Assembly (NCBI RefSeq): GCF_963921235.1
Contig: NC_086108.1
Location: 57,662,001-57,726,000 of the forward strand
DNA length: 64,000 bases
Reading direction: 5' to 3'
From: Mobula hypostoma
Lineage: Eukaryota
In this document: in pieces, positions 1-64,000 of the stretch
Numbering within the stretch: position 1 is the stretch's first letter
Layout of the letters: every line of letters starts with the position of its first letter
Program-made: the position numbers and the translations under genes
The notes under the pieces: model-generated
Told to the model about the DNA's origin: nothing
Database searches by the model: none
What the model saw: only the letters and a program-made list of their open reading frames with translations

Positions 1-87
1 TAGAGATGCTGCCTGGCCTGCTGCGTTCACCAGCAACTTTTATGTGTGTTGCTTGAAATTTCAGCATCTGCAGATTTCCTCGTGTTT
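1..87 (+). mobile_element. 3' terminus of a Penelope-like element, cut by the window edge
   Basis: Near-identical to 50778-50828 and to the reverse complement of 49045-49133 (gatgctgcctggcctgctgcgttcaccagcaacttt...gcatctgcaga). Confidence 0.85.
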
Positions 88-166
88 TAATTTCTAAAGT
101 ACATGTTTGGCACAGCATTGTGGGCCGAAGGGCCTGTATTGTGTTGTAGGTTTTTCTATGTTTCTG
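88..166 (+). mobile_element. CR1 LINE 3' UTR end
   Basis: Matches the CR1 tail at 48655-48735 (ggcacagcatt...ggcctgtattgtg...ttttctatgtttct). Confidence 0.75.
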
Positions 167-279
167 GAAAATGCATGAGTGTACCAGGCAGCAGCAAAGC
201 CTGTGCTCCTATGAGCTCCTAAGACTACAGCATATATTTCAACGCATTGGATAATTACCACAAAGTTCTCTAAACTTTT

Positions 280-940
280 TATAGAACATAGAATAGTACA
301 GCACAGTACAGGCCCTTCGGTCCACAATGTTGTGCCAACCCTCAAACCCTGCCTCCCATATAAGCCCCCACCTTAAATTCCTCCATATACCTGTCTAGCA
401 GTCTCTTAAACTTCACTAGTGTATCTGCCTCCACCACTGATTCAGGCAGTGCATTCCACGCACCAACCACTCTCTGAGTAAAAAAACCTTCCTCTAATAT
501 CCCCCTTGAACTTCCCACCATTTACCTTAAAGCCATATCCTCTTGTATTGAGCAGTGGTGCCCTGGGGAAGAGGCGCTGGCTATCCACTCTATCTATTCC
601 TCTTATTATCTTGTACACCTCTATCATGTCTCCTCTCATCCTCCTTATCTCCAAAGAGTAAAGCCCTAGCTCCCTTAATCTCTGATCATAATGCATACTC
701 TCTAAACCAGGCAGCATCCTGGTAAATCTCCTCTGCACCCTTTCCAATGCTTCCACATCCTTCCTATAGTGAGGTGACCAGAACTGGACACAGTACTCCA
801 AGTGTGGCCTAACCAGAGTTTTATAGAGCTGCATCATTACTTCGCGACTCTTAAACTCTATCCCTTGACTTATGAAAGCTAACACCCCATAAGCTTTCTT
901 AACTACCCTATCCACCTGTGGGGCAACTTTCAGGGATCGA
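280..940 (-). mobile_element. CR1 LINE, 5'-truncated (ORF2 C-terminus plus 3' UTR)
   Basis: ORF 442-984 contains LYKTLVRPHLEYCVQFWSP..LERVQRRFTRMLPGL; short-repeat tail near 280-300. Confidence 0.95.
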
Positions 941-1429
941 GTCGAGAGAAGGTTAACCAGTTCCAGTGTACTCTTCCAGTGCAATGCCTTGAGTATAGTG
1001 GCTTTGGATACACTCAGATGGCTGGATTAGGCAGGACACATCATTCATGTACAAGCAGTTCCCAGCTTACAACAGTATTCTTTTTCTGAAAACTTATGAA
1101 TCTTAATTTCCTTGTAAGTCACAGTATTTGGGATAGGATCACAGAAACAGCTGTGATAGGAGAGAGAGCAGTGGAGGAAGAGCAGCCACCAGCTGGCCTC
1201 ACTGATTCAGTGAGTGAGCAAGTGAGTCTACTCAGTGTTCCTGGCTCTGCTTGGCTCAATCTGGCGCTCTATTGTTGTCGCATTATGTGCCGCAACATGA
1301 TTGTTGGGCAGAGCACGTATGCAGAAATGCGCTGTTGCCGCCCACCAGAAAATGCCTACACAACAGCTAGCAAATTCAACCTCAACCATCTCGTCTATCT
1401 CCTAAATAGTTGTCCAATATGGAGGTTGT

Positions 1430-1700
1430 GTTTAAATCAAGTCGTCATCACTCAGGGAGGCATTGTCTGCAAAATCAGAGACTTGAAGCAGGCATTCTGT
1501 TCCATGCTCTCTCAGGGAAGAGATTATGACAGTGGAAGAGTTGCCTTGAAGAAAGGCCACATACTGACTCCTGGGAATCCTTGGGGCATGACCATTCAAA
1601 GTGGAGGAAGAGCATTTGAAATGGTATTGAAATGGATCTGTAGCATGCAGGTCCAGCATCAGTGATGGAAGGAGTGAATCATTTCACAAAGTACCCTACA
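1430..1700 (+). mobile_element. Degenerate RTE-clade LINE C-terminal fragment
   Basis: An alternative frame near 1564 reads TDSWESLGHDHSKWRKSI*NGIE, resembling the RTE ORF end (W..LA.DR..WR). Confidence 0.55.
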
Positions 1701-1799
1701 GTCTGCTCTTCTGCGTACTAATTGCTCCATCTGCAGAAGAGTCTGTGATTCCCACATCAGCTTTGTTAGCAGCTGCAGAACACACAAAACCAGTATGGA

Positions 1800-3100
1800 A
1801 GTAAGATTTCCCCAATTCCGAGGAGCAGTAGCTGCTACTTAAGCGCACAAAACAGGAGTTGAAGGCAGGACTGGGAAGATAAAGCAATGAAGGGTATAAA
1901 CAAAAGGATGAAAATTTAAATTGGAGACTGAAGATGGAACAAAATGTATCATGAATAGAACCTATTCAGAATAAAAAGGTGATGGAAATGAACTTTAAGG
2001 AGTATGGAAAGTAGAAGAGCAGGCAGAGGTTGAAATAGTTGAGATATACAGAAACATAGATGTAATTTCAGCACCAAATGGCAAAGGTTGGGTCATTGTA
2101 TTGGAAACATAAATAAGTCGTATTTGTGAAGGGAGTCCTTCTGATTTGGGGGTCAGATGTAGTCCAGTTAACTGAGAGAAGAGCAAAACAAGACAATGAA
2201 ATAAACAATGTTGTGCTGAAACTAATTACACCTAATCCTTTCTGCCTGCACATGATCCCAAGTTTATTGTGTTTGCCAATCTTAATCTCTTCAATATTTC
2301 CAAGGAATAACTTGAGGAAATTGCAACTCATCCAGTGCTGCAGGCTTAGCAGGCAGTATGGCATCTTGGAGGCAGAGGAGAAAAGATCATGAAAAAGTAA
2401 ATTTGAATACCATTAATTACCCCAGGCCTTTGTATTCATGTTGTCTTATTGGACAGCATGTTGATGAAAGGGCTGACAAAACTGAAGCGATTGGTACAAG
2501 TGCTCATGTTTCTACATAGCTAAAGATGGAACTAAGTGTGGTTTATTCCAATGAATGGGCAACAGAAGAAGGACTTGCTTTGATTAATTGCTTCAAAGGT
2601 TCTGTTGATTGAGGAACGCAAAGAAGGAAATTGCTCCACAGTTGAACACAGTGTCATTTGGAATTAATTAGAAACATTTCAGTGCTATGAAATACATAAT
2701 CAGATTTGGTAGCAAACATGTTTAAAAGTATTTCTCTTGGAGAAGAGAGGAAAGTCGCAGAAAAAGCAGGAGTCTTAGAGTTATATATGTTCAGGGATTG
2801 AACTGGGGGAGATTTTGCTGAGGGATTGCAATGATGCTTTTGAAATAGAAAGGAATGGCTGTGAAGATGGTGAGTAGTTAGAATGTCATTTAGTATTTGG
2901 GAGATGAGCATATCAAAAAAATAGCAGTTTACAGTAATGGGAACGAGGAAGTAAAAAGGACAACTTGAAGAGAAAATGGGGGAGAAATGAGAGACATAGG
3001 AGCAAGATTCAGAGCATAGTCTAGGAAGAGTCTTCATTCTGGTTTGTTTGATTAGGGAAATGAGTTCATGAGGGGTCTTTAAACAGATTATTGAAGATAA
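1800..3100 (-). mobile_element. Ancient degenerate LINE, probably L2
   Basis: Purine-rich plus strand; minus ORF 2654-3109 has remnants such as HELISLIKQTRMKT, resembling the pre-RT region of L2. Confidence 0.4.
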
Positions 3101-3109
3101 AGAACTCAA

Positions 3110-3700
3110 TAGATTTCAATAGGTACATTTAATGTCAGAGAAATGTATACTATATACATCCTGAAAACCTTTTTGTGGATGTTTGCAAAGAAAAATAGGA
3201 GTGCTCCAAAGAATGAATGACAGTTAAATGTTAGAACCCCAAAGTCCCCCCAGCTCCCCCTCCCACACATAAGCAGCAGCAAAGCAACGACCCCCCCACC
3301 AGCAAAATAAGCATTAACGCCCCCCACCGAGCCCTCAAGTGTGCAGCAAAGCATCAATAAAGACACAGACTTGCACTACCCCAAAGGCTACTTGTTCACC
3401 TGGTAATTCAACACAACACAGGCTCTCTTTCTCTCCCTAATAAGGATAAAAAAGGTCTCCCCGTTTACAGCAAGAAGGGAGACATAACAGCAACTAGCTG
3501 ATATAGGATGTTAAAAGTCGGTTGCGTCACTTTTTCCAACCTCTTGCACCCAGAGAGTTGGCCCCAAAAAGGCTCAAGTCTCTGGACACACAGTCTACGG
3601 CAGCTAATCCGATGTTCCGAGTTCTCCTGCTACGCCTTAGTCGGGCACCGGCCTTGAATCAGCCCATCTCCAGAGCCACGAAAATCTGGCATCCTGAAGG
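3110..3700 (-). mobile_element. Non-autonomous retroelement with a Rex1/Babar-type 3' end
   Basis: Terminus aggtacatttaatgtcagag..catcctgaaa resembles the ends at about 17805, 35985 and 61805; non-coding body. Confidence 0.5.
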
Positions 3701-4149
3701 TGCCGGATTCATGTTAATGAATAGATGAATCAGTTATGTGCCAGGAATAATTATAATGCCGCCCATTGGATTTGCAGAAATAAAGGGAGAAATAGTGTGA
3801 ATAACAACCATAGTGGAGAGAATTCAGGTCTTATTGAGAGTAATGTATCAAATCCCCAAGAAGTAATTTAATTAGTTAAAAACCACTGTGGGAAATGCAA
3901 AAGAAAATCAAACATAAGCAGTAGCAGCTCAAGCTGGTGATTATAAGTGACTTGGAGTATTGCTTTTACTTGATCAATGTATAAGACAAGGTAGACTGTT
4001 TCCATAACAGGCTCCTGATTCTGCGTATTGGTAAGTTAACAGTGACTGCAGCATACTTTAATATAATTTGGAAAAATATACTGTATCTATATTTATGTCA
4101 CTTTACTAGAGAACAAAGGTTCATCTATTTTGATGGCCCAGGACTTGTA

Positions 4150-4935
4150 ACATAATAAAGCACAGGAAAAGGCCCTTCGGCTCACGTTGTTGCGTGAACT
4201 AATTAACCTAGTTCTTTCTTGCCTGCATATAGTCCATATCGCCCACTCTCTGCAGATTTAAGCACATAAATCATCTTGTATGCCTCTGTCATATCTGTTT
4301 CTGTGACCATCCCTGATTGTGCATTCCAGGCACCAATTTGTATAAAAACAGAAACTTCTCTTGCACATCTCCTTTGAACCTTACCTTTCTCACCTTAAAT
4401 GCATGCCCTTTTGTATTAGAAGTTTTCACCCTGGGAATAAGATATTTGCTGTCTACTCTATCCATGCCTCTCATGATTTTATAAAATCCATCAGATTTCC
4501 CCTCATCTTCTGCCACTCCAGAGAAAACAATCCCAGTTTGTCCAACATGTCATTATTGCACATGCCCTCTAATATAGGCAGCATTTTGGTAAATCTCTTC
4601 CATGCCCTCTCCATACCCTCCCAGAAGAGGATGGCTGGAATTGAATGCAATACTCTAGATGTGATCCCAGCCATTTTATAAAGCTGCAATATGATTTTCT
4701 GACTCAAACTTAATGCTTCGAAAAATGAAGGCAAGCATGCCATTTGCCACCTTTATCATCTGAACAACATGTGCAGCCGCTTTCAGAGATCTATGGATTG
4801 GGACTCCAAGATCCCACAGAATATCAATGCTATTAAGGGTTCTGCAATGAATTGTGTACCTTCCCGTTGCATTTGCTTGCCAAAGAAATAGCAGATGATG
4901 TTTAACCCGGACAAGTATAAGGTGTTGCACTTTGA
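4150..4935 (-). mobile_element. CR1 LINE 3' fragment, degenerate, with a 5' inversion
   Basis: ORFs 4289-4516, 4471-4743 and 4676-4930 carry CR1 C-terminal motifs (DLGVPIHRSLK, LGLFSLE). Confidence 0.9.
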
Positions 4936-7900
4936 ATCATAATCAACATGCCACAAAGCAAACATGGACCCATGTCCATAAGCCATAGGGGTGGAATTAG
5001 GCCATTTAGCCCATTGGGTCTGCTCCACCATTCCACCAAAGCTGATCTCGTATCCCACTCAACCCCATACACCTGTATTCTCACCACAACCTTTGATGCC
5101 CTGACCAATCAGGAAACTATCAATTTTCACTTTATATAGACCCATGGTCTTGGTCTCCCACAGCTGCCTGTGGCAGAGCATTCCACAGATTCACTACTCT
5201 CTGGCTAAAATAATTCCTCCTTACCTCTGTTCTAAAGGGTCATCGCTCAATTTTGAGGCTGTGCCCTCTAGTTCTGGACATCCCCATCATAGGAAACATC
5301 CTCTCCACATCCACCTTATCTAGTCCTTTCAACATTCGGTAGGTTTCAATGAGATTCCCCTGCATTCTTCTAAAGTCCAGTAAGTACAGGCCCAAAGCTG
5401 CCAAATACTCTTCATCTGTTAAAACATTTCATTCCTGGAATCATCCTTATGAACCTCCTCTGGACTTCCTGTAATGACGGCACATCCTTTCTGAGATATG
5501 GTGCCCAGAACTGTTGATAGTACTCCAAGTGTGGCCTGACTAGTGTCTTATAAAGGTTCAGAATTATCTCCTTGCTTTTATATTCTATTCCTCTTGAAAT
5601 AAATGCCAACATTGCAATTGCCACCTTTACCACAGACTCGACCTGTAAATTAATCTTCTGAGAGTCTTGCAAGATGACTCCCAAGTCCCATCTGATATTT
5701 GAATTTCCTCCCCATTTAGGTAATTTAGATAATAATTCAGACCTTTTACCAAAATGCATTTTCATACAGTTCCCACCTCTGTATTCCATCTGCCACTTTT
5801 TTGCTCATTCTTCCAGTTTGTCAAACTCCTGCAATCTCATTACTTCCTTAGGATTACCTACCCCTCCATCTATCTTTGTATCATCCGCAAACTTTGCCAC
5901 AATCCCATTATCTAAATCTTGAAAACATCTGGCCCAGGTGCCTTATCCACCTTAAGACCTTTGAGTTTGCTTAGCACTTCTTCCTTTGTAATATGAATGG
6001 CACTCACCACTGCTCTCTGACATTCATGGACCTCTGGCACATTCTAGTGTCTTCCACAGTGAAGACTAATGCCAAGTACTCATTCAGTTCATCTGCTATT
6101 TCTTTGACCCCAATTACTACCACACCAGCATCATTTTCTAGTGGTCCAATATCAACTCTCATCTCCCTTTTACTCCTTATATAACTGGAAAAACTTTTTG
6201 TATCTTGCTTTATATTATTGGCTAGTTTGCCCTCATATTTCATCTTTTCCCTCTTTATAGCTTTTTTAGCTGTCTTTCGTTGAATTTTAAAAACTTCCCA
6301 ATCGTCCAACTTCCTACACACTTTTGCTACCTTATATGCCCTTTCCTTGGCTTCTATGGAGTCCTTGACTTCCCTTGTCAGCCACGGTTGCCTACCCCTG
6401 CTATTTGAGAATTACTACTTCTGTGGGACATGACTATCCTGCACCTTGTGAACTATTTCCAGAAACTTCAGCCACTTCTGCTCTGCAGTCATCCCCGCCA
6501 ATATCCCCCTCTGGTCCACCTGGGCAAGCTCCTCTCTCATGCCTCTGCAATTTCTTTTATTCCATTGTGATACCAATACATCTGACTTGTGCTTCTCCCT
6601 CTCAAGTTGCAGTATGAATTCAATCATATTATGTTCACCCCCTCCTAAGGGTTCCTTTACTTTAAGGTCCCTAATAAAATCTGGATTGTTACACAACACC
6701 AATCTAAGATGGCCTTTCCTCAAGTAGGTTCAAGGACAAACTGCTCTAAAAAGCCATCTTGTAGCCATTCAACAAATTCCCTCTCTTGAGATCCAACATC
6801 AACCTGATTTTTCCCAATCTCCTTGAAAATTGAAGTCCCCCATTACAATTGTGACATTACACTTGTTGCATGTCCTTTCCAGCTTCCTTTGCAATCTCAA
6901 ACCCACATCTTGGCTACTATTTGAAGGCCTATATATGATCCCATAATGTTTTCTTTATGCTTGCATTTTCTTAACTCTATCCACAAAGATTGGACATTGT
7001 CTGACCCTATGTCATCTCTTTCTAAAGATGTAATTCCATTTCTTACCAACAGAGCCACACCACCACCTATGTCTTCCTGCCTGTTCTTTCAATACAAAGT
7101 ATATCCATTGATATTAAGCTCCCAACTATGAGCACCTTTCAGCCACGATTCATTGATTCTCACAACGTCATACCAACCAATCTCTAATCAAGCCACGAGT
7201 TCATCCCCACCTTATTCCGAATACTACGTGCATGTAAATGCAGCACCTTCAGTCCTGCATTCTTTACCCTTTTGAATTTTGCCTCTGTGGTACAATTTAA
7301 CTCTTTGCCCTGTCCACATTTGTACCCAATCATTGACTTGTCCTTCCTTACATTCATATTACACCTATTATCTAATTGTAAACCTGCTGGCTCATCCTCA
7401 GCTCTATCATCCTGGTTCCCATTCCCCTGCCATATTAGTTTGAACCGCTCCCAACAGCTCTTGCAAACTTGCCCACAAGAATGTTGGTCCCCCTCAGATT
7501 CATGTGCAACCAATCCCTTTTGTACAGGTCACAGCTGCCCCAGAAGAGGTCCCAATGACCAAGAAAACTGAATTCCCTGCCCCTGCTCTAATTCTTCAGA
7601 TGCACATTTATCTCCCACCTCACTCTGTTCCTATCCTCACTGTTGCATGGGACAGCCAGCAATCTCAAGATTACTGCCCTTGAAGTCCTGCTTCTCAACT
7701 TTTTTCCTAACTGTTTTCAGGACCTCCTCCCTTTTTCTACCAATATCGTTGGTACCATTATAAACCATGACTCCTGGCTGCTCACCCTCTCTTTTTGGGA
7801 TATTGTGAATGTGTTCGGAAACATCGTGGACCCTGGCACCTGGTTGCAAACTACCATCAGTGTTTCTTTTTCACATCCACAGAATCGCTTATCTGTTCTG

Positions 7901-8066
7901 CTAACTTTAGAGTCCCCTGTTACAGCTACCATCCTCTTGTTCCCTCCCCTTCTGAGCCATAGGGCCAGACTCAGTGTCAGAGGCACAGCTGCTGTTGCTT
8001 CCCCTCGCCCACCCCCCCCCCCATGTAGGTCCTCCCCGTCCCTCCTCCCCAACAGTACTCAAAAGG

Positions 8067-9637
8067 ATGTTAATGTGCGATTATGTCCTTTTGGTTACAC
8101 TGGGTTGATAAGAACGATTGGCCAATTTGGGTAGATTTGGAATTGAAAGCTGTGAAACAGTTTTATTTAACCTCGTTATTGGGAACTGTTTTACCTATAC
8201 AATTAGCTAAGGTAGCTCATTTAAATTTATACCCTATGATTAAGCATTCTTTACAAACTTGGCTCCAGTTCCATAATTTTTTTTCAATAATTAAAAAATT
8301 TAAACTTTGTAGTTTAATCTATCGAAATTACTTTTTTTGAGCCTTCTTTGAGTGATCCAATTTTTTTACTTTGGAAAAATAAAGGTATTAATTCTTTTCT
8401 GGATTTGTTTATAGAAGATAGACCGATGTCTTTTGAACAATTAGTTGATAAATGTTGTTCGTCCATCATTGACGTCGATGAAGACCTCAACACCATAACG
8501 GTGGTGTCGAGACTAGCGCGTGATTTGGATTTAAGTGAGGGAGAGTTGCGCAGCGTCAGCCTCACTCTCTCTTCCCAATGATAAATATTCTCTTTCATAC
8601 TCACACTGTTTACGATACCTTCAAGTTAGACATTTCTTACAAATATATTTAAGTAATTTTCCTTGCATATTGGATACTGACCTGTTAGATACTATTACCA
8701 GTCTGAACCCTTTCATGAAGGGTTCCATTGGAAGAATTTACAATTTACTTTTACAATGGGATAAGCATCCTTTTTAAGATTAAACAAGATTGGGAAAAGG
8801 AACTTAATTTGACTTTTATGACGGAAGATTGGACACAGATTCTGAAGTTGGGTTAACTCTTCTTTGATCTGTGCTAGTCATTCACTGATTCAATTTAAAA
8901 TTGTACATCGTTACTACTTGACGAAGGAGAGATTGTCTAAAATGTTTCCTAATGTAGATAGTTATTGCGATAGATGTAAAACTGAGACAGCTACACTGAC
9001 ACACATGTTTTGGTCCTGTTCTATACTGGAACAGTTCTGGAAGTCAGTTTTTTCTACAATTTCTAAAGCACTTAAAATTAATTTACAACCTAACAAATTA
9101 ACTGCTTTTTGGAATAATTCCTCAAAATATCTGCGGTATCGCTTTGTCTGACCAACATGTTATTGCATTTGTTACATTGATAGCTAGGAGGGCCATTTTG
9201 TTGAAGTGGAAGGATACGTCGGCTCCCATTTTGTCACAATGGTTCTTTCAAGTGATGCTATGTCTTAGTTTGGAGAAAATTCGAATTTGAACTTTTGAAC
9301 CTATGTTTCTTTTTCAGAAATGGTGGGGTTCATTTGCTCCTTACTATCATTTGAGTGAATTGATAGATTTCCTCCACGATCTAAATGTAAATTTTTAGTA
9401 TTTTTTTTCTTGCTGGCAGTTTCATGCTTATCTTTAGAAGCTTTTTGTATGACACAAATCTCTAATGGGGTTTTTTTTCTCACTTTTTCTTGCTCAGTAG
9501 GGGTTTTCTTTTTTTTTTGTCACCAAAATTTTTTCAATCTTTGAAACAATGTTTATTTTCTTGAGACATTGTAAGTGTTGCTTACTATGATGTACTCTTG
9601 TTAATTTTGGATAATAATAAAAAGACTTGAAAAGAAA
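8067..9637 (+). mobile_element. L1-clade LINE, 5'-truncated
   Basis: C-terminal CCHC-type region QFKIVHRYY..CDRC..THMFWSC (8864-9151); A-rich tail; 13-bp TSD agtactcaaaagg at 8054-8066 and 9638-9650. Confidence 0.92.
8454..8578 (-). mobile_element. 125-bp RTE-type 3' end inserted in the L1
   Basis: 8-bp TSD tgataaat (8446-8453, 8579-8586); removing it restores the L1 frame EQLVDKYSLS; CAA-like tail on the minus strand. Confidence 0.75.
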
Positions 9638-10544
9638 AGTACTCAAAAGGGAGTACTTATTGTTGAGGGGACAGCAACAGGGATGCTCTCCACTAACATT
9701 CTCCCTTCCCTCTCTTGACAGTCACCCATTTTTCTGTCTCCTGCAGCCCTGGGGTGACTACCTCCCTGTAGATCCTGTCAATCACTGCTTCACTTTCCCG
9801 TACAAGCTAAAGGTCATCGAGCTGCAGCTCCAGTCACCTAACATGGTCTCTAATGAACTGCATCTCAATGCATTTGGTGCAGCTGTGGCCATTGAGAAGG
9901 CTGGAAGTCTCCTGGAAATTCTACATCTGATACTCGGAACAGAACACTGGCGCTGCAGACTTACCTCCTATTCTTTCAAAAGTTAAATAAGAAAAAGAAA
10001 TGAGAAATAAACTTCCCTACTTAGCTCACCTCCACCTCTTCTCGCCAAAGCCTGTTGAGCCAACGCCTTACCACTCTGACTCAGATCACTCTGATGATGA
10101 CCTCTCCAGTAGACAGTACCTCTCTTCTATGGAGAATGGGTTTTCCGACCTCTGTTCTGGTCTTGCGCAGGAACATTTCTACTGCATCTGCACCGCAGTC
10201 CAATATTAGTGATAATAAGTCTGATTCAAAGTACGACACTTCACAATTGTCTAGATTAAAATCCCATCTCTCATTTCTGAACACATACCTGTAACTAATT
10301 AATATCTGGTTGCATCCTTTGGTAATCTTTTACACTATCCACTGTGCTACCAGCTTTTGTGTCATCTGCAAACTTACTAACTCACTGGTCCACTTTTTTG
10401 TCCAAGATATTTATATCCATCACAAACAGCAGAGTTCCCATTACAGATCCCTGTGGAACACCACTTATCATGGAATTCCTGCTAGAATAAGCCCTGTAAA
10501 CCACTAATGCAGCCATGAAGCTACTGGCTTCTAATAATTAAAAA

Positions 10545-10710
10545 AAACCCTTCTGGCCCACTAGTATTCTTCATTGAAGGAAATTTGCTATCCTTATTCA
10601 GACTGGTCTACATGTGACTCACAACTCCACCAATAAGGTTGACTTTTAACTGCGTCCATCATTTGGGGCAACAAGAGAAATATAATGCAAGCTTTTCAGA
10701 AATGTTCACA
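10545..10710 (+). mobile_element. Ancient SINE remnant, family unresolved
   Basis: gaaggaaatttgctatccttattcagactggtctacatgtgactc resembles, from memory, the body of an old chondrichthyan SINE. Confidence 0.35.
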
Positions 10711-13700
10711 TCCTTTGCATGTATTAAGTACATCCAGGTATTCACCTCATATGAATAGGATGGCAAGGCTAAGAAAAATACAACAATTCATTTTTGATTT
10801 GAGTTGATTTAAATTTGTTTTCCAGTGCTTTAAAGTAGTTTAATTTTGAATAACGTTTACATTTTTAATACTACTTTTGATTTTTAATAGTTTTAAAATA
10901 TTCACAAACATTCAATTTTCTTTTTGGTTTTGACAGCTGGTAAACCTGGCAGCAGGGGTTAACTGCATGCCACAGCAGTTAGGCCATCAGACCATAGGAG
11001 CAGGATTAGGCCATTTGGCCCATTGAGACTGCTCCACCATTTCATCATGGCTGATCCAATTTTCTTCTTAGCCCCAATCTCCTGTCTGCTCCCCGTATCC
11101 CTTCTTGCCCTGATCAGTCAAGAATCTATCAATCTCTGCCTTAAATATACATAACGACTTGGCCTCACAGCTGCCTATGGCAAAGAATTTCACAGATTCA
11201 CCACTCTTTGGCTAAAGATATTCCTCCTCAACTCCATTTTAAAAGGATGCCCCTCTATTCTGAGGCTGTGTCCTCTGGTTATGGACTCTCCTACCACAGG
11301 AAACATCCTCTCCACATCCACTCTATCAAGGCTTTTCACCATTTGATAGGTTTCAATGAGGTCACCCCTCATTCTTCTGAATTCCAGTGAATACAGGCCC
11401 AGAACATTTGGGAACAGAAATAACAATTTCTTTAGTTCGCCCAACGGAAGGCAATAGCAAACCACCATTGCTAGATACTAGGTTTCCTAGAATCTATTTG
11501 CTAAGAAAACCATGGTCAAACTCACAAAGTGTATCGCACAACAACAGCATCAAGAGGATCTTCAAGACAGTTCTGAAGATGCTTCGCTTGGTAGGGTTGA
11601 TTCTGGGCAGCAGGGGATTCCCAACCATCATCAAGCTACTCATAAAATTTAAGAAACATGAAAAAAAATTATTACCACTTGGAATGTAAGAAGCCTATAT
11701 CAAGCAGGAAGATTGGACAATGTGATAAATGAAATGGAAAGACAAAAGATTAACATCATGGGAATTAGCAAAGTTAATTGGACAGGTGCTGGAACATGTC
11801 AGTATAGAAATAAAACACTGATTTATTCTTGTGGAACATCCCATACTAATGGAGTAGGAATTCTTATGGATGAAAACATGGCAAAAAGTGTTTTAGGACA
11901 TTGAATCCGACAAGGAGCACTCTTTCTGATATTGCCCAGAGGACAACCATTTGATTTAGCAATTATACAGGTATATGCACCAACAACAGATGGAACAAAT
12001 GAGGATATAGATAAATTCTATGAAGAGCTTGAACAAGCAAAGAATGGATGCAAATCTCAAGATATTGTTATTGTCATGGGAGATTTAAATGCTAAAGTAG
12101 GACAAGGTGCTGATAGAAATACCATAGGAAAATTTGGACTAGGGGAAAGAAATGAAAGAGGCGAGAAATGGGTAGAATGGTGCAAGATGAATAATCAGGT
12201 GATTATCAAAAACCATCGAAGACACTCGTGGACCTGGAAGAGTCCAGGTGATAACACCAGAAATCAAATTGGCTTTATTACTATAAACTGAAGATTTAGA
12301 AACTCAGTGATTCAATGCAAAACATATCCAGGTGAAGATTGTAAGAGTGACCATAACCCAGTAATATGTCATATAAAAGTAAAACTTAAAAAACTAAAGA
12401 AGCAAAAACCTGAACAATCCCTTGACTACTTGCAATTAATTAAAGAACAAAACTTAAGACAAAAATTCACAACTGAAGTAAGGAATAGATTTCAAAGTCT
12501 AGAAATAGAATCTGTTGAAGATGATAGCAATCATGTTGAAATGAAATTTAACTCTCTAAAGGATGCCTTGGTATAATCAGCAAAGTCAGTGATCCTTAAA
12601 AAAGAAAAAAACATAAGGAATAATTGGATGACAGATGAAATAAAGAATCTAATGGAAGAAAGGAGACAGAAGAAAGCAAATCCTACAAGTCCTTAGATTA
12701 ATAAGTTAAAAGCTTATGTCAAAAAGCTAAAGAAGAATGGTTAAACCAGGAATGTGAGCAAATAGAAAGAATCCCTATTACTGATCCAAAAAGGTTACAT
12801 CAACAAATCAAGAATATCACTGGTAAAAAGCTCCTCTGTTCTTCAGGTGGATGTTTGAAAGCAAAGGACGGTACCATTATCATGGAAAAAGATGAGATTA
12901 TGAACAGATGGACTGAGTATATTCAGGAATTGTTTGAAGACGATCAAGACGAAAAACCAGAAATTAAGAACTTTGAAGGTCCAAGTATTTTAAAATCTGA
13001 AGTTCATAATGCAATAAATAAGATGAAGAAAGGAAAGGCAGCAGGTCCTGATGAATTAGTAATAGAACAAATTATCACCGTTGAAGATTGTGGAATTGAA
13101 AAACTTACTGATTTAACCAATGACATTTATGAGACTGTAATAATATCAGAAAAGATGAAAAAAATCAGTATTTATCACTCTTCCTAAGAAACCTGGAGCA
13201 ATAGAATGTGGATTACTAGGACCATGAGTTTAATGAGTCATATCACCAAGATACTTCTAAGAATTTTGATGACGAGCTAAAAGTAAGATGCAAGCTGAAA
13301 TAGGTAAAGAACAATGTGGTTTTGTGAAAGACAAAGGTACAAGAAACGCAATATTGATGTTAAGGATACTATCAGAATGAGCTATTCAGGTGCAAAAAGC
13401 TTTGTTTGTTTTATCTACTATACAAAAGCATTTGATTGAGTGAAGCACAATAAGTTATTTGAAATATTACAGGAAACTCTAGATCTAGATTCCAAAGACC
13501 TCCGCCTAATCAGAAATCTGTACTGGGAACAAACTGCCGCTGTAAGAATAGATGGAGAAGTGAGTCAGTTTACGAAAATCAAGAGAGGTGTTAGACAGGG
13601 GTGGTTTTCTCCCCTGATTTATTTAATGTGTACAGTGAAACAATATTACAAAAAATGAGAGACATCTTGGGAATCAAAGTTGGTGTTGAAAACATCAATA

Positions 13701-14086
13701 ATTTCAGATATGCGGATGACACTGTGTTAATTGAAAGTACGGAGGAAGAACTACAAAACTTAATTGACGTAGTTGTTGAAGAAAGTGCAAAAATGGGTCT
13801 ATCTATCAATTGCAAAAAGACAATGTATGGTGATATCCAAAGAGAAGGAGAATCCTATCTGCAGGCTGAGAATAAACAGGGAAGACGTAAAACAAGTACA
13901 GAACTTTTGCTACTTAGGAAGCTGGGTGACATCAGATGGCAGGTGCGACATGGACATCAAAAGAAGAATAGGGATGGCAAAAGACACCTTTACGAGAATG
14001 AAGAGTATACTGACCAACACTAAACTGGGCATGACAATCCGCCTCAGAGCACTGAAATGTTATGGTTATCCAGTTATGTTATATGG

Positions 14087-14860
14087 CAGGGGTCCCCAAC
14101 CTTTTTTGCACCGCAGACTGGTTTAATATGGACAATATTCTTGCAGACCGGCCGACCGGGGGTGGGGGGGGGGGTGGCTGATGTTCAAGTAGGGTTAAAC
14201 TCACCTCAATATGTCTTTTACAGTTAGGGTTGCCAACTTTCTCACTCCCAAATAAGGGACAAAAGTAGCAGTCAAATCCTGGGACACTTTACCATGAAGC
14301 CTTGCGCGGGCACCTGTGTGTGCATGCATGACGTGTGCGTATGTGACGTGTGCATGCGCGTACGTGCCCATTTCGGTTTTGCCGCCTTCTTCCTGACTAT
14401 ACTGTAAATTATTCCTACTTTATATAGGCTGTGTATTTATCATATCATTCCTGCTTTTACTATATGTTAGTGTTATTTATTTTAGGTTTTATGTGTTATT
14501 TGGTATGATTTGTTAGGTTATTTTTTGGGTCTGGGAATGCTCAAAAATTTTTCCCATATAAATTAATGGTAATCGCTTCTTCGCTTTACGCTATTTTGCC
14601 ACAAAAAGTTTCATAGGAACACTCTACTTTAGTGGGGGAAATAAGGGACAAGGGCGGTCCCGTATGGGACAAACCAATTTAGCCCAATATATGGGATGTC
14701 TCAGCAAATACGGGACAGTTGGTAACCCTATGTTCAAGTTCAACAGTGCGTGACAGGGAATGAGGAAAGGTGCAGCTGACTCATATCGTTTCCTCACGGC
14801 CCGGTAGCACCTGCTCTGTGGCCCGGTACCGGTCCGCAGCCCAGAGGTTGGGGACCACTG
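14087..14860 (+). mobile_element. hAT (Charlie-like) non-autonomous element
   Basis: TIRs caggggtccccaacc / ggttggggaccactg; 8-bp TSD ttatatgg (14079-14086, 14861-14868). Confidence 0.92.
14190..14730. mobile_element. Second hAT-type MITE nested in the first
   Basis: Ends tagggtt / aacccta; 8-bp TSD tgttcaag (14182-14189, 14731-14738); internal gggaca repeats. Confidence 0.85.
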
Positions 14861-16139
14861 TTATATGGCTCAGAATGTTGGACAATGTTTAGTAATATGA
14901 GGAAACGAATTGAAGCAGCAGAGATATGGTTTTTGAGGAGGATGTAAAGAATATCATGGATGAAACGAATATCTAACGAGGATGTCATGAACAGAGCAAA
15001 CACAAAAAGAGAAATAATGTATGAGATCATGAAAAGGCAATGTGACTTCATTGGACATGTGATTAGGAAAGAGGAGTTAGAATGCATGGTAATTATGGAA
15101 AAGATTGAAGGGAAGAAAGCAAAAGGAAGACAGACAAATGATGATAGAGACAGCAGCCAGAGAACTGGAAATGAATACCAATGAATTGATCCACTTGACC
15201 CGAAACAGGAGTGTGTGGGCCATGGCAGTCAAAGCTCAAACTGGGCATGGCACCTGATGATGATGACAGGCCCAAAGCCATCAACACTCTTCATATGTCA
15301 AGCCAGTTAATCCTGGAATCATTTTAATGAACCTCCTTTGAAGCCTCTCCAGTTTCAGCACATCCTTTCTAAGATAAGGGGCCCAAAACTGCTCGCAATA
15401 CTCAAAGTGAGGCCTCACTACCAGTGCTTTATAAAGTCTCAACTTTACATCCTTGCTTTTATATTCTAGTCCTCCTGAAATGAATGCTAACATCCCATTC
15501 AGCCTTCCTCACCACAGACTTGACCTGCAAATTAGCCTTTAGGAAATCCTGCACAAGGACTCCCAAGTCCCTTTCCACCTCAGTTTCTTTTTGCATTTTC
15601 TCTCCATTTTAAAAAAATAGTCAATCCTTCAACCGTTTCATTTCTTCTACCAAAGTGCATGACCATACACTTCCTGACACTGTATTCCATCTGCCATTTC
15701 TTTGCACATTCTCCTAATCTGTTTGTCTTTCTGTAGCCTCTTCTTTCTCAAAACTACCTGCCCCTCCATCTATCTTCATATTGTCTGCAAACTTTGCAAC
15801 AAAACCATCAAATCCATCATCCAAATCATTGACATATAACATAACAAGAAACAGTCCCATCTAAGACCCCTGTGGAACACCACTGATCACCAGCAGTCAG
15901 TCAGAAAAGGATCCGTTTATTCACACTGTTTGCCTCCTGTCAATCAGCCACTGCTTTATCCATGCTAGAATCTTTCCTGTAATACCATGTTGTTAAGCAG
16001 CATTATGTGTGGCACCTTGTCAAAGGCCTTCTGAATGTCCAACCAATTCAACTTTAACTGCTTCTCCTTTGTCTACCCTGCTTGTTATTTCTTTAAAGAA
16101 TTCCAACAGATTTGTCAGGCAAGATTTTCCCTTGAGGAA

Positions 16140-16220
16140 GGAGGGGGAACTTCGACTCAGACCATGAGAGGCCTGTGTCAGGCATTTTCATGCCTTACAA
16201 GGCGCAGATCGGAAGTCCTG
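16140..16220. mobile_element. 81-bp insertion in CR1, likely a truncated retroposon 3' end
   Basis: 10-bp TSD ccttgaggaa at 16130-16139 and 16221-16230. Confidence 0.7.
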
Positions 16221-17544
16221 CCTTGAGGAAACTATCCTGAATAAAGCCTATTTTATCATGTGCCTCTAAGTATCCTGAGACTTCATCATTAATAATGGGC
16301 TCCAACCACTTCCCAACCACCATGGTCAGACTAACTGGCCTAGAGTTTCCTTTCTTCTGCCTCTCTCCCTTCTTGAAGAGTGGAGTGACATTTGCAATTT
16401 TTCAGTCCTCTGGAACCATTCCAGAATCTAATGATACTTAAAAGATCATTAAAATGCCTCCATGATCTCTTCTGCCACCTCTTTCAGAACTCTGGGGTGT
16501 ACACCATCTGGTCTTGGTGACTTATCTACCTTCAGACCTTTCATTTTCCCAAGGACCTTCTCTCTAGTTATGGTAACATCACACACTTTATACCCCGCAA
16601 CACAGGGAACCTCCACCATACTGCTATTGTCTTCCACAGTGAAGACTGATGCAGTTCGTCTGCCATTTAGTTGTCTCTCATTACTACAGCAGTCTGATAT
16701 CCACTCTCGTCTCTCTTTTACACTTCATGTATCTGAAGAAACTTTTGGTATCCTCAGATACTTCAGGTATCCTCATCTCTGTGCAAAGGGCTGGCATTAG
16801 CAGTTGAATACACTGATATATGCTGGGTCCTGCTGATCAGCTGGTGACTAGTTTCTCAGTGGAAGACTGCACCTGGTGACCTGCTTAAATTCAGAGTGCA
16901 TTTTAAGGTTAGACAAGCCTGAACAATATTTTTAAAAGAATATCAGGATGAAAATATTTTGGAAATACCCAAGATTAGCCTACATTGATAACACAAAATG
17001 ATTAAAATTGGATTGTTTTTAAGTAAGTGGTACTCACTAGAAAAGTGCCAAGTAATATATCAATAATAAGATGCATTTAGTTTGGCATGAAATTCGTACA
17101 ATTATTGAAGATGCTGAAATAAATGCTTCGGGCAAGAAAATTGCTATTTAAACAAATACTTTGAGCATGAAAAATGCTATTTAACCACCACATGATTTTT
17201 CCTCTGGTTGTATGGCTGATAGTTACAAACTGTGCAAGGGGAAATCTATGGATTGCATTAATTATTAAAATAATTTAAAAATGTATTCCTTGTATGTTTA
17301 CTTCTAAAACTGCGCAGTTTGCCTATACGCTAGTTTCAATAGAACTGGTTGCTCTGTCTCTCCCTTTTACTGTCTGCCCAGAAGGGAAACTCAGCTGAAA
17401 AATAAATTGAAATAGTCTGTTATTTTTGTAGACACTTCTAAAAGCAATATTCCTTGATACTTTTTGCATTGGTGATTCTTATGTATGTTTCACTTGTTGA
17501 AGATTGTAACTTGCAGGAAAGCGAATGATGTCCTTTTCGAGTAA

Positions 17545-17690
17545 TACACAAAATGCTAGGAAGTCAGTGGGTCAGGCAGCACCCATGGAGCGAAATGGAC
17601 AGTCAATGTTTCGGGTCAAGACCCTTCATAAGGACTCCAGCATATTGTGTGTTGCTCCAGATTTCTTGCATCTGCGTTCTCTCTTGTGAT
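17545..17690 (-). mobile_element. Short Penelope-derived element with a degenerate hammerhead motif
   Basis: Minus strand agtc-cttatga-a-gggtcttgaccc-gaaacatt-gact (17601-17636); flanks resemble Penelope termini. Confidence 0.7.
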
Positions 17691-17799
17691 ATTCTTTATG
17701 ATTTGCACTTGGTTACACATGCCTGTGTTTGTCAGCCACTTACCTATTGCATTACCCTTTAGTTTGATGCAAAAACACATCAGATTATCAGATTACTTC

Positions 17800-18400
17800 A
17801 ATGTTCAAAGTACACTTATCATCAAAGTAGGTCCATTAGATACAGCCTTGAGATTAGTCTCCTTACAGGTAGCCACAAAATAAAGACAGCAGGTTGTTCA
17901 TCACTCTCAGACCCGGGCCCTGCTGCTTCGATATGCTCCAGGGCCGAGGAGCCACCATCTCGATTTGGCTCATACCCAACCTTTACAATTCGACCTGGTG
18001 TTTAAATCGCTCAGACCTCGGTTTATTCCTCGAGCTTGGGCCTAAGCCTGGGCCCTGCCACCCTGATTCTGGCTCGCCTCGGTTCTGCTGCTTTGAATTG
18101 CCTCCAAGTCGTCTCCAGCAGCCAAAGATGAGCTCATTCCCCACTCTCAGGCCCGGGCTCCATCGCCTCAAAATTTGGCCCATACACATCTTGCTACAAC
18201 CGTCCTGCACCTTTGAGACTTTAATTCACACTGCAAAAATGCCAGTCGTATAGGCAGTTCAAAAGCTCAGGTCCAAAAGGGAGGTTACAGGCTGTTGATT
18301 GCAGGGATAATTTTTGAGAAAAAGTTTGATTAATAAAGTAATTTTTAGTTTATTTTGCTGCCAGCAAGACGTCGCTGTGCTTCACCTGTGCCATCTTAAA
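17800..18400 (-). mobile_element. Non-autonomous Rex1/Babar-related element
   Basis: Rex1-type 3' end near 17805-17880; aagatggc-like 5' start near 18395 on the minus strand; GC-richer non-coding body. Confidence 0.45.
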
Positions 18401-18462
18401 TTGTAAGTAATTATTTGCTAATTTGTTTTTGAAGCTAGTTTTAGGTGAATTATGAATAATTA

Positions 18463-18770
18463 GTGTTGGCGAGTGGCCAAGTGGTTAAGGCATTCGTCTA
18501 GTGATCTGAAGGTCACTAGTTCGAGCCCTGGCTGAGGCAGCGTGTTGTGTCCTTGAGCAAGGCATTTAACCACACATTGCTCTGCGACGACACCGGTGCC
18601 AAGCTGTATGGGTACTAATGCCCCTCCCTTGGACAACATCGGTGGCGTGGAGATGGAAGACTTGCAGCATGGGCAACTGCTGGTCTTCCATACAACCTTG
18701 CCCAGGCCTGCGCCCTGGAAGCCTTCCAAGGCACAAATCCATGGTCTCACGAGACTAATGGATGCCTATA
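18463..18770 (+). mobile_element. tRNA-derived SINE, full length
   Basis: A-box tggccaagtgg, B-box-like agttcgagccc, CORE-like ccttgagcaaggcatttaacc; TSD tatgaataatta / tatgagtaatta (18451-18462, 18771-18782). Confidence 0.9.
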
Positions 18771-18918
18771 TATGAGTAATTAATTCCTAACTTCAAAATG
18801 AATAGAAGATGCAGGGATGCAAAAGAAGAAAACTTTATACAAATGTTAATCTTAACAATATAGCCAAAGTTTAATTTCTCTTTATGCTTATGATGAAACA
18901 TATTCAAAAGTACAAGAG

Positions 18919-19150
18919 TGTTATATCCTGTAACTCCAAAACATTAAACTAATTGAAAGGGAGGGGAGAGATGCATTCTTAGCTTTTTACTTTAAGCAGG
19001 GCTGTATGTATCATGTGGTGGTATCTTGAAGTATGTAATTTGCATAGTTTTACATATAACCTATGATGAATTACTTATATGAACAAGAATGCTTTATCAA
19101 ACAATGTATTTACAATATTACTCAAATATTACTGTAATATATACACAACA
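18919..19150. mobile_element. Short solo LTR (232 bp)
   Basis: TGTT...AACA termini with a short inverted repeat; flanking aagag / aatag (5-bp TSD, one mismatch). Confidence 0.6.
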
Positions 19151-19439
19151 AATAGCAATGCAACAATTTGTATTAATTATTGTTTGATTATATGAAAAAA
19201 TGAGCATTTCATAATCATTGCTGCTCCAGTTAATTCCAGACTACTTCAGTTTTCTATCATATAAATACCCTGTGTCTTTCATTCCCTGATTTCTTTTCAA
19301 ATTCTTTTTGAGAAGAGTTGGTAAATCCATTGTGGCTTTGTTTCACATCATCAAGCAAGCTTCTGGTAACTCATGCTGGTAACCATCATATATGAATCAA
19401 ATAAGGGCCTGGAAATTCAACAACACAGAAAATGTGCAG

Positions 19440-20565
19440 TACAATTGCAATACCTGCATTAGGCTGCTCTTTGTTGATTACAGATCAACATTCAAACTCA
19501 TCATACCCTCAGTACTAATGAGCTAGCTCCAAAACCTGGGCCTCCGTCCCTCCCTCTGAAAATGGATTCTTAACTTCCTTATCGGGAGACCACTATCAGT
19601 GCGGATCAGAAATAACATCTCCTCCTCGCTGCCAATCAAACCTGGCACGACTCAAGGATGTGTGCTTAGCACCTCTGCTCTATTCTATTTACACCCACAA
19701 CTGTGTTCCTAGGTACAGCTCAAATGCCACCCATAAATTTGCTGATGACACCACTATTGTTGGCAGCATTTTGAATGCACAGGAGAGTTGTTCAATTGGT
19801 TGAGTAATGTCACAACAGCAACCTTGCACTCAAAGTTGGTAAGACCGAGAAATTGATTGTGGATTACAGGAAGGGGAAGTCGAGGGAACACACACCAGTC
19901 TTCATTGAGGAGTCAGGAGTAGAGAAGGTGAATAGTCTTAAGCTTCTGGGTGCCAGCATTTCTGAGGATCTATCCAAGGCCCCAATATATTGATGTAATT
20001 ACAAAGAAGGCATGACTGCAGCTATATTTCATTAGCAGCTTGAGTGGACTTGGTATGACACCAAATACTGGAGCAAATTTCTGCAGGTGTACCGTGGAGA
20101 GCATTCTAATTGGTTGCATCACTCTCTGGTATGGAGGGGTGACTGCCCAGGATCAGAAAAAGCTGAAGAAAATTGTAAACTCAGTCACCTCCATCATGGG
20201 CTCTAGCTTTCCCATCGAGGACACTTTCGAAAAGCGATGTCTCAAAATGGTGGCATCCCACATCACTCAGGGCTAACCCACTTCTCGCTGCTACTATCGG
20301 AGAGGAGCTAAAGAAGCCTGACGACACACACTCAAAGTTTAAGGAACAGCTTCTTCCCCTCTGCCATCACATTTCTGAATGGACAATGATCTCATATACA
20401 GTACTACCTCAATTGATTTTTGTTCTTTTTGCACTATTTAATTAAAAAAATATTTCTTATTCTAATTTATAGTTTATTATTATTATGTGCTGCGATATAC
20501 TGCTGCCGCAAAACAGCAAATTTCATGACATATGCCAATGATTTTAGACCTGATTCTGATTCTGA
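19440..20565 (+). mobile_element. Rex1/Babar LINE 3' half
   Basis: QGCVLS, KFADDTT (about 19735), NFCRCTVESILIGCITLWYG; (tctgat)n tail near 20550. Confidence 0.9.
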
Positions 20566-21596
20566 ATACACAAGAAACATTTGCCAAATTGATCTGGGGC
20601 TGCTTACATCTCAAGAGTTTTGTACACCTGAGTATCATGATTGCAGCATTCAGATAAATCCTATCATGCTGTTTCGCTCAATTGTGAGGAATAACTTCAG
20701 CAGTTCTTTGAGGCTGTTGAAAATAACTGGTGTTCTTGATGTAATCCTTGCATTTTTTTATTAAAGGGGAACTACTTATTTCCTGTGAACACTGCCAGAT
20801 TTGCTGCACAGCTTTATATAATTTTACTAAAGGAGCTGAAAACTAAGTGAGAGACACCCTTTTTCACAGGTAGTGGACTTGAGAGCTTAGTTGAAGAACT
20901 TGGAGAAGGGGGATTTTTCATGTGCAGTGTAGAACTCTCCAGATTGCTATTGAAGCCCAAGTGGAAAAGGGTGGTAAGATACCATTGCAAGAAGTGATGA
21001 GCTAACAATCTGAATGCAGTGCTGGAAAATGACTACACATGTGATTAACATCAGAAAATGTCAATGAATCACACTTGCCACCAACTGTACCACTGTCTTC
21101 AAGGCATACAGCATCCTTTCCTCATGTTCAAATGCATTGGCACACCCTCAAACATTCCTGCAATGTGCATGTACTTATTATGGCTTCTGCACACAGTCAG
21201 GTATTCAGTCATGACAAGATATCATACTGATATACACTCAGTGGCCACTTTATTAGGGTACTTCTATACAACTGCTTGTTAATGCAAATATCTCATTAGC
21301 CAATCATGTGGCAGCAGCTCAATGTATAAAAGCATGCAGATATAGTCAAGATGCTCAGTTGTTGTTTAGTCTAAACATCAGAATGCAGAAGAAACGTGAT
21401 CTAAGTTACTTTGACTGTGGATTTATTGTTGGTGCCAGATGGGGTGGTTTGAGTATCTCAAACTGCTGATCTCCTGGGATCTTCAGACACAGCAGTCTCT
21501 GAAATTTAGAGAATCATGCAAAAAACAAAAAAAAAAAATCCAGTGAATGGCAGTTCTGTGGACAAAAATGCTTTGTTAATGAGAGAGACACATAAA

Positions 21597-22648
21597 CATA
21601 GAAACATAGAAAATAGGTGCAGGAGTAGGCTATTCGGCCCTTCGAGCCTGCACTGCCATTTATTATGATCATGGCTGATCATCCAACTCAGAACCCCGCC
21701 CCAGCCTTCCCTCCATACCCCCTGACCCCCGTAGCCACAAGGGCCATATCTAACTCCCTCTTAAATATAGCCAATGAACTGGCCTCAACTGTTTCCTGTG
21801 GCAGAGAATTCCACAGATTCACCACTCTCTGTGTGAAGAAGTTTTTCCTAATCTCGGTCCTAAAAGGCTTCCCCTCTATCCTCAAACTGTGGCCCCTCGT
21901 TCTGGCCTTCCCCAACATCGGGAACAATCTTCTTGCATCTAGCCTGTCCAATCCCTTTAGGATTTTATACGTTTCAATCAGATCCCCCTTTAATCTTCTA
22001 AATTCCAACGAGTACAAGCCCAGTTCATCCAGTCTTTCTTCATATGAAAGTCCTGCCATCCCAGGAATCAATCTGGTGAACCTTCTTTGTACTCCCTCTA
22101 TGGCAAGGATGTCTTTCCTCAGATTAGGGGACCAAAACTGCACACAATACTCCAGGTGTGGTCTCACCAAGGCCTTGTACAACTGCAGTAGTACCTCCCC
22201 GCTCCTGTACTCGAATCCTCTCGCTATAAATGCCAGCATACCATTCACCTTTTTCACTGCCTTCTGTACCTGCATGCCCACTTTCAATGACTGGTGTATA
22301 ATGACACCCAGGTCTCGTTGCACCTCCCCTTTTCCTAATCGGCCACCATTCAGATAATAATCTGTTTTCCTATTTTTGCCCCCAAAGTGGATAACTTCAC
22401 ATTTATCCACATTTGCATCTGCCATGAATTTGCCCACTCACCCAACCTATCCAAGTCACCCTGCATCCTCTTAGCATCCTCCTCACAGCTAACACTGCCA
22501 CCCAGCTTCGTGTCATCCGCAAACTTGGAGATGCTGCATTTAATTCCCTCATCCAAGTCATTAATATATATTGTAAACAACTGGGGTCCCAGCACTGAGT
22601 CTTGCGGTACTCCACTAGTCACCGCCTGCCATTCTGAAAAGGTCCCGT
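21597..22648 (-). mobile_element. Young 5'-truncated CR1 LINE
   Basis: [21 protein letters not shown]; uninterrupted 249-aa C-terminal ORF 21688-22437; (catagaaa)n tail. Confidence 0.95.
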
Positions 22649-22811
22649 TGCTGGAGGAACTCAGCAAGCCAGGCAGCGTCAGGACCTGCTGAAGGGTCTC
22701 GGCCCGAAACGTTGACTGCACTCTTTTCCATAGGTGCTGCCTGGCCTGCTGAGTTCCTCCAGAATTTTGTGTGTGTTGCTTGGATTTCCTGCATCTGCAG
22801 ATTTTCTCTTG
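22649..22811 (+). mobile_element. Short hairpin-shaped Penelope-derived element enclosing a hammerhead-like motif
   Basis: 27-bp inverted repeat (22651-22677 / 22736-22762, one mismatch) around ctgctga-a-gggtctcggccc-gaaacgtt-gact. Confidence 0.8.
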
Positions 22812-24474
22812 TTTGTTAATGAAAGAGGTCATAGGAGAATAGCCGGACTGGTTCAAGCTGACAGGAAAACAAGTATCTCAAATACTGTGTTCAGAATTGC
22901 ATCTTTGAATGCACAACACATCGAGCCTTGAAATTGGTAGGCTACAGCAGTGGAAGACCACACTGTGTTCCACTCCTGTATCTAATAAAGTGGTCCCTGG
23001 GTGTATTTCAATGTGCTCACTTAAACCTTTTCCCTGTTATTGCTGAAATCAGGGACTGAAAAGATAACAAGTACCAGCTACAAAACAGATGCACCCACAA
23101 GTGCATGATAGGAAGGAAAAGGTTGCAATTAATTTGCAATCTTTTACAAGGGAGCCTCCAAGTTGTATGTTATGCTCATTTGGAAATGAGCATGTGGTTA
23201 CTAGTCACTGGATTACAATTCTAGAGACCCCGATCAATGGCAGATTGGAGTTCCTTCACATGCATTGCAACAAGCTCATCAGTACCTGTTCAAAGGTAGT
23301 TAGTGATGGTCATTTGGTGTTGATCTATCAGCAAAGGTGAAAAAGGCATATGATGGTTAGATATATTTCTTGTTGAGGATTTGGTCGTTATTCTGTACCA
23401 CATTTGGAATGATGATTGGTTTCAGTGTTTTCAGTTATTCTCAACCAAATCCTTTTATCAGGTGGAGTGAAGTAAAATGGTCGAAAATCAACTTCTATAA
23501 TATTGGGGATCTTGGGATGAAGCTGAAATCAATAATCCATTTGGCAGAAGACCTTTACAAATTCTTCAACTAGTCCTGCAAGAAAGTGGAATCTATCAGT
23601 GTGAGTGTCGAGCAGTATGTTTGGGTTGTGTGGCTTTGGTTGAACAATTAGCACGATGAACTAGCATGGCAATTTAGGTGTGAAGCTCACAATGATGTTA
23701 ACTGTGTAAGAATAAAATGAGTATGGATATAAGGTACCAGTTCTGATTGCAGACACAGAGGTCTCCAGATGGAGCAACAAACAATCTGCTGGAGGGGTAG
23801 TGTGGAAGGAATTGTGACATTTTTTTGGGTAGAAAACCTGCATCAAGACTCAAGAAATCTGATAGATTGCTAGAAATTGGTTATAGAGAGCAATGATAGT
23901 TGTGATGTTGAAATGGCCTGTGTTCTGGGAGGTAATGTATTAGTTTGGTAAGTCCTGGTATTCAGTAATAAACATTTATATCCATTAAACTGTTTACAGC
24001 ACTGTCTGCAGGATTTCAAAAATTAATCCTGGGTGAAAAAGTTGATCGTTGCTTCAAAATGGTATATTTACACGAGTGATGTGAAGCCAATGCTTGCTTC
24101 AGTCAGGGTATACATGAAGGAATGAACCTTAAGTGAGCCAAATGAAAAATCTATTGTGTGCTACATTTGTTTGAGAAACTCTCAAAAAGTGAGAAATACA
24201 TACAGACGAACAAGACTCGCAGCGTGGAAGGAGTTTAAAATGAGTTCCATGTAAAACCAACCCAATTAGTCCTCCTACCCTGTTCATACCATAGCCATAC
24301 AAATTCTTTTCTTTTAGATGCTTATCCTGATATTTATCCTTAAATACTGGAACTGAATCAACCTCTTGCTACCATGTGCATTCCAATTTCACTCCCTAAT
24401 TAGTATAATTAAAAAAACTTGTAAATTGCTTTCATTGTAGTTCCTATAGTTTTGACGACTTGTTCAATGAAATC

Positions 24475-24556
24475 CCCCTCTCCCGCTCTCTATCCCGTTC
24501 TCTCTCCCGCTCTCTCTCTGCTCTCCTCTCTCTCTCTCTCTCTCTCTCCCCGCTCT
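24475..24556. repeat. (CT)n-rich microsatellite
   Basis: Directly visible. Confidence 0.95.
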
Positions 24557-25387
24557 ATGACATTAAATATCTTTTCAGACTCCCCTGCAGCTTCTTGTAT
24601 TCCAAGATCTCAACCCTGACTTCAGAAGTCTATCTACATCCCTGGAATTCTGTTTGCAAATCCCTTGTGCACTCAGAATGTTGGTTGTAGTCACAATGCT
24701 CCACGTCAGTGTTCACTCTGATTTCCTTATTCTTGTACTCTGTCTTCAAGATCCAGCAACTACTTATTCTACAAAACCAACATAATGGGTTGTAGAGGAT
24801 GTTTTCTCTAGAGGAATAATCTAGAACAGGATTTACTGTTGGAAAAGAAGAGGCCATCCATTTAAGATTTCTCTCCGGAATATTACAAGCACTCTTCATC
24901 AAAGTGGAAGCAGAGTCTTTGAACACTGGTCAGCTACCATCATTTGATGAATAACATTTTTTGAAAGATCTTGAAATTTCAGCAACCACAGAGCATTGTC
25001 TATTTTAAGTCGGCCAGTGCTGGTTTGAATAATGAAGGTCAAAATCGAATAGTGGTAAATAGAAGTGATCTTCTGCGTCATCATACAGCCAATGTAGCAC
25101 TATTAATGCTAGTTTAAAAAGAATCTAATTGGTGTAATGAGAAGACTGCAATGTATGGGTTGCATTGGCAACTATGCATCACAATTCCTACAACTACTTC
25201 CAACAGCTATTGAAAACAATCTTTGTGTCCTATTTGAAATTCCTGTTACAAAGGTACAAAGAACAGACTTCAGAGGAATTTGTGGATTCACTGTGTATTG
25301 CTTCTGGTGATTACCGTGCTCATTCGAATTTTGGTGGATCAAACAACATTCTCTTGTAGCAAGTTATTGCCTGAGGATGAATAGATA

Positions 25388-27333
25388 CAGGGCCTTGGAG
25401 AAAGTATTCAGCCCTCACAACTATTTTCACATTTTACTGTCACATTTTCTAAATTTGAAGTATATTGAAGTAGGATTTTTTGAACTTATCTACAAAGCAT
25501 TGCCTATCATGTCAAATTGAAAGAAAAAATCCAAAACCTGTCAAGAATTTACTAAAAATTTAAAACAAAATTGTGGCAAATTGGCTGAAGAAGTACTCAG
25601 GTGCAATATTGTATTTTACCTGATCAAATCACATTTGTTATATAGAAATTTGGAGGATCAACTGAATAAATACCTCCTCTCTCTGTGAGGTCCAACTGTG
25701 TGGTAGATTTTCAGCAGACCAAACCGAAATGAAGAGGAAAGAACATTCAAGGCAAATCAGGGAAATGAAAATAGAGAAGCACAAATCTGGGGAAGGGTAC
25801 AAGACCGTCCCAAAGGCATTTGTAGCCTGGGGAAAAAGAACACGCTCAGGACAACAAAGACTTTTTCAGGTTTTTAATTCCTTTATTGGTTTTCGATGTT
25901 TAAGTGCCAGTAGAGGGTCGCGAAACAAAACGAACAAAGTTACAACCCGTTCTCGCTGTTACAATCTCAGTTTAACTTTTGATCCACACCCTTGTGTATG
26001 AACAGAATTGCGTATGCAGTATAAAAATACCAGAACTAATATGGTACAAATACAGTAGTGGCAATCCTGAAGGAACACAATACAAACAACATTAGAATCC
26101 CACCCACCCTGCATCTTATACATAACAGCGAAAAGTGTAAGTGAATACGTCTCATCTAGGACGTACTCACGTGCTGAACTTCTGAACAGAGACTAAGCAT
26201 TCACGTTACGCGGTTACATGCACAATCAGACCCGATACAATAAAGTTAGGCAAAAGGTACACTTTGGCACAACTTTTACAAGGTATTGCCTGGTAGTTAA
26301 ATTACAGGAAGACTGACCTACTTGGCTGGTGAGGAACTTTGCCCAAGCCACGCAATCCAGCGTTGAGTCACTTACTCGAGAAAATCTAAAGCATCCACAT
26401 GTAAAACATGTCAAATTACCGATATTCTCGATCTGCCAACAAGCACAAACGAATTCACATGGATATCATCAATTAATGCTCACCTTTCCTCACCATGCCC
26501 AGCAGCCCCTGGGAGAGGCCCAATTTCCAACGCCCCACCAGCGTCTTCAGCAGAAACAAAATGGTCTCCCCACTCTCCCGCATGTGTGTAATGACATCAC
26601 AGTTTCCCTTAAAGGCACAGGCAACTATTCTAGCATTACCCGGATGGATGCCGAAGTACACTTTTAACGATACTGAATAAGATCTGACGGTCACCCGGTT
26701 ACACACTGAATGTACATTGGAGCTCAGTGAAAAAACATGAAACCACAGCCACACTGACTAGGTCAGGCTGCCTCTCTAAACTTAGTCACAGGAGAAGAAT
26801 GGCACTTGTAAGAGAGGCTACTATGATGCCAGCAATTCATGGCTCCACAATCTCTAAGGCCTTACAAAAAAAAAGGGTATTTATGGAAGAGTAGCATAAA
26901 AGAAACCCAGGCTAAAAATAATCATCTCCTTGCCCGTAAAGACTTTGCAAAGTGTCACTTAGTAAATACTGTAAGGATGTGGAAGATGACTTGTGGTCAG
27001 ATTAAAATGAAGTGGAACATTTTGGCCTCAATACTAAAACTGCACATCAGCCAGGCAACACCATCCCTTCTGTAAAGTATGATGGAGGGAGCATCATGCT
27101 ATGGGGATGCTTTTCAGCAGAAAGGCCTGGAAATCTGGTCAGGATTGATGGGTAGATGAATGCTGTTAAATACAGAGAGATTCTGAATAAAAACCTGTTG
27201 GCCTCTGCCAGAAAGTTTAAACTGCGGAGGAAGTTTGTCTTTCAGCAGGGCAATGACTCAAAGCACACTGCCAGTGCAACCATGGATTTATGTGAACAAA
27301 GGGTTAGGGGCTGAATACTTTTACAAGGCACTG
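25388..27333 (+). mobile_element. Tc1 transposon with a decayed transposase
   Basis: TIRs cagggccttggagaaagtattcagccc / gggctgaatacttttacaaggcactg; TA TSD; MKRKEHSRQIRE..GEGYK at 25729; GGSIMLWGCF and FQQGNDSKHT near 27085-27270. Confidence 0.93.
25821..26703 (-). mobile_element. Solo LTR (883 bp) inserted in the Tc1 transposase
   Basis: tgtagcctggg...cccggttaca termini; 4-bp TSD catt / cact; AATAAA on the minus strand near 25882-25887; Tc1 frame resumes after it. Confidence 0.8.
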
Positions 27334-27354
27334 TACTTGTGTTGTGGTTCATTA

Positions 27355-27790
27355 AATCAGATCAGAATTATTATTACTGGTGTATGATGTGAAATATATT
27401 TTGTGGCAGCAATACAGTGCAAGACATAACATTCATAAATTGCAAAACCAGGAAGTGCAAATGAGAGGAATAATGAGGCAGTGTTCATGGACCATTCAGA
27501 AATCTGATAGCATCAGGAAAGAAGCTGTTCCTAAATCATTGAATATGGTCTTCAGGCTCTTGTACCCCCTTCTCTGATGGTCGAAACAACAAGAGGGTAT
27601 GTCTTGGATGGTGGAAGTTAGTGATGGATGCTGCCTTCCTGAGAGAAAGTCTCTTCAAATGGTCATTGATGATTGTGAGAGTCGTGCCTATGATGGAACT
27701 GGCTGAGTCTATGCCTCTGCAGCCTCTTGTGCTCGTGTGCATTGGAGGCTCCATACCAAGCTATGATACAATCAGTTAGAATGTTCACCA
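27355..27790 (-). mobile_element. Rex1/Babar 3' fragment
   Basis: ORF 27536-27754 LRKAASITNFHHPRHTLL; tail tcagatcagaatt. Confidence 0.8.
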
Positions 27791-30309
27791 GGCATTCACA
27801 TAACTGTGAAGGCATTCAGCTGAGGACTTGTGATTTTTAAATGCACCCCTTGGCAGGTCATGCATGAGCAAACTCACTCTGCTTTCTGATGCATATCTAG
27901 ACAGATATAAAGGGCAGACTTGGAAGAACTCTTGAACTTTCAACATGAGAGGAAATGATTGCGAGAGTCCTTATTTGGCCGAATCTGTAAGTTTGATATT
28001 AAATGTAATTATGTAACATTTTACTGGAAATTGACAAAAATTGTTTTATTGCACAAGTTTATGATGTGAATGAAGTGTATTCCTGAAATGATAATATGAT
28101 GCATGTTTTGGCTTTGCGAGATCTCTTGGCCTGGTGTTTGCTGGAACAGGTCCGCTTTTGACATGTTCCATTAGTTGGATTTTAAATTGTATTTTAGATT
28201 TTATAATTTTTGCCTTCACTGAAAATGGTGCGGCAAGCATAGCTAAATGTTGGAACCTGTTAGACAGGGACACAGAGTCTATATTCTTAATCATTGAGAA
28301 TTAAGGATTGAGAAGTAAACAAAGGAAGAGCTCCAAAGGAGTGTGAATTTGAGTGGGTGAATTCAATGTCATATCAAACACTGGGCAAGAATGTTTGATG
28401 AGAGAGATTAAAAAGATGTAAAAGTTTCATGAAATTAAATTTGATTTGCAATCCGGAAGAATGAAATACCTGGCTTAAAATTGTATTAGTTGTGGGAAAA
28501 AGAAGTTGATCGCCAGTCACTAATATCGTTTTGATAGAAATAGAGTCAGGCATGTAAAGACATTTGACTTCTTTGAATTTTATGCAGTTTGTATATTACA
28601 GCTTTCATGAGTAATATAAATACTCTTATCACTAATATGAAGCACAAACTATTCCATTTTCAAATCTCTTTATTTTATTCATAAACTCCAAATTAACTGA
28701 CATCGGCTGCGTATGATTATTTTTCAGATAGCCAGTTGGACTAAATGTATGTTCTTGAATCCAACTGTCCAACTCAATGGCAAATCTAATTGCATCTTTG
28801 TTGATTAGATCAGCATTACCAGCATTTGTACCTTCTCTTTATACCTATTACACATTCATAATTAGCTTCTGATTGGCTATCGAGATCATGTGCTCTTGAT
28901 GATTGGTCATCTGTACCATGTTTTTGTGTGGGCATAGGCAACTATTTTCTGATACAAACAATATGCCATATACAAATCAGTATGGCAACGTTTATCAGTG
29001 TTCTTGTGATTTGTAAATTGTCCTTCAGTTGTTATAACAGGACAGTTCAAAATTCAGATGTATTCTGCTGCGATATTTTTCCATTACTTTACTTTCTAGT
29101 TGAAAATTTTTTTGTTCTCTAACTATTTGCTGATTGGTAGGGTGATTACACATACAAAGTTCCATCGCTGTAGTCTGGATTTGAATCCAACTCCGAGAAA
29201 TCAAAGTTTAGTGGTTAACTTACTGCAACACTGTGTACTTTGTAAATATACTTAAAAAATATATATTTAAATAATAATTGCTAGAATTAATTTTCGGTGT
29301 CAGTTTAATGACTAGTTAATGTTCAACTACAGCAACTTGATAAAACGTATAGTGAAGTCAAAGGAAAGATTTTTTTTCACAAGTCTGACCTCTAAATGCA
29401 AACAAGTATGGTCATTCATAATTCTTGGGTTTTCACTTCCTTACTTGGCAAGCATTATTTCTACCTGGTAACATATGATCCGTTTTTTAAATAGCATTCT
29501 CAGTCAAGAAAATAACCATGTATTGTGTACTGAATGCACATTATAGTTAATTGAGAAAAATGTTCAATGTGTTACTTTTGGTCAAAGGCAATTGTGTTAA
29601 TTGCCTAACTGAGAGATGTTGAGTTTGTGCACAATTTTCAAACTAATTGCTTATTACCACGACTTGAATTTGCCTGAAAGTACTGAACCAGGTACCTGTA
29701 GGTCGAACAGTTGCGGGCTGATTAGGTGTAATTTCTGAAGAACCTTTTGTGCCTACTTCTGAAGGTGTAGTGTGCTGTATGTGGTTTAGCAGTGCATGAC
29801 TATTCAATAAGCACCAATTAGGGAGTGCACAAGTGCGCAGAGGCAAATCAGGATATTATGGCAGATGATTTCGCAGGCGGAGGGAAGTCTTTTGCAGCAG
29901 CCGATCATTGTCTGGCCTTGCCAGCATGCATTGCTCTTCCAGGCCAGACATGTGCGAAGATTAAGTCTCTCCTGGTGAATTTAAGGTGTGTAATAAACTG
30001 GAAGGGTATGTTGGTTTTGGGCTAAGGAAATATATACTGTAAAATGAATAGCTTGAGTGCTGAAATGTAGATGAACTGTCTCGTCATTGTAACTGCAACA
30101 GGAAATGAACATGAATTGTGTTTAAGCAAAGCTGGTTGCTATGAGAGGGGAGGAGAAGGAGATGGTAGTAAGATTATGTGTGAACATTTAAAAAAAAAAG
30201 TCTGGTAGTTCACCTTAATAGATGCCATCATCCTCATAAAGAACCTGGAGGCAAAACTTCTTGAAGCACTCTTTGGCTACCTTGCATGAAATATGCACAA
30301 AGTTATATT

Positions 30310-30750
30310 CAATCAGAAGCGGGCTTCTTATCACTGATGTATGTTGTAAAATATGTTTGTGGCAGCAGTACAGTGCAATACATAATGGACTATAAATTAA
30401 AGTAAGAAATATATCATATTTATTGTAATTTATATCCACTTTATAATAAATACCTTAAGAAATATGTATATATTTTGCAAATAAAAAGAGCAGAATAGTG
30501 AGTTAGTATTCATGATTTCATGGACTGTTTAGAAATCTGATGGCGGGGGGGGGTGCGGTGGGGAGAGAAGCTGTTCATTGTGTGTCTCCAGGGTCCTGTA
30601 CCTCCTCCCTGATGGCAATAATGACAAGAGGGCATGTGCTGGGTGGTGAGAATCCTTAATGAAGAAAGCTGCCTTAAGGCATCACCTTTTGAAGACATCT
30701 TTGATGATGGGGAGGTTAGTGTCCGGAGTGGAGCTGGTTGAGTTTACAAT
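30310..30750 (-). mobile_element. Rex1/Babar 3' fragment
   Basis: Same 3' UTR (ggcagcagtacagtgcaatac) and C-terminal coding remnant as other copies. Confidence 0.8.
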
Positions 30751-31584
30751 GTCCCAACATGAGGTGTTCCATAAATGGAATTTTCCCCTTTAACATCTAG
30801 GTAACATGGAATTATTTGAGACAAGAGGTCACAATGACCTTCAGACTAAGATGTTAGCACACATAGCAAACTTAAAAGTAGTACATTGTTGTTCGTGTGC
30901 TGTGAAAGCTGGGTTTTCTCTGCACTGTTAAATTACTGTCAATATATATTAAGTGGAAATGAAGGGCTATATAAATTGAAAATGCTAAAATTACTAGCCT
31001 TGCATGTTGGTTGAACAATTTAATTTGAGTGTGCATTTATGGTATGCAAAGTCGATGATTAATTAAAGAACAATTCTCAATTCACAATGGAAGCTACAGT
31101 TAATGAATGCAGTAATCACATTTTATTAACTGGAAGCACAGTAGTAAGATCAGTAAGCTTTCTTTGTGGAAATCTATTTTAAATTATCTTGGAATTCATG
31201 GAGAACATATTCAATAAATTGAGCAAAGAAATAAAAGCTGAAAGTAGTGGGATTGGTACCTTAGTGGTGATGACCAGCAGTCAAATTGGAATTTGTTAAT
31301 GGATAATACCATTTCAAAAAATAAAACACAAAAGGCAATATAAGAATATGATCTCTCAAAGCCCAAAGTCCCCATGTAGTAAAATATTCTGTAGAAAGTA
31401 ACTTGTAATTTCTCAACTATTTACCTTTTGTTATTCAAAGAAAAATGCCACAGATTTTAAGCTGGTGCATTTGTGCGTATAAAACCAGGTAAATATTATT
31501 CATTTTGCCTAAACAGTAACACTGTCCTTTCACGCAAGCCTATCCATTCTATCATTATTACATGTTATAAAGGAACAGCACTTA

Positions 31585-33605
31585 GACCATAAGACATAGG
31601 AGCAGAATTAGATTTCTTAGCCTATTGAGTCTGCTTTGCCATTCAATCATGGCTGATTTATTTTCCCTTTCAACTCCATTCCCTGCCTTCTCTCCGTAAC
31701 ATTTGACAAACCTTTCAAGAACCTATCAACCTCTGCTTTAAATATACCCAATGATTTGGCCTCTACAGCCTCCTGTGGTAGTGAATTCCACAGATTCACC
31801 ATTCCATGGCTAAAAAAAAATACTTCATCTCTGTTCTAACTGAAGATCCCTCTGGTCCTAGACTCCACCACTAAAGGAAACATCCTCTCCACATCCATTT
31901 TGTCTAGGCCTTTCAGTATTCGATAGTATTGGATGTTAAGCTCCCAACTATGATCTTCTTTGAGCTATGACTCAGTGATGCCCACAGTGTCATACCTGCC
32001 AATCTTTAAATGCACAATAATATCACCAGCCTTATTCTGTAAACTGTGTGTATTCAAGTATAACACCATCAGTGCTGTATTCATCACCATTTTGATTCTT
32101 CCCCCCATGTTACACTTCAGCTCCTCCCACTGACTGCAATTTTGCCCTGTCATCTGCCTGTGCTTCCTTACAGTCTCACTACACACTGCACCATGTTGCA
32201 TACCAAGTGCCCCATCCTCAGCCCTTACATTTCTGTTCTCATCTTTCTGACAAGTAGTATAAACTCTCCCCAACAACTCTAGCAAAGCTTCCCAGTAGGA
32301 TATTGGCTCCCCTCAGGTTCAGCTGTAACCTGTCCTTTTTGTACAGGTAATACTTCTTCCCCAGAAGAGGTCCCAATGATCCAGAAAACTGAACCCTGCC
32401 CCCTGCAGCAATTCCCCAGTCACACATTACTCTGCCAAATCATCTTGTTTTTGCCACTGCTGGCGCCTGGCACAGGCAGCATTCCAAGATTACTAATGTG
32501 GATGTCTGCTTTTCAGCTTTCCATCTAACTCCCTATATTCTCTCTTCAGGACCTCTTCCTTTTTCCTACCCATGTCATTGGTACCAATATGTATCTCAGC
32601 TTTCAGCTGCTCACCTGAGTACAGACAGCACGTGCAAACCCAGTAGCATTAAATGCTCCTCAGATATTAACCTATTGATTCCGGGGATCATTCACATAAA
32701 CCTCCTCTGGATCCTCTCCAATGCTAGCTCATCCTTTCTTTGATATGGGGCCCAAAACAGCTCTCAATTCTCCAAATGTGGTCTAACCAATGCTTTATGA
32801 AGCCTCAGCATTACATCCTTGCATTTATATTCTGGTGCTCTGAAAATGAATGGCTGACATTGCATTTGCATTCCTTACCACCGATTCATCGTGCAAGTTA
32901 ACTTTTGGGGAATCCTGCATTAGAAATCCGAAGTCCCTTTGCATCTACAATTTCTGAATTTTCTCTCCATTTAGAAAATAGTCTATCCTTTTATTCTTTC
33001 TACCAAAGTGTATGACCACGCACCTCCCAACGCTATACTCCATCTCCACTTTGTTGCCCATTCTTCTAGTCCATCCAAATCCTTCTGCAGAATCTATAAT
33101 TCCTCAGGACTACCTGCTCCTGTATCTGTCTTTGTATCATCTGCAAACTTGATCACTAAGCTATCAATTCCGTCATCCAGGTCAATAAGTGATAAGTAGT
33201 GGATCAAACACTGACCTCTGTGGAACACCACTAGTCACCAACAACCAGTCAGAAAATACCTGCTTTATTTCCACTCTGTGCTTCCTGCCAGTCAGCTAAT
33301 CTTCCATCCATGCTAGTATGTTTCTTGTAATACCTTGGGCTCTTATCTTGTTAAGCAGCCTCATGTGAAGCACCATGTCAAAGAACTTCTGAAAATCCAA
33401 GTTAACACCATCTTTCCTCTTAAGGAAATCCTGCTGACTTCAGCCTGTTTTATCAAGTGCCTCCAAGCTCCCGAAGCCTCAACCTGAATAATGGGCTCTA
33501 ACATCTTGCCAACCACTGAAGTCAGGCTAACTAGCCTATGATTTCCTGGCTTTTGCCTCCATCCTTTAAAGAGTGGAGTGATATTTGCAATTATCCAGTC
33601 CTTTG
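31585..33605 (-). mobile_element. Composite of CR1 fragments (3' end, ORF1/EN piece, RT piece)
   Basis: LYLNTHSLQNK..VGITES (31965-32285); WIIANITPLFK..VSLTSVVGKMLE (33361-33639). Confidence 0.85.
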
Positions 33606-34039
33606 GAAATTCTGCTAACGTAACCAAAATCATCATCATCTCCTGCTTTCGAGAAAAAGAGAAACTTAGAAAGAAGATTCAAGGTCTTTATGAGCACACT
33701 CTTGACGAGCATTCTAGTTTTCGTCACTTTTTAGCATTTTTTGCATTGTTCCAAAAAAATTGGAAGCAGATTTCTTAATCAATAATTGAGCAGTCTTTTG
33801 ATTTATTGAGCAAATGACACTTCTGAATCTCTTTTAATTAATTACACCTCAATACCAGAAATCTCATGTCATTTTGTAAGAGTCAAGGAGACAATAAAAG
33901 TTTCACAGGTTGTAATTTTAGTCTGGAATTCACTCAAATAAGAATATTGTCAACATTCAAAAATATTGATTTCAATGGTCAAATTGCTTGCTTTCTCTTT
34001 CAAAACCATTATTGTACCTAAGTAAAGATAATGACATCT

Positions 34040-35260
34040 CTGACAAACTTGTACAGAGATATAGTGGAGCTATTCTAACTAGTTATTTCATGGCCTGGCA
34101 TCCAAACTACAATGCACAGGAATACAAGAAGAAATTGCAAAGAGTGCTGACTTACCCAGTTCCATCATGGGTACAACTTTTTACGGTCATTGTCGTGATC
34201 GTAAGATCAGTTTTCTGGAGGGCGAACTTGTGAAAAACATTGGGCCTGGATAATGTTCCAGGGCCTATCTTTGGATCCTGTGTGGATCAGCTGGCAGGAT
34301 TATTTGCAGAAATTTTTAACTTCTCCCTGTGTAAATAAGATGATATTCCTTAATAACTACTGTCTAATGGCTCTAACATCAGCCATCATGAAGTGCTTTG
34401 AGAAGCTTGTTATAGTATACATCAATTCCCTCTTTCCAGACAGCCTCAACCCACTGCAATTTGCCTACCATCTGAAACATCTGCAGTGGACACCACCTCC
34501 TTGGGCCTAAGCTCCTCTCTGGAGCATCTGGACAGAATAGACACCTATGTCGGACTATTGTTTATTGACCACCGCTCTGCCTTCAGTACTATCATTCCAA
34601 GTGAACTCATCATTGAACTCCAAGCCCTGAGAGTTAATGCCTCCCTCTGCAACTGCATCCTTGACTTTCTGACCAACAGACTCCAATCAGTAAGGATAGG
34701 CAGCAACATCTCTGCTGTGATTATTCCAAATACTTGGTGCTCCACAAGGTTTTGTTGTCGGCCCCCAACTTTACTCATTGTAGACTTGTGAATGCATGGC
34801 TAGATTTTGTTCTAGCTCCATCTATAAGTTTGCAGATGAGACCACCAGTGGGCTGCATCTCAAATAACAATGAATCTGAGTACATGAAGGATGTAGAAAA
34901 TTTAATGACATGCTGTCATGACAGCCTTTCCCTCACTCAATGTCAGCAAAACAAGAGCTGGACATTTACTTCAGAAAGGGGGTATGCACGTGCCCCAGTC
35001 TTCGTCAATGGTGTTGGGATTGAGAGGGTTGGGAGCTTCAAGTTCCTCAGTGTGAATATTACCAATAGCCAGTCCTGATAAAAACTCACTGACGTCACGG
35101 CCAAGAATGCTCAGCAACACTTCTTTTTCCTCAGGAGGCTAAAGACATTTGGTGCCTCCACTTTGATTCTTATCAATTTTTCTCAATGCAGCACAGAGAA
35201 CATTCTTTCTGGATGTATAACAGCTTGGTATGGCAGCCACTCTGCACATGACCACAAGAT
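34040..35260 (+). mobile_element. Rex1/Babar RT fragments, degenerate
   Basis: ALTSAIMKCFEKLV, LNPLQFAY, LLFIDHRSAFSTIIP. Confidence 0.85.
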
Positions 35261-35980
35261 TCAGTCTTACACAACCAGAAGCCCTGGATGGGCTATGAGA
35301 TCTGCAATCTACTGAGGCCAGGTTAGTGGCATTCAGGTCTGGTGACTAAGCAGGATACAAGAGGTCCAGGTACAATCTCTGGAAAGCCATCTCACATGTG
35401 AAGTAGCACTTCCAGACCAAACCTGAATCACTGAAGGATGCTCAACAGTTATGGCCGGGCTTGAATGCTAGTACCTCTTACAAAGTGAAACCAAACGAAA
35501 TAGGTGATAACAAGGCTTAGTTCCCAAATCTTCTCAATGCCTTCTATACTTGCTTTGAACATCAAAACATGGATTAAAGTTTACGAACTCCTACGGCTTC
35601 TGATAACCCAGTGATTTCAGTCTCTGAGTCAGATATGAGAGCATCCTTCAGGAGGGTGAATCAAGGAAAGCATCTGGCTCAGATAGGATACCTGGCCAAG
35701 TACTAAAGACCTGTGCTTATTAACTGCCTGGAGTGTTCACCGATATCTTTAACCTCTTGCTTCGTCAGTCTGAGGTACCCACCTGGTTCAAGCAGGGTTC
35801 AGTTATACCGGTGCCTAAGAAGACTGTGGAAACCCGCTTCAATGACTAGCGCCAAGTAGCACTTGCATCTAGATCAGAATCAGGTTTAATATCACCAGTA
35901 CATGTCGTGAAATCTGTTAAATTTGCGGCAGCAGTACAATGCAATACATGATAGAAAAAGCTATGAATTAATGTAAGTAA

Positions 35981-37105
35981 ATCAAAGTTCAAGTAAAATA
36001 TGTTATTAGAGTACATACATGTCACCACATACAACCCTGAGATTCTTTTTCCGTGGGCATACTTAGCAAATCTATGGAACAGTAACTGTAAACATCAGGG
36101 ACTACAAACAGACCATGCAAATGCAGGTGTAAATAATTAGCAAAAAATAACAAGCATGAAATAACAATATTACAGTGTTCTCAAATGAGTCCTTAAATGA
36201 GTGTAGTTATCCCCTTTTGTTCTAGAGCCTGATGGTTGAGAGGTAGTAACTGTTCTTGAATACTGAGGCACCAGTACCTTCTACCTGATGGCAGCAGAGA
36301 GAAAAGAACATGGCCTGGGTGGTGAGGATCTTTGAGGGATGCTGCTTTTCTACAGAAACGTTTCATGTAGATGTTCTCAGTGGTTGGGAGGGTTTTAACC
36401 GTGATGTACTGGGCTGAATCCACTACCTTTTCTAGGGTTTTCCATGCAAAGGCATTGGTGATCCCATACCAGGCCATGATGCAGCCAGTCTGTCACTTCC
36501 TGCCACATTTGCCAAGGTTTCCGATGATATGCTAAACCTCCGCAGACTCCTGAGGAAGTAGAGGTGCTGTTGTGTTTGCTTCGCAATAATATTTATATGA
36601 TGGGTCCAGGACAGGTCCTCTGAGATAATAACACCCAGGAACTTAAAGTTACTGACCCCCTCCACCTCTAATCCTCCGATGATTATTGGTTCATGGACCT
36701 CTGGTTTCCTTCTTCTGAAGTCTACAATCAATTCCTTGGTCTTATTGACATTGACAATAGGCTATTGTTATTACATCACTCAGCAAGGTTTTCAATCTCC
36801 CTCCTGTATGCTGATTTCGATACAGCCCACAACAGTGGTGTCATCAGCCAGCTTGTTTATGGTGATGTGTATTTAGTCTGTGTACTTAGCCACACAGTCA
36901 TAGGTGTAAAGTGAGTAGAGCAGGGGACTAAGTATACATCCGTGCGGTGCTCTTGTGCTTATAGAGATTGTGCAGGAGATGTTTTTGCCAATCTGAACTG
37001 ACTTGGGCTCTACAAGTGAGGAAATCCAGGATCCAATTGCACAAGGGTGTATTGAGGCCCAAGTCTTAGAATTTACTGATTAGTTTTGCTGTAGACCTGT
37101 TGCTT
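35981..37105 (-). mobile_element. Second Rex1/Babar subfamily copy inserted in the 3' UTR of the previous one
   Basis: Distinct 3' end (caaagttcaagtaaaa..ccctgagattc); ORF 36432-36731 MIVDFRR..FKFLGVIISEDLSW. Confidence 0.8.
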
Positions 37106-37364
37106 CAGTATATATTTATATAAAAAAAGTTAAATTAAATAAGTAGTGTAAAAAATATAAAAAGGGTAGTGTGGTAGTGTTCATGGGTTCAATGTCCACT
37201 CAGAAATTGGATGGCAGAGAGGAAGAAGCTGTTCCTGAATTGTTGAGTGTTCCCTTTAGGTTTCAGTACCTCCTTGACGGTAGCAATGAGAAAAGGGCAT
37301 GTCCTGGGTAGTGGGGGTCTATAATGATGGATGCCAATTTTTTGAGGCACTACTCCTTGAAGAT

Positions 37365-37637
37365 AGGGTGGTATGGTAGCATAGTGGTTAACACAATGCT
37401 TTACAGTACTGAAGTTACAGGTACAATTCCCGCTGCTGTCTGTAAGGAGTTTGTATGTACTCCCTCTGACTGCATGGGTTTCCTCCCATGCTCCAAAGAC
37501 ATACTGGTTGGTAGGTTAATTGGTCATTGTAAATTGTCCCACGATTAGGCTGGGATTAAACTGGGGTGTTGCCGAGCAGCAAGGCTCAAAGTGCCAGAAG
37601 GGCCAACTTTGCACTGTATCTCAATAAGTAGTAAAGC
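37365..37637 (+). mobile_element. tRNA-derived SINE (HE1/V-SINE-like)
   Basis: tggtagcatagtggtt head; ggtaggttaattggtcattgtaaattgtccc body shared with 62352-62625; the host Rex1 resumes at 37638. Confidence 0.85.
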
Positions 37638-40008
37638 ATGTCCTGGATACTACGGAGCCTAGGGCCCATGATGGAACTGACTAGTTTTACAAGTCTTTGC
37701 AGCTTACTTCAATCCTGTGCAGTGGTACTCCCAACCCCATCCCCCACCCTCCATTATCAGAAGGTGATGCATCCAATAAGAATGCTGTACATCCGTAGAA
37801 ATTTGAAAGTTGCTTTTTTTTTTGGTGACGTACCAAATCTCCTGAAACTCGTAGTAAAATAGAGCCACTGTCTTGCCTTCTTTATGGCTGCATTGATATG
37901 TTGGGTCCAGATTAGGTCCTCAGAGATATTGACACCTAGGAACTTGAGATTGCTTGGTCTCTCCAATTCTGATCCCTCTGAGGACTGGTATGTGTTCCCT
38001 TGCCTTGCCCTTTCTGAAGTCTGCAATCAGTTGTTTGATCTTACTGAAGTTGAGTGCGGGGTTGTTGCTATGACACCACTCAACCAGCTGGTATATCTCA
38101 GTCCAGTGAGCCCTGTCATCTCCATCTGAGATTCTGTCAGCAATAGTTATGTCACCAGCAAATTTACAGAAGGCATTTGAGCTAGCTACAGAGTCATAGG
38201 TGTAGAGAGAGTTGAGCGGTGGGCTAAGCACAAACCCCTGAGGTGAACCAGTGTTGGTGGTCAGTGAGGTAGAGATATTATTTCAAATCCCCACAGATTG
38301 TGGTCTTCTGGTGAGGAAATTGAGGATCCAGTTACAGAAGGAGGTACGGAGGCCCAGTGGGAATGATGGTGTTAAATGCTGAGCTGAAATCAGCCAAGAG
38401 CATCCTGACCATTGGTATTAGTTATCTCCAAGTGATCCAAGGCTGCGTGGAGTGCCAATGAGATTGCATCTGCTGTAGACCTATTGTGGTGATAGGCAAA
38501 TTGCAGTGGGATCAGGTCCTTGCAGAGACAGGAGTTGATTCTAGCCATGACCAACCTCTCAAAGCACTTCATCACTGTAGATGTGAGTGTACTGGACATT
38601 AGTTGTTAAGGCTGTTCAGACTGCTCTTGGGCACTGGTATAATCGTGGCTCCTTTTGAAGCAGGTGGGAACTTCTGACAGTAGCAATGAGAGATTGAAAA
38701 TGTTTTTGAACACGCCCGCCTGTTGGTTGGCACAGGTTTCAGAGCCTTACCAGGTCCTCTGTCAGGCTGGTCACCTTGCGAGGGTTCGCCCTCTTGAAAG
38801 GCAGCCTGACATCGGCCTCAGAGACAGAGATCACAGGGTCACCGGGTGATGCAGGGGTCCTCATAGCTATAGTTTTATTCTCCCTTTCAAAGTGTAAAAG
38901 GCATTGAGCTTGTCTGGGAGTGAAGCATCACTGCCATTCATGATGTTGGGTTTTGATTTCTAGGAGGTGATGGCCTACAAACCCTGCCCGTTGCCATGCA
39001 CCCCTCCAACCTCGCTCGGAATTGTTCCTTAGCTCTTAAAATAACCCTCTGTTTGTCTTACCTGGTTTTCTTGTACAGACCTGGGTCGCTAGACTTGAAT
39101 GCCACAGATCTATCCCTCAGCAGACTACAAACCTCCTGGTTCATCCAGGACTTTTGGTTTGGGAATGTACAGTAAGTTCTTGTAGGCACACAATCATCCA
39201 CACAGGTTTTAATGAAGTCAGTGACAGTTGTGGCGTACCCTTTCAGACTTGAAGATGAATTTCTGATTACAGTGCAGCTGACCAATTCAAAGCACTGCTG
39301 TAAGTGCTCCTGCCCCTCCCTTGTCCATAGCTTCTTGGCCCTCACTGTGGTGCATAGATCCACTTTGATAAAGTGGTTTGAGAGGTTGGTGATGAAACAT
39401 ATCAACTCCTGCCTGAGAAATGACTTGGATCCAATCCAATTAGCTTACCTGCACAACAGATCGACAGCAGCTGCCATTTCAATGGCTCTTCTTCACTTAA
39501 ACACTGGAACACCTGGATAGCAAAGGTGCATACATCTAGACACACTTTATTGATTACAGCCTGGTATTCAATACTATTTTCCCCTCAAAACTGATCAATA
39601 GGATTCAAAACCTTGACCTGAATACCTCCTTGTACCATTGGCTACTCAATTTCCTCACTTGCAGACTCCAGTCAGTTCGGATTGGCAACAACATGTCTTC
39701 CAGAATCTCCATCAACACTGATGTACCAAAAGGCTGTGTGCTTAACTCCCTGCACTACTTGCTTTATACTTATGACTGTGAGGCTAAGCACAGCTCCAAT
39801 GCCATATTTAAATTTTCTGATATCACTATTGTCATTTGCTGAATCAATCAGTTTATAAGAAGGAGATTTAAAATCTAGCTGAGTGGTGCTACAATAACTT
39901 ACTCAATGTCAGCAAGACCAAGGAGCTGGTTATGGACTTCAGGAAGAGGAAACCAGAGGTCCATGAGCCAGTTCTCATCAGGAGATCAAAGGTGGAGATG
40001 GGCAGCTA

Positions 40009-40496
40009 CAAGGGGTGATTGATAAGTTCGTGGCCTAAGGTAGAAGAAGTCAATTTTAGAAAACTTAGCACATTTATTTTTCAACATTATCCCCTCCTAC
40101 ATTTACACACTTAGTCCAGCGGTTGTGGAGCATACAGATCCCTTCTTTGTAGAAGTCGGCATCTTGGACCTCCAGAAAGTGGTCCACAGCAGGGATGATT
40201 GATAAGTTCGTGGCCTATGGTAGAAGGAAATGAGTTGTACAGCTCTCGTTACATGCACGTGCAGCTCAACAATTTGAGTGATTATGCAGAAAGTTCGAAG
40301 TTAATAACTCATCTTCTTCTACCTTAGGCCACAAACTTATCAATCACCCCTGCTGTGGACCGCTTCTGGAGGTCCAAGACGCCGACTTCGACAAAGAAGG
40401 GATCTGTATGGTCCATGACTGCTGGACTAAGTGTGTAAATGTAGGAAAAATAAATGTCCTTCTACCTTAGGCCACAAACTTATCAATCACCCCGCC
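40009..40496. mobile_element. Palindromic mariner-like MITE
   Basis: TIR ggggtgattgataagttcgtggcctaaggtagaag; TA flanks; internal duplicate TIR pair. Confidence 0.88.
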
Positions 40497-42099
40497 TACT
40501 TTAAATTTCTTGGTATTGTCATTTTAGAATATCTAGGCCCAGCATTCAAGTGCCATTATGAAGGAAGCACGGCAATGCCTCTACTTAGAAGTTTGTGAAG
40601 ATTCAGCATGACATCTAAAACTTTGACAAACTTCTATAGATGTGTGGAGGATAGCATATTGACTGGTTGAATCACAGCCTGGTATAGAAACACCCTTGAA
40701 TAGAAAATCCTACAAAATCTACACAGAGTACTGCCATTAGGACGAAGGTACAGGAGCCACAGGACCCACAGCACCAGGTTCAGGAGCAGTTGTTATCCCT
40801 CAATCATCAGGCTCTTCAACCAGAGGGGATAACTTCACCTGCCCCTTTTCTGAATTGTTCCCACAATCTATGGACTCAATATGGACTCAATTTCAAGGTT
40901 TCTTCATCTCATTGCTTATTTATTTATTATTATATTTTTTTAATTTCATTTATTCTATTGTGTTTCTTGGATTTACTGTGTATGCCCGCAAGAAAACAAA
41001 TCTCAGGGTTGTATATGGTGACATATACTGTTTTTTCCTTTGACTAATTTATTTTGAACTTCTGTCCTGCTCCCACCACATCAGACTCCCATTCACAATC
41101 ACTCTGCTATTACGTCTTTCCATGCTTTATGAAACATTGTCTACTAACAGCTCATTTCTGTTTTGAGTCATCTTTCAGCCGTCCTTCCCTTTCCTGCAAT
41201 GAAAATTGAAATATATAGAAAATAAAGTCAAGATCACTACAACTAGCCTGGTTCATCACAAAATGGGGAAAACATTCTTTTGCATTAGAATCTTAAGCTC
41301 ATTTTGAAAAACTGCACTAACAGTTTTGTTAGTCATACAATTTAAATAGCCATATTATTTAACAATGCTCGGTAAGTGACACCTCTTCACAAAGTTGTTG
41401 AAAAATTATTTGGCTGAAAAGCCAGAATTCTGCTGCTCAATGCTTTCAAGCCACAAGCAACCTTAATTTTTGTTTACTACCACACTGTCTGGCACCTTTT
41501 TGTTTAATGCCTCCTAAAGCCAATTTCTCCTGGGTTCATTGATCACCATGTTTTAAGTGAATGTGATCTTAAAGGGAAAGTATAAAATTATTCAACTAGA
41601 ATGATGGTTGTGTGATATCAGAGAGCTGTTGGTGCCAGTGAACTAGCAGACCAGAATGAATCACCGCTTTCAAATTGAGAGTTATTTTTATTGAAAGAAA
41701 TAAAATCATGAAGTGATGGTGCAAAATATATTTTGCTTCAATATTTGAACTGGAACAGGGAGAAATATAACCATAACTGATTTTGTACAGAAGCAACAGG
41801 CTTGTAGAAGCTAGTTCTGATGACCTTTGTTTTTATTTCCCTTTTCCTTTAATTGATAACTTTGAAATTTGGACTGTAGAAATACCAATTCTAACTGCTG
41901 TCATGAAAATTGTAGTTCAGGATTAATGTTAAAAATATTATTTTACTTGCTTTCTTTATATGAGTAAAAATATGGGCTGTCTTCCATTTAACCAGTCTTT
42001 TAGGAAACCAGACCAAAACTACAGATATAAAAAGTAAGAACAGTAGTGATGGAAATACTGAGCGGGAGGAAAGAGCAACACGCCCTGAAGATACTTTAA

Positions 42100-42600
42100 G
42101 AACTAGAAAGGGAGAAATCTTTTGACCTCCTCTCCAAGATCCACAAATGGAACTCACAGGGCTGATGCATTCTTTTAATCTGCTTTTGCCCTACAAACTT
42201 TCTAACTCCCAGCTCGACTCTGTCTGCTTCCCACCACTTTGACATTTCTATTTCCTTGTTCCCGGCTGGCTGATCTTTACCATGGACATAAAATATCTCA
42301 ACGCCCCACCCCACATCCGGAGAGTTTGCAGGCCCATCACTTCCATAAACAGAGGCCCAATTACTTGCCTCCACCAATACACACGTGCATTTGCCTAGTT
42401 GAACTTAGTCTTGCATTGAACAGTACCTCTTGATCAATGGTGTAGCTCTGCGAACATATGTAGACCCAAGCTGCATGTCCCGTTTTTTGGGGGGGATCAG
42501 AACTTTTTTGCTTCAGTCCAATCCAGTCCCACTTGTTATGATCTTGTTGATACTGATTCCTGCATTCATACAGAACTTGAAAATTTCAGCACTTTTGCGA
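42100..42600 (+). mobile_element. Old Penelope-like RT remnant
   Basis: INGVALRTYVDPSCMSRFLG resembles the Penelope RT motif G.AMG..MGPSYA.LF. Confidence 0.5.
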
Positions 42601-42613
42601 CCAGTGCACGTTA

Positions 42614-42782
42614 TTCTCACCTTCACGTGGTAGTTTCTCACTCCACTTCTCACCTTCACGTGGTAGTTTCTCACTCCACTTCTCACCTTCACGTGGTAGT
42701 TTCTCACTCCACTTCTCACCTTCACGTGGTAGTTTCTCACTCCACTTCTCACCTTCACGTGATAGTTTCTCACTCCACTTCT
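42614..42782. repeat. 33-bp minisatellite, 5 copies
   Basis: Unit ttctcaccttcacgtggtagtttctcactccac; four identical copies and one with a single substitution. Confidence 0.97.
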
Positions 42783-42809
42783 GCTTCCGGATGAAGTCAT
42801 GCAACTGTA

Positions 42810-43108
42810 GTGCACCATAGACTGTAGTTAGTGCGATGCTATTACAGCTCGGAGTGCTGGCATTCAGGGGTCTGTCCTGGCACTCTCTGTAACGTGTCTC
42901 TGTACATCCTCCATGTAGAATGCATGCATTTTCCCTGGCTGCACCAGCTTCCCCTCACCGTCCTAAGATGTACCGGGTAGGTTATTTGGTCACTGTAAAT
43001 TGTTCCATCATTACGTTAGGGTTAATCATCGTTGTCGGAGGTTGCTGGAGCGGCCTGCCTCAAAGGGCCGGAAGAGCATACTCCACTACGTGTTGATAAA
43101 TGAATAAA
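42810..43108 (+). mobile_element. tRNA-derived SINE (HE1/V-SINE-like), diverged
   Basis: gggtaggttatttggtcactgtaaattgttcc body; aataaa tail. Confidence 0.75.
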
Positions 43109-44622
43109 GTTATCGTGATATTGAAAAAGAGGAAAACCAGTTAGCACAGCCTGGCTGTATCTTTCAACCTATTGCGCTCCTTTGCTTGTGTTATCACTGT
43201 CAACATTGACCACGACTTATCCCAGCATTAACCTTGGCCTTGGCAATTGAAGACAAAAATAGCTTTTTTGATTGCTGTTTGATCTGAAATGTCAACTCTG
43301 TTAATCTTTTCACAGGTGTTGACTGACTTGCTGATTTTCTGTCTCTAACTTTTGCATTTATGATGAAAGTAATGCTGCGAGATGATATTTACCGTTCATT
43401 CAAAGTTGCTTTGTGGCCATTAAATATTAACAGTTACTGTAGAATTGGATCATGCGCAGGTTAGTGATAAGTTTCAATACAAGCAGCTTTTGGTTTACAG
43501 CAACATTTTAGAAAATCAGCACAATGTCTGTACCACAATTTGAATTAATGACAGACTTGAATTTTTCGAAGAGCCATCCATTTAACTGGAAAATGAAAAA
43601 TGTACTCTATCATAATTTTGAATTTGGATGTTGTTTTCCATAATACTTCAAATTGAAATATGATTATTTAGGTGTGGAGTTGCTAGGGTGTTATTGGAAA
43701 TTGTAGGAATAATGATACTAACTGATTAAAAAGACTATGTCATTACTTGATCTTGATATAATATCATTTAATTCCCTTAGAGACACATTGCATTGTTATT
43801 AATAGTTGTTTCCCTCATGTTATCTTTATCTGATAATGTGGCATAGTTTTACACAATTCCTATTACTGCTACATTTTCTTGTACTTTTCAAATTTAAAGG
43901 TGAAAATAAGACTATGAACAACTGTGCATAGTTTCCAGTGAATCTGTGTATTCTTTTTGCATTCTCTTATCACTTTGTAATCCGTATAGCTCAATATATT
44001 GAGATAATCAACTTTTGTAATGCAGTGGAACAGAATATCCATGAAAATGAATGGGATATATTTTCATTGTGATGATTCTCTGCCACCTTCCAAATTACAC
44101 CCTGACATTGCCCAAACAAATATCCCGCCAGCTCATCATATTTTTCCTGTGGAAAATAATGGTCTCGTCAATCTTAGAAATGAAGCAACTGTATAGCTAG
44201 TCGTGTAGAATGCCCTTGAGAGAGTATTAGTTTGCTATCTCATGGCCGAGCTGCCCGTTTTCCCCCTTTGTCCACAACAGCAAGACCATTGCTCTGTACT
44301 CTTAGTTTAATATTAATATTATTGACTACAAACAAATGTAATGCATTAATTGGCTTTTCCTGAGCATGGCATTGGAGCAGTGACATGACCTGCAAGTTGC
44401 ATGGTTACCATGGCACCCACAACCAGACACCGAGGCTCCTTTTTTGTGTCATTATCTGACTGAGTTCTTACTCACATGTAACTAATTAGTGTTCTCAGTT
44501 CTTGCAAAACCAGAATAAGAGTTAAAGATTGGGTCAAAAGATGTAAGTTAATAATAATGTTGGGTGTTGGAGGAGTATTGGGGGAAAAATCGGGAAGGGA
44601 AGGGACTTGTGATAATGAGGCA

Positions 44623-44647
44623 GGTGTGTGTGTGTGTGTGTGTGTGC
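44623..44647. repeat. (GT)n microsatellite
   Basis: Directly visible. Confidence 0.95.
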
Positions 44648-45039
44648 ACGCATGTGAGAGAGAAAGAAAACATTAGATGTTAGCAAATATTTTCAGTGCA
44701 CTTAGGCAGAGTTTGATTTGATCTGCTTTGATTTCCTTCCCTCTTAACTCCCTGAAACACTCTCCCGATGTCACTTGCTTTCTCACTCCTACACATCATC
44801 TCAATTAATTTTACTTAGAGGAATTGGCATTAGCTAGGAAGTGATACCAGATGATTCATAGAGTTTGAGGGAGTGAAGAGTGGGTGAATATGTGCTAACT
44901 TCACAGTGGAAACTGAGAAGGAAAGTACACACGGCTTTGGAAGTGGAATTGAGACATTATTACTGGTGCAAAATGAAGGCTGTAAGGGAATACAAGGGGA
45001 TCAATAGTCACAATGTGATGCAGCAAATTTGTCCATACA

Positions 45040-45700
45040 TGTTCTTGCTAACCATCAAATTCCTCACCTTACCAGCACTTGCTCCATAGCCTACTACTTC
45101 TTGGCGATTCAGTTGCTTGCACATGCTTCTTAAATGTTGTGAGAGAGTCCCTGCTTCAACCAAGTTATCACAGTTTACTTTTTAGATTGCAGCCACTCTC
45201 AAGGTGACAAAGATCATCTTCAGAAAACAAACTCCGCCTACAGTCTCTTGTAACTGAAATTTTCCATCCCAGTCAACATCATGGTGAATTTCTCTGTAGC
45301 CTCTCCGTTATAATCATGTCCTTCCTATAGTGTGGCAAGTAGAACTGCAAATAATACTTCAGCTGTGGCCTACTCACTGTTTTAAGAAATTATATCAAGA
45401 CCTCTATGCATTTATTATCTATGCTCCAGCTAATTAAAATAAGTATCTTGCATGATACCTTCAACAGTCCTCCTGCATTTTCAGCCACCTGAAGGGATAT
45501 TGGTCTCAAACAACAATGTTCCCAATCAATCGACATATGTGTCATCACTATTTGATCCCTAAAATACATCACCTTATACTTAACAGGGTTAAATTTCAAC
45601 TAGCATTGTCCTGCCCAGTTTCTCATCTGATTAATATCATTCTATGGCCCAAAAATCCTTGCAATAAATAACACTGCCATTTTTGGAGCAGAAGAGTTAT
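45040..45700 (-). mobile_element. Old CR1 3' fragment
   Basis: KFNPVKYKVMYF and cttcctatagtgtggcaagtagaactg motifs. Confidence 0.65.
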
Positions 45701-45809
45701 TGGCCAACTGATCCCTAAAAAGTGTTCTGCCATTCTGTATGGTTATGGCTGATCCAATATTGGCCTCAATGCCACCTTTCAAAGTGTGCTTTGAAAGGGA
45801 AAAAAAACA

Positions 45810-46715
45810 CTAAGTGAATCCCCACAGCCTCTGGCAACTCGCTGATCTTTTCACAGAAGCTGATGTCAGAACACTCTTTCCTAGAGGGTGTACCTGGCAG
45901 GGTACCAGCAGGCTAGAGTTTTCAAGGACATCTTCAGCCTCTCACTGCTGTAGCTGGAGGTTCCCAGCTACTTCAAAAGGGCAGCAATCATACTGGTGCC
46001 CAAGTCGAGCAGGGTGAGCTGCCTCGATGGGTATCACCCGGCAGCACTCAGATCTACTGTGATGAAGTGCTTTGAGAGGTTGATCTTGGCCGGAATTAAC
46101 TCTTGCCTGAGCAAGGGACTGGACCTGCTGCATTTTGCCTATCACAGCAGACTTACAATAAACACCAACTGGCTCTCCACTCGGATTTGAAGCTCCTAGT
46201 CAACAGGCTACTACTTAACGATTACAGCTCCATGTTCTACATCATCATCCCCTCTGTACTAATCAACAAGCTTTAAACCTGAATTTCTCTATCTCCCTCT
46301 GCAACTGAGTTTTTGATTTTTTTATCCAGAGACCACAGTACAGATTGATAAGAATATCTCTTCCTCACTAACAATCAACACTCCTCAAGGAAGTGTGGTT
46401 AGCCCACTTCTCCATTCTCTCCACTTTCATGACCGAGTGGCTTGGTGCAGCTCAAATGCCAGCCATAAATTCTCTGACACAACTGTTGGCAGAATCTCAG
46501 CTGGTGATGAGGAGGGAACAGAAGTGACATTGGTTGAGTGGTGTTGCCATTGCAACCTCCCACACAACATCAGCAAGAAGTTGGGTTGGTTGCAAGGTGA
46601 AGGAATTGATTATGGACTTTGGGAAGGGGAAGTAAGGAGGACACATACCAGTCCTTACTAAGAGGTCAGCGATGGAAATCGGGAGCAACTTCCAGTTCCT
46701 GGTTGTCAGCATCTA
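45810..46715 (+). mobile_element. Rex1/Babar RT fragment
   Basis: YHPAALRSTVMKCFERLI, LDLLHFAY, KFSDTTVG. Confidence 0.85.
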
Positions 46716-47534
46716 TTGTGTCAAGGGAACATGCTGCCGATAATCCCTTGTTGCACAGCCCCTCATCTGCATAGTTTTGATTATCTATTATCATTGGGAT
46801 GTCTTCATAAAGACCAATTCAAAATAATTATACATAATCTTTGACATTTCAAATTCCCCATTATAAAATTCTCAGCACCATCCTCCAAGAGACCAAAACT
46901 TTGATAATTAGGGACCCTCAGAGCTTTAGTGGTGCGGGACTGGCAGATTTTTTTTTGAACTACAGTATTGGATATTACACATTATCAAGTTTCAATTTGC
47001 CTTTTTTTTTCTTGCTACACAGGAAAATTAGAATTTTTTTTAGTGTACCAGGTGGGTTTAAAGAGACTGTGGTCAACAAAATCTGGAGAGTTTAAAGGAT
47101 GTGTGGAAATGGACCTTTAAAGGACAAATTTGGCAAACAGCTTCCTGGGTTGTTCAGAAGAAGTCCAAGAAGCCAGACCCCGGTAAATTGAAAGGAGTGT
47201 CAGTGAGTTTAAAAGGAGCGTGGGAAACATCAGTCAGTGAGCCAAGTAGTGAACTATCAAAATTGCCAAATATCAGACTTCTGCAATATCAAAGCGTAAA
47301 AAAAACTTTAAAAGTTGTTCTAAGTGGTGATCCTGAATACATCTATTAACCAGTTCTCAGGGTGATCCTTGCCAATTTATTTATCCAATTTATTTAGTGG
47401 AATTGTCTATTATTCCAATACTTTATTAGAAACCCATTATGTCTTGATTTATACCCTATGCTACAGTATAGCTGTTGTGAAATGTTTTGTATACTGCACC
47501 CACTAATGACTTCTTACTGTTACTATTTCTTACA

Positions 47535-48736
47535 CTGATGAGGGTAGAGCAGTAGATGTAGTGTATATGGATTTCAGCAAGGCATTTGATAAGGTACCCC
47601 ATGCAAGGCTTATTGAGAATGTAAGGAGGCATGGGATCCAAGGGGACATTGCTTTGTGGATCCAGAACTGGCTTGCCCACAGAGGGCAAAGAGTGGTTGT
47701 AGATGGGTCATATTTTGCATGGAGGTTAGTGACCAGTGGTGTGCCTCTGGGATCTGTTCTGGGACTCCCTCTCTTTGTGATTTTTATCAATGACCTGGAT
47801 GAGGAAGTGGAGGGATAGGTTAGTAAATTTGCTGATGACATAAAGATTGGGGGTGTTGTGGATAGTGTGGAGGGTTGTCAGAGGTTACAGCGGGACATCG
47901 ATAAGATGCAAAACTGGGCTGAGAAGTGGTAGATGGAGTTCAATCCAGATAAATATGAGGTGGTTCATTTTGGTAGGTCAAATATGATGACAGAATATAG
48001 TATTAATGGTCAGACTCTTGGCAGTGTGGAGGATCAGAGGGATCTTGAGGTCCGAGTCCATAGGACACTCAAAGCTGCTGCGCAGGTTGACTCTGTGGTT
48101 GAGTAGGCATATGGTGCATTGGCCTTCATCAATCGTGGGATTGATTTAAGAGCTGAAGGGTAATGTTTCAGCTGTGTAGGACCCTGGTCAGACCCCACTT
48201 GGAGTACTGTGCTCAGTTCTGGTCGCCTCAATGCAGGAAGGATGTGGAAACCATAGAAAGGGTACAGGGGAGATTTACAAGGATGTTGGCTTGATTGGGG
48301 AGCATGCCTTATGAGAATAGGTTGAGTGAATTTGGCCTTTTCTCCTTGGAGTGACGCAAGATGAGAGGTGACCTAATAGAGGTGTATAAGATGATGAGAT
48401 GCATTGATCGTGTGGATACTCAGAGGCTTTTTCCCAGGGGTGAAATGGCTAACACGAGAGGGCACAGTTTTAAGATGTTTGGAAGTAGGTACAGAGGAGA
48501 TGTCAGGTGTAAGTTTTTTACTCCTAGAGAGTGGTGAGTGCGTGGAATGGGCTGCCGGCAACAGTGGTGGAGGCGGATACGATAGGATCTTTTAAGAGAC
48601 TCCTGGACAGGTACATGGAGCTTAGAAAAATAGAGGGCTATGGGTAACCCTAGGTAATTTCTAAAGTATGTACATGTTCGGCACAGCATTCTGGGCTGTA
48701 AGGCCTGTATTGTGCTGTAGGTTTTCTATGTTTCTA
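47535..48736 (+). mobile_element. CR1 LINE 3' half
   Basis: [28 protein letters not shown]; tail ttttctatgtttct. Confidence 0.95.
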
Positions 48737-49144
48737 TCCAACTTGAGCTTCGAAGTCAATATCATTCCTTACTATTGTAGTGTTCATATCTTTATGAACA
48801 GAATTACCCTGCCAATTTTCTCTTCTACTGATCCTACTGAATTGCCAAGTATCTGTGAGTATTCATTTTAATCAATGAGGTGAAGCAAAGTGCAAGAAGC
48901 CTGTTTACCGAGTGAGTGCAGGTATATACCTGCTGGATAAAGTGCCTGCACTCTGGGCTGTGTATTGCAAAGTACTGTGTGATGACTGTTGAGTTTGTAC
49001 AAACATAAGGAAAACATTTTCCATGCAAACATCAAAGAGAGAATGCAAACAACAGGAATTCTGCAGATGCTGGAAATTCAAGCAACACACATCAAAGTTG
49101 CTGGTGAACGCAGCAGGCCAGGCAGCATCTCTAGGAAGAGGTAC

Positions 49145-49180
49145 AGTCGACGTTTCAGGCCGAGACCCTTTGTCAGGACT
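49145..49180 (-). ncRNA. Minimal type I hammerhead ribozyme motif (G8-to-A variant)
   Basis: agtc-CTGACAA-agggtctcggcct-GAAACGTC-gact. Confidence 0.65.
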
Positions 49181-50730
49181 AACTGAAGGAAGAGTTAGTA
49201 AGAGATTTGAAAGTGGGAGGGGGAGGGGGGGATCCAAAATGATAGGAGAAGACAAGAGGGGGAGGGATGGAGCCAAGAGCTGGACAGGTGATTGGCAAAA
49301 GGGGATACGAGAGGATCATGGGACAGGAGGTCCGGGGAGAAAGACGGGGGGTGGGGGGGACCCAGAGGATGGGCAAGGGGTATAGTCAGAGGGACAGAGG
49401 GAGAAAAAAGAGAGAGAGAGAGAAAGAATGTGTGTATAAAAATAAATAACGGATGGGGTACGAGGGGGAGGTGGGGCATTAGCGGAAGTTAATGTTCATT
49501 CCATCAGGTTGGAGGCTACCCAGACGGAATATAAGGTGTTGTTCCTCCAACCTGAGTGTGGCTTCACCTTTACAGTAGAGGAGGCCGTGGATAGACATGT
49601 CAGAATGGGAATGGGATGTAGAATTAAAATGTGTGGCCACTGGGAGATCCTGCTTTCTCTGGCGGACAGAGCGTAGGTGTTCAGCAAAGCAGTCTCTCAG
49701 TCTGCGTCGGGTCTCGCCAATATATGGAAGGCCACATCAGGAGCACCGGACGCAGTATATCACCCCAGCCGACTCACAGGTGAAGTGTCGCCTCACCGGG
49801 AAGGACTGTCTGGGGCCCTGAATGGTGGTAAGGGAGGAAGTGCAAGGGCATGTGTAGCACTTATTCTGCTTACAAGGATAAGTGCCAGGAGGGAGATCAG
49901 TGGGGAGGGATGGGGGGAACGAATGGACAAGGGAGTTCCGTAGGGAGCGATCCCTGTGGAAAGGAGGGGGGGGTGGATGGAAAGATGTGCTTAGTGGTTG
50001 GATCCCGTTGGAGGTGGCGGAAGTTACGGAGAATAATATGTTGGACCCGGCGGCTGGTGGGGTGGTAGGTGAGGACCAGGGGAACCCTATTCCTAGTGGG
50101 GTGGCGGGAGGATGGAGTGATGTGCATGAAATGGGGGAGATGCGTTTGAGAGCAGAGTTGATGGTGGAGGAAGGGAAGCCCCTTTCTTTTAAAAAAAAAA
50201 GGACATCTCCCTCGTCCTGGACTGAAAAGCCTCATCCTGAGAGCAGATGTGGCAGAGACGGAGGAATTGTGAGAAGGGGATGGTATTTTTACAAGAGACG
50301 GTGAGAAGAGGAATAGTCCAGATGGCTGTGAGAGTCAGTAGGCTTATAGTAGACATCAGTGTATAAGCACCTTATATTCCATCTGGGTAGCCTCCAACCT
50401 GATGGCATCAACACTGACTTCTCTAACTTCTGCTAATGCCCCACCTCCCCCTCGTACCCCATCCGTTATTTATTTTTATACACACATTCTTTCTCTCTCT
50501 CTCTCTTTTTTCTCCCTCTGTCCCTCTGACTATACCCCTTGCCCATCCTCTGGGTCCCCCCCCCTCATCTTTCTCCCCGGGCCTCCTGTCCCATGATTCT
50601 CTCATATCCCCTTTGCCTATCACCTGTCCAGTTCTTGGCTGCATCCCTCCCCCTCCTGTCTTCTCCTATCATTTTGGATCTCCCCCTCCCCCTCCCACTT
50701 TCAAATCTCTTACTAACTCTTCCTTCAGTT

Positions 50731-50766
50731 AGTCCTGACGAAGGGTCTCGGCCTGAAACATCGACT
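50731..50766 (+). ncRNA. Minimal type I hammerhead ribozyme motif, core intact
   Basis: Stem I agtc/gact, core CTGACGA, stem II, GAAA, then CATC with the predicted cut after AUC. Confidence 0.75.
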
Positions 50767-51079
50767 GTACCTCTTCCTAGAGATGCTGCCTGGCCTGCTG
50801 CGTTCACCAGCAACTTTGATGTGTGTTGATCAAAGAGAGAATAGTAGCTTTATCAGAGTTTGCAGCAGATTTTACAAAAGAGGCAGTAATTATGAGCAGA
50901 ATAAGTAATATCCTATCCACTGATTTTCATAGTACACTGCCCTGTGACCGGCAGGCTTACCAGAATCTAACTTGTTCCATTTTACCATTTGTTCTCTCAA
51001 TCTGTTGACTTGTACATCTGAGAGCCAATAGAATGAGAAGCAACTTGCTGGTGTCATCTCCAGGAATAAATGATACGAC

Positions 51080-54000
51080 ATGAACATAAGAACCTAAGAA
51101 ATAGGAGCAGGAGTAGGCCATCCGGCCCATTGAACCTGCCCTGCCATTCAATAAGATCATGGCTGATCTGTCTGTAAACTCAGCTCCATCTACCTGCCTT
51201 TTCCCCATAACCCTTAATTCCCTTACCATGTAAAAACCTACCTAACTGTATCTTAAATATATTTAGTGAAGAAGCCTCAACTGCTTCCCTGGGCAGAGAA
51301 TTCCACAGATTCACCACTCTCTGGGAAAAACAGTTTCTCCTCATCTCTGTCCTAAATCTTCTCCCCTGAATCTTGAGGTAATGTCCCCTAGTTCTAGTCT
51401 CACCTACCGATGGAAACAACTTTCCTACTTCTATCTTATCTATCCCTTTCAAAATTTTGTATGTTTCTTAAAAGATCCCCTCTCATTCTTCTGAACTCCA
51501 GAGAGTATAGTCCCAGGCAACTCAATCTCTCCTCATAACTTAACCCCTTCATCTCTGGAATCAACCTGGTGAACCTCCTCTACACTGCCTCCAAAGCCAG
51601 TATATCCTTCCTCAAGTATGGAGACCAGAACTGCACACACTACTCCAGGTGCAGTCTCACCAGTACCCTGTGTAGTTGCAGCATGACCTCCCTGCCCTTG
51701 AATTCAATCTCTCTAGCAATGAAGACCAACTTTCTGTTTGCCGCCTTAATTACCTGTTGTACCTGCAAGACAACTTTTTGCGATTCATGAACAAGTACTC
51801 TCAAGTCCCTCTGCACAACAGCATGCTGCGGTCTTTCACTATTTTAATAATAATCTGCTCTTCTATTATTCCTTCCAAAGTGGATGATCTCGCATTTACC
51901 AATGTTGTATTCCATCTGCCAGACCTTGGCCCACTCACTTAACCTATCTATATCCCTCTGCAGACTCTCCACATCCTCTGTACAATTTGCTTTTCCACTC
52001 AGTTTAGTGTCATCAGCAAATTTTGCTACGCTACCCTCAGTCCCCTCTTCCAAATCATCAATGTAAATGGTAAACAGCTGCGGGCCCAGCACCGACCCCT
52101 GTGGCACCCCACTCACCATTGACTGCCAACCAGAGAAACACCCATTTATACCAACTCTCTGCCTTCCATCGGTTAACCAATCAACTATCCATGCCAATAC
52201 ACTTCCTCTGACTCCATGCATCCGTATCTTATTTGTAAGTCTCTTGTACAGCACCTTATCGAATGCCTTCTGGAAATCCAAGTATATGACATCCACCTGT
52301 TCCCCTCTATCCACTGCACTCATTATGTCCTCAAAGAACTCCAGTAAGATGGTCAAACAGGACTGGCCCTTTCTGAATCCATGCTGCATCTGTCTAATTG
52401 AACCACTCCTTTCTAAATGTTTCACTATTTCTTCCTTAATGGCAGCTTCAAGCATTTTCCCGACTACAAATGTTAAGCTAACTGGCCTATAGTTGTCCAT
52501 CTTTTGCCTACATCCTTTTTTAAAAAGTGGTGTGACATTTTCTGTCTTCCAGACCGCTGGGACCTGCCCAGAATCTAGAGAGTTTTGATAAATGATTAAC
52601 AACGCATCTACAATAGCCTCCTCCAATTCCTTCAGCACCCAGGGATGCAACCCATGAAGACCAGGGGACTTAACTACCTTCAGGTCCTCCAGTTTTCTCA
52701 TCACTATCTCTTTAGTGACAGTGATTTTATCGAGGTCCTCACCTCCCATTTCGTCCATAACATCCTTCTTTGGCATATTAGACATGTCCTCCACCATGAA
52801 GACTGACACAAAATAGTGATTCAGTGCCTCAGCTCTTTCCTTATCACCCAATATTAATTTCTGCTTTTCATCTTCCAAGGGACCTACGTTGACTTTAGTC
52901 ACCCATTTTCACTTTATATATTTATAAAAACTTTTGCTATCTGTTTTCATATTTTGTGCTAATTTACTTTCATACTCTCTCTTCCCTTTCCTTATCTCTT
53001 GTTTAGTTGTTCTTTGTTGCTTTTTAAAGTTTTCCCAATTCTCCAATCTCCCACTACTCTTTGCAACTTTGTACACATGATCTTTTAATTTGATACTATC
53101 TTTTATTTCCTTAGTTATCCAAAGCTGGCTCTCCCCACACTTACTGTCCTTACTTTTGACTGGAATGTACTTTTGTTGAACACTGTGAAGAATTTCTTTG
53201 AAAGTATTCCACTGTTCCTCAACTGTCCTACCAAATAACCTGTGCTCCCAATCCACATTAGCCAACTCCTCCCTCAGCCTGTTGTAGTCTCCCTTGTTCA
53301 AGCATAATACACTAGTTTTTGATCTATTTTATCCTCCATATGAATGAGAAATTCAATCATATTATGATCACTCTTTCCAAAAGGATCCCTGACTACAAAG
53401 GTCGTTAATCTTACCTGTCTCATTGCACAGGACTAGATCTAAGATAGCATTTTCCCTTGTAGGTTCACTAACAGACTGCTCAAGAAAGCTATCACAGATA
53501 CATTCTATGAAGTCCTCCTCAAGATTTCCTTGACCAACCTGATACACCCAATCTCTGTGGAAGTTAAGATAACCCGTGACGACTACCGTTCCATTCTTAC
53601 AAGCCACGGTTATTTCTTGGTTGATTGCCTCCGCCACTGCAATATTTTTATTAGGTGCCCTATAGACAACTCCCACCAGTGATTTTTTTTCCCTTTACTA
53701 TTCTTAATCTCTACCCAGATGGACTCAACATTCTGCTCCGTAGATCTTGTATCGTCTTTCACAATTGCCCTGACCTCATTCCTTATCAAGAGCACCACCT
53801 CACCTCCTTTGCTTTCTTGCCTATCTTTCCGTATTACCTGATACCCTTGTATATTTAATTTCCAGTCATCTCCACCTTGCAACCAGGTTTCTGTAATGGC
53901 CACTAAATCATATGCCTTGGTACTGATCTGTGCCACAAGTTCATTAACCATGTTTCTGATACTACGGGCATTTAGATAAAGTGCCCTTATACTCATTGTC

Positions 54001-54538
54001 CTTTTAGAATCTAGTGACCTATGCGATTTTTGCTTTTTACTTTTATGCACTCTACTCTTACTTTTTTCTTCACTAACTCTAGCTTTGGTCTCTGCATCAC
54101 TTCCCTCTTCTTTTCTGTACTGGCTCCCATCCCCCTGCCATATTAGTTTAAAAACCCCCCAACAGCACTAGCAAACAATCTCCTCGGACATTGTTTCCTG
54201 GCCCTGCCCAGATGTAGACCATCTGGACAGTACTGGTCCCACCTCCCCCAAGAATCTGAAACCCTCCCTCCTGCATCACCACTCAAGCCACATATTCATT
54301 TTAGCTATCCTGATATTCCAACTCTGGCTAGCACGTGGCACTGGTAATAATCCTGAGATTATTACCTTCGAGGTCCTGCTCTTTAATTTATCTCCTTGCT
54401 CCCTAAATTCAGTTTGTAGGACGTCATCCCGCTTTCTTCCTGTATTGTTAGTACCTACATGCACCACGACAGCTGGCTGCTCATCCTCCCCTTTCAGAAT
54501 GCCCTGCAGCCTCTCCGAGACATCTCTGACCCTGACAC
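51080..54538 (-). mobile_element. Long CR1 LINE (ORF1 esterase end, EN, RT, 3' UTR)
   Basis: VHVGTNN (ORF1); YLNARSI..AITETWL (EN); 352-aa RT ORF 51844-52902 with YLDFQKAFDKV, SGVPQGSVLGP, KFADDTK. Confidence 0.96.
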
Positions 54539-54619
54539 GTTTTGTCCTTCTATCTCTGGACCACCAGAATGTACGAGACTCTAAAGACACAAGCTGCAGG
54601 GGGTTTTCTTTGCATTGTG

Positions 54620-55295
54620 AAACCATGGAATTGATTGTGGACTTCAGGAAGGAGAAGTTGAGGTTACACACAACAGTCCTCATCAAGAGATCAGCAGTGG
54701 AAAGGGTGAGCATTTTCAAGTTCCTGGGTGCCATCCTCTCTGAAGATCCATCTTGAGTCCAGCATATTGAAGCAATTACAAAGAAGGCACGACAGCGGCT
54801 ATATTTCATTAGAAGATTGAGCAAAATTGCTATGTTACCAAAGACACTTGCAAGCTTCTACGGATGTAACTTGGAGAGCATTCTAACTGGTTGCATTACT
54901 GTCTGGTATGGAGAGGCCACTGCACATGATCAGAAAAAGCTGCAGAAGGTTGTAAACTGAACCAGTTCCGTCATGAGCATTAGCCTTCCCTGCATTGAAA
55001 ACACCTTCAAAAGGTGGCATCCATCATTATTACTGAGCCCCATCACCCAGCACATGCCCTCTTCTCATTGCTACCGTCAAGGAGCAGGTACAGGAGCTGA
55101 AGACACAGCTTCCTCCCCTCCAGCATCAGATTTCTGAATGGACAATGAACCCATGAACACTACCTCAGTATTTTTCCCTCTGTTTTTGCACTACTTATTT
55201 AGTTTATTTTTTATATATACTTATTGTAATTTATGTTTTAATTACTTTGTACTGCTGCCACTAAACAACAAGTTTCACAGCATATGCTGGTGATA
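54620..55295 (+). mobile_element. Rex1/Babar 3' fragment
   Basis: ELIVDFRK..FKFLGAILSED; 3' UTR matches 20340-20540. Confidence 0.88.
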
Positions 55296-55379
55296 CAAGT
55301 GAGGGCTTCTTCAATGATAATAGAAGGAAAACACACTTCCTCAAGTATATGAGTGTGTTTTCACTTTACTATGGTTGAT

Positions 55380-56860
55380 GGAGTCCTCATTTGTATTTCT
55401 TCCATTTTCTCTGCTGCTCTACCCTACCTCACCCATCCAGAGAGCACAGAGATAGAATTCCCTTAATTCTCACCTTTGATCCTATCAGCCTTTGGATCAG
55501 CACATCATCGTTCATCATTTCTGCCAGCTGTAATGTCATCCCACCACCAGCTATATCCCTCGCTCCCCACCCCTTTTACCACTAGATCAGCAAGTGCTTG
55601 TGCTTGGGAGGGATGAAAGTATTGTGGATATATCTCAGCACATCATGAAAACCAGCCTCCCATCTATGGACTCTGTGTATACTTATCACTGCCTCAGTAA
55701 AACTTCCAGCATAAAGACTCCATCTACCTTAGACATCCTCTCTTCTTTCCCCTTCCACTGGGCAGAAGATACAAAAGCCTGTAAGCACGTACCAGCAGGC
55801 TTATGGGCAGCTTCCATCTCAGTTTTATCAGACTATTCAATGGTTCCCTGGTATGATAAACTGGGCTCTTGACCTCACAATATACCTCATTATGGCCTTG
55901 CATTTTATCATTCACCTACAGTAAACTTTCTTATAAAACTTCATTCTGTACTTTTACTGTTTTATCTTGTACCATCTCAATGCATTATTGTAATGAATTG
56001 ATCTGTTTGAACAATATGCAAGTTAAGTTTCTCCACAGTACCTTGGTATATGTGACATGAATAAACCAATCTACATAGACTTAGTGACTATTTTTTTTGA
56101 AATTCCTGGTTGTATGCCATTTCATCTCTCCTACACACTCACATGCTGACCTGTCTTTCCCCAGCTGAGACCAAATGCAAACAGGAACAGCACTTCATTT
56201 TCTGTTGGGAAGTCTACAAGCCAGGAACGTTAACATTGAATTTTCCAACTTTAACAAGAGTCTCTATGGAGCTGTTGGAATCTGATATGCAAAGAAGGGG
56301 GTCACAGGAAGAAACAAGTAAGGGAGGGGGTAAAGGGACGGATAGAACCAACTGAGGAGTGTGAATTGATTTATTATTGTCCCATGGACCGAATCGACAC
56401 TGCCTTTGCTGCTGTTTCTCTCCTATCCTCCTCCCTCAGCTGATTCTCTCTGTTCCTTGTCTGCTTCCTCTTCTGACATGCCTGACCTTTGCATGTCAGA
56501 TTCCAGCACCTACAGACTCATGTTTCCCATATTATCTTCCAGTCTCCGTTTCTGTCGCCATTCTCTCCTTTCCGAGGTGGTTTCATCTGTCCCTTTTTTT
56601 TTCACTCCTCCTCCTCCCTTATCCGTCTCTACTTACCACTGTCTTTTAACTCCACCCAGCCTCCCCCACATACTCCATCTGCCCATCATCTCCCCCTCCC
56701 CTGATTCCCCTGCCTTGCCCCTTTCTCACCTCTTTATACTGCCTATCTGCTTTCCACACTGATGCAGGGTCTTCATTAACCCCTTGTCTGCACGGATGCT
56801 GTTTGACCTGCTGAGTTCCTCCAGTTGCTCTTGGTGTTCTACATTCCAGTATCTCCATTA
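55380..56860 (+). mobile_element. Old Penelope-like 3' remnant, interrupted by a Rex1 3' end (about 55610-56070)
   Basis: RDRIPLILTF, CKQEQHFIFCW..PG; ctgatgcagggtct..gatgctgtttgacctgctgagttcctccag terminus. Confidence 0.65.
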
Positions 56861-57419
56861 TCATTTTCCTCTTTAAAATGCAGAAGTTATGATGGAATTG
56901 GAATATTATTAGGGTTTATTATTGTACTGAGGTACATGCCTTGCTTACTGCTCCTGCAGATCATTCCATTGTACAGTGCATTGAAGTGGTACAAGGTAAA
57001 AGAAAAACAGAATGCACAACAAAGTGTAACAGTTCAAAGTAAGTTTATTAGCAAAGTACATACAGTATATGCCACCATAAGTATAAAACAAGTAGAGAGG
57101 GTGCTAAGCATACAGCCTTGTGTGCATCTGTGCTGATGGTGATTGTGCGACAGAAAAAGTACAGTGCATATAGACAGTAAGTTCCAATGATATAACTATT
57201 AGCTTTTAATAGCAGTTGATAGCCAACAACATTGGCAGAAAGTCATGTAGAGCTGAGATCATTTCCTCCCCAATAAGATATTAGTGAATTAGGTACTGTA
57301 GGTTTTCATGACAATTTGGTAGTTTTGTGGGCACTGTAACATCAGGACTGTAAGGTTCTGACTGAAAATATCAACAATTCCTTTCTTCTGGCAGGTGCTG
57401 CTTGGCCGGACGATGAGTT

Positions 57420-57900
57420 AAGAGAATGGCAAGCTTTTGACAGTGGTGCTATTGCAAACACAACTAATTCTGAATGTGGAAAATATAATGTACAACTGAC
57501 AAAAAAAAATACTGTGCTACTATTACAAACTACGACAAAAGCGTTATCTCAAAAATACTGCAGCAATACTTTGATTTCTCTTTTCTGAGAAGTTTAAGAC
57601 TGGATCAATTAAGGTGTTTGCTGGCATGTTGAACTACTTTACATGCTTAGAAACAGAATTTAGAGATTTGTCAATTCTTGTTGACGTCGCTGGAACATTT
57701 CAAGCTTCTGGTGCTGACTGCGAATGTGAATTGTAGATTCATTCTTATGAATTTAATCAAATGAAAATCCAGAGTCAAACTAGAAGTAGAACATTTGGAT
57801 GATCTAATGAGGATTAAGACTTTCATCTGGATGCAAAATTAATCTGGACAGTGTTTATAGGCATAATAAAGATGACGAGAAAAAGTTGGTTCAAAATGTG
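57420..57900 (+). pseudogene. Degenerate hAT transposase C-terminal dimerisation domain
   Basis: EFRDLSILVDVAGTFQASGADCE...MNLIK*KSRVKLEVEHLDDLMRIK (57656-57820), with frameshift and stop. Confidence 0.7.
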
Positions 57901-59587
57901 AAAGGTGTTCTTTGTTGTACTGTTTCATTATACCTTTCAATTAATAATTCAAAGTATGTTTTCAATTTTCATTCTAAGTATTCATAATGCATATTACAAA
58001 AACATTTAAAGGCCATTTAACTTGCATACAATAACTTAAACATGAAAAGTTTGCGTGCCTTTTGCTAATCTATCTGCAAAATTCTTTTGGAGAGTAGAAT
58101 TTCTATTTCCCTGTAAAGTCTTTTACTTCTCTTTTCCTATTTGGATAACTTCCAATAATGTTTGAAGCTTACAGTCTAGAAGAATTCCTTTGTAAGAACA
58201 TTCACCATTCTCTTTTGGTATTGTGAGATTAAAGGTTAAGCAATTGATATGACAATGTTATTTTCATAATCTCAGCACAGAAGTTTGCCTCCTGGACAAA
58301 CCATGTAAGTCTAGATACAAGTACCCACAGTTTTCTGCAAACTAGAGGATGGGAAGTTGCAGGATGTTTGTGTCCAAATACCTGATTGGGGTTACCAAAT
58401 TGATACTTTGTTCAGGATATACAGTACACATAAATTTATTAAACTGTAATTTTTAACAAATTCTTGGGCCACCATGGACAGAGAAGATTGGTTTTTGCTT
58501 AGTGTACAACAAACCTTATAAAATGGGAGAAATTTATGTGCATTATGCTGTTTGATTATTTTGCTAAGCTACAGTAAAACTGACTTTTCTGAAATTTTGA
58601 TGCTTTGGTATCTGGCTCACAGGATAACTTGTTCCATTTGCATTCTTTGGAATCTCAATTCCTGCACCCCCTTTACACTCAGATAGTTTGCTGGAAAATT
58701 CATTATAATTGTATATAGCATAAAAATGTGCTGGTGTATTAATAAAAATAACATCCAATAGTTTGAAAGATTTGTCAGACTGGCACCACTGAAGTCCCAT
58801 GCTGCTGGATTATCAAAGTTTTATTTTAATTAGGTCATGCTTCCCTTACAGATGTAATACCAAAGTAAGATATTATAGAAGGGTGTAAGGAGCAATTAAA
58901 TCATTAATGCTCAACAGTGAGCAGAATTTTGCTTACCATTCAGATGTAGTTAAATTATCATTAGGAAGTGAATTAAAAACTTGATTTTTTTGCCTTATAA
59001 ATTGGAACTTGCGTGGCATGCAGTAGGCTTCAAAGCTGAATTACCTTTTATGATGTAAACCAAATTTATTCATTTATCAGCTGCTTGACAAATACTAGAT
59101 AATTATTGAAGTACAGCATTTTGAAGCTAATGCCTAATGCAGGCCAAATGCTTTGTAACTGATTGCAAGGTATGATCTGGATCAGCACAAGTTCCCAGCT
59201 TGAATCATATAGTACTATGATTTTGAGTGTGTTGCAACTGAATTTTGATGTTTTATATGTGAATTGCAGAAACTCAATCATTCTCAAATGTATGATTCAG
59301 GCTAAAGATAACCTTACAATTCTGAATGCAATGCATGCTACATGTTAGATATTAAGACATGGATGAAGTGACATCATGTGTCATTTGCAGTAGAAGTTGA
59401 GTCTACCTTTGAAATGTCACCAGGCATTCAAAGGAATAAAGTTTTTATGATTATTCTCTGCAGCTCTGCTCTGAAAAAGGTTACTGAGCATTGTGAGACT
59501 TAATGATGTAGTGTAATGCATTGAATTTTGTTTGGGTATCAGGAAGACTGAAAAATTTGCTTGATCTTGGTCTGAGTTGCAGTGTTG

Positions 59588-60990
59588 ACCACTGTTCAGG
59601 AAAGGGTCTGAAAATACACCAGGAAATTATAGGCTGATTAACCCGACATCAGTAGTGGGAAAGTTACTGGAAGGTATTTTAAGGGACAAAATATATGAGC
59701 ATTTGGATAGACATGGACTCATTAAGGATAGTCAGCATGGCTTTGTGTGTGGTAGGTTGTGTCTAATCAATCTTAGAGTTTTTCAAGGAAGTTACCAGGA
59801 AAAGTGGATGAAGGCAAGGCAGTGGATGTTGTTTACATGGAATTTAGCAAGGCACTTGACGAAGTTCTGCATGGGAGATTGGGCAGGAAGGTTCAGTTAC
59901 TGGGCATTCAGGATGAGGTAGTAAATTGGATTAGACATTGGCTTTGTGGAAGAAGCCAGAGGGTGGTTGCCTCTGGAGGCCTGAGACTAATGGAATGATG
60001 CAGTGATAGGTGCTGGGTCTGTTGTTGTTTGTCATTTATATCAATGATCCGGACAATAATGTGGTTAACTGGATCAGCAAATTTGCAGATGACACCAAGA
60101 TTGTGGGTTAATGGACAGTCAGAATGACTATCAAAGCTTGCGGGCTCTGGTCCAGCTGGAAAATGGGCTAAAAAAAATGTCAGATTGAACGTAATGCAGA
60201 CAAATGTGAGCTTTTGCACTTTGGTGGGACCAACCAGGGTAGGTCTTATACAGTGAATGGTAGGGCCCTGAGCAGTGGGGTTGAACAAAAGTATCCAGGA
60301 ATATAGGCCCATAATTTATTGAAAGTGGTGTCACAGGTTGTAGGGTCATAAAGAAAGCTTTTGGCACATTGGCCCTCGTAAATCAAAGTATTGAGTACAA
60401 GAGATGGGATGTTGTGTTAAAGTTGTATAAGATATTGGTGAGGCCTAATTTGGAATATTGTATGCAGATTGGGTCAATTACCTACAGGAAAGATGAAAAT
60501 AAAAATGAAAGAGTACAGATCAAATTTACAAGGATGTTGCTGGGTCTGGGTTATAAGGAATAATTGAATAGGTTAGGAGTTTATTCTTTGGAATGTCGAA
60601 GACCGAGAAGAGATTTGATAGAGGTATGCACAATTATGAGGGGTATAGATAGGGTAAATGTAAGCAGGTGTCTTCCGCTGAGGTTGGATGGAACTGCGAC
60701 AGGAAGTCATGGATTAAGGGAGAAAGGTTAAAAGTTTAAGGGGAACATGAGGGAAAACTTCTTCACTCAAAGGGTATTGACAGTGTGGAACGAGCTGCCA
60801 GCTCAAGTGGTGCATGCGAGCTCGGTTTCAATGTTTAAGAGAAGTTTGGATAGGTACATGGATGAGAAGGGTATGGAGAGTGTTGTCCCATTGCAAGTCA
60901 ATGGGATGATGGGAATGACCAGTGTAAATGGCTTGGCATGGTCTGCATGCTCTGAAGTGCGTGCTTTTGTGTTGTGCTTTTTATGACTCT
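59588..60990 (+). mobile_element. CR1 LINE 3' half, degenerate
   Basis: [43 protein letters not shown]. Confidence 0.93.
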
Positions 60991-61802
60991 ATATTATTGA
61001 GGCTTTGCTGTAGCTACTGCTGCAGTGGCCCCATTGTGTGTGGCTAGACATTGGATAGGATGGGTACAAAGGGAAATTTTCCCACTTCCATCTCTGGAAG
61101 TATACTAAAATGTTGGAAATCCACTAACCTGGCAACAACTGTGCAGAGATAAACAGTTTGCTTTTCAAGCTAATGACATTGATGTCCCCCACCAAGAGTA
61201 GTTTTGTTCCCTGGCTACCTTCAGTGCATCTTTCAAATTAATGTTCATTATGTGTGTAATTTGTAATTATTTATTAACTGAAGGTGGATGAAAACTAGGA
61301 ATCAGGAGAGGGGTTCCTTACCTGCATTCCATTTGATGCTGCAAGACTCTTGAGACTGTGGTTAATATTGACAACATAAAAAACTACTCTGCCCACCTGC
61401 ATGAAGTGAAAATCTGTTAATCTGCTATCCAAGTGTTTGTATTTCCTAATGTTTAGACACCTGGGTCACTGGGTGCTGAGTCCTTCTTGTGTCCCTTTTA
61501 GAAGCATTGGAACCTTAGTTTCAGCAACTCTTGAAGTTCACTAGGAACCCAGTTCCCATGCTCCACTCCACTCTGCAGGGTTCCAGTTACTGCACAGCCT
61601 TTAAACTTGCCTGATTCACTGCTATATTTATTGTAATACTTTATAACGCCTAAGAAAAGTGAATTAAAATGCATGTTGGTATCAATAGTCATTAATAGTT
61701 TGTTTCAAACAAAAAAAATTTATCTGGCATAACCAATGTGCCAAGTATGCCACATTTTGGGCCATTCATACTTCAAATGATTCCTCTGACAGCAATGCTG
61801 AT

Positions 61803-62170
61803 ATTCAAAGTAAATTTATTATCAAAGTACATATACGTCACCATATGCTACCCTGAGATTCATTTTCTTGTGGGCATTCATAGTAAATAGAAAGAAACAC
61901 AATTGAATCAATGAAAAGCCGCACAGGACAGAGACGGCAAACAACCAGTGTGCAAAAGGCAAACTGCAAATACAAAAAGAAAAGAATAAAATTAATAAAT
62001 ATATAAGCAATAAATATTGAGAACACCAGTTGTAGAGTCCTTAAAAGAAAGTCCATAAGAGAATGGACCAAAGAATGAGTCCATAGGTTGTGGAATCAGT
62101 TCAGTGTCGAAATGAGTGAAATTATCACCTCTGGTTCAAGAGATTGATGGTCGAGGGATAATAACTATTC
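61803..62170 (-). mobile_element. Rex1/Babar 3' UTR fragment
   Basis: caaagtaaatttattatcaaagtacat..ccctgagattc matches 35985-36050 and the reverse complement of 40985-41060. Confidence 0.75.
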
Positions 62171-62351
62171 ACTACTTCACTTTTTTTCCCTTCCTCTTTA
62201 TCCTACTGTCCACTGCTATAAGCATTTAGTTACCTTTATAATCAGTTCTTGATTACCTTTTGGAATAATGATTACTGGGGTTTACATCTGTATTATACTT
62301 CTTCATTAGCAAAATGTTAAATTGTAGTGGATGGCCACTAGCTCCAATATA

Positions 62352-62625
62352 GGGTGGCAGGGTGGCCTAGTGGTTAGCATGACAGCACTTTACGGTACCA
62401 GGAACCCGGGTTCAATTCCAGCCGCTGACTGTAAGGACCGTGTGAGTTTCCTCCGCTTTTTCTGGTTTCCTCCCATAGTCCAAAGACGTACCAGTTGGTA
62501 GGTTAATTGGTCATTGTAAATTGTTCCATGATTAGGCTGGTGTTAAATCGAGGATTGTTGGGCGGCATGGCTTGAAGGCCTGGAAGCGCCTGTTCAGCAC
62601 TGCAGCTCAATAAAAATAAATAAAT
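62352..62625 (+). mobile_element. tRNA-derived SINE (HE1/V-SINE-like)
   Basis: A-box tggcctagtgg, B-box ggttcaattcc; A-rich tail. Confidence 0.9.
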
Positions 62626-63279
62626 ATGAAAAGATTTTTGTTTCTATTTCGTTTAAAGTATCTCCACATGATCCATTTCATTGCCTGGGTACTATATATA
62701 GCAGTGCCTCCATCATTTTGGAGTAAAAATCATACTGATCAAGAAAGTTTTCCTTTTAGAAATTCATGTCCTTATTTGACTTTAACACATTTATTGTTCT
62801 GGTCAATATTGGGACAATTAATCTCTTCCAGTGTTGGAAATCCAGCTTTTGCGAAGCCTAATTTCCTTGCAAATCTGCTCCTCCTCCTCCTCCCTATTTG
62901 ATAATCACTAACACGATAGAGATAATGTTTCTTTTTAAGTTTTGGCAGTTAAATCCAATCCAAATAAATTTTATCTTTGATCCCTGTAGAACAATCTCTC
63001 TTTCTAGCATTATTATATCACCCTTAATTACAACTGTCGCGATCTTTTCCCTCCCCTTCTCTTTCCTCACTGAATTCAGGAATTTTAAGCATCTGATCCT
63101 TTCTGTTTTTGAGGCAGATGTTGATTGTCATGCTAAATGATATTTTCATATGAGTATTTGCACCTGGAAAATGCTCCTCTTATTAACTGCACTTCATACA
63201 TTTGCACACTTCTGTAACACATAGACTCAAGCCATATTGCTCGAGTCAGACCACATCTGGAGATTGATGAGCAGCTTTG

Positions 63280-63787
63280 GGATGTGCTGGCATTGGAGAT
63301 GGTCTGGAGGAGGTTCATGAGAATGATCTTGGGAAGGAAAGGGTTAACGTACGAGGAGCATTTGATGGCTTTGTGCCTCTACTAGCTGGAGTTTTGAAGA
63401 ATGAGAGGGGAACCTATTGAATGTTGAAACGTCTAGAGAGAGTGGATGTGGAGAGGATGTTTTCTACTATGAGGGAGTCTAGGACGAGAGGAGCCAACTT
63501 CAGAATACAGTGATGTCTCTTTTAGATCAGAGATGAAGAGGAATTTCTTCAGCCAGAGGGTGGTGAATTTGTGGAATTCATTGCCCCAGACAGCTGTGGA
63601 GGCCAAATCACTGGGTATATTTAAAGTGGAGGTAGAGAGGTTCTCGATTAATAAGAACGTCAAAGAATATGGAGAAAGGACAGGAGAAAGGGGTTGAGAG
63701 AGATTAAAAAAAACACCCACGACGGAATAGTGGAGCAGACTCAATTAGCTAAATAGGTTATTTCTGCTAGGTCTTATGGCCTTATGA
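63280..63787 (+). mobile_element. CR1 3' end
   Basis: RRFMRMI, FFSQRVVNLWNSLP; tail tcttatggccttatg. Confidence 0.9.
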
Positions 63788-64000
63788 GTCACGTGAAAGA
63801 AAGTAAAATAAGCCGTGGAAAAAACTCATTCACCTATATCATAAAATTGTAGACTCAAGTTCCACTTGAGAGATGTGTATATGAGAATCTGGGCTGGAAC
63901 TGCTCTGTGAATAAATGCCATTGGTTTGCAATGTAACATCTGTCATATTCCAGCAATAATTGGTCCATTTTCTTATCAAAAACATGGCATCCCAGTAGTG

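Follow-up and report, generated by a model that had tools for sequence, protein, structure and literature searches.

A probably dead Penelope-like insertion in Mobula hypostoma with an inverted copy of its own 3′ end and a hammerhead motif in each arm

Within a 64,000-nucleotide stretch of the Mobula hypostoma genome (contig NC_086108.1, positions 57,662,001 to 57,726,000; hereafter the window), we identified a Penelope-like element (PLE) insertion in which a tailed, 5′-truncated copy lies head to head with a shorter, tail-less copy. We read the locus as one dead insertion of Neptune type, likely without present function, and give this reading a probability of roughly 0.86. The features that carry it can be seen directly in the letters, namely the target-site duplication (TSD), the two arms, the asymmetry of the tail, the broken ORF, the fit to a hammerhead consensus and the CpG nature of the motif lesions. 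The locus is unremarkable, a broken copy of a PLE that is very common and whose features are already published: the mirror-image end, the hammerhead and the second hammerhead on the opposite strand are all in print for PLEs. In window coordinates, the insertion is composed as follows.

49031..49044, no strand: left copy of the TSD, 14 bp, an exact direct repeat that occurs once in the probable empty site of run X10
49045..49082, minus strand: tail of 38 nt, a 3′ extension at this end only, also found in the window copies at 1-87 and 22692-22815
49083..49538, minus strand: left arm, part of the long copy, with its last ORF codons and its 3′ non-coding end (pseudo-LTR), aligned to the right arm
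49145..49180, minus strand: left minimal hammerhead, with G8>A at 49171, which breaks the C3-G8 pair and is predicted to inactivate the motif; cleavage site predicted after C17 (49149)
49479..50368, minus strand: 5′-truncated, broken ORF remnant with RT thumb, C-x4-C-x2-C linker and GIY-YIG with CCHH, from tblastn and motifs
50362..50376, no strand: head-to-head junction, a 6-bp inverted repeat TATAAG-cac-CTTATA, with 50368 common to both copies
50368..50828, plus strand: right arm, a second copy of the 3′ end, inverted, shorter and without a tail, 461 nt, from the alignment
50711..50732, plus strand: putative splice-acceptor-like stretch (TACTAAC, pyrimidines, CAG), from sequence, mirrored in the left arm
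50731..50766, plus strand: right minimal hammerhead, with an intact core and NUH but no palindrome owing to G16.2>A at 50760; cleavage site predicted after C17 (50762)
50829..50842, no strand: right copy of the TSD, 14 bp, an exact direct repeat

The Penelope-like remnant and its two arms

The ORF remnant runs on the minus strand from about 50368 to a stop codon at 49479-49481 and is interrupted by an in-frame stop at 49737-49739 and by frameshifts upstream of it. A tblastn comparison matched it to residues 70-387 of P0002, a Mobula hypostoma protein (E 9e-113), and the best of 17 protein matches showed identities of 88% in Mobula, 73-80% in Hypanus, 62% in whale shark and 46% in sea urchin. 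Pfam returned no family in any of the five ORF pieces, and with the stop read through as X the GIY-YIG domain scored 12.7 bits against a cut-off of 22.6. The predicted GIY-YIG identity rests on the 88% identity to the ray protein and on the relative P0008, which exceeds the Pfam GIY-YIG cut-off. The motifs of a GIY-YIG domain with CCHH (VIY..CxxC..YIG, AEH and ATHF) are present, one codon of the Cys region being a stop. The RT core was lost by truncation; the remnant aligns to the region after the core in P0002, P0008 and P0013, and RVT_1 matches in the latter two have E values of about 1e-4 to 1e-5, under the Pfam cut-off. The linker CKQNKCYTC fits CX2-5CxxC, a trait common to Neptune, Nematis and Naiad, and because the endonuclease is C-terminal, Naiad is excluded under the linker and endonuclease-position definitions of Neptune and Naiad given in PMC8557442. 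The element would therefore be a Neptune-type PLE, an assignment made by motif definitions.

The two-arm alignment proposed with the original prediction showed near-identical arms, with 17 substitutions in 452 aligned bases (about 96% identity) and gaps of 9, 3 and 1 nt, separated by a spacer of 829 nt. The 38-nt tail at 49045-49082 has no mirror in the right arm. The locus thus combines an inverted pseudo-LTR and 5′ truncation with a one-end tail in the 30-40 bp range and a TSD (38 nt and 14 bp here, with a probable empty site), as in endonuclease-bearing (EN+) PLEs, and the remnant, tail and arm layout agree with a Penelope-like insertion carrying an inverted partial pseudo-LTR, as had been predicted. 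MITEs and DNA transposons with terminal inverted repeats have such repeats symmetrically at both termini, and a transposase origin. We rejected a MITE or a DNA transposon with terminal inverted repeats on the basis of the one-sided tail and the retroelement ORF codons inside the arms.

Insertion boundaries and evidence for a single event

The 14-mer ATCAAAGAGAGAAT occurs exactly at 49031-49044 and at 50829-50842, and a 14-bp TSD would arise by chance with a probability of about 5e-5 when 50 nt of slop is allowed at each end. The claim that a single 14-bp TSD encloses a minus-strand element and a near-identical inverted copy of its 3′ end was borne out, both copies being exact.

We aligned four public contig sets, taken from 24 runs and consisting entirely of contigs rather than raw reads, to 48850-51050. 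In run X1 (organism A), each outer junction is crossed without any difference by single-copy contigs, which extend only 22-23 nt into the element, below our bridging standard of 31 letters. In run X5 (organism B), a flank contig enters the tail by 21 nt and the right contig begins on the last base of the element, which suggests that organism B shares the insertion with organism A. Run X10 (organism D) contains one 357-nt contig with a depth of 6.8 that fits 50829-51050 (222 nt) plus 107 further letters, and the left flank is covered at a depth of 6.8 from about 48926 to 49030, that is, over 105 nt with a 2-nt insertion. Since these 105 nt and the 2-nt insertion add up to the 107 leftover letters at equal depth, the contig would represent an empty site with the 14-mer present once. 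Organism D thus appears to carry the empty site, as judged from lengths and depth, the joint itself being absent from the 15 of 2531 joints listed.

Flank differences amounted to 7 of 439 positions relative to organism B and 18 of 222 relative to organism D, which corresponds to 0.8% and 4.1% per lineage. Divergence between the arms is 1.9% per arm (1.2% without CpG sites), a value between that for organism B, which appears to share the insertion, and that for organism D, which appears to lack it, and this fits arms that were identical at the time of insertion.

The same data bear on the possibility that two separate insertions, subsequent rearrangement or misassembly produced the hairpin. Among the contigs listed from the four sets, none spans the inner head-to-head junction or the whole stretch, and the abundance of the family invites misjoins. 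Against this, both copies lie inside one exact TSD and the empty site is probable, on which grounds we rejected the two-insertion reading, and the head-to-head layout recurs in two mini-copies within the window. The arms, moreover, differ at 17 sites and three gaps, with private changes in each (49255 in the left arm; 50409, 50414 and 50598 in the right, from the contig comparison), so that neither arm is an assembly copy of the other. We therefore regard any origin of this kind as very improbable and retain a single insertion event.

Hammerhead motifs, their lesions and predicted folding

Each arm carries a sequence that fits the metazoan consensus for minimal hammerheads set out in Cervera and De la Pena 2014 (PMC4209133), NNN CUGANGAH GNNNNN..NNNNNC GAAAN NUH NNN. 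The minimal type I hammerheads that had been proposed for both arms are thus supported by sequence fit, and their identification rests on this published consensus rather than on Rfam: the hammerhead model search suggested earlier, run over 48500-51500, found no Rfam hammerhead family up to E 10 and one unrelated match at E 4.9. The right motif consists of stem I AGUC, CUGACGA, an extra A, stem II GGGU-CUCG-GCCU, GAAA-C-AU-C and stem I GACU, and the left motif departs from it at position 8 (A) and position 16.2 (G). The CUGANGAH core is complete in the right motif and broken in the left, where A8 occurs with C3 kept. Stem I is AGUC/GACU in both arms (4-5 bp, a fifth U-G pair being possible), stem II has 4 bp, and GAAA and NUH are present; the G-U at 10.1/11.1 is also found among published examples in the PMC4209133 supplement. 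Position 11.1 is U in both arms and C in both of the two other readable window copies, and the shared U may be either a subfamily allele or the result of two decays. The hammerhead stems, at -7.0 kcal/mol, form the MFE structure of the isolated right motif and not of the left, and the palindrome at 15.2-16.2, which would form helix III in a dimer, is present in the left motif and absent from the right.

Family variants are alike from 50731 on, where loose ends occur in 570, 437 and 335 contigs; in organism D the variants diverge past 50768 (306 contigs). This likeness from 50731 and divergence after 50768 mark the motif as a conserved block; six of the 15 listed joints fall at 50731/50735. Summed contig depth over the motif was about 3e5 times that of the flank in X1, 2e5 times in X5 and 6e4 times in X10, a ratio that is not a copy number and suggests, as a rough sign, a huge family. 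Pattern scans for further copies gave 0 matches in viral contigs and 0 in prokaryote genomes, and five metagenome pattern matches, all lacking an upstream hammerhead, were rejected as unrelated chance matches. Protein databases searched with the motif read in the antisense frame returned nothing. The sense frame gave four matches, of which P0019 and P0020 were real and two low-complexity ones were left unused, and a second sense-frame search gave P0019, P0020 and P0023.

It is conceivable that the motif of the parent family is hammerhead-shaped and non-cleaving, kept as the 5′ boundary of the transcript, as a splice acceptor or as a protein-binding element, a question that concerns the biology of the parent element and not the present copy. 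Minimal hammerheads cleave poorly even as dimers according to PMC4209133, and PMC11167929 describes an anole element whose cleavage requires protein and is dispensable for insertion in vitro, with no RNA-seq ends at its cut. In our data, family likeness begins at stem I, which the acceptor-like sequence adjoins and which its second AG opens. However, the core, GAAA and NUH have all been retained, stem II of the window copy at 17.6 kb has U-A in place of U-G, a structure-preserving change, and the putative branch A at 50716 is T in 98% of the organism D depth. A non-cleaving parent motif is thus unlikely in our view, though far from negligible.

The two lesions are as the original prediction described them, the left motif having the ACGU palindrome together with G8-to-A and the right motif an intact core together with ACAU. 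That their complementarity means anything was not supported. Both are CG>CA transitions, and CpG loss is equal inside and outside the motif: 12 CpG sites are present in at least one arm, four of them within the motif, and of the site-copies, 2 of 8 have been lost within it and 4 of 16 elsewhere (Fisher p 1.0). Counting all substitutions, the motif has 2 in 36 positions versus 15 in 416 elsewhere. At the observed rate, the probability that at least one motif CpG is lost in each of the two arms is about 0.47. Routine CpG decay is the most likely source of both apparently complementary defects.

The ancestral motif was likely the canonical CUGACGA..GAAACGUC, as had also been proposed. G8 is present in three of the four readable window copies and in both Mobula protein models that span position 8 (Asp-Glu across it), and G16.2 in two of the four, where CpG decay could account for the A of the other two; these four-copy counts leave out the window copies at 1-87 (motif outside the window) and at 43.3 kb and 56.8 kb (too decayed). 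A G8C change abolishes cleavage of the anole element (PMC11167929), and the natural A8 variant in PMC4209133 is accompanied by U3; in the left arm, G8A with C3 retained breaks the C3-G8 pair. The supplement of PMC4209133 lists the C-AU-C form for a coelacanth family, and since G16.2A also keeps NUH, the right motif may be only weakened.

Approximately 440 long-range pairs are formed in the MFE structure of either strand, and in the predicted fold 35 of the 36 motif bases pair with the opposite arm in either transcript, the local arm duplex reaching a predicted -72 kcal/mol versus -7 for the hammerhead fold. Because the copies lie head to head, the antisense arm would be transcribed first in either direction, and with all but one of its bases paired the motif would be buried. 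The sequence bears out the earlier claim that a transcript of either strand would contain one ribozyme motif and long dsRNA, but that motif is buried in the predicted duplex and the locus offers no same-strand partner for a dimer. Nor would the two motifs complement each other, because they lie on opposite strands and are paired with the opposite arms. In X12, a putative RNA run represented by the contigs of one sample, depth was 0 in all five pure-flank bins and the family sequence was deep, which is not proof of silence. For A-to-I editing, the A>G and T>C places together numbered 33 in X12 versus 36 in the DNA run X1, a family-wide count over unmatched individuals that carries no information on editing at this copy. 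By eye, no host exon was recognised among the frames listed from 235 of at least 55 aa, in which LINE and other repeat remnants were visible.

These observations also weigh on the idea that the locus is a working RNA device, with defective hammerheads that complement each other or a hairpin kept for small RNAs or editing. In its favour, the insertion is apparently common to organisms A and B, the arms are still 96% identical with their roughly 440 long-range pairs, the right motif retains its core and NUH with the coelacanth C-AU-C form as a precedent, and three Mobula gene models cover the motif region from other copies. The motif nevertheless decays as fast as its surroundings, and insertion age alone predicts the identity of the arms. 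With the motifs on opposite strands, complementation would require transcripts in both orientations, and these would anneal to one another; the pairing of 35 of 36 motif bases with the other arm tells against a device as well. We consider it scarcely credible, and a dead insertion remains our reading.

Formation of the inverted end and comparison with known systems

On both strands, antisense (first-strand) element sequence begins directly after the 3′ end of the TSD; the top strand enters the element at its tail end and the bottom strand at the tail-less end. Under the mechanism that we propose, the endonuclease would nick both strands 14 nt apart, and each 3′-OH would serve as primer for reverse transcribing element RNA, starting at the tail end in one case and 38 nt upstream in the other. 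Both cDNAs would end early, at 1324 and 461 nt, and repair would join their 3′ ends, probably via a short snap-back. In the parent element, the hammerhead would have processed long tandem precursors, acting as a dimer or aided by protein, and here it would simply have been copied twice. After insertion, both arms would have decayed neutrally, and the motif in read-through RNA would lie inside a duplex of about 450 bp. Among formation models, we lean slightly towards dual priming from both nicks with joining of early-stopped cDNAs. The more specific version, in which one priming event took place at each tail-bounding start site and the 6-bp palindrome with its non-family base records the snap-back join, is offered tentatively, at somewhat less than even odds.

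The shared base 50368 was placed by family continuations at loose contig ends. A junction stem of at least 6 bp occurred in 0.9% of simulated junctions (p ~0.009, a post hoc value), and at the sixth base of the palindrome the window encodes Tyr, where 10 of 12 pattern-matched homologues have Ser and none has Tyr. In snap-back end-joining, short snap-back synthesis would leave such a non-family palindrome base. LINE-1 twin priming also involves two primers at a staggered target and yields an inverted 5′ part within one TSD pair; there, however, the inverted piece derives from a region of the one RNA that lies upstream and does not overlap the rest, whereas here it duplicates the 3′ end.

Dual priming is drawn from one copy together with in vitro data on a Poseidon-clade protein, the anole PLE protein, which is a predicted dimer, cleaves and extends both strands, and starts reverse transcription at two tail-bounding sites (PMC11167929). 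Both nicks at our locus follow AT, and neither is the 5′-ATT-3′ that the anole protein prefers in vitro. The inverted arm could instead come from one template only, possibly an antisense one, through self-priming or fold-back, which would alter the formation step only. Self-priming on an antisense template has been proposed from junction palindromes (PMC3846280), and our 6-bp palindrome, rare in simulation and with a non-family sixth base, would suit it, and so would the sharing by both arms of U11.1 and of the majority allele at each of 50716 and 50723, as expected from one template. Yet fold-back is expected to give a perfect palindrome and here 829 nt of ORF lie between the arms; by itself it gives no reason for the right arm to terminate precisely at the tail-less start site beside the TSD, and end-joining of two cDNAs fits the 6-nt snap-back too. 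Fold-back is doubtful, and dual priming remains slightly preferred.

That inverted partial pseudo-LTRs are already known, as stated in the original prediction, agrees with Fig. 2 of Craig et al. 2021 (PMC8557442), where an inverted 5′-truncated copy at the 5′ end, a one-end tail of 30-40 bp and a pseudo-LTR hammerhead are drawn as typical; the PMC8969392 curation guide repeats this typical PLE layout. The locus shares with canonical EN+ PLEs the 5′ truncation, the inverted 5′-end copy, the one-sided tail, the TSD around the unit, the junction palindrome and the pseudo-LTR hammerhead, and differs from them in having no upstream direct pseudo-LTR, that is, no partial tandem. The Adineta examples in Arkhipova et al. 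2013 (PMC3846280) show the layout with TSDs of 8-10 bp, compared with 14 bp here, and with junction palindromes of 18-38 bp, compared with 6 bp.

For the hammerheads, Fig. S4A of PMC4209133 presents a 5′-truncated PLE with a second, opposite-strand hammerhead at its 5′ end, and the same source describes opposite-strand pairs 100-700 bp apart in Schistosoma. The motif shares with metazoan PLE hammerheads described there CUGANGAH, the extra base before G10.1, GAAA-C-GU-C, a short stem I and the absence of a helix III loop, and differs in that G10.1 pairs with U and that each copy has one CpG change. The Acropora Neptune hammerhead is nearly identical, with an equal core and C-GU-C, and its stem II resembles the 4 bp found here, versus 7-8 bp in Schistosoma. 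Supplement file 2 of PMC4209133 names no cartilaginous fish.

Similarly, the Anolis Poseidon element PAc (Frangieh et al. 2024, PMC11167929), as described there, has a hammerhead near the 3′ end of the insertion and a tail whose size equals the distance between two RT start sites. PAc belongs to a different clade, the Cys linker being a feature of the present element, and its ORF begins at stem II, whereas our element has no ORF start that we could place. Non-LTR retrozymes likewise have a PLE-derived type I hammerhead; a preprint (bioRxiv 10.64898/2026.07.22.740005) records them in the single chondrichthyan genome that it covers, and Neptune and Poseidon elements across five vertebrate classes. 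A retrozyme is built of non-coding units in tandem, with their hammerheads on the same strand, whereas the locus has an ORF remnant and opposite-strand motifs, and we rejected a retrozyme reading given the inverted arms, the ORF remnant and the absence of a tandem unit among the direct repeats. The available part of PMC3884650 contains nothing decisive for the locus. By title or the start of the abstract, a literature search listed no paper on this ray family.

In itself of little weight, as one of very many dead copies, the locus carries a caution: when a CpG-rich motif is duplicated, defects that look complementary will appear by chance in about half of cases. If the hairpin were transcribed and processed, this abundant family could be a large source of dsRNA in rays. 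The value of this copy lies in being a well-bounded example for the origin of inverted pseudo-LTRs and one-sided tails in PLEs, with a TSD, a probable empty site and datable arms. If dual priming is true, the copy would be a clean fossil of the building of inverted ends, and since family copies may number around 1e5, in order of magnitude, and related rays carry empty sites, the inverted-end step would be testable genome-wide.

Family copies and repeat surroundings

Besides the studied insertion, the window contains two miniature copies of the same family and further Penelope-like copies.

1-87, +: tail-bearing end of a further copy, at the window edge
17536-17675: miniature head-to-head copy
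22647-22815: miniature head-to-head copy
43281-43337, +: further copy with a decayed motif
55418-56856, +: old, diverged remnant with a degraded motif

In both miniature copies, the inverted piece is joined at, or adjoins, the start of stem I of the hammerhead motif. Six contig joints, among 15 listed of 2531, likewise lie at 50731/50735, at or near the stem I start.

The insertion is flanked by LINE remnants in opposite orientation, and such repeats are the dominant content of the window. Self-comparison of the window also revealed short inverted repeats at close range.

47500-48620, +: LINE remnant, CR1-like by eye from RT-like frames
51000-54200, -: LINE remnant, CR1-like on the same basis
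107-162 / 285-338: inverted repeat, 86% over 56 nt
40011-40049 / 40313-40351: inverted repeat, 97% over 39 nt

Beside the left target-site duplication (TSD), ATGCAAACA occurs twice, at 49023-49031 (just ahead of the TSD) and at 49043-49051 (across its end), so that base pairing might form between the last bases of the tail and target sequence adjoining the nick in the bottom strand. The repeat may also be a chance occurrence.

An acceptor-like stretch before stem I

In both arms, an exact TACTAAC, then pyrimidines and a CAG, immediately precede stem I, which itself starts with AG.

50711-50732, +: acceptor-like stretch, right arm
49200-49179, -: its mirror, left arm

At the putative branch A of TACTAAC, T accounts for 15-17% of depth in the contig sets of organisms A and B, which appear to carry the insertion, and for 98% in that of organism D, which appears to lack it. 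[quoted passage not shown]

Motif-derived sequence in ray gene models

The translated hammerhead/tail region, originating from other copies, was found within three annotated Mobula proteins, P0019, P0020 and P0023 (a STARD3NL isoform, an uncharacterised protein and coenzyme A synthase). In P0020, similarity to the element begins at about the acceptor-like site. These occurrences may represent exonisation or annotation noise.
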